Positions 1 through 63,156 of a stretch of DNA of 63,156 bases are shown here, piece by piece. The notes under the pieces are model-generated. The model saw only the letters and a program-made list of their open reading frames with translations. It was not told the origin of the DNA and searched no databases. The stretch is taken from the NCBI GenBank assembly GCA_051382295.1, contig JBBCAW010000085.1:1-63156 (forward strand), given 5' to 3'. This stretch comes from Bdellovibrionota bacterium FG-1. GTDB taxonomy: Bacteria > Bdellovibrionota > UBA1018. Position 1 is the stretch's first letter, and each line of letters starts with the position of its first letter. The position numbers were made by a program, and so were the translations under genes.

Positions 1-41
1 GGGACATAACCGCTAGCTAATCCGTCTGCACCCGACTATAA

Positions 42-57
42 AGCAAGGTCAGTGCCA
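42..57 (-). promoter_or_regulatory. sigma54 (-24/-12) promoter driving a gene that starts at the left edge
   Basis: The reverse complement reads TGGCAC-TGACC-TTGCT, a consensus match. A minus-strand ATG lies at 7-5. Confidence 0.7.
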
Positions 58-144
58 GAATTGACGCGCAAAAAAACTGTATAAAATCGGGGATGTTACT
101 CCGGAAAAGTGTCTAAGAATTGGACATGTGTCTGACGGGAAACG

Positions 145-387
145 TTAGGTTCCGCGTCTCGGCAGCCCGCTTCTTAATTCATTGAGGACCAAAATCACGC
201 TCGAGTACTCCTCAAAAACCGCCTGCGCTCTTTGGGCTGCCTCGTGCGGGTCTTTGATCTCATTTCCGGCAGCGATCATGGCCTCGCGCAGGAGTTGCGT
301 CATTTGGGCATGGAATTGCTCGACCTGCGCGGCGGAGGAAAACTGCAGAGTGCTGCTTTGAGCATCATATTTCATGATGCGTGTCAT
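145..387 (-). CDS. small hypothetical protein
   Basis: 80-aa helical-looking ORF divergent from the greA-like gene; no family recognised. Confidence 0.55.
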   Translation of the reverse strand: MTRIMKYDAQSSTLQFSSAAQVEQFHAQMTQLLREAMIAAGNEIKDPHEAAQRAQAVFEEYSSVILVLNELRSGLPRRGT

Positions 388-441
388 AGCTTTTTTGGAT
401 ACGACTTGGCAAGGCAGAGATCTTGAAGATAGAGTGGCTGC

Positions 442-828
442 GTGTCCTTAACTAAAAAACATATTATTGAAGAGATTCAGACTCACCTCGCCGAAGAACT
501 TGCTGCGCCCGAACAGCCAGCGGAGCGGGTGGCCGAAATTCAGGCACAGTTGAATATGTATCGATTTTTGCCTCAACGGGCATTTGGCGCCGACGATGTG
601 ATCGTTCCCTCCTCGTTGGTTGAGTTGGAACTCGCCGGGCGTCATGCCTTTTATTTGGTTGTACCCTCGGGGGGAGGGTTGGTCATGCGGGTTGACGGAC
701 AACCTGTTCAGGTCATTACTCCACAATCCCCACTGGGCGAGGCCTTATTGGGTAAAAAAGTGGGTGAGGTTGTGCGGGTGGACACGAGCCGAGCGCCTCG
801 TAGCTATCGAATTGTGTCGTTGGCTTAA
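442..828 (+). CDS. GreA/GreB-family C-terminal domain protein (short, Rnk-like)
   Basis: VITPQSPLGEALLGKKVGE signature; lacks the long N-terminal coiled coil. Confidence 0.8.
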   Translation: MSLTKKHIIEEIQTHLAEELAAPEQPAERVAEIQAQLNMYRFLPQRAFGADDVIVPSSLVELELAGRHAFYLVVPSGGGLVMRVDGQPVQVITPQSPLGEALLGKKVGEVVRVDTSRAPRSYRIVSLA

Positions 829-872
829 AACCTCACCCCTGGGGTTGAGCTCCTATTTTCTATTTTTGAGAG

Positions 873-1673
873 TTAATGAGCATGTGCCCGCAGATTTTCG
901 GCCGCTTGTTTCAGAAAATCCTGGTGCGCCAATAGATTGGTGTAAACCGATGCGCCTTTGCATTCTTTCGGGTTTTCTGTGATTCCGCGACTCGTCACTC
1001 CAAACAGGAAATATTGTTTTCCCTTTTTAATAAACGCAGGTCCCCCAGAGTCGCCATGGCAAGCCCCATGCCCATTTCGCTGATCCATGAGCACTTCCGT
1101 TTTTCCGAAGGAGGCGCGCGCAATTTTGACGTTCACCTTTCTTAAGACGCCAGCACCATCGGCGGCTCCTCGTTTTCTGGGGTCAGATTGACCATAACCC
1201 GCTAAAGTGACTACTTTTCCAGTTTTAAGCGCATTCAGGTCGTCCAGAATTTTTGCTTCATGATAGCCACTTGGCAGGCCGCTACTCAGGTGAAGGAGAG
1301 CGATGTCGTCCATGTCTTCGTCCCCGGTTAAGTGACCATAATCTTTGGGGCGAGCGCCGCCGTCCACCTGTGCCCAAGAAAGTTTGGCAGTGTTCTGCCT
1401 GTTTTTTCGCAGATCTTGACTAAAAACGACTCGCATTTTTTTGGGGTTCGAATTGAGGCAATGGCCAGCGGTCACCACTAAATCGGGTGCCAAGATGGAT
1501 CCCGAACAAAGCGAGATCCCCTGAGCATCTTTTGAAATAATTGCTACCGTACTTGAAGCGATTGGATCCTGAGGTAAAACCGTGGTTCCTTCCATGATAT
1601 CGGCGTGAAGTGGACTATTGAACGCAAACACTGAAAAAAAGGCAATACAGACTGTTTTATTTATTTGAGACAT
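873..1673 (-). CDS. secreted trypsin-like (S1) serine protease
   Basis: TAGHC, DIALL and GDSGGP triad motifs; signal peptide after the ATG at 1673; GGAGG RBS upstream. Confidence 0.92.
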   Translation of the reverse strand: MSQINKTVCIAFFSVFAFNSPLHADIMEGTTVLPQDPIASSTVAIISKDAQGISLCSGSILAPDLVVTAGHCLNSNPKKMRVVFSQDLRKNRQNTAKLSWAQVDGGARPKDYGHLTGDEDMDDIALLHLSSGLPSGYHEAKILDDLNALKTGKVVTLAGYGQSDPRKRGAADGAGVLRKVNVKIARASFGKTEVLMDQRNGHGACHGDSGGPAFIKKGKQYFLFGVTSRGITENPKECKGASVYTNLLAHQDFLKQAAENLRAHAH

Positions 1674-1782
1674 GAAATGTCCTCCGTTTCTTTGGGGGGA
1701 CATCAGCAAGGTTAAGGCCAACTTTATAGGGGTAATAACGAATCGAGTGAACTTAGATCGGACTGAATGGAGTATTTTCGGA

Positions 1783-2277
1783 CTAAGAAAGCAAGGTGGG
1801 ACACGTTTTCCAGGTGAGTTGATAGGTCCAAGCCCCATTTTTACGGTGAAAGCCAGAAAGTTGAGCGGCGACACTCATGCTGTTTCCATTTCTCGAATCT
1901 AGCAAGTTGAGTGTGACCGGGGTTTTTTGGCCAAACAAGCATTCACTCGGATGGTTGTCGCAGAGGAGTTCACAACCTTGGTTGTTAATCGATGCGAGAC
2001 GTCCCGTAATGAGGGCGCGCGAATTATGGCAGGCCACCTCAATGAAGGGCGCCTCGGACGTTAGAGCGATCTCGGAGGGCGGTGGCGCCGATGGACGCTT
2101 TTTTGGGGAAGGGGGAGCGGCCGGAGCAGCCTCTAAGGCTTTCCATTGGGGGTTGGAATCCCTGGAGTCCCAAATGAAAGTGTAGGTCGTGAATTCTGGG
2201 GTTTGCTTAAGGGCTTCGAATTGGTCAAGCGTGTAAGGCCCAAAAGTTTGTCCGTTTTTACCAAGAAAAATTTCCAT
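1783..2277 (-). CDS. GYF_2 (DUF4339)-like domain + Pro-rich linker + degenerate PilZ-like domain
   Basis: N-terminal IFLGKNGQTFGPYT...IWD...WKAL; C-terminal beta-rich GRLASINNQGCEL...VTLNL...YQLTW. Confidence 0.7.
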   Translation of the reverse strand: MEIFLGKNGQTFGPYTLDQFEALKQTPEFTTYTFIWDSRDSNPQWKALEAAPAAPPSPKKRPSAPPPSEIALTSEAPFIEVACHNSRALITGRLASINNQGCELLCDNHPSECLFGQKTPVTLNLLDSRNGNSMSVAAQLSGFHRKNGAWTYQLTWKTCPTLLS

Positions 2278-2282
2278 AAAAC

Positions 2283-4106
2283 TTACTTCCTTCCTGATTT
2301 CAGAGCGAGATAACGATCCTTGCTCGAGCAATTGTCGTAAAGATTGGCCGCAAATGAACCTAATTCATCCTCCCAAACTTCTCCGCCTTCTTCGTCGATC
2401 CCAGCAGGGGAGCGGCCCCAGTCCCAGGTGTGAGCGCCGCCCTCGTAACGATCTTCACGGAGTTTTTGTGCTAACTTTTTGTAGTCGGGATGTGCGTTTT
2501 GCCAGATAATATCTTGGCTGGCGCCATTATAGATTTCGACTTCGATGAGTTGGATGTTTTCGGCAATCTCGTCAATTTTGGTCAGCATTCGCTGGCTTCG
2601 AGTTTTTAGGTCAGCGTTGATCGTTGAAATGAGTTGTTTTTTGATGCCCTTGGCGGTTTGTTTGTAATTGGCTAAAATGGTATGCCAGACTGGCGCAGCC
2701 TGCTGCATGCGGCGATAAACTAGGATTTGTTCTTTGAGGGCAATAAGTTCATCGATGAGCGCTGGGGGAAGGGGGGCGCGCTCTTTGGCCTTTGCGTGGG
2801 CCCCATGTATCCTCACTGCAATATCCCTGGATTTGACCAAGAGTACGTCGGCGATTTTAGCTTGCTCTAGGGCTCCCGAGCGGCCGAGCGCAAGAGTGGC
2901 CTCTTGTTCGTCAAAAAGCAGGTTGAGCTCGTCCTGGCTGGAGATAAACAAAGGCGAGCGAACCCATTCGCTGGCCACACGGTCGGGGGCAGTGAAATCA
3001 GGCGCATGCCGTACATATTGGATAGCGGTGGGGTAGAGGTCGTCGAGCGAATGGCTGGTGAGCCAGGCATAGGGTTTTTCGTAATGCTTCTTGAAAGAGC
3101 GAATGGCCCGGACGGATTCGGGGTATTGGCAAATTTCATTGAGGGCCATTGCCATGACCATGGGGGCTTCCGGGGTAAAGGTATGTCTGAGTCCTCCGGC
3201 TTGAAGATTCATCGCCGTGCCGATAGCCTCAGTGGGGCGATCGTTCATGAGTTGGGTCCAGGCCAGTTCCTCAAGAGCGGTGGCAAGTTCGTTTGAGCTT
3301 TTGGCCACCATTCGGAGATGCATTCCAGCGCGATCAAATTGTTGAAAAACGTAAAGTTCATGCGCCATGAGGATGTGAGCCGTATTGATGTAACGCTTGA
3401 GGTACATGGGGGTGGAGGAGCCGTTCAAAAAGTGGTCGAGTCGTGGCACGGCTTCGTTGTGGTTGTTGAGCCGCGCGGCTTTGAGCGCTAAGGCAAAATC
3501 TTCATAGGGGCCAGATCCTTTGAGGCGAGCAAGTAAGGAGTCCTCGATTCGATTTTCGCCGAGATAGTTTTCCATCGCGTAGAGGGCGGCCCTCCAGAGC
3601 GTTTCATGAAGCAGTGGGTGGGGGAGTTGTTTTTCAAAGCCTTCTAGATTGGAAATCAGAGAGAGAGGTATGGGCGTAGCAGGAAATTTTGAATGAATTT
3701 GATTGATGCACTCCAGGGCTGCGATTTGAATGCCCGCGGTTTCGCCCTGCAGCGGTCGAGAGGCGAGGGATATAAAACCGTTTAGAGCGATGTGCAGAAG
3801 CTTGGCATCATAGAGAGCGCGTGAAATCCAGTACGCGCCCAAAAACCTATTTTCGGCATTTTTCGCAAATCGCCGCATGGCTAAGGCTTCCGAAAATCCT
3901 CGAACTGGAGCGAGATTCCCGCGAAGCGAAGCTTTAAATTTTTCTTGATAACTTTCGGAAATACTCGGGGTGAGAGCCCAGGTCTCGGATGAGCTACAGG
4001 CGCCCGTTGCGTAAATCCGATGAGTTTGCGAGGGGGGTTCTTGAGCGCTAATGGTCATCGAACAAAAAAATGCAAATAATGTGATAGCGATCAGTGTCCA
4101 ATTCAT
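2283..4106 (-). CDS. secreted TPR-like protein, GltC-like gliding cluster component
   Basis: Signal peptide, helical repeats (ALEELAWTQL), C-terminal GEVWEDELG...C motif; lies next to the OM barrel gene. Confidence 0.65.
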   Translation of the reverse strand: MNWTLIAITLFAFFCSMTISAQEPPSQTHRIYATGACSSSETWALTPSISESYQEKFKASLRGNLAPVRGFSEALAMRRFAKNAENRFLGAYWISRALYDAKLLHIALNGFISLASRPLQGETAGIQIAALECINQIHSKFPATPIPLSLISNLEGFEKQLPHPLLHETLWRAALYAMENYLGENRIEDSLLARLKGSGPYEDFALALKAARLNNHNEAVPRLDHFLNGSSTPMYLKRYINTAHILMAHELYVFQQFDRAGMHLRMVAKSSNELATALEELAWTQLMNDRPTEAIGTAMNLQAGGLRHTFTPEAPMVMAMALNEICQYPESVRAIRSFKKHYEKPYAWLTSHSLDDLYPTAIQYVRHAPDFTAPDRVASEWVRSPLFISSQDELNLLFDEQEATLALGRSGALEQAKIADVLLVKSRDIAVRIHGAHAKAKERAPLPPALIDELIALKEQILVYRRMQQAAPVWHTILANYKQTAKGIKKQLISTINADLKTRSQRMLTKIDEIAENIQLIEVEIYNGASQDIIWQNAHPDYKKLAQKLREDRYEGGAHTWDWGRSPAGIDEEGGEVWEDELGSFAANLYDNCSSKDRYLALKSGRK

Positions 4107-4900
4107 TTTGACCCCCGAACATCAAAGAGAAAATCGAGACCTATTGTGATCGAATTGGTCCAGTTGGTCCGATCTCCGAGTGGAGTGCCATTGGGGCTAG
4201 AGGGTGAGCCGGCTTTTTGTAAAATAGCCTCGTTGTAGCGCATTAGGCGGTAGTCGGCTCGAAGTGAGATAACCCGGGTTAGAAAGAACTGTTGGCCGAT
4301 GCCGATTTCGGGTGTGAAGTTCCGACCCGATTCGGTTTGAGTCAGTCCTGCTCCTGCCAAGAAATGCAAATCGTAGTGGATGATGGCTTTTCCGATCACA
4401 CTCAGTTTTCCGTAAATAATGCTGGCCTGGAGTTCGGAACCTAAGTACCAGCGAGGCTCATTGGTGCTGTTGTCTGTGCCCAGGCCTACGGGATAGGGAT
4501 TGCGGAGGTAGTCGAGTGCACTGGAGGGGCGAACCAGGTCTTTGAACCCAACGACATTGAGTCCAAAATATTCATTAAAATGAAATCCCAGCGAAGCACC
4601 GATATTGTTGACGTTCAAAAATGGGTCGGTGGTGACGAAGCCCCCGAAGATCCCGAATTCGAATTTTTTGTCTTTTGAGTAAATTCGGTTTTGAACCACA
4701 CCGAGCTCGTTTTCGTCGCCTCGGGCCCAGTACTTTTGCTTGATGTCTTCGACGTTCACTCGTTCGGACTGTTCGAGGGAAGGAGTTGCTTCAGGCGTAG
4801 GGGTGGTTTCGAGGGCGAACAAGGGATTCGCGCGAACGAGAAGGGCGATCCCTAAGAGTAAAGTGGTGGTGCTGACGAGCTGCGGGCGTGTATTTCTCAT
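4103..4900 (-). CDS. outer-membrane beta-barrel protein, GltA/GltB-like
   Basis: Signal peptide, VVQNRIYSK...FEF, YGKLS..., alternating beta-strand pattern. Confidence 0.75.
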   Translation of the reverse strand: MRNTRPQLVSTTTLLLGIALLVRANPLFALETTPTPEATPSLEQSERVNVEDIKQKYWARGDENELGVVQNRIYSKDKKFEFGIFGGFVTTDPFLNVNNIGASLGFHFNEYFGLNVVGFKDLVRPSSALDYLRNPYPVGLGTDNSTNEPRWYLGSELQASIIYGKLSVIGKAIIHYDLHFLAGAGLTQTESGRNFTPEIGIGQQFFLTRVISLRADYRLMRYNEAILQKAGSPSSPNGTPLGDRTNWTNSITIGLDFLFDVRGSK

Positions 4901-4920
4901 AATTAAATAACCTATATATT

Positions 4921-4936
4921 GTTAAGTATAATAAAC
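4921..4936 (-). promoter_or_regulatory. GTTAA-N6-TTAAC-like box containing a -10 hexamer (copy 1)
   Basis: Minus strand reads GTTTATTATACTTAAC, 21-36 nt upstream of ATG 4900. Confidence 0.45.
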
Positions 4937-5006
4937 AATTTAACTTAGGTCAAACAAATAATGCCTAGCATTAAATAAATTCAAGTGTGCGTAATAATTG
5001 CTGTTA

Positions 5007-6503
5007 TTATCTTCCGAGCGTTTTAAAGATAAACGGATAGGTGACGGCCACTTCGATCCCCCCTCGGGGGTTGGGGAATTTCCAGGTGACCAGCCTTCGC
5101 AAGATACAGTCGTCCAATCTCGGATCCGGCAGTGTCGAGTTTTTAACCTCAGTGGATCTGACTGCGCCTGCCCCGGCGATCGTAAAATTGACCATGAGCT
5201 TGCCTTCGAGGTCTGGAGTTCGAATCATGGCGGATTCGTAGCAATACCGCACTTCGCTTAAGTGCCGATGAATGACCTCGCCGACCTCGTCTTTGGTGAG
5301 CCCTTCGTCGACGGCTGCGCCGGCAATGTCCATCGAGACAAACGCCTGGCCTTGTCCTTTGATTCCGGCGTGTTCACCTTTGCCATAGCCAGACCCCTTG
5401 CCTTCTCCGGAGCCTCCGATCGAAGCAATGGATCGACTTGAATGTTCGTTTACAGTTCCCATCGGTCCGTTGGATTGAAGCGCAATGGATTTGGTGTCAA
5501 AAGTCCTTCGAGCCTCAGCGCTCGTTGTTTTACCTGCGACAAAGTCAGACTGGGCGAGGAGCTGGGTCATGCCACCTTTGAGGAGGCCTTTGACAGCGTT
5601 AGATAGTGCTTTAGCGCGAAAAGCTTGAATGACAGCGGCCTTTTGTACCTTTTCTGGAATTGCAGTTTGACCTTGAAGGGGGTTTCCCTGAGAGGCCATT
5701 GCCTTGGCTTGGGGAGGTGTGGCGGGTTTGCTCAGGACAATTTTAGCGTATTGAGCAGGAATGAGTTCTTGGAGATCGTTTTGAGGTTTAGGCCAAAACC
5801 ATGAAAAACAGGCAAGAACGCCAAAAGCAAGGGCGCTTGCTTTGAGGGACTTGTGAAACCAAAGTGTTTCAGCGTCGGGTGATTGTTGGATTTGCGTGGG
5901 GAGTTGTGTGGTTTGGCTGAGTCCAAAACGCCAAGAGCGGGTGCTGGAAAATAGTCGAGTGTGAGTGAGTTGATCCGTGGTGAGCGTAAGGGTTTGGTTT
6001 TCTGTGAGGGTTTGCTCAGGTTGGTTGGCTGTTTGCATGGAGAGTTTGGGGGCGTGGACAGTGAGGGTGTGTTTTTCGCATTCGCTTTGAATTGAAAAAA
6101 TCTTGGCATCGTCCACGCGAGCGCAGTGGTGAGGACTGAGGGTTGAAGACGAAAGAATCCAATTTTTATTGCAAACGAAAATAGAAAGTAAGGAGCCTTG
6201 TTTTGAATGAAAGGCTGGAACCAAAGAATTGACTGAACGAATTTGCAAGCGCATTCCAGAAGAAAGCGGAAGTGCGATTTCAGTTCCGGGTGAGCCGGGG
6301 AGAAGTTGATCGTGGGAAATCTCGGTGACCCCCTGGGAAATTGTTTGACCGTCCGGGGTGTTGAGAGCGCGAATTCGAAGCCCTTGTTGGGTGAGTTCAG
6401 CAATCCAGCGCAAAGGATGGCCCAGTCCTAAGGGAAGCTTAGGGTCCCAGAGGGTGCATTGAGTTTGGTTTCCCGCGATGGTGGTGACGATAAACTGATT
6501 CAT
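5007..6503 (-). CDS. AgmX/PglI (TonB-like) C-terminal domain protein, GltG-like
   Basis: TM segment, Gly-rich linker, GLTKDEVGEVI...VRYCYE...W.FP.PRGG..V.VTYPF. Confidence 0.85.
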   Translation of the reverse strand: MNQFIVTTIAGNQTQCTLWDPKLPLGLGHPLRWIAELTQQGLRIRALNTPDGQTISQGVTEISHDQLLPGSPGTEIALPLSSGMRLQIRSVNSLVPAFHSKQGSLLSIFVCNKNWILSSSTLSPHHCARVDDAKIFSIQSECEKHTLTVHAPKLSMQTANQPEQTLTENQTLTLTTDQLTHTRLFSSTRSWRFGLSQTTQLPTQIQQSPDAETLWFHKSLKASALAFGVLACFSWFWPKPQNDLQELIPAQYAKIVLSKPATPPQAKAMASQGNPLQGQTAIPEKVQKAAVIQAFRAKALSNAVKGLLKGGMTQLLAQSDFVAGKTTSAEARRTFDTKSIALQSNGPMGTVNEHSSRSIASIGGSGEGKGSGYGKGEHAGIKGQGQAFVSMDIAGAAVDEGLTKDEVGEVIHRHLSEVRYCYESAMIRTPDLEGKLMVNFTIAGAGAVRSTEVKNSTLPDPRLDDCILRRLVTWKFPNPRGGIEVAVTYPFIFKTLGR

Positions 6504-6793
6504 TGACTGTACCTCACAATGCGAAGTGTCTCAGCGGTTTCAGATCGAAAGCTCGCCCGCTTTCGGTAGAGATGGGGTTTTTTCCGCCGCCTATCTTTTT
6601 CTGAAATTTGGCTCAACGAATCGAGTGGGCGTTTGTTAAGGCCCTCAATCGTTTCGTCTTCGAAATCAATCACGCTTTGGCGCTGCTGAGCGGCGGGTGG
6701 GGCGGCTTGGGTACTTGAGGCTAGCGCTGAGGCCAGGAGAATGAGTCCCAGTGAGCAGAGGTGTTTGAAAGGGTGACTGATGGATCGGGGCAT
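6500..6793 (-). CDS. CglF/GltF-like small secreted protein
   Basis: Signal peptide, IDFEDETIEG...P motif and R.SF..E; immediately upstream of the gltG-like gene. Confidence 0.7.
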   Translation of the reverse strand: MPRSISHPFKHLCSLGLILLASALASSTQAAPPAAQQRQSVIDFEDETIEGLNKRPLDSLSQISEKDRRRKKPHLYRKRASFRSETAETLRIVRYSQ

Positions 6794-6815
6794 GATTGGG
6801 GTCTTCCTTGTTTAA

Positions 6816-6831
6816 GTTAATTATAGTTAAC
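6816..6831 (-). promoter_or_regulatory. perfect GTTAA-N6-TTAAC box containing TATAAT (copy 2)
   Basis: Minus strand reads GTTAACTATAATTAAC, 23-38 nt upstream of ATG 6793. Confidence 0.5.
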
Positions 6832-6899
6832 AAAGTTATTATTTACAAACTATTTAATTCTAATTAGAAAATGATGTTAATTCAGCTGGTTATGAGCTG

Positions 6900-9800
6900 T
6901 TAGCGTTGTGCTAATGGGCTATCGAGATCCCTTGCAAGTGACTGTGCTTTTTCGTGCGCATAAGAATTTTGATAAAAGCGGACTAGCAGGCGCGTGATGA
7001 GGTTCTTTGCGTTGGCTTTGAGGTCTTGTCGGGCGTCATTCAGTTCGGCGAGACCTTCGCCCCGTGCGCCCGCCTGGTTCATAGACAGGGCCTTGACTGC
7101 ATTCATGACCCCGGCTTGAATGAGTGCCTTTTCTTGCGCTTCTTGCATGAAAAAGGCGACTTGAGGCAGGTGATGGGCCTTGTAGGCTCGAATCCAAAGG
7201 GACTTGATGTATTGAGCGGGGTTTTCATAGGCCTGTTTTTCCGAAAGCGATCCGGATGAGTTAGAAATCAGCGGGGCCCACCCGCCGCCCAGGTCAATAT
7301 GTTCAAGAATGTTGAGTTCGAGCGCTTGAGGTTGAGAGCCTGGAAGGCGCGATTTGCGGAGAGCTTTTGCTTGAGAGGGGTTTTCGGCAAAGAAGGGTTG
7401 AGAGATCGCATTCAGTGCTTCGTCCTCGATGGCAAAGCGCGATCCAATTTCAAAAGCTTTCGCGCGCATATCCTGCCCTTTTTCTTCGAAAGGTAGAATG
7501 AGTCTGCGAAGAGTGTCTTCATAGGCCTGCGTTTCGGCAGCGTTCAGACCTTTGGGGGCGGGTAGTGCGGCGAGGTTCTGTGAGAGGTCCAGATAAGTGC
7601 CGGCAATTTCGTTGAGTACTTCGGCTCGAATTCGTGACCATGGGAGTTGAAGGGCTTCGGTGGCAGTATTTTCCATCTCGCGAATGACTTCAATTCGACG
7701 AGTGATGTGTTTTTCATCGGCCCGAAGAGGAGCGAGCTGAGTTAAGGCCGCACGGTTGAGCGCAAAGGTCTTTGTTAGTGATCGAGTTAACCTAGGAAGA
7801 AGGGTGAATTTAATCAGAGGGTCTACGGTTTTCCAGCCTGAGATCGCGCGACGAAGGGCGATGTTCCGATCATGGAAGGTGAGATTCTTGGCATCTTCCA
7901 ATGCTAAAAGTGCCCAAAGGGAGTGGTTCCCGTTGGATTCTTGTCGAACTTTTTCGAAAGCTTTTTGGGTATTTTCAGGATTAAACGAATCCAAACTTAA
8001 GAGGATCTGGTATTTTTCGCATTCCATGGCCAAGGTGGGGACGCACAGAGTGGGTTGATTAAGTGCTGATTGAAGAAGGTGAGAGTCTCCCGCAAGCCAA
8101 GTGAGGGCTAAGGCTTTGCGTCGGATTTCGTCTCGGCTTTTGGTGTCCGTGATTTTAGGCTCGCTCGCCGCCACGTAGGCCCGATAGTCGGCTGCGGCAG
8201 CCGTAAATTCATACCGGTCTTCGTACAGGGTTCCCCGCGCTAAAAGAGCAGCGGGTGCGTTACTGGAGAGGGGTGCTTCAGTGAGGAGTCTTGAGAAATA
8301 GGTCTGCGCCCGTAAACGTTCGATGTTTTCGAGCGCCGCAGTTCCAGCTAATGCCAAAGTATCGGCTAAACGCGGACTTTGGGAGTACTTTTCCAAAAAT
8401 TCATCACAACCTTTGAGGGTGGATATAAAGTCGCGAGCGTGAAATCGAATTTCGAGTTGCTTGTAGAAGGCGTCAGCCGCAACGACGTAGAGACGTTTTG
8501 AAAAATCCCCTGTTTTCCACTCGGGGAGGTCTAAAAGGTCCGTGGCTAATTCATGGGTTTGTTCCCAGTTTTCGCTTGCGATATAGGTATCCAAGATGAG
8601 GCTCGCTTGAGGGATGGCGTATTTGGATTTTGGATATCGTAGGGCGAATTGGGTCATCCGCTGAATCGCTTGTTGGAAGTTGCCATGCTGATAAAGGGCT
8701 CGATTGGCCTCAAAAATAAAGGTTTCAGTTTCGTTGGAGAGTTGTTGGGTGGTGAGATGTTGAATATGAGTGTCAATCCATTGGATCCATTGCGCTAATA
8801 GGGGTGGAAGTTCGTTTTTGGATTCGTTTTGGGGGAGTGCGTGAGCCTTGAGTTCTTTGGGGATGAGGTCTTTTGATCGTAGAACCTCGTAACGAGAAGC
8901 AATGGCCTTGAGGCTGGCTTCGGTGACGCTGTCCGGAGCAGTCCACTTTCCATGGTCAACCACCCAGCGGTAGTGTTCGGTGGCACCTAGGTAGTCTTGA
9001 ATGGTAAACAGTGTTTCCGCCAAATTATAATGGGCGCGTGGAATACGGGGGTCGGTTTCCTCGACAACGTGAACAAAAGATTCGTAGAGCTGGGCTAAGA
9101 TTCGGCTATAGTCACCGACTTGGTTTGCGCCCTTGTTTTTGACAATGAGGTTTTGAAGACCTTCGGCGGTGTCGAGAAGTTGTTTTTGAGCTTTAGGGAA
9201 GGATGCGTGGGTCTTGTTGGTCGAATAAAGTTGAACCATGTCATGAGCGCAATTCACGACTTGGTCGTAGTGCCGGTGGTTCAGTTCAAATTCATAGGTA
9301 AGCATAACGACGTCGAGACTTTCGGGAAGTTGTGAATACGAGGTTACGGTTTGTTTTTTCCATTCTAAAAGATCGATTTCGCGATCGTGGGAGCGCAGAA
9401 GTTTGGCAAAACGGAGGAACATTTTTCCTAAGAGGGGCCCTTGTTCGAGGCCTTTGAAATAATTCATCGCTTCGGATATTGAGTATTTGGCAAGTTTTTG
9501 TTCAAAACCCTCAAAATAAAATACGGTTGTGTCGAGTAAAGTGTTTTCGCGAAGGGCGAGGTCTGATTCTGAAGTGAAATTGGTTTCAGTACGGGATTTT
9601 CGCTCATTGTAAAAACTGATTTGTCGTTCAGCATAGGAAAGGGCTTGCGGAATGTTTTTGAGGTTGTAATGGGCCCAGGCCAATTTATAGAGAGCAAAGG
9701 GGAAGTGAGGGTCTTCGGGTCGTTTTTCGACTGCTGTTAAAAAGTTAATCGCGCGGGCGTGATTGCCGGCATCAATTGAAAACTCGGCCAAGGACATATA

Positions 9801-10343
9801 CGCGTTGGTGATCTCGTCGGCATTCGGGAAAATTGCGACCAGTTGGAGGTAGTTTTTTTCGGCCTCCGTCTTTTTTTCCATTTCCTCATAGGCCTTTCCT
9901 CGAAGGAACCAGGCGTGGGAAATTTCTTCAAAGCGAGGATAGTGTGCGATGAGGCGGTCCAAGGTTTGGATGGAGTGGTTCATTTCTTGATGGTGTTTTG
10001 AAAGATTTAAGGCTTTTCTGTTTCGATGGGCTTCGGCGTGGGCTAGGCGAAAAAGAATGGCGGCCTTTTGTTGCTGAATTTCAGCGAGTTTTGCAAGTAG
10101 GATGGGCTCTTGGGTTGAGTTGTTTTGGTATTTTTTGAGCAAACTGACCAGTCGTGAAATGGCGAGGTCTTGCGAGGAGAGTGCGACTTGGTCGACGTTT
10201 CTCTCCTGTTGCTCGGTGCCGGCTTGGGCCACCTTGATTTCAATGGGGCGCTCTGAGGCAGGGCTGCTCCGATTTGGTAAAAAAGAGAGCGCTAACATGA
10301 GGAAGGGGATGGCGAGATCATTTGGGCGCATCGGAGTCTCCAT
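6900..10343 (-). CDS. large periplasmic TPR protein, GltD/AgmU-like
   Basis: Many TPRs (AWFLRGKAY, ALYKLAWAHYNL, AHYNLAETLF) and AYEDTL...PFEEK near the C-terminus; start is ATG 10343 or 10331 rather than 10607. Confidence 0.75.
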   Translation of the reverse strand: METPMRPNDLAIPFLMLALSFLPNRSSPASERPIEIKVAQAGTEQQERNVDQVALSSQDLAISRLVSLLKKYQNNSTQEPILLAKLAEIQQQKAAILFRLAHAEAHRNRKALNLSKHHQEMNHSIQTLDRLIAHYPRFEEISHAWFLRGKAYEEMEKKTEAEKNYLQLVAIFPNADEITNAYMSLAEFSIDAGNHARAINFLTAVEKRPEDPHFPFALYKLAWAHYNLKNIPQALSYAERQISFYNERKSRTETNFTSESDLALRENTLLDTTVFYFEGFEQKLAKYSISEAMNYFKGLEQGPLLGKMFLRFAKLLRSHDREIDLLEWKKQTVTSYSQLPESLDVVMLTYEFELNHRHYDQVVNCAHDMVQLYSTNKTHASFPKAQKQLLDTAEGLQNLIVKNKGANQVGDYSRILAQLYESFVHVVEETDPRIPRAHYNLAETLFTIQDYLGATEHYRWVVDHGKWTAPDSVTEASLKAIASRYEVLRSKDLIPKELKAHALPQNESKNELPPLLAQWIQWIDTHIQHLTTQQLSNETETFIFEANRALYQHGNFQQAIQRMTQFALRYPKSKYAIPQASLILDTYIASENWEQTHELATDLLDLPEWKTGDFSKRLYVVAADAFYKQLEIRFHARDFISTLKGCDEFLEKYSQSPRLADTLALAGTAALENIERLRAQTYFSRLLTEAPLSSNAPAALLARGTLYEDRYEFTAAAADYRAYVAASEPKITDTKSRDEIRRKALALTWLAGDSHLLQSALNQPTLCVPTLAMECEKYQILLSLDSFNPENTQKAFEKVRQESNGNHSLWALLALEDAKNLTFHDRNIALRRAISGWKTVDPLIKFTLLPRLTRSLTKTFALNRAALTQLAPLRADEKHITRRIEVIREMENTATEALQLPWSRIRAEVLNEIAGTYLDLSQNLAALPAPKGLNAAETQAYEDTLRRLILPFEEKGQDMRAKAFEIGSRFAIEDEALNAISQPFFAENPSQAKALRKSRLPGSQPQALELNILEHIDLGGGWAPLISNSSGSLSEKQAYENPAQYIKSLWIRAYKAHHLPQVAFFMQEAQEKALIQAGVMNAVKALSMNQAGARGEGLAELNDARQDLKANAKNLITRLLVRFYQNSYAHEKAQSLARDLDSPLAQR

Positions 10344-10512
10344 TGGATTAACGTTCCAATTGTTAATATATGACAACAGAGCGAAAATTGCTACATAAAT
10401 AGTAAAAGTGTAATAAACAGATAGGGTTGAGTTGATTTTATGGCAAACTAGTTTTGTGGATTCTAAGAAAAGTACTTTTGAAGAGTCGGTGAAGCCTGTC
10501 CTTGAAAAGTGG

Positions 10513-10929
10513 ATGGTGGATGCCGCAAATCTCAAGGAGTCGCAGCCCAAGCATATCTTGTTTCTATGCGCGGCGAACTCGGCGCACAGCCAAATGGCTG
10601 AAGGCATCGCAAGAAGTTTTCAGCCGTCGGGTGTTCAGTTCTCGTCAGCAGGGTCCACGCCGTCGATGGTGAGTCCACTCTCCATCCGAGTTTTGGGTGA
10701 GATCGGGATCGATATTTCAGGGCATCTTTCCAAGGGTTTCCGGGTCATTGATTCATCGTCGGTGGATACCGTGATTACGCTCTGTGCGGACGAATCATGC
10801 GCGACCTATTTTGAGAAGGCGAATCGGATTCATTGGGGGTTTCCGGAACCCGATGGGATCGAGGAGTTTAGGGACGTACGAGATGAGCTGCAAAGGCGGC
10901 TGGGGTTTTTGTTTGGAAATTGGGAGTAG
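10513..10929 (+). CDS. arsC: ArsC/LMW-PTP-fold protein with degenerate active site
   Basis: ILFLCAANSAHSQMAEG, SAGS.P, ITLC....C, HWGF..P; catalytic Arg and Asp are substituted. Confidence 0.7.
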   Translation: MVDAANLKESQPKHILFLCAANSAHSQMAEGIARSFQPSGVQFSSAGSTPSMVSPLSIRVLGEIGIDISGHLSKGFRVIDSSSVDTVITLCADESCATYFEKANRIHWGFPEPDGIEEFRDVRDELQRRLGFLFGNWE

Positions 10930-10930
10930 C

Positions 10931-11032
10931 GGTTTCCGGTGAGTTGTTGCACGAAAGCAAACTTCCTGTTTTTACACAACTTTCGCCATCCATGGCTGTT
11001 GTGATTTTCGCGCAACAACTCACCGCGAAACC
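10931..11032 (-). repeat. structured palindromic element A (three-way junction with two GGA hairpins); candidate ncRNA or repeat
   Basis: 26-bp outer inverted repeat, inner CACAAC/GTTGTG arm capped by GCCATGGATGGC, plus AAACAGGAAGTTT hairpin (minus strand). Confidence 0.75.
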
Positions 11033-11050
11033 TTATAAGTACAAAAGGTT

Positions 11051-11071
11051 ATTCCCGCTTTCAGCGGGAAT
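11051..11071. terminator. hairpin between convergent arsC and DUF2442 genes, possible terminator
   Basis: ATTCCCGCT-TTC-AGCGGGAAT perfect stem; U-tract is weak. Confidence 0.4.
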
Positions 11072-11109
11072 TGCTCAATTGGGAGTGATGTATTTTTGCT
11101 TGGAAAATC

Positions 11110-11361
11110 CTATGCAGTCTTGTATGTGACGAATCCTTGTTCGACGAGGTAATAAGGATCAATGTCATAGCCGGTCGGCCAAGTTACAATACCATTGCGC
11201 ACAAAAACTTTTTTGAACTCCGAAAGCGATTTAAGCGGGTCAACTACAGGCCCTGATTGGCTGTTAATGAATGACATATCAAGTCTCATTACACGGCCAT
11301 CTTCTAGCGTGACGAAAATGCTAAAGTCGTCCTTTGCAATCACCTGAAGCGCCTTAATCAT
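11110..11361 (-). CDS. DUF2442 protein (antitoxin-like partner)
   Basis: VTLEDGR...D...F.KVFV.NG.VTWPTGYDIDP pattern; overlaps the DUF4160 gene. Confidence 0.85.
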   Translation of the reverse strand: MIKALQVIAKDDFSIFVTLEDGRVMRLDMSFINSQSGPVVDPLKSLSEFKKVFVRNGIVTWPTGYDIDPYYLVEQGFVTYKTA

Positions 11362-11626
11362 TGTCAGCTCCCTGAATGTATTTTGGGATTTCGTTTTTGG
11401 AAACTCTTGACCAGTTATCTATCAATTCGTCTTTATGACGATTTGCCCATTCCTGGATTAATTTGGTGACTTTGGGTGATAGACTTCCTGCAAGGACTTC
11501 TCCAGAATCGATTGAAAACGAAGCATCGCCACCCTGATATCTGGCATGAAAATACCCGGCCTTATGCTGACCATGAGCATAATACATGTAGATGGTTATT
11601 CCGAAGAAATCCGAAATGCTTGGCAT
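11354..11626 (-). CDS. DUF4160 protein (HicA-like toxin family)
   Basis: MPSISDFFGITIYMYY...H...HARY...I..GEVLAG.L...I.EWA..H..EL..NW. Confidence 0.88.
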   Translation of the reverse strand: MPSISDFFGITIYMYYAHGQHKAGYFHARYQGGDASFSIDSGEVLAGSLSPKVTKLIQEWANRHKDELIDNWSRVSKNEIPKYIQGADND

Positions 11627-11684
11627 CGGACCTAGGTTAGCATTGATGTGTTCAAAGGTCAAAAGTGAGCGAGCAGAGTGCTGC

Positions 11685-12239
11685 TTAGAAGGCTTTTGCT
11701 GCGTCAACTCGATAATTTGGGCAGGCCTCCTGTTGATCGAGTTGTTCGTTGATGTCGTCGATCTGCTTTTGGACTTTGCCTGCGATACTCGGGGCTGCGG
11801 CCTGGCATTCTTCCAAAGCCTTGAGTGCTCGTTTGTTAGTCTTGCGCATGGTGAATTCTCTTGCTTGAGCGGACTCTTGGTTCGCTGTCATAATTGTTAA
11901 GATTTGGTTGGCTTGGCGTTTTTGTACGTTTGTTTCAAAAACAGGCATGCAATTGTTTTTGTTCCCAAATGCAAACATTTCTTTTTTGAATGCACTAGCT
12001 TGATCGTCGACTTTTTTTACAAGGTCTTGAATTTTCTTCGATAGACCGGTCGCAGGGGTAGTTCCGTTCTTTATGTCCTTGATATTTTTTTCGGCAAAAT
12101 GGCCCATTTCGGCCATAAGTTCATTCTGCATCAAGATGAATTGTTCATACTTGGTTTGAATGGGTTTTTTATCCCCTTTGAGGGAATCCTTAATCTCATT
12201 AGTGAGAGGTAAAATGTAACTGCCTAGTCCCATCCCCAT
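11685..12239 (-). CDS. hypothetical helical protein, possibly 5'-truncated
   Basis: 184-aa ORF; the frame stays open upstream of the ATG with no start or RBS. Confidence 0.5.
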   Translation of the reverse strand: MGMGLGSYILPLTNEIKDSLKGDKKPIQTKYEQFILMQNELMAEMGHFAEKNIKDIKNGTTPATGLSKKIQDLVKKVDDQASAFKKEMFAFGNKNNCMPVFETNVQKRQANQILTIMTANQESAQAREFTMRKTNKRALKALEECQAAAPSIAGKVQKQIDDINEQLDQQEACPNYRVDAAKAF

Positions 12240-12387
12240 TCCGCTTCCGACTGGGCTAATTCCAGACGCAATTGAGGACGCCCCTTTGAATGGTCTCTTG
12301 AAAATTCTACCCCCCCTCCCAAAAAGAAAGAAAAACCGTGAATTTCAAAAATAGCTGTTTTTTGGCAAAAACGGCGGAAAAATGATG

Positions 12388-12771
12388 TCAAATCCTCACA
12401 AGCTGAGGAATTTGCGAGAAGTGGGAATCTCTTGAAAAGAGAATCAGGTCATACTGCAAAGCCATCGCGGCGATCCAGATGTCGTGAGTGGGGATGGGTG
12501 TGCCTTGTTGTTTAAGGTGACAATACACTTTAGCGAAGTGATGGGTGGTTTGTTCATCGGGGTAAAGTACCTTCACGCGAGGAGTATTTAAAAATTCGGT
12601 GAGTTGAGCTTCGTTTTTTTTCCCTTTCGTTCCTAGCGAAAATCCAGATCTGAGCTCGGCTATCACTACGAAAGGGAGATAAATCTCATCGGCAGCTTGC
12701 AACGTGTCCATGGCTTTTGCCTCACCACGGGCAGCATCAGTATAGGTATTGGTGTCGAGCGCGATTTTCAT
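12388..12771 (-). CDS. vapC: VapC PIN-domain toxin
   Basis: LDTN...VIAEL...G..IPTHDIWIAA.A....L.SRD.HF. Confidence 0.93.
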   Translation of the reverse strand: MKIALDTNTYTDAARGEAKAMDTLQAADEIYLPFVVIAELRSGFSLGTKGKKNEAQLTEFLNTPRVKVLYPDEQTTHHFAKVYCHLKQQGTPIPTHDIWIAAMALQYDLILFSRDSHFSQIPQLVRI

Positions 12772-13028
12772 TTCCAGAGATCCTTGTCAATCAATCTGAC
12801 CTCGTTGAGCGCGGTTTCAGTGACGTCATCTTGAACCCAGGACCCGAAAAAATGGTCTAGGTCTCGGTGCTTTTTTACCTCATCCGCGACGCCGGCGCCT
12901 TTAGCTAAGGCCTCGAGGGCGACCTCGTTTAGACTTTTTCTGGTGCGGGTCGCTTTTTGCCTCAGTGCTCGGTCAATGATTGGTGAGACATTTCTAATGG
13001 TGTATTGGACTGAGTGCCTATTCTTCAT
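12768..13028 (-). CDS. vapB: RHH (FitA/VapB-like) antitoxin
   Basis: QYTIRNV...D.ALR..A....KSLN.VALEAL; 4-nt overlap with vapC. Confidence 0.85.
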   Translation of the reverse strand: MKNRHSVQYTIRNVSPIIDRALRQKATRTRKSLNEVALEALAKGAGVADEVKKHRDLDHFFGSWVQDDVTETALNEVRLIDKDLWK

Positions 13029-13164
13029 ACCTATAGTGTAGGCATTAGGTGCATGCGAAGTCAAGTTGGTGAAAAAAGTGAGATATTTGAGTTTAACTAA
13101 CCGTAATTATAAAGGTTGTTTTCATATTTGATTAATTTAACGCTTTGCGTTAATTACTCCGTTT

Positions 13165-14310
13165 ATGAAAACCTTGCTCGCCCTGTTTCTTTTGAGTTTT
13201 TGCACATTTACCCCGTCACCGGTGAGGGCCGCTGAGTCTTCGCTAGGTATTCTCGTTCGGTCCGCGTTGGGGCGTTCTGTATTGGGTGAAACTTTCGAAG
13301 GAGCGCAGCTAGGCCGATTAGTTCTGATGCGGCCGGTACGCACGGATGCGGATTTAGAGTCTTTCTTAATTCGCTTAGAGCGGGATGAGTTCGTCAGTTT
13401 AGCTCGTGATCTCGAGCTTCGTTTGCAGCGAATCGAGTTAGAAATTTTGCAAGAGCACGCAACGGTGGCAAATGCTGCTCAGCGAGATTTACAGTTCACG
13501 CGAACCGCTCAAGGCGAGATCAAGTTTTTGGATTTTCACACGGGCGGCGGAGGCTTGAGTTCAAGTCGACAACACTTTTTAACCCCAGAGATTGAGGAGT
13601 GGAATGGGAAACTCCTGCCTTTGGTGCGTATTCCGAGTGAGTTTCGAGACGCCGATGGCCGGGTCAATCTCGCAGATATTTTTGGAACCTCTGAAAACGT
13701 TGCTATTGGCGTGAGTGAAAAGGGAAACTACACGCTGATTGAAGGCCAAAACAGCTATTCGGGCATGATTGTGGGGGAGCCTCAGTTGAGTCAGCATCCT
13801 GCAGGCGCGCCCTTAAACCCCGGCGTCATCGTGCGCTTTGACAATCCAGGTCCCGAAGTGATCGCTAAACTTCGCAAGGAGTTAACCCTGCGTCCGGCCT
13901 CGATCACCGTGAGTTGTGTGAATGGGGCCTGTCTGAAGTTGAAGAAGGCGGGTGTTGTTTTAGGGGGCGGGGCCGAGCTTCCGATTTATCGAACGCAGGC
14001 GCTCAACCGGATCATTGAAGCCGGGTTTCGTGGGCTAGATGGCAAGCCGGTGGTTTTTGAGATCTACATGAATTCCGATCAATCGTTTGGCGATTTTTTC
14101 AAGGAAATGAAAAAAATGGATCGCCTCATTGAACGTTGGCTGCGGGTCGCCCGAATGCGCGGACAGTTTAATTTGACTACGCAAGAAGTTGAGACTTTTA
14201 AGGACTCGATGGACGATGAAACGCGCGGTATTATTTTGGCACTGGTCGAAAAGGGCGTTCCTACATTGCTTGTGGTGGCAGCCCCTTTATTGGCCCTTGA
14301 TCACCGCTAA
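13165..14310 (+). CDS. hypothetical secreted protein
   Basis: 381-aa ORF with signal peptide; 3' end overlaps the convergent exbD by 24 nt. Confidence 0.7.
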   Translation: MKTLLALFLLSFCTFTPSPVRAAESSLGILVRSALGRSVLGETFEGAQLGRLVLMRPVRTDADLESFLIRLERDEFVSLARDLELRLQRIELEILQEHATVANAAQRDLQFTRTAQGEIKFLDFHTGGGGLSSSRQHFLTPEIEEWNGKLLPLVRIPSEFRDADGRVNLADIFGTSENVAIGVSEKGNYTLIEGQNSYSGMIVGEPQLSQHPAGAPLNPGVIVRFDNPGPEVIAKLRKELTLRPASITVSCVNGACLKLKKAGVVLGGGAELPIYRTQALNRIIEAGFRGLDGKPVVFEIYMNSDQSFGDFFKEMKKMDRLIERWLRVARMRGQFNLTTQEVETFKDSMDDETRGIILALVEKGVPTLLVVAAPLLALDHR

Positions 14311-14796
14311 TTTGAAGTCCGTGTAGCCCTGAATGGCTGCTGAAGCGAGGACGGATTTGATTGTGACGTAAGGGGTGCGTTGGTCGGCGATGACGATGAT
14401 TTTTGGATCGACCTTGACGTCCGAGTTGGATTTGGCGATCAAAAGTTGGTGTTGGCGCGCGCGTTCGAGCGCTTTTGAAAGAATGGTTGAGGCGCCGTTT
14501 GTCTGAAGGTCGGACGCCTCGAAACGAAAGGCTGCAAGTCCGGCAACGGATTGGCCTTCGATTGAAACCGAGGTTTCGGAAACCTCTAATTTGAGAGCGT
14601 CGACATTGGCCTCCGACGCTTGAGCTTCGGGCAGTAGTAACCCTTTGGAAGGGCTAAGGCTGACAACGCCCGTGGCGTAACCTTTGAGTAAGAATACCAG
14701 AAGGATCACGAAGATGTCGGCCAGGGAGGTGATCTGCAGGCTCATCTCCTGTTCTCCAGCGGATTTGCGGTGAAATAGACCCCTTTTTTTGAACAT
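14287..14796 (-). CDS. ExbD/TolR-family protein (AglS-like)
   Basis: LQITSLADIFVILLVFLL; IAD..TPY..IK.V. Confidence 0.88.
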   Translation of the reverse strand: MFKKRGLFHRKSAGEQEMSLQITSLADIFVILLVFLLKGYATGVVSLSPSKGLLLPEAQASEANVDALKLEVSETSVSIEGQSVAGLAAFRFEASDLQTNGASTILSKALERARQHQLLIAKSNSDVKVDPKIIVIADQRTPYVTIKSVLASAAIQGYTDFKLAVIKGQ

Positions 14797-14799
14797 GAT

Positions 14800-15258
14800 T
14801 TAGAAACCTCCTAGCAGAACGACTGGTATGGTCTGCCGAATGACTTCCATGGCTTTGACAACGTCTTTGTAAGCGATCGAATTATCCGCAGTGAGGGTGA
14901 CCGCTTGGGTGTCCGAGTGCCGGGCTTTTGCGGCGGCGAGGCTTTCAGTGAGCTTTTTGTAGTTCCATTGATTTTCAGAGGCCACAATAGAGGTCGCGCC
15001 GCTTTCTTTTCCGGAAATCTTAACGGCTAGCTGGTGATTGGCGCTCAGTTCAACGGTTAGGCTAATGGAAGGAGGGTGGTCGCTTGCGGCTTGAGGCGCT
15101 GCGGCAGCGATTCCACCATCCAGCATTCCGATTGAAAGAAACGAGGCGGAAGCCAGCACGAAAGCGATCAAAACCGTGAAGCAATCGATGATGGACGCGA
15201 GGTTAAGTTCGAAGTCCTGGCTGTTGTCGTGGCCTGAGCCTGAAGTAAAGGAACTCAT
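14800..15258 (-). CDS. ExbD/TolR-family protein (AglQ-like)
   Basis: ELNLASIIDCFTVLIAF; AD..I.Y..VV.AME. Confidence 0.88.
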   Translation of the reverse strand: MSSFTSGSGHDNSQDFELNLASIIDCFTVLIAFVLASASFLSIGMLDGGIAAAAPQAASDHPPSISLTVELSANHQLAVKISGKESGATSIVASENQWNYKKLTESLAAAKARHSDTQAVTLTADNSIAYKDVVKAMEVIRQTIPVVLLGGF

Positions 15259-15920
15259 GCTGACCTCTGGTTTTTGTTGTCGGTTTCAGCGGCATAGTAA
15301 CGCTGTTTAAGAATGTCCAGGACCCGGATGGCGGAATGTTCAATATCGGCTACAAGCCGGTTGGATTTGTTCATTAAAAAACTGAAGGCGACCATGCAGG
15401 GGATGGCGACCGCAAGGCCCATCATGGTGGCGTTCATGGCTTGTGAGATCCCGGAAGCCAAAAGCGCGGCCTTTTGTTGGGGGTCGGCGTGGCCTACGGC
15501 CTCGAAGGATTGGATCAGACCTGCGATCGTGCCGAACAGGCCGAGTAAAGTTGCGACGTTGGCGATGGTGGCGAGAAAGCTGGTACGTTTTTGAATGGCT
15601 TGCGTGGCTTCGCCCACCGAAAGTTGAAGGCCATGCTCGATCAGGGTTTCGGGCTGGTGGGCTCGGAGGAGCGCTTGTTTGACGACCTGAGCAGCGGGTT
15701 TACCGTTGAAGCGATCGCAGAGTTGGATGGCGTCACTCACCTTGTCCGCTAAAATGAGGTCGGTGATTTTATCAAAAAACGCCTGAGGATTTCGGATGGG
15801 ATAGGTACTAAACAGGGCTCGAACCCGTTCGGCGATAATAGCGATTGCAATCAGGCCAGCCAAGATGATGGGGGCCACGTGTATAAAACTTTCTCGGATG
15901 AACTGCATAAAATTTCCCAT
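15255..15920 (-). CDS. MotA/TolQ/ExbB proton channel (AglR-like)
   Basis: LATIANVATLLGLFGTIAGLI...GISQAMNATMMGLAVAIP. Confidence 0.92.
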   Translation of the reverse strand: MGNFMQFIRESFIHVAPIILAGLIAIAIIAERVRALFSTYPIRNPQAFFDKITDLILADKVSDAIQLCDRFNGKPAAQVVKQALLRAHQPETLIEHGLQLSVGEATQAIQKRTSFLATIANVATLLGLFGTIAGLIQSFEAVGHADPQQKAALLASGISQAMNATMMGLAVAIPCMVAFSFLMNKSNRLVADIEHSAIRVLDILKQRYYAAETDNKNQRSA

Positions 15921-15941
15921 AAAAAACTCCTTTGGTTTTGA

Positions 15942-16781
15942 TCAGTTTTGGGCTTGTCGAATACCGCAAGCGGTGGTTTCAGCTTCGTTGAGCCAGTCTT
16001 TGAATAATTCGTTGGCGGGAGCTCGGCCCGTGAGTTCGTTATTGGCTTCGAGATTTTCGAGTTCTTTTTTGACTTGGCCATCGAGTCTGGCCATGACGTC
16101 GCCTTCGCGGTCGGAGGGGTTCTTAGGATCCCACTGTCCAAGGCGTGCATCCGCTTTTTCGCCAGTGTTGGCGCCAATGGCCTCCATGAACTCGTCTTTA
16201 GGGACGACGCAATCCTTTTGAATGTCTGCGAGCTTGTCGCAGCCCATGAGCTTTCCGGTGCAAAAGCGAACGGTGACTTTCGATTTTGGGCCCGCGATGG
16301 ATCCAATGATGACTTCATCGGCGTGGTCCTTGACCGCAAGATAGTGCACAGGGGTGCCATTGACTCGCACGCAGACGCTCTTGGGGTTGATGTCGGGACG
16401 TTTGAATTTGAGCCAATTTTTGTGATGGCTGCAGCTTTCTTCGTCGGGGTGTGAGGTCATTTCTTTGTGATGGAAGCTGACGGTGAAGCAATTGTCTTGG
16501 GGCACGACAGGGGTTGGCAATGCGGCTACGGTGAGAGGTGTTGGGCCTTGGGCTGAGGGCTGAGTCTGTGTCGGTGCGGATGGGCCTTGGGGTTGTGCTG
16601 GGTTCTGTGTGAGGGCTTGAGGCTGAGCTTCCTTTAGGTGGGGAATGGGCGCGACCGAGGAAGAAGAGGGTGTGGTGTTTTGGGTGTCTTTTTTGTGAAG
16701 GGTAAGGATTAGGCCTAGGGCTATAAAAAGCAGGGCCGAGGGGAGAATCCATTTTTTAATGCGTTCTTGTGATGGCTTCAT
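15942..16781 (-). CDS. hypothetical membrane-anchored Cys-containing protein, first gene of the motor operon
   Basis: N-terminal TM, Pro/Gln-rich linker, several Cys; RBS AGGAG. Confidence 0.7.
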   Translation of the reverse strand: MKPSQERIKKWILPSALLFIALGLILTLHKKDTQNTTPSSSSVAPIPHLKEAQPQALTQNPAQPQGPSAPTQTQPSAQGPTPLTVAALPTPVVPQDNCFTVSFHHKEMTSHPDEESCSHHKNWLKFKRPDINPKSVCVRVNGTPVHYLAVKDHADEVIIGSIAGPKSKVTVRFCTGKLMGCDKLADIQKDCVVPKDEFMEAIGANTGEKADARLGQWDPKNPSDREGDVMARLDGQVKKELENLEANNELTGRAPANELFKDWLNEAETTACGIRQAQN

Positions 16782-17000
16782 GGGTAGACCGCTCCTTGAG
16801 TGTTTTGCTTAAATATTAATATAAATTAACAGAGATAAGAAAGCAAAAGAAATCAAAGGGTGGGGAAATACGCTGATAATTTAGCGGGTTATACGATCCA
16901 AAGGGAGCTGCAGCGCATTAGTATGAATTGTAAAATCAAATTAGGGGTCCAGTTAACGCGCTGCTCCCGTTTCAGAGCGTTCGATATGATTCGCTTCTCA

Positions 17001-17810
17001 TCACTCATCCACGCGAAACAAATCGATGTTGATCCCCACGAGTTGCTCTTCGGGGGAATCTTTGATGATTTGCACGGCATCACTCAGGGACTGCGTGAGA
17101 AGGGTTTTGATTTTTTGAGCATCGGCTGCGGAGAGCGATGAAACCGAGGAGTAGTGAAGGTCCTCTTCCGCATGATCTGAATGCATTTGGGTCATCGCTT
17201 GTTGTCGCCAATTGGCGTGATGTCGATGAATGGACGACGAGTCCTTGGGCAGATGGAGCTGCGTGGATCCGGGGGCGTATTTTTCGCCCTCTTTGACGAG
17301 TAAACCCACGCCGCAAAGAAAATCGAGAATTTCTCCGAGTTTTCTGGGAGAAATTCGGAGTGATCGTCCGAGCGCGGTGCGAGTCCTGAGTCGTGGGATG
17401 GTCACTGCCATATGGACGGCAGCGTAATGCCACGAACTGTAATAGACCCCTTGATTATCCTCGGACAAAACATTGGAAACTCCAATGCGTTCCTTGATCA
17501 GGTAATAACGTTCGCGAAGTTCCCTGAGTTGCTCTTCAAAAAATCGCTTGAGCGAAGGCGTGCCCGCACGCTGGATTTCAACGAGCAAGACAAAGCATCG
17601 AGCCTCATCGCGAGAAAGATCCAAGAATTGAGTTGCGGCCTCGCCTTGCTCAAGACTCAGGTGATAATCGCCATTGAGGACTTGGGAGATGTAAGCGGTT
17701 TGGCAGTGGGTGGCTTCGGCCAATGCTTTGCGAAACCCCCTGGGGCGCGAGTCGCCAAGTTCCGTTAAAAACGCCTTATAATCTGAATAATCAAAGACCT
17801 GCTTGCTCAT
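17001..17810 (-). CDS. TIGR02147/DUF4423 family protein (HTH-containing, expanded in Bdellovibrionota)
   Basis: VFDYSDYK.FL...LA.A..C...YISQVL.G...LS.EQ; YYSSW.Y.A.H; H.NWR. Confidence 0.85.
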   Translation of the reverse strand: MSKQVFDYSDYKAFLTELGDSRPRGFRKALAEATHCQTAYISQVLNGDYHLSLEQGEAATQFLDLSRDEARCFVLLVEIQRAGTPSLKRFFEEQLRELRERYYLIKERIGVSNVLSEDNQGVYYSSWHYAAVHMAVTIPRLRTRTALGRSLRISPRKLGEILDFLCGVGLLVKEGEKYAPGSTQLHLPKDSSSIHRHHANWRQQAMTQMHSDHAEEDLHYSSVSSLSAADAQKIKTLLTQSLSDAVQIIKDSPEEQLVGINIDLFRVDE

Positions 17811-17958
17811 GGTTTCCTTCACCTTTTCGGAAGTTTTGCTGCGTAAGTTAAGTATTACCTAATTAGGCGGCTCTTATTTAATAAAATTCACCTATATTGC
17901 ACCTGTGGGCTCGGTTATTAATTGACGCGTTGCAGTAATTTTAATAAAAGGAGTCCCT

Positions 17959-18828
17959 ATGCTGTTCCGTAAAGTCCTAAAATTTAGCCCGTTTATCGTT
18001 TTGACTGTTTTGAATTTACTCGTCCTTTCCATGAATGCTCATGCCGCGAAAGAGGGTGGGACGAGTGGCGGGGGTGGGAACACCGGCGAAATTCCAGTCG
18101 ATGAGATCCGAGCGGATATCCTTAAGTGGGTGAGCGAAGGCGGCGCCCAAGGTTTGAAACTTCCCGCGAGAACCTCTTATGACGAGTATCGGTCGTCGAT
18201 GACAAGGTTTCTGTTGCCTCACTCCGTTGTCCTCACTGCCGTGACGAGTGAGCAGGAAAAGGAAGAGGAGCGAAAGCCAAATCCGGATCCGGAGTTGATT
18301 GTGAAAGTCGAAGGGCAGCCTAAGACTTGCCGAGGTTTCGTGTCCATTCGTGATAACCGGCCGCACATGCTTTGCAACTCCGATCGATTCAAGGCCACCT
18401 CTCCCTCGGAACAGTATCGGCTCGTGCATCATGAGTATGCAGGATTGGCTGGGGTGGAGCAGAATATGGGAGCGTCATCGGATTATGAAATCTCAAATCA
18501 AATCACTGACTATCTGGTTCCTGAAACGGTATTGAGATTGTCGGTCAAGAAACACACATCAAAGGTCGTATCCGAAGATACGTGTGGATACGTAGAGTAC
18601 TTTTCTTACGGTACTCCTACGGCATCTAATCAATATCATGTTGTAATTTCTGATGACAGTCAGGATGATCCACGGTGGCAAGATTGTGGATTCGACCTCG
18701 ACAAAGCGGTGGAGGATAAACTCATTGGATTGGTGACCTTTGCAGAGAAGAACCGACTAAAAGTGTGTGTAAAGAAGAGTCCGATCGGACCCATGAGCGT
18801 CAGCTCCCTTTATTTGAAGGCGATTTAA
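17959..18828 (+). CDS. secreted hypothetical protein
   Basis: Signal peptide followed by EGGTSGGGGN; LVHHEYAGLAGVE motif; AGGAG RBS. Confidence 0.8.
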   Translation: MLFRKVLKFSPFIVLTVLNLLVLSMNAHAAKEGGTSGGGGNTGEIPVDEIRADILKWVSEGGAQGLKLPARTSYDEYRSSMTRFLLPHSVVLTAVTSEQEKEEERKPNPDPELIVKVEGQPKTCRGFVSIRDNRPHMLCNSDRFKATSPSEQYRLVHHEYAGLAGVEQNMGASSDYEISNQITDYLVPETVLRLSVKKHTSKVVSEDTCGYVEYFSYGTPTASNQYHVVISDDSQDDPRWQDCGFDLDKAVEDKLIGLVTFAEKNRLKVCVKKSPIGPMSVSSLYLKAI

Positions 18829-18861
18829 GAATGTGGATCTCAGTTCCGTTTGGAAGTGTAA

Positions 18862-18957
18862 TCTGCTGTCGATCAATCCGGAACGCTTAAGGCGGTCCAA
18901 GGCGAAAGTAACTTCTCCCTGGCTCAGGTGTGACGGATTGGCTTTCCATTCACGCAA
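18862..18957 (-). pseudogene. probable winged-helix gene remnant
   Basis: LSQGEVTFALDRLKRSGLID within ORF 18757-18957. Confidence 0.35.
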
Positions 18958-18968
18958 ACGCGGTTAAC

Positions 18969-19769
18969 TTAACGCCTAAATATCTCCGGATACGCTTTCG
19001 CTAACTCCCCTTTGAGTTTATCGTTGCTGCCTATTTGCGTGAGAAGTTTCTTTTTAATTTCGTAGGCTGCGCCTGAGTCTCCGCCGCGTTCAAAGGATGA
19101 GGCTAAGAGCGCCCAGGTTTCATAGTCATCCTCCGAAAGATGAGGCTTGATCGTAGTGGCGAGCCGTTTAGCTTCGGTCCAGTACTCATGTTCGTAGCAA
19201 AAGCGCAACGCGCGATAGGCTAGTTTGACGTCGCGGGGGGTTTGAGCCGTGGCGGCAAGCCACGCGCCGCGGGCGATTTCATTTTTGCCGTAAGAGGAAT
19301 AAATTTGCGCCATCTTGATGAACGGCGCGGGGTCGCCGGGTTTTTGCTCGGCCGCCTGCTTGAGGACACTGAGCGCGATATCCGGCGAGCCCCGCAGTTC
19401 GTAAAATACCGACTTCGCGATGACGAGTTCGGAACCCTCAAAGCCCGCCGCCTCACAACCTTCGATGAGCCAGCCGAGCTGATCGATGTGGTGGACTTGG
19501 GCTACGGCGTCCAGGGCAAGACGGCAACCTTCGGGGGAGAGCGCAAAGCTTTGGCGAAGCGGCTCGATCACTTCGGCCGCATGGAAGGGGAGATTGCGTT
19601 CAAGGCTGACTCGGGCTTCGGACAACGCCGCTTGGAACCGGAGTTCTCGGACCCCCAAGATTGCGCCCGCGAGGATGGCGCCGGCTGAAACGCTTAGTGC
19701 GACGAGTTGAAACCATCTTTGACGAGTGAGAGAACCCGAGGAATGACGGAAGAAAGAGGGAGGGAGCAT
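18969..19769 (-). CDS. membrane-anchored TPR protein
   Basis: N-terminal TM followed by TPR-like helices. Confidence 0.75.
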   Translation of the reverse strand: MLPPSFFRHSSGSLTRQRWFQLVALSVSAGAILAGAILGVRELRFQAALSEARVSLERNLPFHAAEVIEPLRQSFALSPEGCRLALDAVAQVHHIDQLGWLIEGCEAAGFEGSELVIAKSVFYELRGSPDIALSVLKQAAEQKPGDPAPFIKMAQIYSSYGKNEIARGAWLAATAQTPRDVKLAYRALRFCYEHEYWTEAKRLATTIKPHLSEDDYETWALLASSFERGGDSGAAYEIKKKLLTQIGSNDKLKGELAKAYPEIFRR

Positions 19770-19820
19770 TGCGTCTATTTTTGATGAGAGCCGGCTGGAA
19801 GTCTAGCCAAAAGGCAAAGG

Positions 19821-20744
19821 GTGAGCGACACTGGCTTTATGGATGGGTTGGTCGTCGCGCTTCTCCCCTTGCTGTTTTTGGTTCAGGGGCTTCTCGGTGG
19901 TGAACTCGACTCCGTGCGGTCGGTTCCGCCGAGTGAGGTCGAGGTCACTTATGCCCCCTATGATCCTCAGGTCGCGCGTGCGCTGGCCTTTGGACATTGG
20001 CCGGCGGCGGTCGATTGGCTGTGGATCCGGGCGCTCATTGACCCTGTGACTCAAAAAGTGGGGCCTGGGAAGCGCGCGAATATCTACTTTGGTCTCGATC
20101 TGGCGACCCAGCTAGATCCGGCTTTTTTTGATCTCTATGTGGCAGGTGGCCAGCTTTTGGCCGTGGTGCGTGGGGATGCCGCGGGCGCAATGGACCTCCT
20201 GCTGAAGGGCAACGATTTTAGGCGAAAAAAGCTGCCCTTTTACCCCAGTACTTTTGTGAGTCAGGAATGGGGTGCGTCGTGGCGGATTCCGCTGCTGATG
20301 GCCTATGTGTACCTTTTTGAACTCAACGATATGCCTCATGCGGCCCAAGCTTTCAAAGAAGCGGCTTCGATTGCGAGGTCTCCGCAGTATCTTCAAAAGC
20401 TGGCTCAGCGTTTTGAAAAACCAGGCGGGGAGTACGAAGTCGGGTTGCGGCTTTTGAACTTTATGATTGAGGGTGAAAAAGACCAGCGACTCCTGGATCA
20501 GCTCAAAGAGAAACGAAAAGCCCTCTACCTGGCGCAGTACTTGTTTCAGCTCAATGAATCCTTCCAGACTTTTTTAGTTTCCCGTCCTCATTATAAGGAG
20601 GGGCCGTTGAAAAGGTATTTCGACGAATTTGTGAAAGAATCCCGCACTCCCATTCAGGAACCTCTCGGAGGGGTTTTGAGTTTGAATGGCAGCGGAAAAA
20701 TTGTGACTTCGACTCCTCATCAAAAAGTCTTTGGACTTGAGTAA
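19821..20744 (+). CDS. PilG-like (myxobacterial-type) pilus accessory protein
   Basis: D.LWIRAL, AT.LDP.F...Y, L.KG...W.IP...AY.Y.FEL; directly precedes the ABC ATPase and permease. Confidence 0.6.
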   Translation: MSDTGFMDGLVVALLPLLFLVQGLLGGELDSVRSVPPSEVEVTYAPYDPQVARALAFGHWPAAVDWLWIRALIDPVTQKVGPGKRANIYFGLDLATQLDPAFFDLYVAGGQLLAVVRGDAAGAMDLLLKGNDFRRKKLPFYPSTFVSQEWGASWRIPLLMAYVYLFELNDMPHAAQAFKEAASIARSPQYLQKLAQRFEKPGGEYEVGLRLLNFMIEGEKDQRLLDQLKEKRKALYLAQYLFQLNESFQTFLVSRPHYKEGPLKRYFDEFVKESRTPIQEPLGGVLSLNGSGKIVTSTPHQKVFGLE

Positions 20745-20773
20745 GCAGGGGACTTTCCTTAATCTGAGAAGCT

Positions 20774-21676
20774 ATGGCCGATGTTGTCGAAATTTCCAAT
20801 GTCGATCGAGTGTTCAGATCCGGCTTTTGGCTTCGCCGCACCCAGGTATTGCATCAGGTCTCTTTGGCCGTACCGCAGCAGTCCGTATTTGGGCTGGTCG
20901 GTGCCAACGGTGCGGGCAAAACCACCCTGATCCAGCTGATCGTCGGGATTCGAAAGCCCACGCGCGGGAGCGTTTTGATTGGGGGCCTACCAGCTTGGAC
21001 GCTTCAGGCCCGGGCGCGGGTAGGTTATCTCCCAGAACGACCGTATTTTTATGATCATTTACGGGGCGAGGACTTTTTGCGCTTTTTTGGCGCACTCTCG
21101 GGCCTCACCCGCGCCCAAGTTCGGGATCGAATTCCCCAAGTCCTGGCGGCCGTAGGGATGACCGAAGCCCGCAAAATCGAGCTTAAAAAATATTCTAAGG
21201 GCATGCTTCAACGAATCGGGATCGCCCAGGCGATTTTGCATGATCCAGCGCTTTTGGTGCTGGATGAACCCATGAGTGGGCTTGATCCAGTGGGACGCAA
21301 AGAGATTCGCGAACTCATTATCGCTTTAGCGGCTCAGGGGCGGACCGTGTTTTTCAGTTCTCATGTGATCTCGGATGTCGAAGCTATTTGTGACCGCGTG
21401 GCGCTGATCCGTAAGGGGCAGGTGGTGCGCACCGGTCCAGTGCAGGCGCTTTTGCCGGAGCATGAGCCGAAAGTCGAACTGGGCTTGGGCAATGTGAGCG
21501 TGGAGCGGGTGGCGGCGCTTTCCGGGATGGAGGCAGTGCGAGCCATGCCCGATGGCGTACGGGCTTTGGCACAGGGCCAGAGTGCGGTCGATCGCGCGCT
21601 TGAGGTGCTGGTCCCGGGCGGAGCGCGAGTCTTGTGGGTGACACCGGTTCGGCCCTCCCTTGAGGATTTACTATGA
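20774..21676 (+). CDS. ABC transporter ATP-binding protein (PilH-like)
   Basis: GANGAGKTT, YSKGMLQRIG, LDEP, SSH. Confidence 0.9.
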   Translation: MADVVEISNVDRVFRSGFWLRRTQVLHQVSLAVPQQSVFGLVGANGAGKTTLIQLIVGIRKPTRGSVLIGGLPAWTLQARARVGYLPERPYFYDHLRGEDFLRFFGALSGLTRAQVRDRIPQVLAAVGMTEARKIELKKYSKGMLQRIGIAQAILHDPALLVLDEPMSGLDPVGRKEIRELIIALAAQGRTVFFSSHVISDVEAICDRVALIRKGQVVRTGPVQALLPEHEPKVELGLGNVSVERVAALSGMEAVRAMPDGVRALAQGQSAVDRALEVLVPGGARVLWVTPVRPSLEDLL

Positions 21677-22464
21677 ACGCCATCAAAACCGGGGTGGTTA
21701 CGCTGGCGCTGGCGCGGGTGACTTTTCGAGAAATCATTCGAGACAAGATCCTCTATAATGTGCTGCTTTGCGGGGTATTGCTTTTTGGGGTGGCGATTTT
21801 GGCTTCCCGCCTCATGATTCATCAAGAGCACCGCGTAATCTTGGATTTCGGGCTTTCGGCGGTGAATCTCTCGGGTTCGTTGTTAGCCATGTTGGTTGGG
21901 GCTTCGATTCTTTCGCGTGAGATCGATCGCCGCACGATTTTAGTGGTGCTGGCCAAGCCCATTACCCGTCATCAGTTTGTGCTCGGCAAGCTCTTGGGTT
22001 TGGCCGCAACGCTAGTCGTGAATTGGGTCTTGCTGTCAGCGGTTTTAGGCTTGGCTTTGTACGGTGCCACCGATGATCCGGGCGCTCTTTTTCAAAATGC
22101 TTTGGTTTGGGGTCTTGTCCTTCAATTGTTCCAGTCGTTGCTGATTGGCAGCGCCGCTTTTGCGATTTCGGCGGCCTCGACGACCTCCTTGGCGGTGATT
22201 ATTTCTATCGGGCTGTATCTGATTGGTAACAATATGACCGAACTCAATCAGGTGGCAGCCAAGACGGCTTCAGCGTTGGGACCACTGTTGCGTGCGAGTT
22301 CGTTCTTGCTTCCTCATTTGGAACACTTCACTCTGGGAACCCAGGTCACTTACAATCTTCCCGTTCCGTGGGAACAGGGTGGGATCGGGATCGCCTATGC
22401 GTTGGTCTGGATGGGTATTGCTTGGGTGTTGGCTGGAGTTTTTTTGTCTCTGAGGGAGTTGTGA
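21673..22464 (+). CDS. ABC-2 type permease (PilI-like)
   Basis: TFREIIRDK, EIDRRTI...LAKPI.R..FVLGK; 6 TM segments. Confidence 0.85.
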   Translation: MNAIKTGVVTLALARVTFREIIRDKILYNVLLCGVLLFGVAILASRLMIHQEHRVILDFGLSAVNLSGSLLAMLVGASILSREIDRRTILVVLAKPITRHQFVLGKLLGLAATLVVNWVLLSAVLGLALYGATDDPGALFQNALVWGLVLQLFQSLLIGSAAFAISAASTTSLAVIISIGLYLIGNNMTELNQVAAKTASALGPLLRASSFLLPHLEHFTLGTQVTYNLPVPWEQGGIGIAYALVWMGIAWVLAGVFLSLREL

Positions 22465-23258
22465 GAGGGAGTGATGCTCTGATGTGGGTGTTTTCGGCGC
22501 TCTTAGGTCTTGTGCTCGGGAGTTTTTTGAATGTCGTCATTGCGCGACTTCCAGAGGGGAAGTCCGTCGTGAGGCCGGGGAGTGCATGTCCGAGTTGTGG
22601 GGCACCGATTCGGTGGTACGATAACATCCCTCTTTTGAGTTTTTTGCTTTTACGGGCGCGCTGTCGATCTTGTCAGACTCCTATTTCGCTTCGCTATCCC
22701 TTAGTCGAGTTTTTGACGGCCCTTCTTTTCGTGGCCAGCGCTCAGAAGTACGGCTGGAGTGTTTCGCTTTTTTTAAGAGACTGGCCTTTGCTGCTTATCT
22801 TGGTGGCTGTGACCTTTATCGATCTTGATCGCCGGATTATTCCGGATCTTCTTAGCCTGGGTGGATTGATCTGGGCTTTGGCGACCTCATGGCTGGATCC
22901 GCGGATGGTTTGGTTTTTGGCCCCGGTGGGGGCCGCAGTGGGTTTTGGGCTTTTTTATCTTTTGGCGTGGTTCTATCTCTGGGGGGCGGGGCGGTGGGGT
23001 TGGGGGGGGGGGGATATTAAGCTGATGGGAATGCTGGGAGCGTTTTTTGGGCCCGCGGGTGTTTTTTGTGTGATGCTCGTGAGTTCGGTGCTCGGGACGG
23101 TGGTAGGGGTGAGTTGGGCGCTCGTAAAGCGTGATAAAAACCCTGAAACAGTAATGATGCACCTTGCTATCCCTTTTGGCCCCTTTCTTGTTGTCGGGGG
23201 TTTGTATTACTATCTATTAGGCGATTGGTTATGGCTCCCATTTACGATACCGACTTAG
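22461..23258 (+). CDS. pilD: prepilin peptidase / N-methyltransferase
   Basis: GSFLNVVI.R, CPSC...CRSC, FID, GGGDIKL, IPFGPFL. Confidence 0.95.
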   Translation: MRGSDALMWVFSALLGLVLGSFLNVVIARLPEGKSVVRPGSACPSCGAPIRWYDNIPLLSFLLLRARCRSCQTPISLRYPLVEFLTALLFVASAQKYGWSVSLFLRDWPLLLILVAVTFIDLDRRIIPDLLSLGGLIWALATSWLDPRMVWFLAPVGAAVGFGLFYLLAWFYLWGAGRWGWGGGDIKLMGMLGAFFGPAGVFCVMLVSSVLGTVVGVSWALVKRDKNPETVMMHLAIPFGPFLVVGGLYYYLLGDWLWLPFTIPT

Positions 23259-23842
23259 CAACAGAACGCTTTGCCAAAGACGAATGGAGCAATTACGAGC
23301 TCTGGGAGAAGGTCGAGGTGCGCCTTCGGCGGCGCAAACGATTTTGGATTGGGGCGGCCGTGGTGGCTTTTTTGAGTCTTTCGTCGGTTCCGATCGTGAC
23401 GGATCGGCTCCCTCAGTGGAAGGCGCTGGCCGCGACTCGTCGTTTAGCGCAAGAAATCAATCAGCTCAAACGCGAGGCGAGCCAGCACCATGGGGCGTTT
23501 CGGATTCGGTTTTTGGGAGGCGGCTCCCTAGCGTATCGCATTGAGCGGACTTTCAGCTGTTCAGCGACTGCATTCGAGGTCGTGAGGGAGGGGACACTGG
23601 TCACCTTATCGGATCTGCCCAAGTTCGTGCTTTTGAGCCCCGAGCAGGGCGCAAATATGGGCATTCGCGGGTTTTCTGAAAGTTTTTGCTATGACTTCCT
23701 CGCCGGCAGCGACTCGGTTTTGCGGGGCGAAACGATGGTGGGATTTGGAATCATGCCCGTCAATGATGTGACACAAGCTCGGTCTGATCGAATCGCAATT
23801 CTTTTGACAGCGGGACCCTCGGGAGAAATTTCATTCGAATAG
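23231..23842 (+). CDS. FimT/GspH-like pilin-fold protein without canonical prepilin signal
   Basis: TM followed by W..LAATRRLAQEI..LK.EA helix and beta strands; lies between pilD and pilM. Confidence 0.55.
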   Translation: MAPIYDTDLATERFAKDEWSNYELWEKVEVRLRRRKRFWIGAAVVAFLSLSSVPIVTDRLPQWKALAATRRLAQEINQLKREASQHHGAFRIRFLGGGSLAYRIERTFSCSATAFEVVREGTLVTLSDLPKFVLLSPEQGANMGIRGFSESFCYDFLAGSDSVLRGETMVGFGIMPVNDVTQARSDRIAILLTAGPSGEISFE

Positions 23843-23857
23843 GGGCCGTGATCAACG

Positions 23858-23886
23858 TTGCACAATTTCTAGTAGGTCTGTAGAAT
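23858..23886 (+). promoter_or_regulatory. sigma70-like promoter of pilM operon
   Basis: TTGCAC-17-TAGAAT, 9 nt before the ATG. Confidence 0.6.
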
Positions 23887-23895
23887 TTTTAGGTA

Positions 23896-24999
23896 ATGGC
23901 CTCATTATCACTGGGCGGATTGTCCCAGTCTTTGTCTAAGCTTTCGGGCTTGTTGTCTCTGGGGGGTGGGCAGACGTGTATCGGTCTGAGCATCGGGACC
24001 TCTTCGATCAAGTTGGTGGAGCTTAAAAAGACCGGAAAAAAATGGAAGTTTTTACGCTTTGGGATGGTTCAACTTCCTGAAAACGTCATTATTAACCGTG
24101 AAATTATCAATCAGATTGCCGTGGTGGAGGGCCTCAAAGACCTGACTGCGCAGCTCAATCTTAAAAATAAAAACGTGTGCACGGCGATCTCGGGGACTTC
24201 GGTGATTGTAAAACGGATGAGTCTCGAGGTTCCGAATCCTCGTGAGATTCAAGAGAGTGTTTTTTGGGAGGTGGAGCAGTACCTTCCTTTTGACGTGTCT
24301 GAAGTGGTCATGGACTATCATGTCCTCTCGCGTGGCAAGGACAATAAAACTGACGTATTGCTCGTGGCCATCAAAAAAGGGGTGCTCGATAGCTATATGA
24401 TTGCCGTCGAGAGCGCCGGCCTAAAACCCAAAATCGTCGACCTGGATTTTTTTGCGCTTCAAAATCTTTTTGATGCCAATTACCCAGTGGGCGCGCACGA
24501 GGCCGTGGCGATTGTTGATTTGGGCGCGAGCGCGATGAAGATCGTGATTGTCCATAACGGGGTACCGGTGTTGACCAAGGACGCGGCTTTGGGGGGTAAT
24601 AACCTTACGGCGGAAATTCAGAAACAGTTGAATGTGTCGTTTGTGGACGCTGAAACGCTCAAAACGGGGGGGCAAGCGGGAGGCATGCCTCAAGAGGTCA
24701 ATGATCTCATGCATATTGCGGCCGAAAATTTTGGAACCGAGATCAAACGGGCGTTGGATTTCTATAACGCTTCTTCTAGCGGAGCTCCCGTTTCTTATAT
24801 TTTACTCACGGGAGGGAGCGCTAAGATTCCACAGCTTTCCAAGGTGGTGGAGGATACCGTGGGGCTGCCCGCTCAAATCATGAATCCTTTTAACGCGATT
24901 TCGTATGATCCGGCTGTTTTTACGCAGGAGTATATGAATGCGATCGCACCGCTGGCGGCCATCCCGATTGGGCTCGCGATTCGAGCAGGGGCTAATTAG
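23896..24999 (+). CDS. pilM: type IV pilus assembly protein PilM
   Basis: IG.SIGTSSIKLVEL, QYLPF...EV..DY, LTGG.A. Confidence 0.95.
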   Translation: MASLSLGGLSQSLSKLSGLLSLGGGQTCIGLSIGTSSIKLVELKKTGKKWKFLRFGMVQLPENVIINREIINQIAVVEGLKDLTAQLNLKNKNVCTAISGTSVIVKRMSLEVPNPREIQESVFWEVEQYLPFDVSEVVMDYHVLSRGKDNKTDVLLVAIKKGVLDSYMIAVESAGLKPKIVDLDFFALQNLFDANYPVGAHEAVAIVDLGASAMKIVIVHNGVPVLTKDAALGGNNLTAEIQKQLNVSFVDAETLKTGGQAGGMPQEVNDLMHIAAENFGTEIKRALDFYNASSSGAPVSYILLTGGSAKIPQLSKVVEDTVGLPAQIMNPFNAISYDPAVFTQEYMNAIAPLAAIPIGLAIRAGAN

Positions 25000-25632
25000 A
25001 TGATCAAAATCAACTTAGCTCTCAAAAAACAGTCCACTTCGGTAGCCGGCGATTCTCGATCAGCGGCGCCTGGCGGCGGCGGAATGCTGGCCGGGATGAG
25101 GGACGTCAAGTTCGACGGCCTGAAAGACCTCCCGATTCGTAAACTGGCATTGATGGTGATCGTGGGGTTTGGCGCTACCTATTTGCTAGATGATTTTAAG
25201 GCAACTGAAATCAAAATAGTCGAAGATCAACTCGTCAAGGCGCGGGATGAACAGAGTAAACTGACGGCTGAATTGACGCGTACCAAGGGCTACGAAGACA
25301 TCAAGAAAACCTTGGATGCTGACGAACTCATGCTCCGAACCAAAATTGATACCATTCAAAAATTACTGGCTGACCGGCAGAATCCGCCAAAGATGATGAT
25401 GACCCTAGCAACGACGATTCCCCAGGATGTTTGGCTTAAGGGGCTCAAGATTAAAGATCGGGAAGTGAGTTTGCAGGGGGCTTCGATTGGCTTTAACTCC
25501 ATTTCTGATTTTATGAAGGGGCTGAACGAAAGCGCCTATTTTTCAGATGTGCAACTCAAAGGTACGCAACAGGAACGTGATGAACTCGGCTCCGATATCG
25601 CCGGCTTCGAATTGGTGGCTAAACGAAGATGA
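25000..25632 (+). CDS. pilN: type IV pilus assembly protein PilN
   Basis: MIKINL, TM, coiled coil, IP.DVWL, S.YF.DV.L. Confidence 0.9.
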   Translation: MIKINLALKKQSTSVAGDSRSAAPGGGGMLAGMRDVKFDGLKDLPIRKLALMVIVGFGATYLLDDFKATEIKIVEDQLVKARDEQSKLTAELTRTKGYEDIKKTLDADELMLRTKIDTIQKLLADRQNPPKMMMTLATTIPQDVWLKGLKIKDREVSLQGASIGFNSISDFMKGLNESAYFSDVQLKGTQQERDELGSDIAGFELVAKRR

Positions 25633-26309
25633 ATAACGAACGAATCAAAGAAGTTCTCGAACGCTTGCCGCTGGGATTTTTGTTGATCCTTTATATGGGC
25701 TATTTGGGCTTTGATTATTATTCGTTTACGACGGCCAGTGATTCTCCCTTACTGCAAAAACAGTCTGAAGTGGCCAACATCAAGAAGAACACGGTCGTGG
25801 TTCAGGAAAAACTCAAGGTTGCCCATGATTTTTTTAAATCGCTGGATGCCAAGCGTGGGGAAATTCGGCACCTGGCACAAGTTCTGGGTGAGATGAAGGG
25901 CTCGCTGAGTGCAGATGTGGACGTTCCCTCCTTTATGAAAATGGTCGTGACCGAGGCCAAAAAGGTGGGTTTGAATGTCATGGGCATTAAACCGATTGAA
26001 CGAAAGTCCCATGAGTATTATGAAGAACAGCCTTTTGCGCTCGGATTTAAAGGGGTTTACGTGCAGTTACTCGTGTTTTTGGAGCGACTTTCAAACGTGC
26101 AGAATATCGTGAGAGTTGATGACTTTGAAATTCGCCCCATCAGCGCGAGTGGGGCCCGGTTTGTGGAACTCGAAGGTGTATTACAGATCAAAACCTTCAA
26201 ATACCTGGGGACTAAGGCTGACGAAATTGGAAAGGCCGCCTATAAACCTCAAACGGTGCCAAGCGGTGCCCAGGCGGCTCCGGGACCTGCGAAGGGGGCT
26301 GGGCGATGA
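25629..26309 (+). CDS. pilO: type IV pilus assembly protein PilO
   Basis: TM, coiled coil, YYE.P...G.Y.QL..F...LS....IV. Confidence 0.9.
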   Translation: MNNERIKEVLERLPLGFLLILYMGYLGFDYYSFTTASDSPLLQKQSEVANIKKNTVVVQEKLKVAHDFFKSLDAKRGEIRHLAQVLGEMKGSLSADVDVPSFMKMVVTEAKKVGLNVMGIKPIERKSHEYYEEQPFALGFKGVYVQLLVFLERLSNVQNIVRVDDFEIRPISASGARFVELEGVLQIKTFKYLGTKADEIGKAAYKPQTVPSGAQAAPGPAKGAGR

Positions 26310-26737
26310 AGTCGCAATGGAGCCTCGCGCTGCTTTTGGTGAGTGGGATAATGGCAGGCGCTCAGGTGGCCTCGACGGCTGAGGTGCCTCCTGCGGATAT
26401 GATGAATATGCGAGATCCCTTCAAGCGCCCCACCATCAAGGCCGAGGTGATTCACCGCACCCCGCTTGAGATGTATCCTTTGGATCAAATCAAGATGCTC
26501 GGGGTAGTCACGGGGCCTAATAAAATGCGCGCGATGATGGGCACCCCCGATGGCAAAACGCATTTTGTGGCAGAGCGGGCAAAGGTGGGGGTACGCCAGG
26601 GGGTGATTATGAAGATCACCGCTGACCTCATTCGCGTGCGCGAAAAAATCATTAATGTTTTAGGGCAGGAGGAGAATGTCGATACTGACATTCTATTACC
26701 GCCTGAAGCCAAGGTGCAGGCGAGGTCTTCACGCTAA
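26306..26737 (+). CDS. pilP: type IV pilus assembly protein PilP
   Basis: RDPF, PLE.Y.LDQ.K..G. Confidence 0.9.
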   Translation: MKSQWSLALLLVSGIMAGAQVASTAEVPPADMMNMRDPFKRPTIKAEVIHRTPLEMYPLDQIKMLGVVTGPNKMRAMMGTPDGKTHFVAERAKVGVRQGVIMKITADLIRVREKIINVLGQEENVDTDILLPPEAKVQARSSR

Positions 26738-26748
26738 GAGGAGTTATT

Positions 26749-28692
26749 ATGATCGACAGGATGGTCGAAAAAAACAGCAGGAAGCTGAATCTTTTAATGG
26801 TCGTGGCGAGCGTCATGGTGCTGGCTGGGGGGATTCAAAAAGTTTGGGCGGCCGCCAATGTCACAGGCATTGATTTCAAAAATACCGACGCACAGAGTGT
26901 ATTGAAGATCACCGCCGATGGCCCCGTGACCTTCGAAAAGCAAGAAAACGCGCAGGATAAGCAAGTGATTTTGGAAATTAAAGGTGCGAAGCTTTCGACC
27001 GTCGCGCGCCGCAAGATCGATACGTCATCCTTCAATAGCAAAGTCAGTCTGATTAGTCCCTATGAAGTGCAGGGACAGCCGGACACTGCTCGAGTGGTGC
27101 TGCAACTCAAAGATAATGCAGCGGTCGAGGTCACTCAGGATGGCAATGTGATCAGTGTCGTGGTCCCCAATGGCGCCGCCACGGTGGTGGCCGAGGCCCC
27201 GCCCTCATCGGCTCCGGCAGTAGCTGCCGCGCCCCCCGGTGTCGATGCGGTTGACGTGCTTTCTCCTGCAGTTGCGGCCCCGAGTGCCTCAGCCGCTAAT
27301 AGTTCGGATTTTGATCAGCTCAGCAAGGCCCTCGAAGCTCGAGAAACTCGCAATTTTAGCGGAAAACCCGTGACCCTCCAGGTGCGGGACGCCGACGTGA
27401 ACGACGTCCTCAGGATGATCAGTGAAGCCAGCGGCTTTAACATCGTGGTGGGGGATGACGTTAAAGGTAAGATTACGCTTTCGATGGTGGATGTTCCTTG
27501 GGATCAAGCGTTGGATGTGGTGCTTCGAACCCTCAAGCTGGGAGCCGAACGCAATAATAATCTTTTGCGGGTGGTAACGCTCCAGTCGCTTACTGACGAA
27601 AAACAGCAAGAATTCAAAGCTAAAAGGGCCGCGATGGCGATTGCGCCGACGATTACGCGGATGTTTGGAATTAGCTATGCCGACCCCAAAGATTTGATGG
27701 ATACGTTGAAATCCTTTAGCTCCCAGGGAGCCGGCAGTGTGCTGGTGGGTGGCGGATCCGCAGTAGCGGCGGGCGAAGCCGGCGACAATCTGTTTAAAGT
27801 TCAGCTCGATAAACGGACCAATCAGCTCATCGTTCAAGATACTCCCGAGCACATGGAAAAAGTTTCTAAGCTGATTCAACTGCTCGATACTCAGACTCCC
27901 CAAGTGTTGATTGAGTCCAAAATTATCGAGGCAAGCGAGCAATTTGCCAAAGCAATCGGTGGAAGCATCGGGATGGGCGGGTCGATGGGAATGTTGGGTG
28001 GGAGTTCGCCGGTGGTGGCAAGTTTTTCAGGCGGGAATCCGTTGGACTCTCTCATCGGAAGTCCCGGGGTTTTTGCGAACGGAGGCGCCGTGGCGACTGC
28101 GGGAGGCGCCACGGGAGGCAGTACTTTTGGCCTCTCTCCGACGTTTAATTTTATTCCCGGCCTCACTCGCCTCAATGCGATTTTGAGCCTGGCCGAGAAT
28201 GATAGCACTGTTAAAGTCATTACCTCTCCTAAAATAGTGGTGTTGAACAAAGAAAATGCCAACGTGACTCAATCGACTCCGGTTGCGTCTATTATTTCCA
28301 CTGTTTCAAACGGAACCGTGACGAGGTCGTTGGATATTAAAAATGCAACGGTTAGCCTGAATGTGACTCCGACGGTCACCAATGATGGCGGCGTTCAGTT
28401 GGAACTCAATATTCAACGGGGTATACCTTTCAGTCTGGACCCACAAAACACAGCCGTGGCTGATCGCACGATCAAGACCAAGGTTTTGGTGGATAGTGGT
28501 TCAACCTTGGTGATTGGCGGCGTTTATTCACTCCAAACGGATCATTCGAGTTCTGGCTTTCCGATCCTCCGGAAAATTCCGATTTTGGGGGTATTGTTTG
28601 GGAGCGATAGCGAAAGTACGCATCGCACTGAGTTGTTTTTCTTTATTACGCCTAAGATTCTCAACCTCAAAGAATCCGGCCTCGGCACATGA
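26749..28692 (+). CDS. pilQ: type IV pilus secretin PilQ
   Basis: AMIN domain, DVPWDQALD, PQVLIE.KI.E, T.VIGG, P.L..IP.LG.LF, EL..FITP.I. Confidence 0.95.
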   Translation: MIDRMVEKNSRKLNLLMVVASVMVLAGGIQKVWAAANVTGIDFKNTDAQSVLKITADGPVTFEKQENAQDKQVILEIKGAKLSTVARRKIDTSSFNSKVSLISPYEVQGQPDTARVVLQLKDNAAVEVTQDGNVISVVVPNGAATVVAEAPPSSAPAVAAAPPGVDAVDVLSPAVAAPSASAANSSDFDQLSKALEARETRNFSGKPVTLQVRDADVNDVLRMISEASGFNIVVGDDVKGKITLSMVDVPWDQALDVVLRTLKLGAERNNNLLRVVTLQSLTDEKQQEFKAKRAAMAIAPTITRMFGISYADPKDLMDTLKSFSSQGAGSVLVGGGSAVAAGEAGDNLFKVQLDKRTNQLIVQDTPEHMEKVSKLIQLLDTQTPQVLIESKIIEASEQFAKAIGGSIGMGGSMGMLGGSSPVVASFSGGNPLDSLIGSPGVFANGGAVATAGGATGGSTFGLSPTFNFIPGLTRLNAILSLAENDSTVKVITSPKIVVLNKENANVTQSTPVASIISTVSNGTVTRSLDIKNATVSLNVTPTVTNDGGVQLELNIQRGIPFSLDPQNTAVADRTIKTKVLVDSGSTLVIGGVYSLQTDHSSSGFPILRKIPILGVLFGSDSESTHRTELFFFITPKILNLKESGLGT

Positions 28693-29294
28693 AACCTGGT
28701 AGGCATTCGCCGGTCATCTATCACTATCTGAAGAAGTATCAAGATGACCCCAATTCACGGGTGTTTGCTCCTTTGGCCGAGGCTTATCGAAAAGCAGGCC
28801 TTGTGAACGAGGCGGTTGAAATCGCGCGCGAGGGACTTCGGGTTCATCCTCATTTTGTAGGTGGAAGGGTGGCCTTAGCTCGGGCACTTTTTGACAAGGA
28901 ACTCTATGCTGAAGTGGTTGAGGAGTTGAGCAAAGTCGTTCAAGATGTTCCAGATAATTTGGCCGCACAGCGTCTATTGGCCGAGTCCTGTCTGATGTTA
29001 GGGCGAGTGGCCGAGGCTCTCGGTGCGTATAAAATGCTGTTGTTTTTTGCGCCTCAGGACACCGAAACCGCACGACTGGTGCAGGAGTTGGAACTGCAAG
29101 CGTACGATGAGGGTACGTTGGTTTTGCGGACTGATCCCCGCCCCCCTAAAGAACAGTTGCCTGAGTTTTCTGAGCGCGATGCGTCAGTTGCTTTTGGAGA
29201 GGATCCCTCGCTCAAACGCGCGCAATGGATTCGTCGCATCGAGCTTTTGCAGGGGCTTTTGCAGAAGGTGGAGCGTTATCGCGTCAGAGATTGA
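28689..29294 (+). CDS. TPR protein
   Basis: DPNSRVFAPLAEAYRKAG... Confidence 0.8.
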   Translation: MKPGRHSPVIYHYLKKYQDDPNSRVFAPLAEAYRKAGLVNEAVEIAREGLRVHPHFVGGRVALARALFDKELYAEVVEELSKVVQDVPDNLAAQRLLAESCLMLGRVAEALGAYKMLLFFAPQDTETARLVQELELQAYDEGTLVLRTDPRPPKEQLPEFSERDASVAFGEDPSLKRAQWIRRIELLQGLLQKVERYRVRD

Positions 29295-29356
29295 CACTTT
29301 CACACGGCTCGGTTACTCAATTTGAAAAGTAAACGGAGTTTAGGGGTTATTTATTC

Positions 29357-29920
29357 ATGTACGCAACTAATCAATTTCGTAAAGGTTTGAAGCTTGAAAT
29401 CGATGGAATTCCATATGAAATCGTGGATTTCCAGCATGTAAGTCCAGGTAAAGGTCGCGCTTTTACTCGGACGAAATTAAAAAACATGATGAATCACAAC
29501 GTGATCGAAAGAACCATCACGTCGGGTGATAAGATCGACCGGGCCAATACGGAGCAGATTGAGGCGCAGTATCTTTATCATGATTCCGAAGGTTTCCATT
29601 TTATGAACCAGGCTAATTACGAACAACTTGTGATGAGCCCGGAGCAATTAGGGGACGCCAAAGATTTTCTTCAGGAAAATTTGGTCATTCATATCATGTT
29701 CTTTAATGAACGGCCCATTGGCGTTGAGTTGCCGACTTTTGTGAATTTAAAAGTCGTTGAAACTGATCCTGCATTTAAAGGCGATACTGTCACTGGTGGC
29801 ACAAAACCGGCAAAGACTGAGACGGGTGCAGTGGTTCAAGTTCCCTTCCACATCAAGGAAGGTGATGTCCTGAAAATTGATACACGTGAATACAAATACG
29901 TCGAGAAGGTGAATAAATAA
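29357..29920 (+). CDS. efp: elongation factor P
   Basis: PGKG loop, GDT..GG.KPA..ETG..VQVP..I..G..LKIDTR. Confidence 0.97.
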   Translation: MYATNQFRKGLKLEIDGIPYEIVDFQHVSPGKGRAFTRTKLKNMMNHNVIERTITSGDKIDRANTEQIEAQYLYHDSEGFHFMNQANYEQLVMSPEQLGDAKDFLQENLVIHIMFFNERPIGVELPTFVNLKVVETDPAFKGDTVTGGTKPAKTETGAVVQVPFHIKEGDVLKIDTREYKYVEKVNK

Positions 29921-29921
29921 C

Positions 29922-30425
29922 GTGGCAAAAATTTCCAAGTCGTCGGGTGTGGCTTCCCCAAAAACAGGCGGTAGCGATGACCTCAGCCGTCTGGAGAAAA
30001 TTTTTGAACTCATGGGGCGTCATTCCATGGCCGAGCTCGAATGGGAGCGCGGTGATGAGCGCCTACGGGTGCGAACTCAAGCAGGAATGTCGCGCCCCGC
30101 ACCAATAACTTCAGGAACTTCCCCTGCAACTTTAGTCGATGCCCCTAGGCCGGCCGTCGAAGTACCCAAGGTGACTGTGGGGAGTAACCAAAAACAAGTG
30201 GTGTCGCCCTTTGTTGGGACTTTTTACCGCGCGCCTTCTCCCACCTCCGACCCCTATGTCCGAGAAGGTCAGGTGATCAAGCGCGGCGATGTGCTTTGTA
30301 TCATCGAGGCGATGAAGCTTATGAACGAAATAGATGCCGAATTTGGGGGAAAAGTAATTTCGGTTTTGGTGGATAACGGGCAGCCCGTTGAGTTTGGCGA
30401 GCCACTTTTTTTGATTGAAATTTGA
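29922..30425 (+). CDS. accB: biotin carboxyl carrier protein
   Basis: SP.VGTFY.APSP, IIEAMKLMNEI. Confidence 0.97.
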   Translation: MAKISKSSGVASPKTGGSDDLSRLEKIFELMGRHSMAELEWERGDERLRVRTQAGMSRPAPITSGTSPATLVDAPRPAVEVPKVTVGSNQKQVVSPFVGTFYRAPSPTSDPYVREGQVIKRGDVLCIIEAMKLMNEIDAEFGGKVISVLVDNGQPVEFGEPLFLIEI

Positions 30426-30439
30426 TCGGGGGCATCCAC

Positions 30440-31795
30440 GTGTCCCATCCCCTCTTTCGTAAAGTTCTCATCGCAAATCGAGGCGAAATCGCTCTGCGGG
30501 TCATTCGGGCCTGCCGGGAGCTGGGGATTTCGACGGTAGCGGTTTATTCGACGGCGGATGAACATTCCTTGCATGTCAAGCTTGCTGACGAGGCGGTGTG
30601 TATTGGGCCTGCACATTCCAAACTCAGTTATTTGAATATCGCGAGTATTTTATCGGCGGCCGATATTACGGGCGCTGATGCGATTCATCCAGGCTATGGC
30701 TTTTTATCCGAAAACGCGGAATTTGCGAAATTAACCTCGGAATGCGGCGTGACTTTTATCGGGCCCACGACCGAAAATATCCGGGCCATGGGTGAAAAGA
30801 CGCATGCTCGCCAAATTGCGCGAGAGGCTGGCGTGCCAATGCTTCCGGGTACCCTTGAGGCCGTACCGCACGTGGAAGCGGCCCTCGAAGAAGCTGAAAA
30901 GATCGGTTATCCGGTGATTCTCAAGGCGGCTGCGGGCGGTGGGGGTCGCGGGATTTATGTGGTTTACAATGCAGTTCAGCTTAAGCATTCCTTTGAACGC
31001 GTGAGTTCCGAGGCGGGTGCGGCTTTTGGCAATTCGTCGATGTATCTCGAAAAATATTGCCAGCATCCCCGGCATGTTGAAATTCAGGTTCTTTGCGATA
31101 AGCACGGCAATCGGCTTGCGCTGGGCGATCGGGATTGCACGATTCAACGGCGTCATCAAAAGCTGCTTGAAGAGTCGCCCAGCGCGATTTTGGATCCTGA
31201 GCTTCGACAACAGATGTCCGATGCGGCTCTGAAGCTTTGTGAGGCGATTCACTACGAAAACGTCGGGACGATCGAGTTTTTGGTCGAGAATAAAAAATTC
31301 TATTTCATGGAAATGAATACCCGAATTCAGGTCGAGCATCCGGTAACCGAAATGGTTACGGGGATTGATTTAGTGAAAGAGCAAATTCGTGCGGCGGCTG
31401 GGATGGTGCTTTCGTATCGGCAGTCGGATATTCAGATTCATTCTCATGCGATCGAATGTCGGATCAATGCCGAGGATTCGGATACCTTTGCGCCCTCTCC
31501 AGGAAAGATCACTGGCCTTCATATTCCGGGTGGTAATGGGGTTAGGATTGACTCGTTTGTTTACGATCAATACACCGTCTTGCCCTTTTATGATTCGATG
31601 ATTGCCAAGTTGATCGTTCATGCTCCCACTCGGCTTGAGGCGATTGGTAAAATGCGTCAAGCGCTTGACGAAATCGTGATTGAAGGCATCAAAACAAACA
31701 TCAGTTTTCATAAGAAAATCATGGCGAGCAAGAAATTTCGCGACTCGGATTACGATACTCATTTTTTGGAAGAGTTTCTTCCGAAATATGAGTAA
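30440..31795 (+). CDS. accC: biotin carboxylase
   Basis: KVLIANRGEIALR, HPGYGFLSEN, GGGGRG, EMNTRIQVEHPVTE. Confidence 0.97.
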   Translation: MSHPLFRKVLIANRGEIALRVIRACRELGISTVAVYSTADEHSLHVKLADEAVCIGPAHSKLSYLNIASILSAADITGADAIHPGYGFLSENAEFAKLTSECGVTFIGPTTENIRAMGEKTHARQIAREAGVPMLPGTLEAVPHVEAALEEAEKIGYPVILKAAAGGGGRGIYVVYNAVQLKHSFERVSSEAGAAFGNSSMYLEKYCQHPRHVEIQVLCDKHGNRLALGDRDCTIQRRHQKLLEESPSAILDPELRQQMSDAALKLCEAIHYENVGTIEFLVENKKFYFMEMNTRIQVEHPVTEMVTGIDLVKEQIRAAAGMVLSYRQSDIQIHSHAIECRINAEDSDTFAPSPGKITGLHIPGGNGVRIDSFVYDQYTVLPFYDSMIAKLIVHAPTRLEAIGKMRQALDEIVIEGIKTNISFHKKIMASKKFRDSDYDTHFLEEFLPKYE

Positions 31796-31807
31796 AATTG
31801 ATGAGTT

Positions 31808-32752
31808 GTGGTAAAAAAAATTACTCCTCCCCCGGAGGAGTCTAAGATAGACAATTCGACCCATCAGGACGACTCAGCGACGCGCGTTGATATGGGTGAA
31901 GATTTGATCGAGAGAGCGGCAACGCCAGTGGTTCGCGCCGTGGTCGAATCCTTGCGGCTCGATGATCAACTTGAAAGCGCGCGAATTTTAATGCGCGAGG
32001 GAATTCTCGACGAAGCCAAGAGAGTACTGAGGCGTATTCTTTTGGGTGATCCCTCGCAATTCGATGCACGCCGCCTTTTGGAAGAAGTCCATGAACGTGA
32101 ACTCAAGGTGCTCTTGGATGGTACCTTTGAGCCCCGACGGCGGTTCGGCGAGCGTCAGCTCGAAACGCCGGTTGAAATCAGTGCTGATCTTGTGCTGAAG
32201 AATCTGGATCGAGATTTGGACCTCGGAATTTTTTCGGAAGATGGCTCCGAGGGAATGGGCCAATTTGATTTGTTTCAGGATCAAGCGGCTCTTGAAGCGT
32301 TTGCGGAAAAACTGGATCGCGACCTCGCGCAAAGTTCGATTTCCGACCGAACCGACATTGGAATTGGTTTTTTAGAAATGGGGTTGCATGACTTTGCGAT
32401 CCGAAATTTTAAGGCAGTCATTCAGCGTCTTTCGTTCGAATCCTCGCAGGATGCCGGCGCGACGGTTGATCAGTTGTTGTCCGTTACTGGACTTCTTGCT
32501 TATGCCCTCATTTTGGCCGGCCGGGCGTTCGAGGCGACGATGGCGATGCAAAGGATGTTGGCCGACGTGGAAATTCCGCAGTCGCGCAAATTGGACCTGA
32601 TTTATTTGATGGGGCGGGCGAATGAGGCTCTGGTCAAACTCGAAACAGCTATGCAGTGTTATCGTCAGGTAACAAAAATGGACCCTCATTATCGGGATGT
32701 CGAGGAAAGGTTGAGGCGGATCGAAAAGCGGGCTTCGCCACGGGTAAAATGA
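31808..32752 (+). CDS. TPR protein resembling the SgmX C-terminus / Bd2492-type
   Basis: D.GIGF.EMGL...AI..F, Y.MGRA.E, DP.YRDV..R; lies between accC and tamB. Confidence 0.65.
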   Translation: MVKKITPPPEESKIDNSTHQDDSATRVDMGEDLIERAATPVVRAVVESLRLDDQLESARILMREGILDEAKRVLRRILLGDPSQFDARRLLEEVHERELKVLLDGTFEPRRRFGERQLETPVEISADLVLKNLDRDLDLGIFSEDGSEGMGQFDLFQDQAALEAFAEKLDRDLAQSSISDRTDIGIGFLEMGLHDFAIRNFKAVIQRLSFESSQDAGATVDQLLSVTGLLAYALILAGRAFEATMAMQRMLADVEIPQSRKLDLIYLMGRANEALVKLETAMQCYRQVTKMDPHYRDVEERLRRIEKRASPRVK

Positions 32753-35700
32753 GAAAGTCCCCGTTTGTCATTTTTGCGATCGTGATGGCGGTCCTGATTG
32801 GAGGGGTGATTTCCTTCATTCAGGGGCCCGGTTTTGCGCGAGTGATGAAAGAGGTTTTGTATCGATACGCCCCCAAGGACATGGGTATCGTGGGGGACTT
32901 CGAGGGTTTGGATGTCACGATTTTTCCACCCGGGCTGTCCGTTCGCAAACCTAAAATTCGAGTGATCGAACATAATATCGCGAATCTTCCTCCAGGGTCG
33001 GAGATCAATGCCGAACGCATTGATCTAGAGTTCAGACCCGTTCAGATGTTTTCCGGAAATATCCGAGTGCATGAAGTGACCATTGTGAATGGGGATGTGC
33101 ATTTGTTTTTAGGGGATCTTTATTCTCAAAAACCCCAGAAAAAAGGCTACAAAATTGATTTTCATTGGGATGAGCTCTTTCAGATTCACGCAGAAGCACT
33201 TTCAATCCGAAACACCCAGTTTCATTTGGAGGCAGCTCAGCCCGAGGTTTTAGTCGATTTCAAGGTCGATTCTGCTCGTGTAGGGCAGTGGTCGGGATCC
33301 GGAGGCTTGGGATACGAGTTGGACGTCGCCCTCAGCGATGTGAAGGGCCATCCTCTGACGGGGGTTCCGATGCCCAGTCAAATTGACCGACTTGCGGGCG
33401 TCGCGCATATTAATGCGGCCGGGTTGCAGCTTGATGGACTTGCACTGGTGGCTCCTGGTCTTAAGCTGGACGCTAAAGGTGTACTTAAGGGAAATGTTTT
33501 GGGACAGAAGAATCTCGGCTTTGAGGCGGACGTCAACGTGGAAGGGGACGCCGCGCAGGCGATGACATGGGCTTTTCAAAATCCGAAAAATCGGCCGGAT
33601 GTCTCGGGCTTATTTACCTTTGACGGAAAGCTTCGCGTGGATCCGCTCCACATAGAAGACACGCTTCGTATCGAGGGCTCCATGAAAGGCACGGCCGTCA
33701 GGTTTCAAAAGTGGAGCGCCGATAGGATGAGCTCCAAATTTGCCTGGCAGTCAGCGGCCAAAACGGGGGGAGAAATTACGGTGGGCGCGGTTGAGATTTC
33801 TTCGCGCGAAATACCTAGAATAGGTGGAAATCAGGCGGGGAGTGGCGGAAAGATATCGCTGGGCGCGTTTAAGGTCAATTTGGCTAATCCTGCCCTTACG
33901 GTGCCAGTCACCCTGGAACGGGTTCATCTGCACTGGTTGGCCACGCCTGTTCTCAAGGATGTTTATCCGCTGGATCTTCGCGCTAGCGGTCCAGTGACTA
34001 TCGAGTTTCGGCCAGCGACTGATGGGGATCCTTGGGAGCTTGAGGCCAAGGTTGCTCTGCGAGTGGAAGACTTTCAGCTCGACAATCAGCACTTAGGAAA
34101 AGTGAAACCGCTTCACAAAATTTTACATGTGCCAAAAATTTCCGTCGAAGGCAATGTGATCGTGGATTCCAACGCGATTCGCACGCCTTCACTCACCGTA
34201 TCGACAGGGACTTCCAGCTTTAAGGGGGTGGGGGAGGTCGTTTTTAAAGCGGGTTATGACTTGGTATTTTCCGGTCAGGCGAATTTGCAGGATGTCGGAC
34301 AGCTCGCTGAAAATGATATTCGCGGTACGGGAAGTTTGGTGGCTCATGTGCATGGACCAAGCTCGGCCTTGCTCGTCGATTTTGATACCGATTTGAAGGA
34401 TGCGGAATACCTCAAACTCAGGTTGGGAGACTTGAAAGGGCGGCTTACCTGGGATGATGGTCATGATCACGTGATCTTATCCAAGCTGATTGGGCATCGG
34501 GGTTTAACTACTTATTTGGGCGATGGAAATATTGATTTATCCGAAGGCAAAGACACGATTGAGATGGAAGTGAAGATCCCCCCAGGTCAAATTCAGGACG
34601 TGATTCCGGTATTTGACCAGCTGACCTCCGATCTTTGGTGGTTTCCTCATGCGTTGACGGGCGCGACGCATGGTGAAGTCAAAATTTCGGGGGGGGTCAG
34701 CATGGATCGCCTCGTGGTTCAGGCCAATCTTTTGGGCGAGGAGTGGGCTTATCTTGGCGAGCGTTTTGCCACGGTTGCGATCGACGGGGGGTATGATCGC
34801 GGAAAATATCAAATCAACGATTTTAAGGCGCTCAAGCGGTTCGGCAGATTATTTGGGAAAATTTCACTGGATTCTGCTGGAATTTTGGACTGGGGTTTAC
34901 GCTCCGAAGGCTTGACTATAGCAGATTTTGATCATGTGGCCCGTTTGGATGTTCCGATGCGAGCTCGGGTTTTGGTCTCCACTCTCGGCTGCGGTCCCGA
35001 TGGTGGGGTTAAGTCCATTACCCAGATCAAACTTGAGGATTTTGCCGTTCGAGGAACGCAATTGCCTGGAAGTTCTCTCGTGATTCGCAGTGAGGGCGGG
35101 CGGGCTCAGTTAAGTGGTGTCGCTTTAGGCGGGCAAGGCACGCTGGATGCTTCTTATTATTTTAAACTCGGGGGGGAGAGTTCGCTCAAGGCGGAGTTTA
35201 AGCAACTTGATTTTTCTCCTATCCTTTTACTCTTGAATCCCAAGCTCATTCAAGATCGCGCGTTGACGGGGCGGTTCTCGGGATTGGTCGCCTTGAATTT
35301 TAAATCCGGAAAAATCGAGCGCGCCAATGGGAAACTCGAACTGTCTGATTATCAGTTAGCTAAGACGGGATCTCGTTTTGAACTGACTCATCCCATCTCG
35401 GTCAAAATCGACGATGGTAGTTTTGATTTGAAAGAGCTGGCAATTCGCAGTTCTAAAAGCGAGGCCAGTCTGTCACTTGAGAGTGTTCAAGGTAAAATAG
35501 ACGGGACGATTTCAGGGGATTTGGACACGTCGTTAGCTGAGTTTGTGACGCCAGTAATAGGTCGGGCGACGGGAGTGGCTGCTCTGGACTTTTCGCTGGG
35601 CGGCACTCTCAGGGAGCCTACGGTTTTAGGAAAGATGGCTTTTGAAGGGGTGACCGTGAAAATTCCGGCCTTGGACTCAGCTTTCGAAAATACTTCGGGA

Positions 35701-36864
35701 GTAGTCCAAGTGAGACAAAATCATTTTTCCATTCAGAACATCCGCGCGGATTTGGCGGGGGGGACTACAACTGCTGAGGGGACGCTGACCGTGTTTGCCG
35801 ACCACTATCCTGAGATTGCGATTAAGGGAACGCTAGGGGGCAGTAAACTGAAGATACCACCGTTTCAATACGTCAAAGTGAAGGGAGATCTTGAGTTGCA
35901 GGGCAAGGATTTGCCATACTTGGTGGATGGATCTATTCTGGTGGAATCCGCCCTTACGAAACAAAAAATCCTGACTCAGCATAAGGAAGAAGGCACGAAG
36001 GCGATGAAATATTTGCCGCCGCCTTCGTCGCACAGTTCGAGCGATTATCCACTTTTTAAGCTCAACATTGGGGTTGTCGCTAATGGTAATGTTTTGATTC
36101 AAAATGACTTATTTGACGCCGAAGCGAGGGGGCGTCTGACGGTAGTCAATACCTTAGAGGCGCCCAGAATTTTGGGAAGTGGCGAGATCGTATCGGGCAA
36201 ACTGCTTTTCAAGGATAGGGCTTTTCAAATTCAATCTGCTTCGGCCACTTTTGACAATCCCACGGTGATTAATCCTAGCTTTACGCTCAATGCCAATACG
36301 GATATCAATGGTACAAAAATTCAACTCTATGTGGCAGGGCGCATGGATAAAATGGATAAGCTCAAGATTGAACTCACCTCGAATCCCGTTATGCCTGAAA
36401 ATGAAATTTTGAGTTTATTGACCATCGGTAGCACGACCGGGGATGCAAAACGCCTAAGCTCGACGGATCGTAGCGTGTACGAGCAGGGTGAGGCCGCATC
36501 CCTCCTTTTGCATTCACTGGATTTTAATCGGGAAGTTCAAGATAAAACGGGCATTCAAATTCAGCTTGACGAAGCGGTCGCACCTGTTCAGCAAGGGGTG
36601 AGCGCGTTTAAACCTCAGAATACGGCTGAAAGCATTGCCCAACCGCGGATTGTGATTAAGAAACAGATCGGCAAGAAACTGGATCTTTCGGTGGGTACGA
36701 CGGTGGGCGGGGCAACGGCGTTTGCTGGACGAGAGGTTGACGCTGAGTATCATTTTACCCCTGGTTTTTCAGTTCAGGGGGTTTGGAATAACTACGAAGG
36801 GACCGACACTCAGGCTCGGCACTCACTGGGTCTGGATCTCAAGCTTCAGAAGAGGTTCAGATAG
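32749..36864 (+). CDS. tamB: TamB/AsmA-like translocation and assembly module protein (DUF490)
   Basis: N-terminal TM, long beta-taenia repeats, C-terminal L.S.P......ILSLL..G. Confidence 0.88.
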   Translation: MRKSPFVIFAIVMAVLIGGVISFIQGPGFARVMKEVLYRYAPKDMGIVGDFEGLDVTIFPPGLSVRKPKIRVIEHNIANLPPGSEINAERIDLEFRPVQMFSGNIRVHEVTIVNGDVHLFLGDLYSQKPQKKGYKIDFHWDELFQIHAEALSIRNTQFHLEAAQPEVLVDFKVDSARVGQWSGSGGLGYELDVALSDVKGHPLTGVPMPSQIDRLAGVAHINAAGLQLDGLALVAPGLKLDAKGVLKGNVLGQKNLGFEADVNVEGDAAQAMTWAFQNPKNRPDVSGLFTFDGKLRVDPLHIEDTLRIEGSMKGTAVRFQKWSADRMSSKFAWQSAAKTGGEITVGAVEISSREIPRIGGNQAGSGGKISLGAFKVNLANPALTVPVTLERVHLHWLATPVLKDVYPLDLRASGPVTIEFRPATDGDPWELEAKVALRVEDFQLDNQHLGKVKPLHKILHVPKISVEGNVIVDSNAIRTPSLTVSTGTSSFKGVGEVVFKAGYDLVFSGQANLQDVGQLAENDIRGTGSLVAHVHGPSSALLVDFDTDLKDAEYLKLRLGDLKGRLTWDDGHDHVILSKLIGHRGLTTYLGDGNIDLSEGKDTIEMEVKIPPGQIQDVIPVFDQLTSDLWWFPHALTGATHGEVKISGGVSMDRLVVQANLLGEEWAYLGERFATVAIDGGYDRGKYQINDFKALKRFGRLFGKISLDSAGILDWGLRSEGLTIADFDHVARLDVPMRARVLVSTLGCGPDGGVKSITQIKLEDFAVRGTQLPGSSLVIRSEGGRAQLSGVALGGQGTLDASYYFKLGGESSLKAEFKQLDFSPILLLLNPKLIQDRALTGRFSGLVALNFKSGKIERANGKLELSDYQLAKTGSRFELTHPISVKIDDGSFDLKELAIRSSKSEASLSLESVQGKIDGTISGDLDTSLAEFVTPVIGRATGVAALDFSLGGTLREPTVLGKMAFEGVTVKIPALDSAFENTSGVVQVRQNHFSIQNIRADLAGGTTTAEGTLTVFADHYPEIAIKGTLGGSKLKIPPFQYVKVKGDLELQGKDLPYLVDGSILVESALTKQKILTQHKEEGTKAMKYLPPPSSHSSSDYPLFKLNIGVVANGNVLIQNDLFDAEARGRLTVVNTLEAPRILGSGEIVSGKLLFKDRAFQIQSASATFDNPTVINPSFTLNANTDINGTKIQLYVAGRMDKMDKLKIELTSNPVMPENEILSLLTIGSTTGDAKRLSSTDRSVYEQGEAASLLLHSLDFNREVQDKTGIQIQLDEAVAPVQQGVSAFKPQNTAESIAQPRIVIKKQIGKKLDLSVGTTVGGATAFAGREVDAEYHFTPGFSVQGVWNNYEGTDTQARHSLGLDLKLQKRFR

Positions 36865-36865
36865 A

Positions 36866-39625
36866 ATGCAAGCTCCTCTTCTCGCCCTCGTTATTTTGGT
36901 GGCGGCATTGGCGGCTTCAGGGGGGGCGCAGGGTGCTCAGGGATCTCCAGGAGCGCAGCCTTCGACCATTGATCGTATCGAAGTCATTGGCGTGACTGTT
37001 TTTGGGCAGGCGGATATCGAAGAATCCATCGAAGTGGCGCCCGGCGATAAAGTCGATCGATCGAAGGTGGTCCGGACGGCGGAAAATTTACAAGAACTCT
37101 ATCATGTGCATGGCTATGAGCAGGTGAATATTAAGACCCGCTTTTTTCGGAAGAAAGGAGAGGATGGTTCTGAGGTTTCGGTGCTCGAGTTTGGCGTTGC
37201 CGAAGGGTTGCCCACGCGAGTTGCATCGGTACAGTTTGTGGCTGATAGTGGAAGAGACGAGGCGTTTAAAAAATATTGGAAATCCATCGAAGTCGACCTT
37301 CGTGCCCGATCTGCCGTGGCGCCCGGTGATATTTTTGATCAAGAAAAAATTTCCTCCGGAAAGCACGGCTTGCAAGATCTTTTGGCAAGCGAAGAATATA
37401 TTGGGGCCCAGGCGGATGACGTACGGGTGAATGATGCCCCACCTCCTGATCTTTTGGCAAAAAATAGCTCGGCGAAGGCTGGTCGTTGGGTTTCGGTGGA
37501 GTATCACGTCGATCTGGGGGATCGGGTGGTGTTTGGTTTTAGGGGAAATACCGTATTTCCCTTGGCTAGGCTCAACGCGCTCGTCGAAGAGCAGCGGGTG
37601 GTGGGCTTTGGCAAGGATTACGCCGGAGTGCTCCGAAGCCGTGTCGAGGATCTTTATCGGGCCGAGGGATTCGCGCAGGTTAAGGTAAATTCGTACGCCG
37701 TTGAAAAATCTGCCCGCCAGGAGAGACACGTGACTTTCGATATTGACGAAGGGGTGCGGGTCACGGTGGATTCGATTGAATTTGACGGGAATAGATTTTT
37801 TAGCAGTCCGGAGCTTTTGAGTCAGTTCTATTCCAGGGCTCCGGCGGCTGTGCAACATGGTTATTATGTTGAAAAGGAAATCCAAGGTGCGGCAGATCGA
37901 TTGATGGAATGGATCAAGTCCAGGGGGTATCTCTCGGCTAAGCTGGTTACAATCAGCTCGCTCCCTGGCGTGCAGCCTAAGCGGGCAGGGCATAAACCCG
38001 CCTCTTATCGGCTTGTGATTTATTTGTATGAGGGCGATCAAACTCGCGTGGGATCGGTACGGTTGACGGGAAGTACGGTATTTTCGAATGAAGAGATGCG
38101 AAAAATGCTGGGGGTTGAACTAGGTGAACCGCTCAATCTTTTTTCGTTTGGCGAGGGCTTGGAGACCGTCAAGGCCGCGTACCGGGCACGTGGGTATTTA
38201 TCGGCGAAGATTGCCAATGAGGGAAGCGACACGGTAGTGACCTACGGCGACGAAAATAGGCGGGCCGACATTTCTCTCGAGTTTTCGGAAGGGGTCCAAT
38301 ACAAGACGGGCCGAATTTATATCGATGGCCTGAGCTTCACCAAGGAAAAGGTGGTTCGTCGAGAGTTGTTGTTTAGGGAGGGCGAGGTTCTGAGTGAGAC
38401 CGCCGTGGCGGAAAGCGAGGCGGCGTTTCGACGCCTGGGGATTTTTTCGTCAGTGGCGGTTCGATTGGCCGATGATCCCAATCGACCGGAAGTGAAAGAT
38501 GTCCATATTGTTTTACAAGAGGGCACGCCCGGCTTGATTGCGGGGGGGCCGGGGTTCAGGAACGATTTTGGGCTGCGGCTTTTCGGTCAACTGGCTTATA
38601 CGAATTTATGGGGCTTGAATCATACCGTCTCCTTTTCAGTGAACGCGAATCATCGAATCGAAGATTTTAGGTTTGTTGAATATCAGGCACAGCTGGCGTA
38701 TTTGTACCCCTGGTTTTTGGACTATGACGTGAATTTTAGGCCGGCGTTTACGTTGACAGGCAACCAGTTTGTTAAGTTTGATGCAAATACGGCGAATGGG
38801 GCTTTGACGTGGGAAAAAAGTCTTTTGGCCCACCCCGCCGTGACTGGGGTGTTGACCTACAGTTTGGAACGGGTTCATCAGTACAACTCGCCTCGCGTGG
38901 GCGACTCGTTGGTCGGGGTGGATGATGGGCAGTTTTTGATCGGCTCGGTTATTCCCCAGTTGCGTTTCGATACGCGCGATCATCCTATGAGTCCTACGAC
39001 GGGTTGGTATGGGTCGCTGGGTATTGAATTAGCGGCACCGTGGCTGTTATCACAAGGGGTGACCTATCAGGCGGACGGAACCAGTAATCGAGACGGGATT
39101 GGTTATTATCGACTTCAGGGGAGATTGGATCGGTTGGTTTCCTTACCCGGGGGGATTATCTGGTATTTGAGTTATCGGGGCGGGTTTGAGCGAAATAATG
39201 AGGTCGATAGCGAGAATCCGGATGAAGCCAGTAGGATTCAGGGAAAAATCCCCTTGATCAAGCAGTTTGCGTTGGGGGGCGCAGGCAGTTTACGGGGATA
39301 TGGGGAGCAGGAACTGAATGTTCAGAATTTGGATATTATTGGAACGGCTTCGTACTCGAATTATCGAACGCAGATTGATTTTCCGGTGTCAGGGGCCCTG
39401 AGATTTGGACCGTTTATTGATGGGGCCAATTTGAAGGTCGATAACGCTGCGATTGGGATTTTTCTTTTTGATGAAATTCGATGGGGTGCCGGATTAGGAT
39501 TCCATTATCAGACACCGGTCGGGCCGATTAATTTTGACTGGGCCTATAAGTTGAATCCGGATCATAGTAAAGATGCGGAAAATCTGGATAGGTCACGGTT
39601 TTATTTTTCCATCGGAGTGATCTAA
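36866..39625 (+). CDS. Omp85-family outer-membrane protein (TamA/BamA) with multiple POTRA domains
   Basis: POTRA repeats (Y...GY), DTRD....PT.G, GG..SLRGY, TPVGP..D.A, terminal FSIG. Confidence 0.9.
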   Translation: MQAPLLALVILVAALAASGGAQGAQGSPGAQPSTIDRIEVIGVTVFGQADIEESIEVAPGDKVDRSKVVRTAENLQELYHVHGYEQVNIKTRFFRKKGEDGSEVSVLEFGVAEGLPTRVASVQFVADSGRDEAFKKYWKSIEVDLRARSAVAPGDIFDQEKISSGKHGLQDLLASEEYIGAQADDVRVNDAPPPDLLAKNSSAKAGRWVSVEYHVDLGDRVVFGFRGNTVFPLARLNALVEEQRVVGFGKDYAGVLRSRVEDLYRAEGFAQVKVNSYAVEKSARQERHVTFDIDEGVRVTVDSIEFDGNRFFSSPELLSQFYSRAPAAVQHGYYVEKEIQGAADRLMEWIKSRGYLSAKLVTISSLPGVQPKRAGHKPASYRLVIYLYEGDQTRVGSVRLTGSTVFSNEEMRKMLGVELGEPLNLFSFGEGLETVKAAYRARGYLSAKIANEGSDTVVTYGDENRRADISLEFSEGVQYKTGRIYIDGLSFTKEKVVRRELLFREGEVLSETAVAESEAAFRRLGIFSSVAVRLADDPNRPEVKDVHIVLQEGTPGLIAGGPGFRNDFGLRLFGQLAYTNLWGLNHTVSFSVNANHRIEDFRFVEYQAQLAYLYPWFLDYDVNFRPAFTLTGNQFVKFDANTANGALTWEKSLLAHPAVTGVLTYSLERVHQYNSPRVGDSLVGVDDGQFLIGSVIPQLRFDTRDHPMSPTTGWYGSLGIELAAPWLLSQGVTYQADGTSNRDGIGYYRLQGRLDRLVSLPGGIIWYLSYRGGFERNNEVDSENPDEASRIQGKIPLIKQFALGGAGSLRGYGEQELNVQNLDIIGTASYSNYRTQIDFPVSGALRFGPFIDGANLKVDNAAIGIFLFDEIRWGAGLGFHYQTPVGPINFDWAYKLNPDHSKDAENLDRSRFYFSIGVI

Positions 39626-39741
39626 TGGTAGACTATTTTACTCTTATTTTTTGGATGGATGGAATTTTTTGTCAGTTTTCGCAGTTCCCTCAAGAAAATC
39701 GCGTTGACTTCACCCCACGCCTCCTGTAATCCCAACCGTCT

Positions 39742-40257
39742 ATGTTGCAGCAGCAAAAGACTTATCAAGCAAAGCAGTTTGGCCCTCATATGTATGAGAC
39801 CACAGGACCTCATGCCCCGAAATGGTACGTTGTAGACGCCCAGGACCAAGTGGTCGGTCGTCTCGCAACGATTATCGCCCGGGTGCTTATAGGAAAGCAC
39901 AAGACCACCTTTACTCGTCATGCGGATACCGGCGATTTCGTCGTCGTTCTGAATGCTGATAAAGTGGTTTTTACCCGCAATAAGTGGGAAACCAAACTTT
40001 ATCGCAAGCACACGGGATTTGTTTCGGGTCTTAAGACCCGTACTGCTCGTCAGATGCTCCAACAGGATCCTCAAGAAATCCTGCGTGAGGCAGTTTGGGG
40101 CATGACTAATAAAACTAGTCTTGCTAATCATCAGATGAAGAAGTTGAAGCTCTATACTTCAGCTGAACATCCTCACCAGGCTCAGAATCCGCAGCCGCTT
40201 CCTTTGGTTGCGACCCGTCATACGGTGCTGACCCAAAGCAAAAAGAAGCCTGCGTAA
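39742..40257 (+). CDS. rplM: 50S ribosomal protein L13
   Basis: KWYVVDA...GRLA...L.GKHK..FT.H.DTGDFVVV.NA. Confidence 0.97.
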   Translation: MLQQQKTYQAKQFGPHMYETTGPHAPKWYVVDAQDQVVGRLATIIARVLIGKHKTTFTRHADTGDFVVVLNADKVVFTRNKWETKLYRKHTGFVSGLKTRTARQMLQQDPQEILREAVWGMTNKTSLANHQMKKLKLYTSAEHPHQAQNPQPLPLVATRHTVLTQSKKKPA

Positions 40258-40280
40258 GCAGCAGTTTTTAGGAGAATTAA

Positions 40281-40679
40281 ATGGAAAAACAGCTACACCA
40301 AGTCGGTAAGCGGAAAAATGCCATAGCGCGCGTTTATCTCCGTCAGCGTGCGGGTGAGACCGGTGTGATCCGGATCAACGACCGCTCTTTTGAAGAATAT
40401 TTCCCTCGTCCGACGGCTCGCATGTTGATCATGCAGCCGCTGGAGCTTACTGAAACCGTCGGTCGCTTTGACATTAAGATCAATGTCAAGGGTGGTGGTC
40501 TTTCAGGGCAGGCCGGTTCGGTTCGTCATGGAATCTCCCGGGCTCTTCTGGAGGTAGATCCTGCTTACCGCGGCGTTCTTAAGAAGGCCGGTTTCTTGAC
40601 TCGCGACTCCCGCGAAGTTGAGCGTAAGAAGTACGGCTTGGCTGGCGCTCGTCGTCGCTTTCAGTACTCGAAGCGTTAA
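40281..40679 (+). CDS. rpsI: 30S ribosomal protein S9
   Basis: GKRK.AIARV, GGG.SGQA...HGI.RAL, ERKK.GL..ARR..QYSKR. Confidence 0.98.
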
Positions 40680-40702
40680 TTACGTTTTTTTTCAAAGAAT
40701 AT

Positions 40703-40737
40703 CAAAAGCCGTTCTCCTGCTTGGGGAACGGCTTTTG
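40703..40737. terminator. bidirectional intrinsic terminator
   Basis: CAAAAGCCGTTCTCC-TGCTT-GGGGAACGGCTTTTG between convergent genes. Confidence 0.85.
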
Positions 40738-40741
40738 TCGT

Positions 40742-41332
40742 TCACGCAGCGCGCTTTTCTTTCTCAAAAAGTGCTTCGGCTTCGGCGGCAAGCGTCATAA
40801 TCTCAAGGGTTCGGCCATATTCGTGTGCCGCCTTCATGTGTTCGGCTCGCAATAGTTGATTTTGCAACGACGATTGTTCGAGGACCGAAAGGTGATAGTG
40901 TGCCCGTTCCAGGTATTGTCTTACTTGTTCCGGGATTTGTTTGTGTCCGACGGGTGCCGCCAGGGTGCCGTCCAGTGAATTAATTAAATCAATGGTAGCC
41001 TCCAGAGGCTCTGGAATTGGAAATGCGTCCGTAGCCGGGCCCGTTAAAAAGGGTAAATCGGCAAAGTGGTATTCTAGGCAGGAGATCTTGGCTTCGGAGG
41101 ACAAAGCCCGGCCTAGATGTTTGGCTGTGCGAGCCCAACGTTCGGCAGATAGCCGGTCGCCCTGATGGTAGCGGGCGTAGGCTTGCCGATAAAAATGCAG
41201 CGGCGCTTTTGGATCCACCCCTTTAATGTGTCGATTCTGCCAAAAATAGCCCACTGAGCTTTCGATAATGACACTGTAGGCTTTGCGAATTTCAAATTCA
41301 GCATTTTCAGGCCCATGACTTCCCGATGCCAT
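40742..41332 (-). CDS. hypothetical helical protein
   Basis: ORF 40742-41371; ATG 41332 is the likely start. Confidence 0.65.
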   Translation of the reverse strand: MASGSHGPENAEFEIRKAYSVIIESSVGYFWQNRHIKGVDPKAPLHFYRQAYARYHQGDRLSAERWARTAKHLGRALSSEAKISCLEYHFADLPFLTGPATDAFPIPEPLEATIDLINSLDGTLAAPVGHKQIPEQVRQYLERAHYHLSVLEQSSLQNQLLRAEHMKAAHEYGRTLEIMTLAAEAEALFEKEKRAA

Positions 41333-41440
41333 GTCTTTGAGGTCTCCTGGTGCTTGCTTTTGCAAAACCAAGACCGAATTCTGGCCACTCGTGCGAAATT
41401 TAACGGGAAAATATAAATATTTTGTTTCATAATGTAAGAA

Positions 41441-42736
41441 ATGATTTGGACCACGTACAAAGAAAAGATTAAGCGAATCTCAACGCGCATCGTTGACGCG
41501 CAAAAGCCGATTCGCATCCTGGAAGCCATTAAGTGGGATCCTTCGATTGAAATAGAGTTACGTAAAAGTCGTTTCAAGCAAATGCCTAAGATCGGCCCCG
41601 AGCATTACGAAAAGACCTCTTCCCTCGATTTTGACGCCTATAAAAAAATTGAAGAGCTGAAATCCATTATTACCGACATCGACCTGCTTTTGGGCGAGGG
41701 TGATTCGTTAGGTAACCTTCTCAAGAAAATTACCCATGAGTACATCGTCGTGGTCGAAATGCTGCTGGCCCGTGGGACCAAAGAATTCTGGATCAAGAGT
41801 AAACAACTCTATGGTTCACCTAAAGATTTACTGATTGATGACAAAAACACGATTCGCGGTTTGGGGCAGATGCTTTATGAAATCCTCAGCGGGTTTGAAA
41901 ATCACAATATCGGCCCCGATTACCCCGAAGTCGTGGACGCCGAAGAAGCCGTACATATCCTCAATTCGCGGTTCAAAAAGTACTTCCCTCAACATGGGGT
42001 GGAGGCGCGTCTGAGCGACGGAATTTTGGCGGACGCCGCTGCGGGTGGGGATGTGGTCAAGGTCAAAGAAGGTACGACTTTTTCACAACGGGAAATCGAT
42101 ATTTTGGAGGTCCACGAAGGGTGGGTCCATGTAGGAACCACCCAGAATGGCCAAAACCAACATGTGGCGCGTTGGCTATCCAAGGGGCCACCGCGCGTTG
42201 CGGCCACTCAAGAGGGGCTCGCCGTGATTATGGAGATCTTTACGTTTCGGTCTTATCCAAAACGCGCCAGGATCATCAATGATCGTATTCTCGGGATTGA
42301 TAAGGCGGAAGATGGCGCCAACCTTATTGAACTTATTGAATTTTATAGAACTGAGGGCTACTCTGAAGAAGACTGTCTTTCTAGCGCAAAGCGAGTTTTT
42401 CGGGGAGGCGTGATTGAAGGTGGCGCACCCTTTACGAAAGATATCGCTTACTGCAAGGGGTTTGTCGAAAATTACAACTTCATGCGGGCGGCTATTCGTC
42501 TGGGAAAGCCGTATCTGATACCGTTTTTGTTTGTGGGCAAAATTCATGTGGATGATATTCCACTTCTTTATCAGAAATATAAAGAAGGGGTGGTCGATCC
42601 ACCGCTTCATCTGCCGGCTCAGTTCAGGGATCTGAATGGGGTAGCGGTATGGATGAGCTTTTCGAGCTTTTTGAATGCTGTGGATTTAAAGCGGATCCAG
42701 GAACATTATGATAAGCTGTTCAAAACTTACCTTTAG
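41441..42736 (+). CDS. QEGLA-motif protein (DUF1704/MATCAP-like metallocarboxypeptidase)
   Basis: HEGWVH (HExxxH), TQEGLA, RVFRG, FTKD..Y..G. Confidence 0.9.
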   Translation: MIWTTYKEKIKRISTRIVDAQKPIRILEAIKWDPSIEIELRKSRFKQMPKIGPEHYEKTSSLDFDAYKKIEELKSIITDIDLLLGEGDSLGNLLKKITHEYIVVVEMLLARGTKEFWIKSKQLYGSPKDLLIDDKNTIRGLGQMLYEILSGFENHNIGPDYPEVVDAEEAVHILNSRFKKYFPQHGVEARLSDGILADAAAGGDVVKVKEGTTFSQREIDILEVHEGWVHVGTTQNGQNQHVARWLSKGPPRVAATQEGLAVIMEIFTFRSYPKRARIINDRILGIDKAEDGANLIELIEFYRTEGYSEEDCLSSAKRVFRGGVIEGGAPFTKDIAYCKGFVENYNFMRAAIRLGKPYLIPFLFVGKIHVDDIPLLYQKYKEGVVDPPLHLPAQFRDLNGVAVWMSFSSFLNAVDLKRIQEHYDKLFKTYL

Positions 42737-42758
42737 GAAAAGGACTCTGGGAGACTTC

Positions 42759-43607
42759 ATGGAAAATAACCTGAAAAATACGACGAGTTTTGGCGTTAGA
42801 ATTCAAGTGGCGACTTTGTTGGCGGCCGTTCTTATGGTCAGCGGAGGGGCGCACGCGGTTGATTTAGCCAAGGTGAATGGCAAGGTGATCACCGAAAAGG
42901 ATATTCAGAACGCGCTGAGTGGCTTGAACGAAGGCCAGCGGAAAAATGTTTTGAAAGACACGAATTCTCGCCGCCAAGTTTTGGCTAATGTGATTGATCA
43001 GGAAATATTGGTCCAGGAAGGCGAGAAAGAGAAGCTGGACCAAGATCAGGATTATAAAGATGCCCTCAATGGGTTTAGGCGCCAGTATCTGGCCTCCAAG
43101 GTTTTGCAAAAGAACCTTGGCCCTAAAGTGACGGATAGCGCTGCCAAAAAGTTTTACGAAACCCATCAGCTTCGCTACAGCACCGAACAGGTCCACGCGT
43201 TGCATATTTTGGTCAAAGAAGAAGCGCAGGCTCGTGATCTATTCACGAAGGCCAAGGCGATGAATCCTGAAGATTTTCAGGCGCTAGCCGAGAAGGTTTC
43301 GGTGGATCCCTCAGCGAAAAATAACCGGGGTGACCTGGGATTCTTTGGGCGGGATCGTATGGTGCCAGAATTTGCGAACGCGGCTTTTTCAGGCTCTGAG
43401 GGTGAGGTCGTGGGCCCTGTGAAAACGGCTTTTGGCTATCACGTGATTAAGATTTTGACCAAGCGCTCAGGCAAGCCGGTGCAATATGATGAGGTCGAGC
43501 TTCGGGTTAAAAATGACCTGCGCAATGATTTGACCCAGGGCTATGTGGGAAATCTGAAAAAACAGGCAAAAGTTGAAGTAGACGATAAGGCTGTCGATAA
43601 GCTCTGA
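42759..43607 (+). CDS. PpiC/parvulin-type peptidyl-prolyl isomerase, periplasmic
   Basis: Signal peptide, HILV, F..LA...S.D, GDLGFF....MV.EF..AAF, PVKT.FGYHVIK. Confidence 0.93.
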   Translation: MENNLKNTTSFGVRIQVATLLAAVLMVSGGAHAVDLAKVNGKVITEKDIQNALSGLNEGQRKNVLKDTNSRRQVLANVIDQEILVQEGEKEKLDQDQDYKDALNGFRRQYLASKVLQKNLGPKVTDSAAKKFYETHQLRYSTEQVHALHILVKEEAQARDLFTKAKAMNPEDFQALAEKVSVDPSAKNNRGDLGFFGRDRMVPEFANAAFSGSEGEVVGPVKTAFGYHVIKILTKRSGKPVQYDEVELRVKNDLRNDLTQGYVGNLKKQAKVEVDDKAVDKL

Positions 43608-45271
43608 TGTTCTTTTTCTTTATCCTGGTCGCGGCTTTGACCGTGATCTTTCCGGTCGTCGTTTTTCCGGAAATTTACAATCGGGACTGGGCGTATTTCG
43701 AGAGTTTGAGCTTGCTGGTGCGTTCCAGTGTTCTCAAATATCACGTTTTTCCGCTACACGACCCTTGGTGTGGCGGGGGCACTAGTCTTTTAGCTAATCC
43801 GCAGACTCGTCTTTTCTCGCCCATGGGCCTGATGGACCTATTGTTTCCGCCGTACTGGGCCAATCTGAGCGGGCTGGTGATTTACGCCGCCTTGGGTTGT
43901 CTTGGGATGTATCGGTTGCTTCGGTATTTAGCGATCTCGCGGGAAACGGCGATCGTGGCCGCCACTTTGTTCATTAATGGCAGCTGGTTTGGCCTTCACT
44001 TTGCCGAAGGCCATATCACCTTTGGGACGATGCAGTTGTTGCCGTGGGTTTTGCTTTTTTTCCTGCGGATCGAGAAACCTCGTTATTTGCTCGCTCTGAC
44101 GGCGTTGCTTTCGTATTTTTTGCTCGACGGCTCGATCTACACGTTTATTTTTGCAAAGTTGATGATGTTGAGTTGTCTGGTTTTTGGGGTAAAAAGCTGG
44201 CGTGACCTTTGGCGTGGCTTAACTCAAAAGCCGATTTTTACGGCCCTTTGTGTTTTAGGGGCCTTGTTGGCGGTGGCTCCCAAGGTCGTCCCCGTCTATC
44301 TCGAGTTTCGCGATCGCCTGCCCTGGCGGGATAATTACGCCCTCCCTTTTCGCTATTTGATGATGAGTTTTTTTTGGCCGGCCCAACGGATCATTTTTGG
44401 CACTAAGGGAACACCTTTTGGCTTTCATGAATTTGGGTGTTATTTGGGGCTTTTACTTTTCCCCTGGGTATGTTGGTCGCTGGCGCGTGATTCGGTGTTT
44501 CGAAAGGCTTCGGTTCGGCTCCTGTTAGTCGCTTTTTTTTGGCTTTGGGTGGGGGCAGGTTGGTGGGTTGAATATAATCCCTGGAATTTGTTTCAACGGA
44601 TTCCGTTGATCAATAATGCTCATGTTCAAAGTCGTTTTTTGCTTCTGATGTTTTTTTTCTATATGCTGGTGGCCGCTCGCGCATTGGATCGTCTCCATTG
44701 GCACAATCGTAAACTGATGGCGTTTTTTTGCATTCTTCTGGTTGAGTCTGTGGTGGTTCGTAATTTTCCTTTTGAAATCTATTTGGGCTACGAAATCAAG
44801 ACAGTCGTTAACCGCTTAATGGACCACACGACTCTGGATGAGACCAAGGAAAACATTCCGAAGCCTTACGTTTACATGACGCATAATAAAGCCACTCGGG
44901 CTTGTTATGAGCCGGCGATTTTGCCTGTGAGGGTTATTGCGAGTTCAGATCCGCGCTACCGTGGCGAAATTTATTTAGCGCAAGGGCAGGGGAGTGCCCA
45001 AATTGAGTCGTACATTCCTGGGCAATTGGTGGTAAAGGCAAGTGGGCCCGAGTCTAAAGTTGCTGTTATTAATACGAGTGATTTAGGACATTGGAAGCCG
45101 GCTTTAGATGGGAGCCTCATTTTGTCGAAACGGGGGGAGTTATTGAGAGTGGCTATTCCTCCAGGGGAGGTCAGCGTGAAGCTTCAGTTTCATCCTCGTT
45201 ATTTTGAATGGCTCATAGGGTCCTGGTTGGCGGGCTGGGGAATATTTTTGGCGCTTTTTATGTTTGCGTAG
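43607..45271 (+). CDS. polytopic membrane protein, YfhO-like / GT-C fold
   Basis: P..DPW..GG..L.ANPQ...FSP, multiple TMs, C-terminal periplasmic beta domain plus TM. Confidence 0.65.
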   Translation: MFFFFILVAALTVIFPVVVFPEIYNRDWAYFESLSLLVRSSVLKYHVFPLHDPWCGGGTSLLANPQTRLFSPMGLMDLLFPPYWANLSGLVIYAALGCLGMYRLLRYLAISRETAIVAATLFINGSWFGLHFAEGHITFGTMQLLPWVLLFFLRIEKPRYLLALTALLSYFLLDGSIYTFIFAKLMMLSCLVFGVKSWRDLWRGLTQKPIFTALCVLGALLAVAPKVVPVYLEFRDRLPWRDNYALPFRYLMMSFFWPAQRIIFGTKGTPFGFHEFGCYLGLLLFPWVCWSLARDSVFRKASVRLLLVAFFWLWVGAGWWVEYNPWNLFQRIPLINNAHVQSRFLLLMFFFYMLVAARALDRLHWHNRKLMAFFCILLVESVVVRNFPFEIYLGYEIKTVVNRLMDHTTLDETKENIPKPYVYMTHNKATRACYEPAILPVRVIASSDPRYRGEIYLAQGQGSAQIESYIPGQLVVKASGPESKVAVINTSDLGHWKPALDGSLILSKRGELLRVAIPPGEVSVKLQFHPRYFEWLIGSWLAGWGIFLALFMFA

Positions 45272-45279
45272 GTTGGGGT

Positions 45280-46791
45280 ATGGAAACAGCAAAGAGAAGT
45301 CTTTTTTCATGGTCTTGGACCCGTGCCTGCATTCTTACTTTGCTTTTAGGTCTCGGCCTAAGACTGAGTACGGCCCTTTTACATCTGGATATTGTCCATC
45401 CGGATGAACATTTCCAGACTCTTGAGCCCGCTGCGCATGCAGTTTATGGGTTCGGTTGGATGGCTTGGGAGTGGCAAGCAGGAACGCGGTCCTGGCTTAT
45501 TCCTGGGCTTTACATGCCCCTTCTTTATTTCTTTAAACTCCTGGGAATTCAAGGCGGACCGCTTACGATTCAGGCTTGTCGAGTCCTCATGGCCTTAGCG
45601 AGCGCTTGGACCTTAGTTCGCTTCTGGGCGCTGCTTAAAAGGGCTGGGTTAAGCTTGTTTGGTGAGTGGGTCGGTTTAGCTATTTTTTCGCTTTCTCCCG
45701 CGATGGTTGCTTGGGGGGCAACGACGTTGAGTGACAACTGGGCGCTGATCTTTCTTTGGGGCGCGATGCCTTCGCTTTGGGATCTGATGCAAAAGCCTCG
45801 CGCGCGAAGTTGGATTTTCGCTGGAATCCTTCTTGGATTTAGTTTTTTAGCACGAATCCAAACGGTTTCGTGGGCTTTCGCGGTTGGGCTGGTGGTCTTT
45901 TTTTGGATGCCCTCAAAACGTCGATTTTTAGGGTGGGCGATTCTGGGTTATTCCTTCGTCATCTTATTTCAGGGTATTCTCGATCTTTTCACTTGGGGGC
46001 AATTTCTGCACAGTCCGATCGCAAACATCCAAAAAAACTGGGTCGAGAAGGTTCAGGTTATTTTTGGAGTCTCCCCTTGGTATTCCTATTTTAGAATGGT
46101 GCCTGATAACCTAGGGTATTTTTTGTGTCTCTCCATCCTGATGGCACTTGGGCTCCTTGGGGTGGTTACCCTCCGAGACCGACTTAGGGGACGTATTTCG
46201 ATCGAATCGCCCCTTCCCGCTCCAGGCTTTTGGCCTTTTATTTTACTTCCTGCGGGAGGGTTTCTTCTATTTCATATTCTCATGCCTCACAAAGAAACTC
46301 GGTTTTTGCTCCCGATCTATCCCGTGGGTTTTCTGGTGATCGCCTGGGGTCTAGATTTTCTACTCACCCGAGCTTCAATAAGTTTCCGTTACGCAAATAA
46401 AATTGCCTTGGTTTTGACTGTTATCGGTAGTTTTTTTTCCGCCACTCATGTTTACACGTCCGATCATTACTACCTTTTTGACCTAGCTGAACTCGCTCAG
46501 CGAATGTACGCCGAAGTTGAAAAAACCCAGACTCCCACCCCATGTCTTCTGCTGGTGGATCATTACTGGGCGTGGACGCATGGTGAACTCATGCAAGGAC
46601 GTCCTTTCCGGTATGTCGAGGTCAGTTCCTTTAAGAAAATTCCGCCGATTTCTCGGGCTACGTGCGGATACGCGATGATGACCGCCGCAGCTGAGGCGCG
46701 ATTTGTCGCCCAAGCCGGACCTCAATGGGTTTTGCTCGCTCGAGACTCTGAGGGTAAGCCCCTCTATAAAAATAGCGGGATTAACAAATAA
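45280..46791 (+). CDS. GT22 (PIG-B/Alg9-like) membrane mannosyltransferase
   Basis: HPDEHFQTLEPA..V.G.G...WEW..G.RS and HKETRFL.P motifs; multiple TMs. Confidence 0.85.
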   Translation: METAKRSLFSWSWTRACILTLLLGLGLRLSTALLHLDIVHPDEHFQTLEPAAHAVYGFGWMAWEWQAGTRSWLIPGLYMPLLYFFKLLGIQGGPLTIQACRVLMALASAWTLVRFWALLKRAGLSLFGEWVGLAIFSLSPAMVAWGATTLSDNWALIFLWGAMPSLWDLMQKPRARSWIFAGILLGFSFLARIQTVSWAFAVGLVVFFWMPSKRRFLGWAILGYSFVILFQGILDLFTWGQFLHSPIANIQKNWVEKVQVIFGVSPWYSYFRMVPDNLGYFLCLSILMALGLLGVVTLRDRLRGRISIESPLPAPGFWPFILLPAGGFLLFHILMPHKETRFLLPIYPVGFLVIAWGLDFLLTRASISFRYANKIALVLTVIGSFFSATHVYTSDHYYLFDLAELAQRMYAEVEKTQTPTPCLLLVDHYWAWTHGELMQGRPFRYVEVSSFKKIPPISRATCGYAMMTAAAEARFVAQAGPQWVLLARDSEGKPLYKNSGINK

Positions 46792-46800
46792 TGGGAAACA

Positions 46801-47568
46801 TCATTCCAGCGGCCTAGCCTCGGCCATCAATAAGCTTCCGATGCGGGGGAGTGCATTGCGTTCAAAGGCGTAGAACTTTTTTGCGGCCCAAGGAGACAAG
46901 CTCGCCAAAAAAGGCGCTACTACGAAAATCGTATCGAGACCGAGGACTTCGTAGCCGCAGATCTCCAAAAATTTTACAAACGCATTGGGCGTGAACTTGT
47001 TGATGTGCTGATCATGGTATTTGACTGGGCTGAGTTTTTCTAAGAGAAGTTCAATGAGGGGCCAAAAACTGCGGTAATTTGGGGTTGTAATGAGAAGTCT
47101 GCCCTGGGGCTTAAGAACCCTCCGTGCCTCCATCAGCATTTGAGCGGCTAAATGGGGGTGGATATGCTCGACTACCTCAATACTGGTAATGACGTCAAAG
47201 GATGCGTCTTCGAATGGAAGTCGACCTTGTTCAGTCGCTAGGTCAAGAGCTTGAAAGCTGACTCGAGCCTGCGGTTGACTGGCTTGAAAGAAATTTTTTG
47301 CGTAGTTAATCTGCCGGCTCGCAATATCAGCACCGATGGCTTCGATCTGGGGTTTTTCTTCGGTCAGCACATGCAAAAAAGAACCTGGACCACAGCCTAG
47401 GTCCAAGACGCGCTCGCCATCCCGAATGCGCGAAGCGACTTCACGAAATTTCTCGCGGTGCCAAAAACGCTGGGTGGGTCGTCCTTGTAGCATCGCCTCG
47501 TGATAGTACCCTGCCGGGATATCATCATAGTTGAAGACGGTTTTAGGCGTTCGATGAATGGGGAGCAT
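46801..47568 (-). CDS. class I SAM-dependent methyltransferase
   Basis: VLDLGCGPG, LPF.D.SFD, EV.EH, RVLKP.G.L.ITTPN. Confidence 0.92.
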   Translation of the reverse strand: MLPIHRTPKTVFNYDDIPAGYYHEAMLQGRPTQRFWHREKFREVASRIRDGERVLDLGCGPGSFLHVLTEEKPQIEAIGADIASRQINYAKNFFQASQPQARVSFQALDLATEQGRLPFEDASFDVITSIEVVEHIHPHLAAQMLMEARRVLKPQGRLLITTPNYRSFWPLIELLLEKLSPVKYHDQHINKFTPNAFVKFLEICGYEVLGLDTIFVVAPFLASLSPWAAKKFYAFERNALPRIGSLLMAEARPLE

Positions 47569-47595
47569 CTTAGCTTAAGTTAACAGAAGTGGGCG

Positions 47596-49065
47596 CTATT
47601 CGCCAGAATACTCCTTGGCGACGATCCCGTACTTTTGAAGTTTTCGCAGTAACGTCTTTTTTGGAATATTGGCATGTAACGCAGTCTGGTTGATGCGTCC
47701 TTTGAAGGCCAGGAGAGCGCTTACTAAAAACTGACGTTCAAAGGCCTCTTTATTCGCTTGAAAATCGAGCCGATTGATATCGAGTTTGAAGCCCTTTTCC
47801 ATTACTTGTCCAATGACCAGGGGGATTTCGAGGTCTTGCTCAAGGTCATCGTTGTCGTCGAGATCAACGGTAAGGCCACGCGCGAGTCCGCGCACAGCGG
47901 CACCGGCTACCGTTTCTGGCAGGCTGGCCGGGGTGATTTCGGTGTCGTTTTCGATGACAAACGCATGCTCGATCACGTTTTCGAGTTCTCGAATATTACC
48001 AGGCCAAGAATGGGCTTTTAGAAGAGAGATAGCCTCCGGGTTGAGTCCGGTAATTTGTTTATTATGTTGCTGGTTGAATTTATCGATAAAATATCTGGTC
48101 AGGATTTCAATGTCGTTTTTGCGATCCCGCAAAGGGGGGAGGTTGATCGGAAGAACATTGAGACGGTAAAAAAGATCCTCGCGGAATTCATTCTTTTTGA
48201 TCATTTCTTCCAAATGACGATTGGTGGCGGCGACGATGCGGACATTGACCTCCACTTCGCGATTGGAACCCACGGGCGTAAATTTCTTCTCCTGCAAGGC
48301 CCGCAATAACTTCACCTGCATGGCGGGGGAGATATCCCCGATTTCATCCAAAAATAGGGTGCCGCCGTCCGCATATTGAAATTTGCCGATTTTTCGGGAG
48401 TCCGCACCGGTAAAGGCGCCTTTTTCGTGTCCAAAAAATTCGCTCTCAATTAAATTTTCTGGAACGGCCGAGCAGTTGATCGTGACAAAACGATTGTCCT
48501 TGCGGGGGCTGTTGTAATGCAACGCCGAGGCCACGAGTTCTTTACCTGTCCCGGACTCGCCCCGAATCAAAACGGCCGTATCGACGCGCGAAAGTTTATC
48601 GATGACCGCAAAAATGCGCTTCATTTCGTTGCTCTGGCCAATGAAATCCGTACCGTTCGGAAGGCGAAACGCCGGCGCCGACAAGCTGATGTTCTTGACC
48701 ATCTGCTGGGCCTTCAAGGCCTTGTCGACCAAGTAAACGAGGTTTTCAGCCTTGATGGGTTTTTCGAGATAATTATAGGCACCTTCGCGGGTGGCTTCAA
48801 TGGCGTCACGGACATTCGAAAAGGCCGTGAGAATAATCACGATAATCGAAGGATCGTGAGCCTTGATCTCTTTCAGGGCTTCCATGCCGGTCATTCGTGG
48901 CATGTTGACGTCCAGCAAGACCAAGTCATACCGACCCGCACGGATGCGATTGACGGCCTCCTCGCCGTCCTGGGCTTGATCCACGAGATAGTGGCTTTCC
49001 GAAAGGGCCGAGGCCACTGAAAGTCTAAGATCGGCATCATCATCAACAACGAGAACTTTAAGCAT
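47596..49065 (-). CDS. sigma54-dependent response regulator (REC-AAA+-Fis)
   Basis: VVDDD, LLDVNMP, GESGTGKE, GAFTGA, FLDEIG, FREDLFYRL. Confidence 0.95.
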   Translation of the reverse strand: MLKVLVVDDDADLRLSVASALSESHYLVDQAQDGEEAVNRIRAGRYDLVLLDVNMPRMTGMEALKEIKAHDPSIIVIILTAFSNVRDAIEATREGAYNYLEKPIKAENLVYLVDKALKAQQMVKNISLSAPAFRLPNGTDFIGQSNEMKRIFAVIDKLSRVDTAVLIRGESGTGKELVASALHYNSPRKDNRFVTINCSAVPENLIESEFFGHEKGAFTGADSRKIGKFQYADGGTLFLDEIGDISPAMQVKLLRALQEKKFTPVGSNREVEVNVRIVAATNRHLEEMIKKNEFREDLFYRLNVLPINLPPLRDRKNDIEILTRYFIDKFNQQHNKQITGLNPEAISLLKAHSWPGNIRELENVIEHAFVIENDTEITPASLPETVAGAAVRGLARGLTVDLDDNDDLEQDLEIPLVIGQVMEKGFKLDINRLDFQANKEAFERQFLVSALLAFKGRINQTALHANIPKKTLLRKLQKYGIVAKEYSGE

Positions 49066-51112
49066 TTGCGTGCTCCTTTGCAACTTCTGCTACATTGACT
49101 ACTACGGGTGCTACTACATGATTGACCTGTGGACTTGCCGGAGATCCTGCCACCGGTAAAAGAATTTTGAAAGTACTGCTCTTGCCCCATTCACTTTCGA
49201 CCAGGACTTTGCCCTGGTGGGCTTCAATAAAGTATTTGGTGAGATAAAGTCCGAGTCCCGTGCCGGTCATTTGGGTGGTGGCATCGTTTTTGGCTCGGTA
49301 AAAGCGGGTAAAAAGGTTCTGTAATTCGTCCGGCGTCATGCCAATGCCTTGGTCGCACACGGAGACCTCGATCCAGTCCCCTTCTTCGCGGGATTTGATG
49401 GAAACTTGGGATCCGGTGGGCGAGTATTTGATGGCATTGTCGATGAGGTTGTTAATGACCTTTGAAATGAGACTTGCGTCGATTCGTACTGGAAACAGGG
49501 GCTCCAGCTCCAGATTGAGGGTAATTCGCCGCGCTTTGCCTTGAGCTTTAAAGCCTTCGACCGAGCGTTCGATGAGCTGGTTGAGGTCTTTCGACTCGAG
49601 GTGGAGTTGAAGGCGGTTGCTCTCAATCTTACTTAATTCCAAGATCCGGGTAATAAAATGGTTCAGTTCATCCGTGGCCTGAACGATGCTGCCGAGTGTT
49701 TCCCGATCGCGATCGATCAGCCGGTCTTGGGCCTTGCGTAACAGTACTTCGGCCAGGCCCTGAATTCGCGCCACTGGGGTTTTGAGGTCGTGGGTGATCA
49801 GGTACATGAAATTGGTTTTCATTTCTTCCACCTGAGTGAGCAGTTCGTTCTTTTGCTGATAGTCCCAGCGTTTTTTGTATTCGCGAATGAGGCGGTAAGG
49901 AACGACGAGATAATAACTGACGAAAATTCCGACCAGCGGTTGGCTTTCGCGAATCCAGAGGTTTTGCCATTGAAAGAGAATCTGGCCGGTCAGCAAAAAC
50001 CCGAGGATCAAGCTGATCGTGGCAAAGACCCCATTGAGGGGTTTGGAGTTTAAAACCCACCACAGCACAAAACTGGTGACCGCAAAGGTCATGAGCCAGT
50101 TCATCCAGCTCGGTGCACGAATGACGCCTTGATCATGAATGACCGAGTCCAGGATATTGGCGTGGACGATGATCTTAGGGCTCATGAACGACGTCTTTGA
50201 GTAGGGGGTAAAGGCAAAATCGGTCGAGTCATCTTTAGAAAGAGTGCCAATCAGGACGGTTTTTCCGCGCAGCCGGTTTTCGGCGACGCGCCCTTGTAAA
50301 ACATCGATCATGGAAACCCGCTCATAGGGGGTTCGATTGGGGTGGCGGGGGTTGAGGACCGTGGATCCGTGATAGCGAAAGAAGAAATAATCCGCGTCGA
50401 TTTCGGAAAGGTGAAAGCTTCCGGCTGGACGAAGGTCTGATTTTGGGTTTCCGCCTAAGCGACGCGCGAGTTCGACATGAAAGGAGGGTTTGTCATTGAG
50501 GTAGGTTTGAGCGCGGCGGGTAATCTTGTCTTCGGCAAACACGTTTCCGTCCTTGTGAATGACGGCAAGGGCATGGGGTAGGGTGCTCAACGGGTAAGGG
50601 GGGATGACCTCGCCAGTGACATCGTAAGGGGTTCCAAGAATGACGGGGATGCCTTTGGCTTCTAGGCGCTGGGCTGCTTCGACAAAGCGGTTGGCCCAAA
50701 CGGAATGAAGGAGTTCAGGATTGATTTGCGAAACCAAATTGAGATTGACCAGGTATCCAATCGCACTAGGTTGGAGCTTTTCGAGTTGTTCGAGGAGTTG
50801 GACGTGCCGGTTCATGGGAAGGGGTGAGAACTCATCCAACCCCTTGGTGGTCGCATCATCTAAGGTGATGATGACGATACTGGAATCGGCGGGGGCCTGG
50901 ACTCCATGGGACATCCGAAAGTCGTATAAATTGGCTTCGAGTAATGCAAAATCGAGATTCAAAAGAATCGCGGTCAGCGCAGCGGCGCCGAAAAACAAAC
51001 CAGCCCAGCTCCTTATCTGTGGGGTGAGGATAGTGCCAGAACGGCGGAGTGATTTTGCGAGAAGCAGTTTCAAGTTTTGCATAACGTCAGTGGTAGGTTG
51101 AGCAAGTCGCAT
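49058..51112 (-). CDS. CHASE2-domain sensor histidine kinase
   Basis: CHASE2-like periplasmic part plus 3 TMs, THDLKTP, NLIDNAIKY, D.G.G, GTGLGL. Confidence 0.9.
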   Translation of the reverse strand: MRLAQPTTDVMQNLKLLLAKSLRRSGTILTPQIRSWAGLFFGAAALTAILLNLDFALLEANLYDFRMSHGVQAPADSSIVIITLDDATTKGLDEFSPLPMNRHVQLLEQLEKLQPSAIGYLVNLNLVSQINPELLHSVWANRFVEAAQRLEAKGIPVILGTPYDVTGEVIPPYPLSTLPHALAVIHKDGNVFAEDKITRRAQTYLNDKPSFHVELARRLGGNPKSDLRPAGSFHLSEIDADYFFFRYHGSTVLNPRHPNRTPYERVSMIDVLQGRVAENRLRGKTVLIGTLSKDDSTDFAFTPYSKTSFMSPKIIVHANILDSVIHDQGVIRAPSWMNWLMTFAVTSFVLWWVLNSKPLNGVFATISLILGFLLTGQILFQWQNLWIRESQPLVGIFVSYYLVVPYRLIREYKKRWDYQQKNELLTQVEEMKTNFMYLITHDLKTPVARIQGLAEVLLRKAQDRLIDRDRETLGSIVQATDELNHFITRILELSKIESNRLQLHLESKDLNQLIERSVEGFKAQGKARRITLNLELEPLFPVRIDASLISKVINNLIDNAIKYSPTGSQVSIKSREEGDWIEVSVCDQGIGMTPDELQNLFTRFYRAKNDATTQMTGTGLGLYLTKYFIEAHQGKVLVESEWGKSSTFKILLPVAGSPASPQVNHVVAPVVVNVAEVAKEHANA

Positions 51113-51235
51113 ACCAGATGGTGGCGTTTTGTCACTGGGCCAAGTTGTTGAAATCGTAGTGCAATTATTATTGCCGAGGGAGGGGTACCAGGGCAGGGGT
51201 GTCTAAGGATTGGCCAGGTGGAAAGGGTTCTGGGT

Positions 51236-53617
51236 TTAAGGCGCCTCAGTCTCATGGACCGTCGCAGGCCATCCCGCCTCGCACGAAGAGTCCTGTGGCT
51301 CATGCCCCCGGATGAACTTATCGGTGAGTGTCTGGACGATGGGGCAGGAGGAACTCGCTTTTTTGCCGGTGTGCCGATCCACGGTTACGTCAACGAGGTA
51401 AGGGCTAAGTGGAAAGGTTTGAGGAGGATCGCCCGCGAGCGCGTCTTTCATGAAGTGAACCCAGATGGGGAGGGCGGAGGTGGCGCCAGTGAGGTGAAGT
51501 TTCGTCTTCTTTTTAGCGCCTTTTGCGCTCTTTCCGTTCTTTTCGTTCTTCTCGTCTTGAGCGGGTGGCGTCTGATCTTGGCCGACCCAAACCACGGTGG
51601 TGAGTTGGGGCGTGAATCCCGCAAACCAGGAATCTCGATGATCGCTCGTGGTTCCCGTTTTCCCAGCCGCAGGGCGATCAAAGCCCATGTTCAGTGCGGA
51701 CTTTGCGGTGCCTTCGGTAAATACCGTTTGCATCATATCGGTGAGGAGGTCGATCGGAGCGGGATCGATCACTTGTTTGGGGTGATAAACAAAGCGGGCA
51801 AACCCAGTACCATCTTCCTGGGTGATAGCGCGAATGACCGTGAGTTGATCTTGTTGGCCGTGGTTGGCAAGCACGGCATAAGCGCGTAAGAGCTCGACGG
51901 GCGAAAGCTCGGCCACGCCGAGAGAGAGTGAGGGAACGGCGGGCAAATCCGACTGAATCCCCGCCGCGCGCGCGGTTTCGATGACTTTATCGATCCCCAC
52001 TTCCATCCCAAGTCGCGCCGCGATCGTATTGACCGAATGAGCGAGAGCCATTCGGTAGTTGATCCAGGACATATGCTCTTTTTCGTAATTCTTGGGCGAC
52101 CATTCCTGGCGGCCATGGTCGTACTTGACCGTCCAGGAAGTGTCCTCAGCCGGGTGCGCCGGCGAATAGGGGACTCCTTGGGGGTCATTGCCCTTTTGGA
52201 ACGCGGCCAAGTAAACAAAAGGTTTAAAGGTGGAGCCGACCTGACGTTTCATATTGAGGATTCGATTGAAAGTCGATTGAGCGTAGCTTCGTCCTCCCAC
52301 CAACGCACGGATAAATCCCGTAGAGGGATCGACTGAAGCCAGGGCGCCTTCGAGGCGGTTTTCGGGAGAGAGTTTGAGATTTTTTTCGAGCTCTGCGACC
52401 CCTTGGGCAACGGCGTGCTGGGCGCTCGAATTGACGTGGAGATCAAGCGTCGTGTAAACGCGGAGGCTCGCTTGCGGGATGTCCGCTTCGGGGATTTTGT
52501 CGCCGATCTGCCGAATGAGTTCAGCTTTCACGAAGTCCGAGAAATACGGAGCTTTATTAGTTTGATTCATCGGGGGCTCCAAACGAACCGTCATTTTGCT
52601 CGCGGCATCGGCCTCAGCCTGGGCAATTTGGCCGGTTTCCACCATTTTTTTCAAGACCAACCTTTGGCGTTCAAAGGCTCGGGGGCGGTGAGCGTAGGGC
52701 GAATAAAAACCGGGGCCACGGATGAGTCCTGCCATCAAGGCGATTTCAGCCAAGTTGAGTTCCTCGAGGCGTTTACCAAAGAACAGCTCAGCTCCTTCGG
52801 CGACGCCCCGAACCTCGAGCGCGCCCACTTGGCCAAGATAAACCTCGTTGAGGTAACGTTCGAGAATTTGTTCCTTGTCAAAGGTGGCCTCAAGCAAGGG
52901 TGCAAGAATAAATTCAGGCGCTTTTTTAAAGATGTTCTTCTTTTTTCGGGCCATTAAGTTTTTGACGAGTTGAAGCGTGATCGTGCTTCCGCCCTGCGCG
53001 AATGAGCGGCTTCGAATATCCGCCCAAAGGGCTCGTAAAATGCCACGCGGATCAATTCCACCATGTTCGAGAAAGTGTTGATCTTCGACCGCGATAATGG
53101 CTTTCCATACCTGGGCGGGGATTTCCGGAAATTTAATGTAGGCGCGAATCGGTTTTTTGGCTTGGGGCCCACTCTGGGTGAGGGTGGCCACTAATTCGGG
53201 CTCCAAGTAAAGGTCGGGGACTTCGTTCCCACTGATCTCGATCGAGTGCAGAAGCGCGGTGGGGGCTGTGCTTTCGAAATGCAGCGAAATGCCTTTGCCC
53301 GCAGCATCAAGCACGGGGTGGTTATCGGGGATGAGGTACGGGGGATAATCGAGAGGATGCAAGGAAAAGCTCACCGTCTCGGAGAGTGGGCTTCCTTTGG
53401 TGAGATAACCGAGGCTGACGAGGCGCTCTTCAATGGAGCCTCGAATCTGGGATGGTGCGAGATGGAGGACATCTGAATAAATTCGGGTTGGAATAAACTG
53501 ATCTTGCTGGAGAAACGCTTTTTTGAGTTGACGATAAAGGGAGCCCACATAGAAGGCTAAAATAACGCACAGCATGACGGAAACAGTACCTGTAATGGCC
53601 TTTGTGCGCTTTGTCAT
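51236..53617 (-). CDS. mrcB: class A penicillin-binding protein (PBP1B-like)
   Basis: EDQHF..H.G.D, GGSTIT.QL.KN, GS.FKP, S.N, GKTGT. Confidence 0.9.
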   Translation of the reverse strand: MTKRTKAITGTVSVMLCVILAFYVGSLYRQLKKAFLQQDQFIPTRIYSDVLHLAPSQIRGSIEERLVSLGYLTKGSPLSETVSFSLHPLDYPPYLIPDNHPVLDAAGKGISLHFESTAPTALLHSIEISGNEVPDLYLEPELVATLTQSGPQAKKPIRAYIKFPEIPAQVWKAIIAVEDQHFLEHGGIDPRGILRALWADIRSRSFAQGGSTITLQLVKNLMARKKKNIFKKAPEFILAPLLEATFDKEQILERYLNEVYLGQVGALEVRGVAEGAELFFGKRLEELNLAEIALMAGLIRGPGFYSPYAHRPRAFERQRLVLKKMVETGQIAQAEADAASKMTVRLEPPMNQTNKAPYFSDFVKAELIRQIGDKIPEADIPQASLRVYTTLDLHVNSSAQHAVAQGVAELEKNLKLSPENRLEGALASVDPSTGFIRALVGGRSYAQSTFNRILNMKRQVGSTFKPFVYLAAFQKGNDPQGVPYSPAHPAEDTSWTVKYDHGRQEWSPKNYEKEHMSWINYRMALAHSVNTIAARLGMEVGIDKVIETARAAGIQSDLPAVPSLSLGVAELSPVELLRAYAVLANHGQQDQLTVIRAITQEDGTGFARFVYHPKQVIDPAPIDLLTDMMQTVFTEGTAKSALNMGFDRPAAGKTGTTSDHRDSWFAGFTPQLTTVVWVGQDQTPPAQDEKNEKNGKSAKGAKKKTKLHLTGATSALPIWVHFMKDALAGDPPQTFPLSPYLVDVTVDRHTGKKASSSCPIVQTLTDKFIRGHEPQDSSCEAGWPATVHETEAP

Positions 53618-53698
53618 TGTTGATTCACCGGAATTCACCTCAGTTTTAACCCTTATAGGCTTGACTGGACCAGCAGGCGTCAATAAAACCTCACTAAC

Positions 53699-55264
53699 AT
53701 GATACGCTACCAGAATACCAATTTCATCTCCTCTTGTTTTCGACTCTTAGGTCTGTTCCTCGCTTCAATAAGCATGGCGCCTGCGGCTTTTGCGTTGGAG
53801 TTGGATTGGTCGGGACAGTTTAGGGCTGAATACAACTTTGTTCATAATTACTCGCTCGATAGTTCTGACGGGGCCGGGACGTATGACGGTACTCGTGCCG
53901 GAGCGGGTGGTTACTATGTGCCGCCTGGAGGCAGTACCGACGCAAGCTTTCAAACTTTGTTTTTGAAAATTCGGCCAAAAATTATCGTGAACGATAATAT
54001 TTATATTAAATCGGAATGGTGGGTGGGTGACCCTATTTTCGGCCTTTTTGGCAACGGAGTTCCTTATTCTGCGGATCAAAAACGCTTTTATTCGAATCAA
54101 AATCGTGGTTCGACGATTACGGCTCAGCGTTTTTGGGCGGAGTTTTTGAGTGATATCGGTACGGTTCAAGTGGGACGTGCACCGCTTCACTGGGGCTTGG
54201 GGGTTGTCTGGAATAATGGAGATAACCTTTGGGATCGTTACGAATCGACCACGGATACCCTTCGTTTGATATCGAAATTTGGCGCGTTTTCATTCATGCC
54301 GAGTTTCAATCTCTATTCGGCTGGCAACTCCGTGGGAGGCGGGTGCAATTTTTTCCCAGGGCTAGGCTGTATTTCCAATGTAGGGGATGGTGGAGTTCGT
54401 GAGTACACACTGGCGTTAAAATACGAAAATCTGGATGAGGATCTCGAAGGCGGCCTGAATTTTATCAGGCGTCTCGGTGGGGCGGGGCAGGATCCTGCAG
54501 GCGGCTATCAGTCAGCGGTGAGTATGGGGTCTTTTAGTTACAATATTTGGGACCTTTACGCGCGTAAGCATATCGGAAAATTCACTTTTGGTCTTGAGGC
54601 TCCTATTACGACAGGTTCATTGGGAACATCGACTGCCACCGGTTTGGACTACGGAACTTTTGCGTTGGCTGTCGAAGCAGATTGGAAAATCAACGATGCC
54701 TGGGAGTTGCAACTCAAAACGGGCCATGCGCCGGGCCAGACCAACTCGACGGGGCCAGTGCCGACTGAGTACCGCGCTTTTTTCTTCAATCCGGCCTACC
54801 GACTGGGTATGATCATGTTTAACTATCAGTTGGCTAATTTTTCGGGCCTAAATACCTTGAATAATGCGAACGCGGCCAGCGCCAATCTCAAGTCTCCTTA
54901 TGAAAATCCCATCGTCAATGCCAACTATTTAATGATGACGGGTCTATTGCATACGGATAAATGGACGTTTGACGCGTCCTTTATCTATGCACAGGCGGAC
55001 AAAACTGCTCAGTCTGGTCAGTATTTTCAAAATATGGTCACTCGAGAAATGAGTCCGGGCGCCGCCGTCAGCGATCAAGGCTCTGGCTTAGGGGTCGAAA
55101 CGGATTTGGGCGCGATGTTTCAGTGGGATGAGTATTTCCAGTTTCGCCTAGGGGTAGGGGTTTATTTTCCTGGGAGCTTTTACAAATTTTCAAACGTCGC
55201 GGGTATCGACAATCAAACCAATATGGTTTTTGGTTCGTCAGCGCGTGTGGGAATTACGTTTTAA
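53699..55264 (+). CDS. outer-membrane beta-barrel protein
   Basis: Signal peptide, GR.P.HWGLG...N.G, beta-strand pattern, terminal Phe. Confidence 0.75.
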   Translation: MIRYQNTNFISSCFRLLGLFLASISMAPAAFALELDWSGQFRAEYNFVHNYSLDSSDGAGTYDGTRAGAGGYYVPPGGSTDASFQTLFLKIRPKIIVNDNIYIKSEWWVGDPIFGLFGNGVPYSADQKRFYSNQNRGSTITAQRFWAEFLSDIGTVQVGRAPLHWGLGVVWNNGDNLWDRYESTTDTLRLISKFGAFSFMPSFNLYSAGNSVGGGCNFFPGLGCISNVGDGGVREYTLALKYENLDEDLEGGLNFIRRLGGAGQDPAGGYQSAVSMGSFSYNIWDLYARKHIGKFTFGLEAPITTGSLGTSTATGLDYGTFALAVEADWKINDAWELQLKTGHAPGQTNSTGPVPTEYRAFFFNPAYRLGMIMFNYQLANFSGLNTLNNANAASANLKSPYENPIVNANYLMMTGLLHTDKWTFDASFIYAQADKTAQSGQYFQNMVTREMSPGAAVSDQGSGLGVETDLGAMFQWDEYFQFRLGVGVYFPGSFYKFSNVAGIDNQTNMVFGSSARVGITF

Positions 55265-56024
55265 GCCAGTCGCTGACGCGGTCAGCTTCTTCTTCGCTTA
55301 AGTTTTCGAAGGCGAGGGAAGCTTCGTAGGAGAGGGAGTCGTTCGTCGGCCCGCTGAGCTGGATACAGTTTTGAACCTTGAAAAGAGGTGGGCGAATTCC
55401 AATTTCCTCAAAGATTCGACTGCGGAGGCGAAATGGCGTTTCCAATCCTGTTAGGCAATCGAGCGAAAAGGGTAATTGGATGGTTAGGTGGGTTTCCGTA
55501 TTGCCGTGGATGCGGCATTGGATGCCGATTTCTGCCTCCATATTGAGTTCTTGCGGATTCAGGCGCTGGGCTTTAAAAAGCGGATTATCTTGGACGTGAA
55601 CCGCTCGTTTTCCGGTTCCGTGCTCCGTAAACGGATTTAGGCTATCCTCAATTTTTTCCACGAGCAGATCTTCATCCACCGGTTTGAAAAGATAATCGGT
55701 TGCGCCTACTTCCATCGCCCGTTTGAGGTGAGTGCGGTCCCGGTGGTGGCTCATCATGAGTACTGGAATTTGAAGGATGCCCAGATTTTTGCGAATCATT
55801 CGCACCAATTCAAAGCCATCCGTTGAGGGAAGGTCAGTGCCGGTAATCACGCAATCAAACTGTTCGCGCACGAGATGCCGAACGGCCTCGTGGGCATCGG
55901 TGCAAATAGTGACCTCGTACCTTGCTCGTTCCAGGGCATTACGAAGACGGTGCAACACGGGTTTTTCCGAGTCTACCGCAAGAATCCGAGGCTTTTCACT
56001 ACGAGCCGGAGAGGGCTGAGCCAT
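55254..56024 (-). CDS. atypical response regulator with PilZ-like C-terminus
   Basis: REC fold (ILAVD, GFEL, GATDYL.KP), but the phospho-Asp site reads ITGTDLP. Confidence 0.7.
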   Translation of the reverse strand: MAQPSPARSEKPRILAVDSEKPVLHRLRNALERARYEVTICTDAHEAVRHLVREQFDCVITGTDLPSTDGFELVRMIRKNLGILQIPVLMMSHHRDRTHLKRAMEVGATDYLFKPVDEDLLVEKIEDSLNPFTEHGTGKRAVHVQDNPLFKAQRLNPQELNMEAEIGIQCRIHGNTETHLTIQLPFSLDCLTGLETPFRLRSRIFEEIGIRPPLFKVQNCIQLSGPTNDSLSYEASLAFENLSEEEADRVSDWLKT

Positions 56025-56036
56025 GAATGATGATTC

Positions 56037-56783
56037 CTAATGAACAATGAACTGGTTAAAAAATACGTTTGAAACAAGGCCATCCCGGAAGATCGTTCCA
56101 ATGGGCGGACCATCGGCGTGTTTTTCTTCCTTGAACTTGGGTGTGGTGTTTGCCTCACCGTGCTCACCGCCGCCTTCGGCCGGGGGGGCGCCTTCATGAG
56201 CAGCCCCGTGTTCGTCTTTTGGAGCTGAGGAAAGGAGCTGTTTCTTGGGGGGCTCGGCGAATGGCAGTGAGGGTAGGTGGCTGGTGAGGACGTTGACGAG
56301 GTCAAGAATTTGGGTTCTTAACACATAACGACCTTGTACTGTGGTGAGCTCCTGAACAGTTTTTTGTGCCAGCATGGCGAGTAGCTTATCCATGATGACA
56401 GGCCGGATGGACTCGACGACATCCTTTTGGCCAATATCGCGAAGATCAAACGAAACGGACACCCAAGCGGTGTGAATTTGGCCTTCAGTGCGTCCTACTC
56501 GTGCAGGGTCGGGCTGTAAATTGATGGTCATGGGGCCAAAGGTAATTTGGCCCGGCACCAGGGGGCCGTCGAGTGGGTCTGCTTTGACCTTTTCCAGTCG
56601 CTTGCGTTCAAATTCTTCGGTGATGGGTGGGCGTTTAAAGATGATCTTGACGTAGTAGAGCATTCCCACCGCGCCCAGGATGACCAAAGTATTCACAACG
56701 ACAAGAATGAGCTGAAGCAACGGCCCTTTGGGCCTCGCTGGTTTGCTTTCTTCAACGGGTGCTTCAGTTTTTTCCTCTGCCAT
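56037..56783 (-). CDS. fliL: FliL-family protein
   Basis: TM, ..INL, P.I.D.....L...T..EL.T..G...LR..I...VN, V..VFF..F. Confidence 0.8.
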   Translation of the reverse strand: MAEEKTEAPVEESKPARPKGPLLQLILVVVNTLVILGAVGMLYYVKIIFKRPPITEEFERKRLEKVKADPLDGPLVPGQITFGPMTINLQPDPARVGRTEGQIHTAWVSVSFDLRDIGQKDVVESIRPVIMDKLLAMLAQKTVQELTTVQGRYVLRTQILDLVNVLTSHLPSLPFAEPPKKQLLSSAPKDEHGAAHEGAPPAEGGGEHGEANTTPKFKEEKHADGPPIGTIFRDGLVSNVFFNQFIVH

Positions 56784-56830
56784 TGCTTATAATTGTAGAG
56801 AAGGATGGGCATGAGGGAAAGGGTAGACGT

Positions 56831-56893
56831 AAAAAAGCCCCAAAAACTATTCTCAACCTGTTTCCAAGAAGAGGAGTCTTTGGGGCTTTTTTT
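56831..56893. terminator. long-stem terminator downstream of ald
   Basis: AAAAAAGCCCCAAA...TTTGGGGCTTTTTTT. Confidence 0.75.
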
Positions 56894-56911
56894 GATTGCT
56901 AGGCTCTTGAT

Positions 56912-58018
56912 TTAAATGCGAACAGGCTCGTAAGGGAGACCGAGGTCGTCGGCCACTTGTTTATAGGCCACTTTTCCATTCAAAATATTGACACCCTTCA
57001 GGAGTGCCGCATCGCGAGTGACGGCGTCCTTCCAACCGAGATTGGCGATCATCAGCGCGTACCGTAGCGTGACATTGGTCAAGGCGTAGGTCGAAGTGCG
57101 AGGCACGGCGCCCGGCATATTCGGAACGGCATAATGAATGATGCCATCTATCGTGTAGGTGGGATGTTCGTGGCTGGTGGGGCGGCAGGTTTCCACCGAA
57201 CCCCCTTGGTCAACCGCGACGTCGACAACAACGCCGCCAGGTTGCATTTTGGCGATCATTTCGCGTGAGACAAGCTTGGGGGCCTTGGCACCCGGAACGA
57301 GAACGGCGCCGATGACCAAGTCAGCTTTGCTGACGCAACGTTCAATGGTTTCGCTATTGGAATACAGAGTCGTGATTTCGTTTCCGAAGATATCGGCCAA
57401 GTAGTCCAGGCGATGAAGATTGACGTCGAGGATTGCCACGTTGGCGCCCAAGCCGACGGCCATTTTAGCTGCGTTGACGCCCACAATGCCTCCGCCTAAA
57501 ACGACGACATTGGCGCGGTCGACGCCGGTTACGCCCCCGAGGAGCATTCCCTTTCCGCCATGATCATGTTGGAGGTAGGTGGCCCCGATTTGAGTGGCCA
57601 TTCGACCAGCAACGGCGCTCATCGGTGCGAGCAGAGGGAGGGAGCCATCAGCGGGCTGAATGGTTTCGTAAGCAATGCCCACAATCTTGCGTTCCATGAG
57701 AGCCTTTGTGAGACGCTCATCAGCCGCCAAATGGAGGTACGTGTAAAGGATCTGGTTTTCGCGAAGTAAGGCGTATTCTTCCGGAAGCGGTTCTTTGACC
57801 TTAACGATCATGTCCGCCTTATCAAAAATTTCTTTGGCCGATTCTAGAATCGTGGCACCAGCCTTGCGATAGTCATCATCGCTGATGCCGGCTCCTACGC
57901 CTGCATTGTGCTGGACATTAACTTTGTGGCCGGCGGCGGTCAGGGCGCGAACGCCCGCGATCACCATACCGACGCGGTTTTCTTTGTTTTTAATCTCCTT
58001 AGGTACGCCGACGATCAT
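56912..58018 (-). CDS. ald: alanine dehydrogenase
   Basis: GVPKEIK..E.RV, KVKEP, YLHLA, PMS.VAGR, NMPGAVPRTST.AL. Confidence 0.97.
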   Translation of the reverse strand: MIVGVPKEIKNKENRVGMVIAGVRALTAAGHKVNVQHNAGVGAGISDDDYRKAGATILESAKEIFDKADMIVKVKEPLPEEYALLRENQILYTYLHLAADERLTKALMERKIVGIAYETIQPADGSLPLLAPMSAVAGRMATQIGATYLQHDHGGKGMLLGGVTGVDRANVVVLGGGIVGVNAAKMAVGLGANVAILDVNLHRLDYLADIFGNEITTLYSNSETIERCVSKADLVIGAVLVPGAKAPKLVSREMIAKMQPGGVVVDVAVDQGGSVETCRPTSHEHPTYTIDGIIHYAVPNMPGAVPRTSTYALTNVTLRYALMIANLGWKDAVTRDAALLKGVNILNGKVAYKQVADDLGLPYEPVRI

Positions 58019-58042
58019 GACAACATTCCCTCTTTTATAGGA

Positions 58043-58822
58043 TTAGATGGCCCATTTGATTTTGAGGCCATCGTAAGCCAAAGCGACCCCTTTGGGGAGT
58101 TTCTTTGACCACTTTTTGTAATCGAATTCGTGGTTCAGGTGAGTCAAATAGGTTTTCTTTGGCTTCAACTGAGCAACGACTTCTAAAGCCTGATCGAGAT
58201 TAAAGTGCGTCCTGTGAGGCGCCAATCGAACACAATCTAGAACCAACACAGAAAGCCCTCTCAACCGATCAAGTGATTGATTGGGTATATAACTGCAATC
58301 GGTGACGTAGGCAACTTGGTCAATGCGGTATCCTACCGATTCATGGCTTCCGTGTTCCAGTTGAATCGGGATCACTTTGATACCAGCGATCTTTAAGAAA
58401 GGGGTTTTTGCGTCAAAGAGGTGGAGATCGAGTTGAGGGATTCCGCCGCCTTCCGGGTTTAAGTATTTGAAAATATATGGAAATTTTTGAGTCAACTCCT
58501 CGTATGTCCACTGATTGCCAAAGGCAAGGATGCGTTTTTTTTGCAAAAAGTTAAATGCACGCAGGTCGTCAATTCCGTGGACGTGATCGGCATGGGGATG
58601 GGTAAAGAGAACGGCATCGAGTCTTTTGATTTTGGCCTGAAGGGCTTGTTGACGAAAGTCCGAAGAAGTATCGACCAAGAGGCTTTTGCCACGGACTTCA
58701 AACCAGACTGAGGCGCGAAGGCGATGGTTTCGCGGGTGGCTGGACCGGCATACTGAGCAGCTGCAGCCAATCATGGGTACCCCGGTTGAAGTGCCTGAGC
58801 CAAGGATAGTGAGCGAATTCAT
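58043..58822 (-). CDS. PhnP-like MBL-fold metallohydrolase
   Basis: LGSGTSTGVP.IGC.C.VC.S, THPHADH..G.DDLR, AYDG. Confidence 0.93.
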   Translation of the reverse strand: MNSLTILGSGTSTGVPMIGCSCSVCRSSHPRNHRLRASVWFEVRGKSLLVDTSSDFRQQALQAKIKRLDAVLFTHPHADHVHGIDDLRAFNFLQKKRILAFGNQWTYEELTQKFPYIFKYLNPEGGGIPQLDLHLFDAKTPFLKIAGIKVIPIQLEHGSHESVGYRIDQVAYVTDCSYIPNQSLDRLRGLSVLVLDCVRLAPHRTHFNLDQALEVVAQLKPKKTYLTHLNHEFDYKKWSKKLPKGVALAYDGLKIKWAI

Positions 58823-58880
58823 GCGACCCCTTTATAGTTTTTCTTTGCATGAAAGGGGGGAGTCGGATAGCAAAAAAGGC

Positions 58881-60239
58881 TTGGAACTTATAAGAAAAGC
58901 GTTAGTGGCTTTGTTGCTAGTCCTTTGTTCTTGTCGGGATGGAAAAGGCTTGATTGAAGGCTTAGGCATTCATTTGGCGCTTGAAAAGCATACTCTTTCC
59001 AACGGAATGGCTCTGATCTTGATCGAGGATCACACGGTGCCGATCGTGAGCTATCAAACTTGGTATCGTGTGGGCTCGGTGGATGAGCGTCCCGGAATAA
59101 CCGGAATTTCGCATCTTTTTGAGCATATGATGTTCAAAGGAACCCCTCAGTATGGGCCGAAACGGTTTTTTCAGGAGCTGGAGGCCAAAGGCGCTGAGGT
59201 GAACGCGTTTACGACGCGCGATTATACAGTTTATTATGAGAATTTTATTCCAACCCTGCTTGAAAAAGTGGTGGATATGGAAGCCGATCGGATGGCTCAT
59301 CTTGTCCTGAATGACGAAGTCCTCGCCACCGAAAAGGCGGTGGTGCTCGAGGAGCGCCGTATGCGCACGGACAACGCGCCCGAAGGGAGAATGCAAGAGG
59401 CGCTTTGGCAGCTCGCTTTTCGGCGACATCCGTATCAGTGGCCAGTGATTGGATATCCTCAAGACATTCTTTCGCTCTCCACTGAGCAAGTGCAGCAGTA
59501 TTTTAAAAACCATTATCAACCCGCTAATGCCGCTCTTGTGGTGGTGGGGGATTTTCAGGCCCAAGCGGTTCTAAAATTAATTCAAGCCCACTACGGTGCG
59601 ATCGAGGCAAGGGCACGCCCCAAACGGGATATTGCGGACGAACCCGAGCAAAAAGAGGAGCGTCGCCTGATTTTGCGGGACAAGGTGGCTTCGGAACGTC
59701 TTTCGTGGGCCTATCACGTGACGTCGGCTCTCGATGATGACTCTTATTCACTCGATGTTCTCGCCAATATCTTGTTTGAGGGTACGGCTTCGCGGGCTTA
59801 TCGCAGGCTCGTTGAGGAAAAAGATATTGCTGCGACGGTTTCGGGGGCTGCGTTTACGCCTGCCTACCCGGGGCTTTTTATTGTGGCATGCACTCTTAAG
59901 GGAGGCGTCGCGGCGGCCGAGGCTGAAAAACTGCTTGAGTCGTTGATTCGCGAAGTTCAAGATCAAGATGTTTCCCTCGATGAAATCAAAGCAGCAGTTC
60001 GTCAGCTGACGGTGCAATTGGTGGACAGTGTGCGAACTCCTTATGGGATGGGACAACTCGTGGGAACGGTACAATCCATTTTTGGGGATCCGGAGCGTTT
60101 CGCGCAAGATTTGGGTAAATACACTCAAGTGACGGCCGCTGATGTTCGGCGAGTGGCCCAAAAGTATCTCTATCCCAATAATCGTTCGGTGGTGACGTTG
60201 GTTCCCGATGTTGTGGGAGCTTTGGGAGTGAAAAAATGA
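58881..60239 (+). CDS. M16B metallopeptidase, catalytic subunit, probable lipoprotein
   Basis: HLFEHMMFKG, NAFT..DYT.Y, EERR.R; lipobox-like LCSC; TTG start inferred. Confidence 0.9.
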   Translation: MELIRKALVALLLVLCSCRDGKGLIEGLGIHLALEKHTLSNGMALILIEDHTVPIVSYQTWYRVGSVDERPGITGISHLFEHMMFKGTPQYGPKRFFQELEAKGAEVNAFTTRDYTVYYENFIPTLLEKVVDMEADRMAHLVLNDEVLATEKAVVLEERRMRTDNAPEGRMQEALWQLAFRRHPYQWPVIGYPQDILSLSTEQVQQYFKNHYQPANAALVVVGDFQAQAVLKLIQAHYGAIEARARPKRDIADEPEQKEERRLILRDKVASERLSWAYHVTSALDDDSYSLDVLANILFEGTASRAYRRLVEEKDIAATVSGAAFTPAYPGLFIVACTLKGGVAAAEAEKLLESLIREVQDQDVSLDEIKAAVRQLTVQLVDSVRTPYGMGQLVGTVQSIFGDPERFAQDLGKYTQVTAADVRRVAQKYLYPNNRSVVTLVPDVVGALGVKK

Positions 60240-61654
60240 GGTCGCCATTTTATGCGGTTTTACCGACCCTTTTATTGCTTGCACTGAGCTCGTTCGATAT
60301 CACCGCGCGGGCGGCTGAGATTCACTTACCGCTTCCGCAAATTGAGACACTTCCCAACGGTCTGCAGTTGGTTTGGTTTTTGAATGATAGTTTGCCGCTG
60401 GTGGATCTGGTTTTTTTGGTTAAATCGGGCTTTCGTGACGATCCCAGTGGAAAGTCTGGGACCGCAGAGTTCTTGGCCGCATCTTTAGATCGAGGGGCGG
60501 GGGGGCTGAGCGCGCAGCAGTTCGCGCACCACGTCGAGATGCTCGGCGCGAGTCGTTTTGTTTCGGCTGATGAAGATACTTTTAACATTGGCATGCACGG
60601 ATTGGCGCCGGATGCCCCGCGGTTGTTGGAACTTCTCGCTCAGCTAGCCTTGCATCCTGACTTTCCAGAGGCGGAGCTCAGTCGGGAGCACGCGCGAATC
60701 CTCGATCGATGGACGCATATACCGGATTACGGCGAAGCATTGGCGAACCTGACTTACCGACGTGCGGTTTCAGCGGCCACGATCTACGGTCGCGGGAGCT
60801 TTTTGTCGAGCCGAGAGTTTGATCAAGTCACCCGAGCCGATGTGATTACCTTTTATCAAAAACATTTTGTTCCGGCGAACGCTGTGTTGATGGTGGTGGG
60901 GCGGGTTCAGCAGGCTGAATTTCGAAAAGAGATTTTGCGTCTTTTTGGAAATGCTGACGTTTGGAAGGGGAGCGTGACGCATCGTCAATGGCGGGTCTTT
61001 GCTGATCCACGCCTGACTTTACGCAAAAATTCGATTCTCTTGGTGGACCGGCCTCACCTGACCCAGGCGCAGGTTCGGCTTGGATTTAAGGCACCTCTGA
61101 TCGGGGCGCCTGAGCACTATCCTTTGGTGGTCGCGAACGCCCTTTTGGGAGAGTACTTTAACAGTCGGCTCAACTCGCTGCTGCGAGATAAGCTGGGTTT
61201 GACCTATGGGGTGGGAAGCTCGTTTGCTTACAGCCAGGAGTTAGGCATTTTTACGGTTTCGGCCGCCACTCGCAATGAGTCGGTCGGTCAGTTGATCGAA
61301 AAAGCGACCGAGCTTTTACGGGATCTTAAAAAAGGCCCGATTTCAGGCGAAGAGGTTCAAACGGCCAAGGAATATTTGGAAGGTGGTTTTCCGTTGGGGG
61401 CCGCCACTTTGGGGGCGGTGGCTTCACGATGGCTAGCGGGTTATATTTATGATCTAGGTCCGGGGTATCTCAATGAATTTGTGCCTAAAATCCGGGCTGT
61501 GACCGCAGAGCAAGTCATGGCGGCCGTGGTTAAGGATTTGGATTTAGATTCGATGGTGATAGCGGTGGCTGGGGACGCTCCGTCGATCTTTAAAAGTCTT
61601 TCTGAGAGCAAAAAGAAAACTGTGATTCGAATTCAGGCCAAGGACTTACTGTGA
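60236..61654 (+). CDS. M16B peptidase non-catalytic partner subunit
   Basis: M16 fold without HxxEH, has SRL...LR.K.GLTY; signal peptide; 4-nt overlap with the catalytic gene. Confidence 0.88.
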   Translation: MRSPFYAVLPTLLLLALSSFDITARAAEIHLPLPQIETLPNGLQLVWFLNDSLPLVDLVFLVKSGFRDDPSGKSGTAEFLAASLDRGAGGLSAQQFAHHVEMLGASRFVSADEDTFNIGMHGLAPDAPRLLELLAQLALHPDFPEAELSREHARILDRWTHIPDYGEALANLTYRRAVSAATIYGRGSFLSSREFDQVTRADVITFYQKHFVPANAVLMVVGRVQQAEFRKEILRLFGNADVWKGSVTHRQWRVFADPRLTLRKNSILLVDRPHLTQAQVRLGFKAPLIGAPEHYPLVVANALLGEYFNSRLNSLLRDKLGLTYGVGSSFAYSQELGIFTVSAATRNESVGQLIEKATELLRDLKKGPISGEEVQTAKEYLEGGFPLGAATLGAVASRWLAGYIYDLGPGYLNEFVPKIRAVTAEQVMAAVVKDLDLDSMVIAVAGDAPSIFKSLSESKKKTVIRIQAKDLL

Positions 61655-61996
61655 TTTCTGGTCCATTCGGCATTTTCCCTCAAAATAAGCACCCGGCTCA
61701 AGCTTAAGGGTAGGGGTTTCGATATTCCCGATGACGCGTCCAGAGCCGGAGACGACTACTCGCGTTTTGGCGTAAATGTTTCCTTGGACGAAGCCATCCA
61801 CCCAGAGGACGTCGGCAAATACGTTGCCCTCCACCACCGCCGCCTCGCAAAGAATAAGGGTGCTGCCGTCTCGACCATGCGCTTCCCCGGTAATCCTGCC
61901 ATGAAAGCGGGTGATTTGATCGAAGGTCACTTTGCCCTCGATTCGGGTGCCTTCGGAGACAATGTTGAGTGAAGCTTCATGGAGCTGTTGAGTCAT
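61646..61996 (-). CDS. bactofilin (polymer-forming cytoskeletal protein)
   Basis: G..IEG.V, G.V.GNI.A...V......V.GNI....L..E.GA.FEG.C.M. Confidence 0.92.
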   Translation of the reverse strand: MTQQLHEASLNIVSEGTRIEGKVTFDQITRFHGRITGEAHGRDGSTLILCEAAVVEGNVFADVLWVDGFVQGNIYAKTRVVVSGSGRVIGNIETPTLKLEPGAYFEGKCRMDQKSQ

Positions 61997-62913
61997 TGGT
62001 CCACTCCCGGCTCAATGATTTCCGAACTCACTGGGTTTTGAGTTTTGGGCTTGGCTGCCTCTTTGGCGGCGGGCTTTGGGAGCTCTTTTGGAGTCACGAC
62101 TTTAGGGGCTACTACTTTTTGATAAAAAATCAGCTCACCCTCAAGGCTTACAATTAAAATCTCAACGTCAAGAATTTGGCTGGCGTTTTTGAGTTGGCCA
62201 AACTCTGCTTTGACCTCACGAAAGCGACTGACTGAGAAGTATTCGCCCTGCTTGGGTCCAATCAGGGACTCAGCCCCGGCCCGAGAAAAAACTCCATTAG
62301 GATAAGCCAATACGGTTTCGGGACCTCGCGCAAGCACGATAATTCGGCCTTGTTGGCTTCCCTCGTCGGTTGCTGTGTACTGCAAGTTAAAAGCAACTCT
62401 CAGGGACTTGCCGGTCCAGGTGAGTTTTGCGGGACTGACGGTAAAGGGAAGCTTGGCAGCGCCTTCACTTAAATTACGGGCTTGCCGCGGCAAGGCTGAA
62501 AAAAGCGGGATGCTGCCGCCGGGGGCGATGACTGCAGGCGCTTGAGCTGGGGGTGCGCTGACGATCACAGGAGGGGCCGAAGCGACGGGTGGGGCTGCGG
62601 GAGTTGCGATTGGCGCGGTCACAGCAACGGCGGCTTGGCTGATTTTAGCCTCGAGGGTCTTGTTGGTAGTTCGAAGTTGGCTGAGTTCCTGCTCTATATT
62701 GTTGACGTGCGTCGGGTCGGTATGACGGGCAACTCGGTAATATTTAATGGCAAAAAAGGCACTCAGGAGTGTGACTCCGATGAGGAGGCCGACGAGTGTT
62801 CCAAAACGCTGAATCCAGTTCAAAGAAAGCTGAAAGGTGCGAGCCGCTTGGTTCTCTTTGAAGACCAGGATCGTGACTTCGTCGGCTTTGGATGCGGGTT
62901 TGGGTTGAGCCAT
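61993..62913 (-). CDS. membrane-anchored coiled-coil + Pro/Ala linker + beta domain protein
   Basis: TM, coiled coil, C-terminal beta sandwich; coupled to the bactofilin gene. Confidence 0.75.
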   Translation of the reverse strand: MAQPKPASKADEVTILVFKENQAARTFQLSLNWIQRFGTLVGLLIGVTLLSAFFAIKYYRVARHTDPTHVNNIEQELSQLRTTNKTLEAKISQAAVAVTAPIATPAAPPVASAPPVIVSAPPAQAPAVIAPGGSIPLFSALPRQARNLSEGAAKLPFTVSPAKLTWTGKSLRVAFNLQYTATDEGSQQGRIIVLARGPETVLAYPNGVFSRAGAESLIGPKQGEYFSVSRFREVKAEFGQLKNASQILDVEILIVSLEGELIFYQKVVAPKVVTPKELPKPAAKEAAKPKTQNPVSSEIIEPGVDQ

Positions 62914-62924
62914 GGGTAACCAAA

Positions 62925-62953
62925 ACGTTAGCGTTTTACCTCAAAGGTGTCAA
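62925..62953 (-). promoter_or_regulatory. sigma70 promoter
   Basis: TTGACA-17-TAACGT, 11 nt before ATG 62913. Confidence 0.7.
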
Positions 62954-62957
62954 CGTT

Positions 62958-63056
62958 GGGTCTCCCGGTAAAAGGTGTCGGGGTCGGACATCCCTGTCCT
63001 CCGCGCTAAAAAGCGCATCCTGCGCGCGCGGATCCCCTCACTTTTACCGGGAGCCC
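62958..63056 (-). repeat. structured palindromic element B (same fold as element A)
   Basis: Outer CTCCCGGTAAAAG/CTTTTACCGGGAG stem, CCGCGC/GCGCGG arm capped by GCGCAGGATGCGC, plus GGACAGGGATGTCC hairpin (minus strand). Confidence 0.75.
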
Positions 63057-63118
63057 CTATGTGGGAACGGGGAACGGGGAGCCGCAGCGGTATGAGAACA
63101 TGCCCGCTGATATTGGAT

Positions 63119-63156
63119 CAGTACGGGGAGGTCACAGTACGGGGGAGGTCACAGTA
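63119..63156. repeat. 16-17 nt tandem repeat running off the window
   Basis: CAGTACGGGGAGGTCA, CAGTACGGGGGAGGTCA, CAGTA. Confidence 0.7.

Follow-up and report, generated by a model that had tools for sequence, protein, structure and literature searches.

Element B, on the minus strand at positions 62958-63056 of the window, belongs to a small repeat that is scattered over the genome of Bdellovibrionota bacterium FG-1 (G000) in about fifty copies. The window is the whole stretch of DNA analysed, 63,156 nucleotides, and constitutes an entire contig (C85). Database relatives of a protein encoded in it come mostly from Bdellovibrionota/Oligoflexia records. B probably represents a miniature repeat of TwoAYGGAY-like type, non-autonomous and dispersed through the FG-1 genome by mobilisation in trans as a folded single strand. 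The copies are dispersed, orthologous sites in relatives are empty, and constraint is specific to the strand carrying the GGA motifs, the GGA strand. As a counterpoint, this constraint on loops and strand also fits an RNA selected by the host.

Sequence and fold of element B

The letters quoted for positions 62958-63056 in the original prediction agree with the contig sequence, and the minus strand is predicted to form the three-way junction described there (-60.6 kcal/mol, z -7.21, with none of 200 shuffled sequences as stable). The plus strand folds about equally well (z -7.32), so folding energy cannot choose between the strands. The closing stem comprises a 5′ arm of subfamily 1 (63034-63056), which includes the 5′ GA of a tandem G-A and is assigned from fold and covariation, and a 3′ arm (62958-62983) which, from the position counts given below, is the polar end that abuts stop codons and promoters. 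Enclosed by this stem are arm 1 (63000-63032), consisting of a 7-bp stem, a U-rich bulge on the 3′ side and a capped hairpin with a CAGGAUG loop at 63016-63022, and hairpin 2 (62986-62999), with ACAGGGAUGU at 62988-62997. Both are assigned from the fold and a tally of loops, and all these parts are on the minus strand.

The 99 nucleotides originally delimited stand, but the B family runs further 5′, to a conserved CCCAC head at 63059-63065 (minus strand), where C7, C8, A10 and C11 are at least 90% conserved in an alignment of the family (A1). TRF identifies two tandem repeats on this side, one with a 7-nt unit in the 5′ leader (63063-63080, 2.6 copies) and one with a 17-nt unit at the contig end (63119-63156, at least 2.3 copies). 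A scan of the window against Rfam gave three matches, all at chance level and none at B. An intrinsic terminator role was considered and rejected; the single terminator-like prediction is the internal bulge of arm 1.

Two repeat families

B had been described as the second copy of its fold. Instead, the genome contains at least 43 B-type copies, recognised with a covariance model (R1) built from 32 B copies, and at least nine full A-type copies. R1 matches 43 of the 48 candidates scored, B itself with 128.7 bits, and the figure is a lower bound since only those 48 were scored. BLAST and nhmmer place 38 B cores in the genome at E below 1e-3, and a subfamily of four copies, B2, has another core within the same stem. 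Position counts use 51 copies, that is 52 minus one duplicated across two contig ends, with four partial copies skipped. The genes adjoining the copies are unrelated and include, by eye, topA, argS, mdh, pnp, ihfA, purF and aconitase.

Element A (10931-11032), a member of a sister twin-GGA family, has the same layout as B and is likewise on the minus strand, as predicted; 1 nt separates its 3′ end from the stop codon of a facing LMWPc gene. A genome scan finds 107 twin GGA hairpins against 46 and 43 in two shuffled genomes, an excess about the size of the A and B families. Pairwise alignment bears out the statement that A and B are unrelated in sequence, the best local match being 6 nt, but an inserted cassette common to both does not. 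Related versions of this cassette, about 77 nt in length, are present in seven copies, five of the B type and two of the A type. Two of the B copies are rearranged; in the three intact ones and in both A copies the cassette takes the place of two bases just 5′ of a loop GGA, the site in the B family being that of hairpin 2. The cassette brings two GGA hairpins in B, whilst in A one loop is ACGA. By eye, A and B have a GCC-NN-GGATGG hairpin and a GGTGAG/CTCACC stem segment in common. In one B copy everything between the two AGG is deleted.

A separate REP-like palindrome family is also present. It forms a 51-bp tandem of 3.4 copies at C3:125074-125248, with similar stretches on other contigs, and on C61 a RAYT-like gene is about 1.4 kb away from one match.

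Constraint on stems and loops

Of the cells in alignment A1, 94.5% are paired, and two-sided changes are seen in 19 of 34 pairs; none of 500 shuffles reaches the observed pairing and slid controls pair at 39-54%, although kinship among the sequences inflates such statistics. All 15 pairs of the closing stem covary, and there is little variation in arm 1. GGA is present in 31 of the 32 aligned copies at each loop (the C137 copy was counted by eye as without it in loop 2), while the base that follows, and in loop 2 the base that precedes, vary freely. An exact match to the high-affinity CsrA consensus ACARGGAUGU was correctly noted in B, but B is alone in this among the 32 aligned copies and the family consensus reduces to C-A-(N)-GGA-N-G. 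With symmetric scoring the closing stems show 25 G-U against 7 A-C on the GGA strand, and tandem G-A is retained in 36 of 40 B-type copies. The G-U excess, the kept loops and the tandem G-A together indicate that the GGA strand is the one folded and recognised, whether as RNA or as single-stranded DNA.

The original prediction argued for selection on structure plus loop sequence. Both are constrained, but the turnover of stems between A and B is weak evidence for selection because copying from arm to arm at the DNA level would give the same pattern. Stem subfamilies and hairpin-2 types assort freely (10/8/9/8), which implies exchange between copies or recurrent change.

Would a palindrome acting at the DNA level, with no protein partner, be sufficient? 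Template switching would match the arms and make tandem repeats, and gene conversion would keep the loops. The free assortment of modules is in keeping with this, as are the copy-specific 5′ tandem repeats and the near-perfect, copy-specific arms, tens of bp long, of a relative (G060). It leaves unexplained why GGA is kept while adjacent loop bases vary, why a two-GGA layout recurs with different cores across genera, and the strand bias. We judge it highly improbable.

The same strand bias invites a different reading, namely a dispersed, host-selected decoy in which GGA-strand transcripts jointly titrate CsrA in the manner of a distributed CsrB. The A-(N)-GGA-N loops, each of which is retained in 31 of 32 copies, the G-U bias and the tandem G-A on the GGA strand are all as a decoy would have them. 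CsrA of B. bacteriovorus represses a GGA-hairpin reporter, according to the part of that report covered (PMC13443453). The csrA gene is present in FG-1 and in 69 of 75 family genomes, a distribution that is uninformative because it is nearly universal. In FG-1 it lies, by eye, between flgL and a FliW-like gene, which marks it as the flagellar type with a protein antagonist and tells against a decoy. Several propagated loops, in the two A-family cassettes and in relatives, are ACGA rather than AGGA, and most of the 59 of 74 relatives with no R1 match have csrA, with the qualification that R1 sees B-like sequences only. The remaining evidence on this point concerns transcription and is given with the placement of the copies.

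Placement in the genome

Three divergent doublets share a common spacer, remnants of which are found 5′ of some single copies. Tandem repeats lie within 250 nt on the 5′ side of 11 of the 51 copies compared with 63 of 1027 other gaps (p 4e-4; this and the other p-values given here overstate significance, the copies being related). The repeat units are copy-specific and B itself has two such repeats. The corresponding count on the 3′ side, 0 of 51, is confounded because that side is mostly coding.

The end nearer to a gene is the 3′ end in 43 of 46 copies, and in 23 of the 27 copies with a facing neighbour the stop codon of that gene is no more than 10 nt from it. In convergent gaps 16 of 17 copies dock at a stop against a per-gap null of 0.43 (p 1e-5), and in co-directional gaps six of eight against 0.35 (p 0.03); a per-base null is too lenient and the per-gap null is the one trusted. 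Gene ends for these counts are from our own ORF caller. In 11 of the 24 copies whose next gene is directed away from the element, a sigma-70-like site begins between -4 and +14 of the 3′ end, compared with a background of 10-12% and 0 of 46 at the 5′ end, the scoring being based on approximations of the E. coli sigma-70 weights. Several other promoter-docked genes have the same 39-62 nt spacing as the bactofilin operon.

Three genes draw their last 5-15 codons from the element and diverge from their orthologues there, with the caveat that topA ends vary among relatives anyway. The topA gene and its convergent neighbour (C56:20277-22622 and C3:123814-124875) are together in G005 and G042 and apart in FG-1, where each terminates within a B copy of its own.

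Strong docking at stops and -35 sites is what would be expected of a host punctuation mark, a hairpin behind the stop codon that stabilises the mRNA 3′ end or affects termination like REPs, or one that insulates a promoter. Both strands of B fold, and REPs, which frequently lie near stop codons, reportedly stall ribosomes when within 15 nt of the stop, in the portion of that study covered (PMC12306157). Yet the mRNA of a stop-docked gene carries the non-GGA strand, whereas the constraint is on the GGA strand. There is no U tail on the non-GGA strand in any of the 51 copies, and relatives manage without the element at the same genes. A punctuation mark therefore seems to us decidedly improbable.

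Is the GGA strand placed to be transcribed, as a decoy would have to be? The upstream gene is directed into it in 26 of 46 copies. Against this, strong promoters upstream of the GGA strand number 3 of 47, no excess over a background of 16% for sites of the sigma-70 type, and U tails are found on this strand in 7 of 51 copies. In co-directional gaps the GGA strand is sense in nine copies and antisense in eight, and 12 copies lie between divergent genes. We regard a host-selected decoy as rather unlikely.

The bactofilin operon

B lies upstream of a minus-strand operon that begins with a gene for a 306-residue protein (61993-62913), which has no Pfam match and has orthologues in five of five relatives, and continues with the bactofilin gene (61646-61996, PF04519). 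The host promoter is outside the element. Its -35 hexamer (62948-62953, minus strand) is kept upstream of the orthologue in all five relatives, and the -10 hexamer (62925-62930, minus strand), separated by a 17-nt spacer and matching three of six consensus positions, is the same in three of the five. B was said to end 5 nt before the -35. Four bases intervene, and the -35 assignment is upheld by this conservation although the consensus promoter scan missed it. The -10 is only 11 nt before the start codon (62913-62930), so the operon mRNA, with a predicted start about 5 nt ahead of that codon, may be nearly leaderless.

R1 finds no match at the orthologous site in any of the five relatives. Since the -35 is kept in all five and B is absent there, B sits upstream of a promoter that predates it. 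Because of this position B does not serve the bactofilin operon as a CsrA operator. A cis-acting CsrA switch or a promoter element specific to this operon might be argued from the exact consensus motif unique to B, its end 4 nt before the -35 and, if another contig (C8) joins the window, possible read-through from the upstream gene. However, a transcript from the conserved promoter cannot contain B, which is wholly upstream, and adjacency to a -35 is family-wide, the same docking being seen at many unrelated genes. With the site empty in five of five relatives as well, a regulatory role for B at this operon is not supported, and a dedicated switch is hardly credible.

Four of the five relatives were parsed for upstream gene order, and in these a divergent gene begins 32-68 nt before the -35. 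In FG-1 the ancestral divergent gene is on C8, where TTGACA still comes 32 nt after it, ahead of a further 8.2 kb occupied by other genes; C8 terminates in 9 nt that match the end of the 17-nt tandem unit at the window end. The nine shared bases and synteny suggest that C8 joins the window, in which case B would bound an inserted block on its right side, and GTTGACA would stand at either end of it. This probable block of about 8.3 kb (C8:195935-204147 plus window 62948-63156), between the ancestral divergent gene and the bactofilin promoter, carries by eye HAD-like, adenosine deaminase-like and carbonic anhydrase-like genes.

Other rearrangements were observed. A 3.2-kb block at C3:63349-66600 lies 5′ of a cassette-bearing B copy, between genes that are adjacent in relatives, and its ORFs are, by eye, GNAT-type and HigB-like toxin-antitoxin. 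The gene that comes after the pal-region genes in five of five relatives is on another contig in FG-1 (C30:33948 as opposed to C13:118588-119085), and immediately upstream of it are a B copy and a promoter-like site. Elsewhere in the window a 23-bp inverted repeat with A/T tails (56831-56892), between an alanine dehydrogenase-like gene and fliL, is probably a terminator.

Could the element have carried such DNA? As a polar mobile element it would actively insert its 3′ end at the borders of transcription units (stops, tRNA ends and -35 boxes) and be able to carry DNA on its 5′ side, with the GGA loops serving as a handle for CsrA or a putative mobilising protein and as the target of further GGA cassettes. 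There are hints of this in the GTTGACA beside B, which, if C8 joins, recurs at the ancestral junction about 8.3 kb off, in the toxin-antitoxin-like block 5′ of another copy, and in the insertions and one deletion within copies, which map to GGA loops. At four other promoter-docked copies, compared with the same five relatives, one keeps its neighbour, a second has it 3.2 kb apart and a third has it moved, the fourth being unresolved. Displaced neighbours would be explained as well by permissive insertion sites as by carriage on the element, and we consider active insertion with carriage unlikely.

Distribution and probable mobility

R1 matches are found in 15 of 74 family genomes, with 1-14 copies each, and in three of 32 genomes from other families of the order. 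The other 59 of the 74 give nothing with R1, a model that detects B-like sequences only. There are likewise no R1 matches at 34 loci in relatives around eight element-flanking genes (mostly orthologues), nor in one stretch of FG-1. No same-genus genome is included in the comparison, hence there is no recent filled and empty pair for B. Across genera the cores differ and the two-loop layout stays. In G005 the stem of B surrounds another core, and this genome alone was matched in a BLAST-type search of 40 relatives. Some copies in relatives are positioned behind tRNA genes, on the opposite strand.

In G060 (L362-L372) twin-GGA cores are set in copy-specific, perfect inverted arms of tens of bp, several are nested in a second repeat, and several loops are ACGA. 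G059 has two identical 202-bp MITEs (L358/L359, C27 and C72) that enclose a twin-GGA module and have perfect 24-bp terminal inverted repeats and different 8-bp target duplications. The exact B core has two matches in a genome-contig database, one of them a folded relative, and none in a metagenome-contig database. A loose gapped pattern gives at least 120 loci in genome contigs, mostly unrelated; one of 16 retested with R1 scored.

Copy number, orientation and presence or absence in relatives had been put forward as the means to distinguish a regulatory RNA from a mobile miniature element. Once tabulated, these favour the mobile repeat. Within 60 nt of the 51 FG-1 copies there is no excess of target-site duplications, the counts for 5-, 6- and 8-mers being 12, 3 and 0 against 10.3, 2.8 and 0.2 by chance. 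R1 has no match in nine Y1/RAYT loci, searched to about 1.5 kb each side, and one copy is about 1.5 kb from an IS200-type gene on C21. Two candidate mobilisers, RAYT (Y1_Tnp) and RT, are without support, and neither tracks the element across relatives; four carriers in genus g53 have no Y1 match and G060 (83% complete) has no RT match. Inspection by eye of the proteins adjoining copies revealed no transposase, the families searched being Y1 and RT.

The mobile repeat that we favour may operate as follows. The full unit would be the divergent doublet, about 330-360 bp in length, with the 3′ ends of its two elements as outer ends, and single copies such as B would be halves with a decayed 5′ leader. 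A putative enzyme acting in trans would move the unit via a folded single strand. Selection may retain insertions, or 3′ erosions, that go no further than the nearest feature the host cannot lose, a stop codon or a -35. Copies would swap modules, and their stem arms might be kept matched either by selection or by arm-to-arm copying. Loops in GGA-sense read-through transcripts probably can bind CsrA, as a by-product or a weak decoy.

Repeats of the TwoAYGGAY type are widespread, and the FG-1 genome extends the type to Bdellovibrionota. It offers experimental handles in the polar 3′ end, a GGA-loop cassette found in two families, natural GGA-to-CGA variants and repeat-derived C-termini. Should the loops bind CsrA, a global regulator could be tuned through the number of copies; should they serve mobility, many predicted 'CsrA sRNAs' of such shape would be selfish DNA.

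Comparison with known systems

CsrB, CsrC, RsmY and RsmZ are sRNAs encoded at single loci, each carrying numerous GGA sites and equipped with a promoter of its own and a terminator. Their role is summarised in the part of PMC4333381 covered here. B resembles them in presenting GGA in hairpin loops with CsrA-type flanks, and differs in that each unit has two sites, the loci number about 50 and signals for a promoter or terminator are lacking.

REPs have a GT(A/G)G head directly 5′ of the palindrome, and REP, REPIN and BIME sequences are linked to RAYT transposases. In common with these the FG-1 elements are short dispersed palindromes, form doublets and lie near stop codons. Unlike REPs they have a branched 100-nt fold and GGA loops, and R1 is without a match in the RAYT-like loci. 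The CCCAC head of the B family is the reverse complement of GTGGG and points away from the stem, which again differs from the REP head.

The MITEs of DDE transposons are non-coding and multi-copy, with inverted ends and target-site duplication. The first three properties are shared, and the G059 relative sits inside such a MITE. In contrast, FG-1 copies are without target-site duplication and are asymmetric, with variable terminal stems.

The TwoAYGGAY motif (Rfam RF01731) was described by Weinberg 2010 (PMC2864571). Gardner and Eldai proposed CsrA binding and noted tandem G-A pairs in a stem (PMC4333381), and a preprint (bioRxiv 10.64898/2026.09.22.753630) describes these repeats as occurring in tens of copies and as divergent doublets, with 5′ repeats and a spread like that of mobile elements, and leaves open how mobility and CsrA regulation are linked; each source is cited for the part of its text that was covered. 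The FG-1 elements share the two GGA-loop hairpins on a common basal stem and the tandem G-A in a stem. As in Pseudomonas and other Pseudomonadota there are tens of intergenic copies, uneven copy number, the three divergent doublets and short 5′ repeats. Empty orthologous sites with patchy presence among relatives are a further likeness, as are variants with extra GGA hairpins and the CsrA binding proposed in the literature covered. The Pseudomonadota form is also characterised by an extension comprising three extra hairpins and a 3′ pseudoknot.

The differences are a host in the Bdellovibrionota, 5′ repeat units that are copy-specific, and loops in B of AGGAN and ANGGAN rather than AYGGAY. An AUGGAU loop does occur in A, in subfamily B2 and in many relatives. 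Against RF01731, with a gathering threshold of 43 bits, B gives no match, four A copies score 24-27 bits and a copy from a relative (L276) scores 42 bits (E 9e-4). Judged by these scores, A copies and this one R1 relative approach the Rfam family, whilst B, failing both the AYGGAY-loop and score tests, is not filed as a member.

The main text of the preprint has no mention of 'Bdellovibrio'. A literature search gave, within the text covered, no account of these repeats in Bdellovibrionota or of 3′-end docking, and nothing tying CsrA or GGA motifs to miniature extragenic repeats, transposition or insertion sequences. Neither the polar docking at stop codons and -35 hexamers nor the cassette present in both A and B appears in the TwoAYGGAY literature as far as it was covered. 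The additions made here to that literature are the TwoAYGGAY-like type in Bdellovibrionota, its polar 3′ end and the GGA cassette common to the A and B families.
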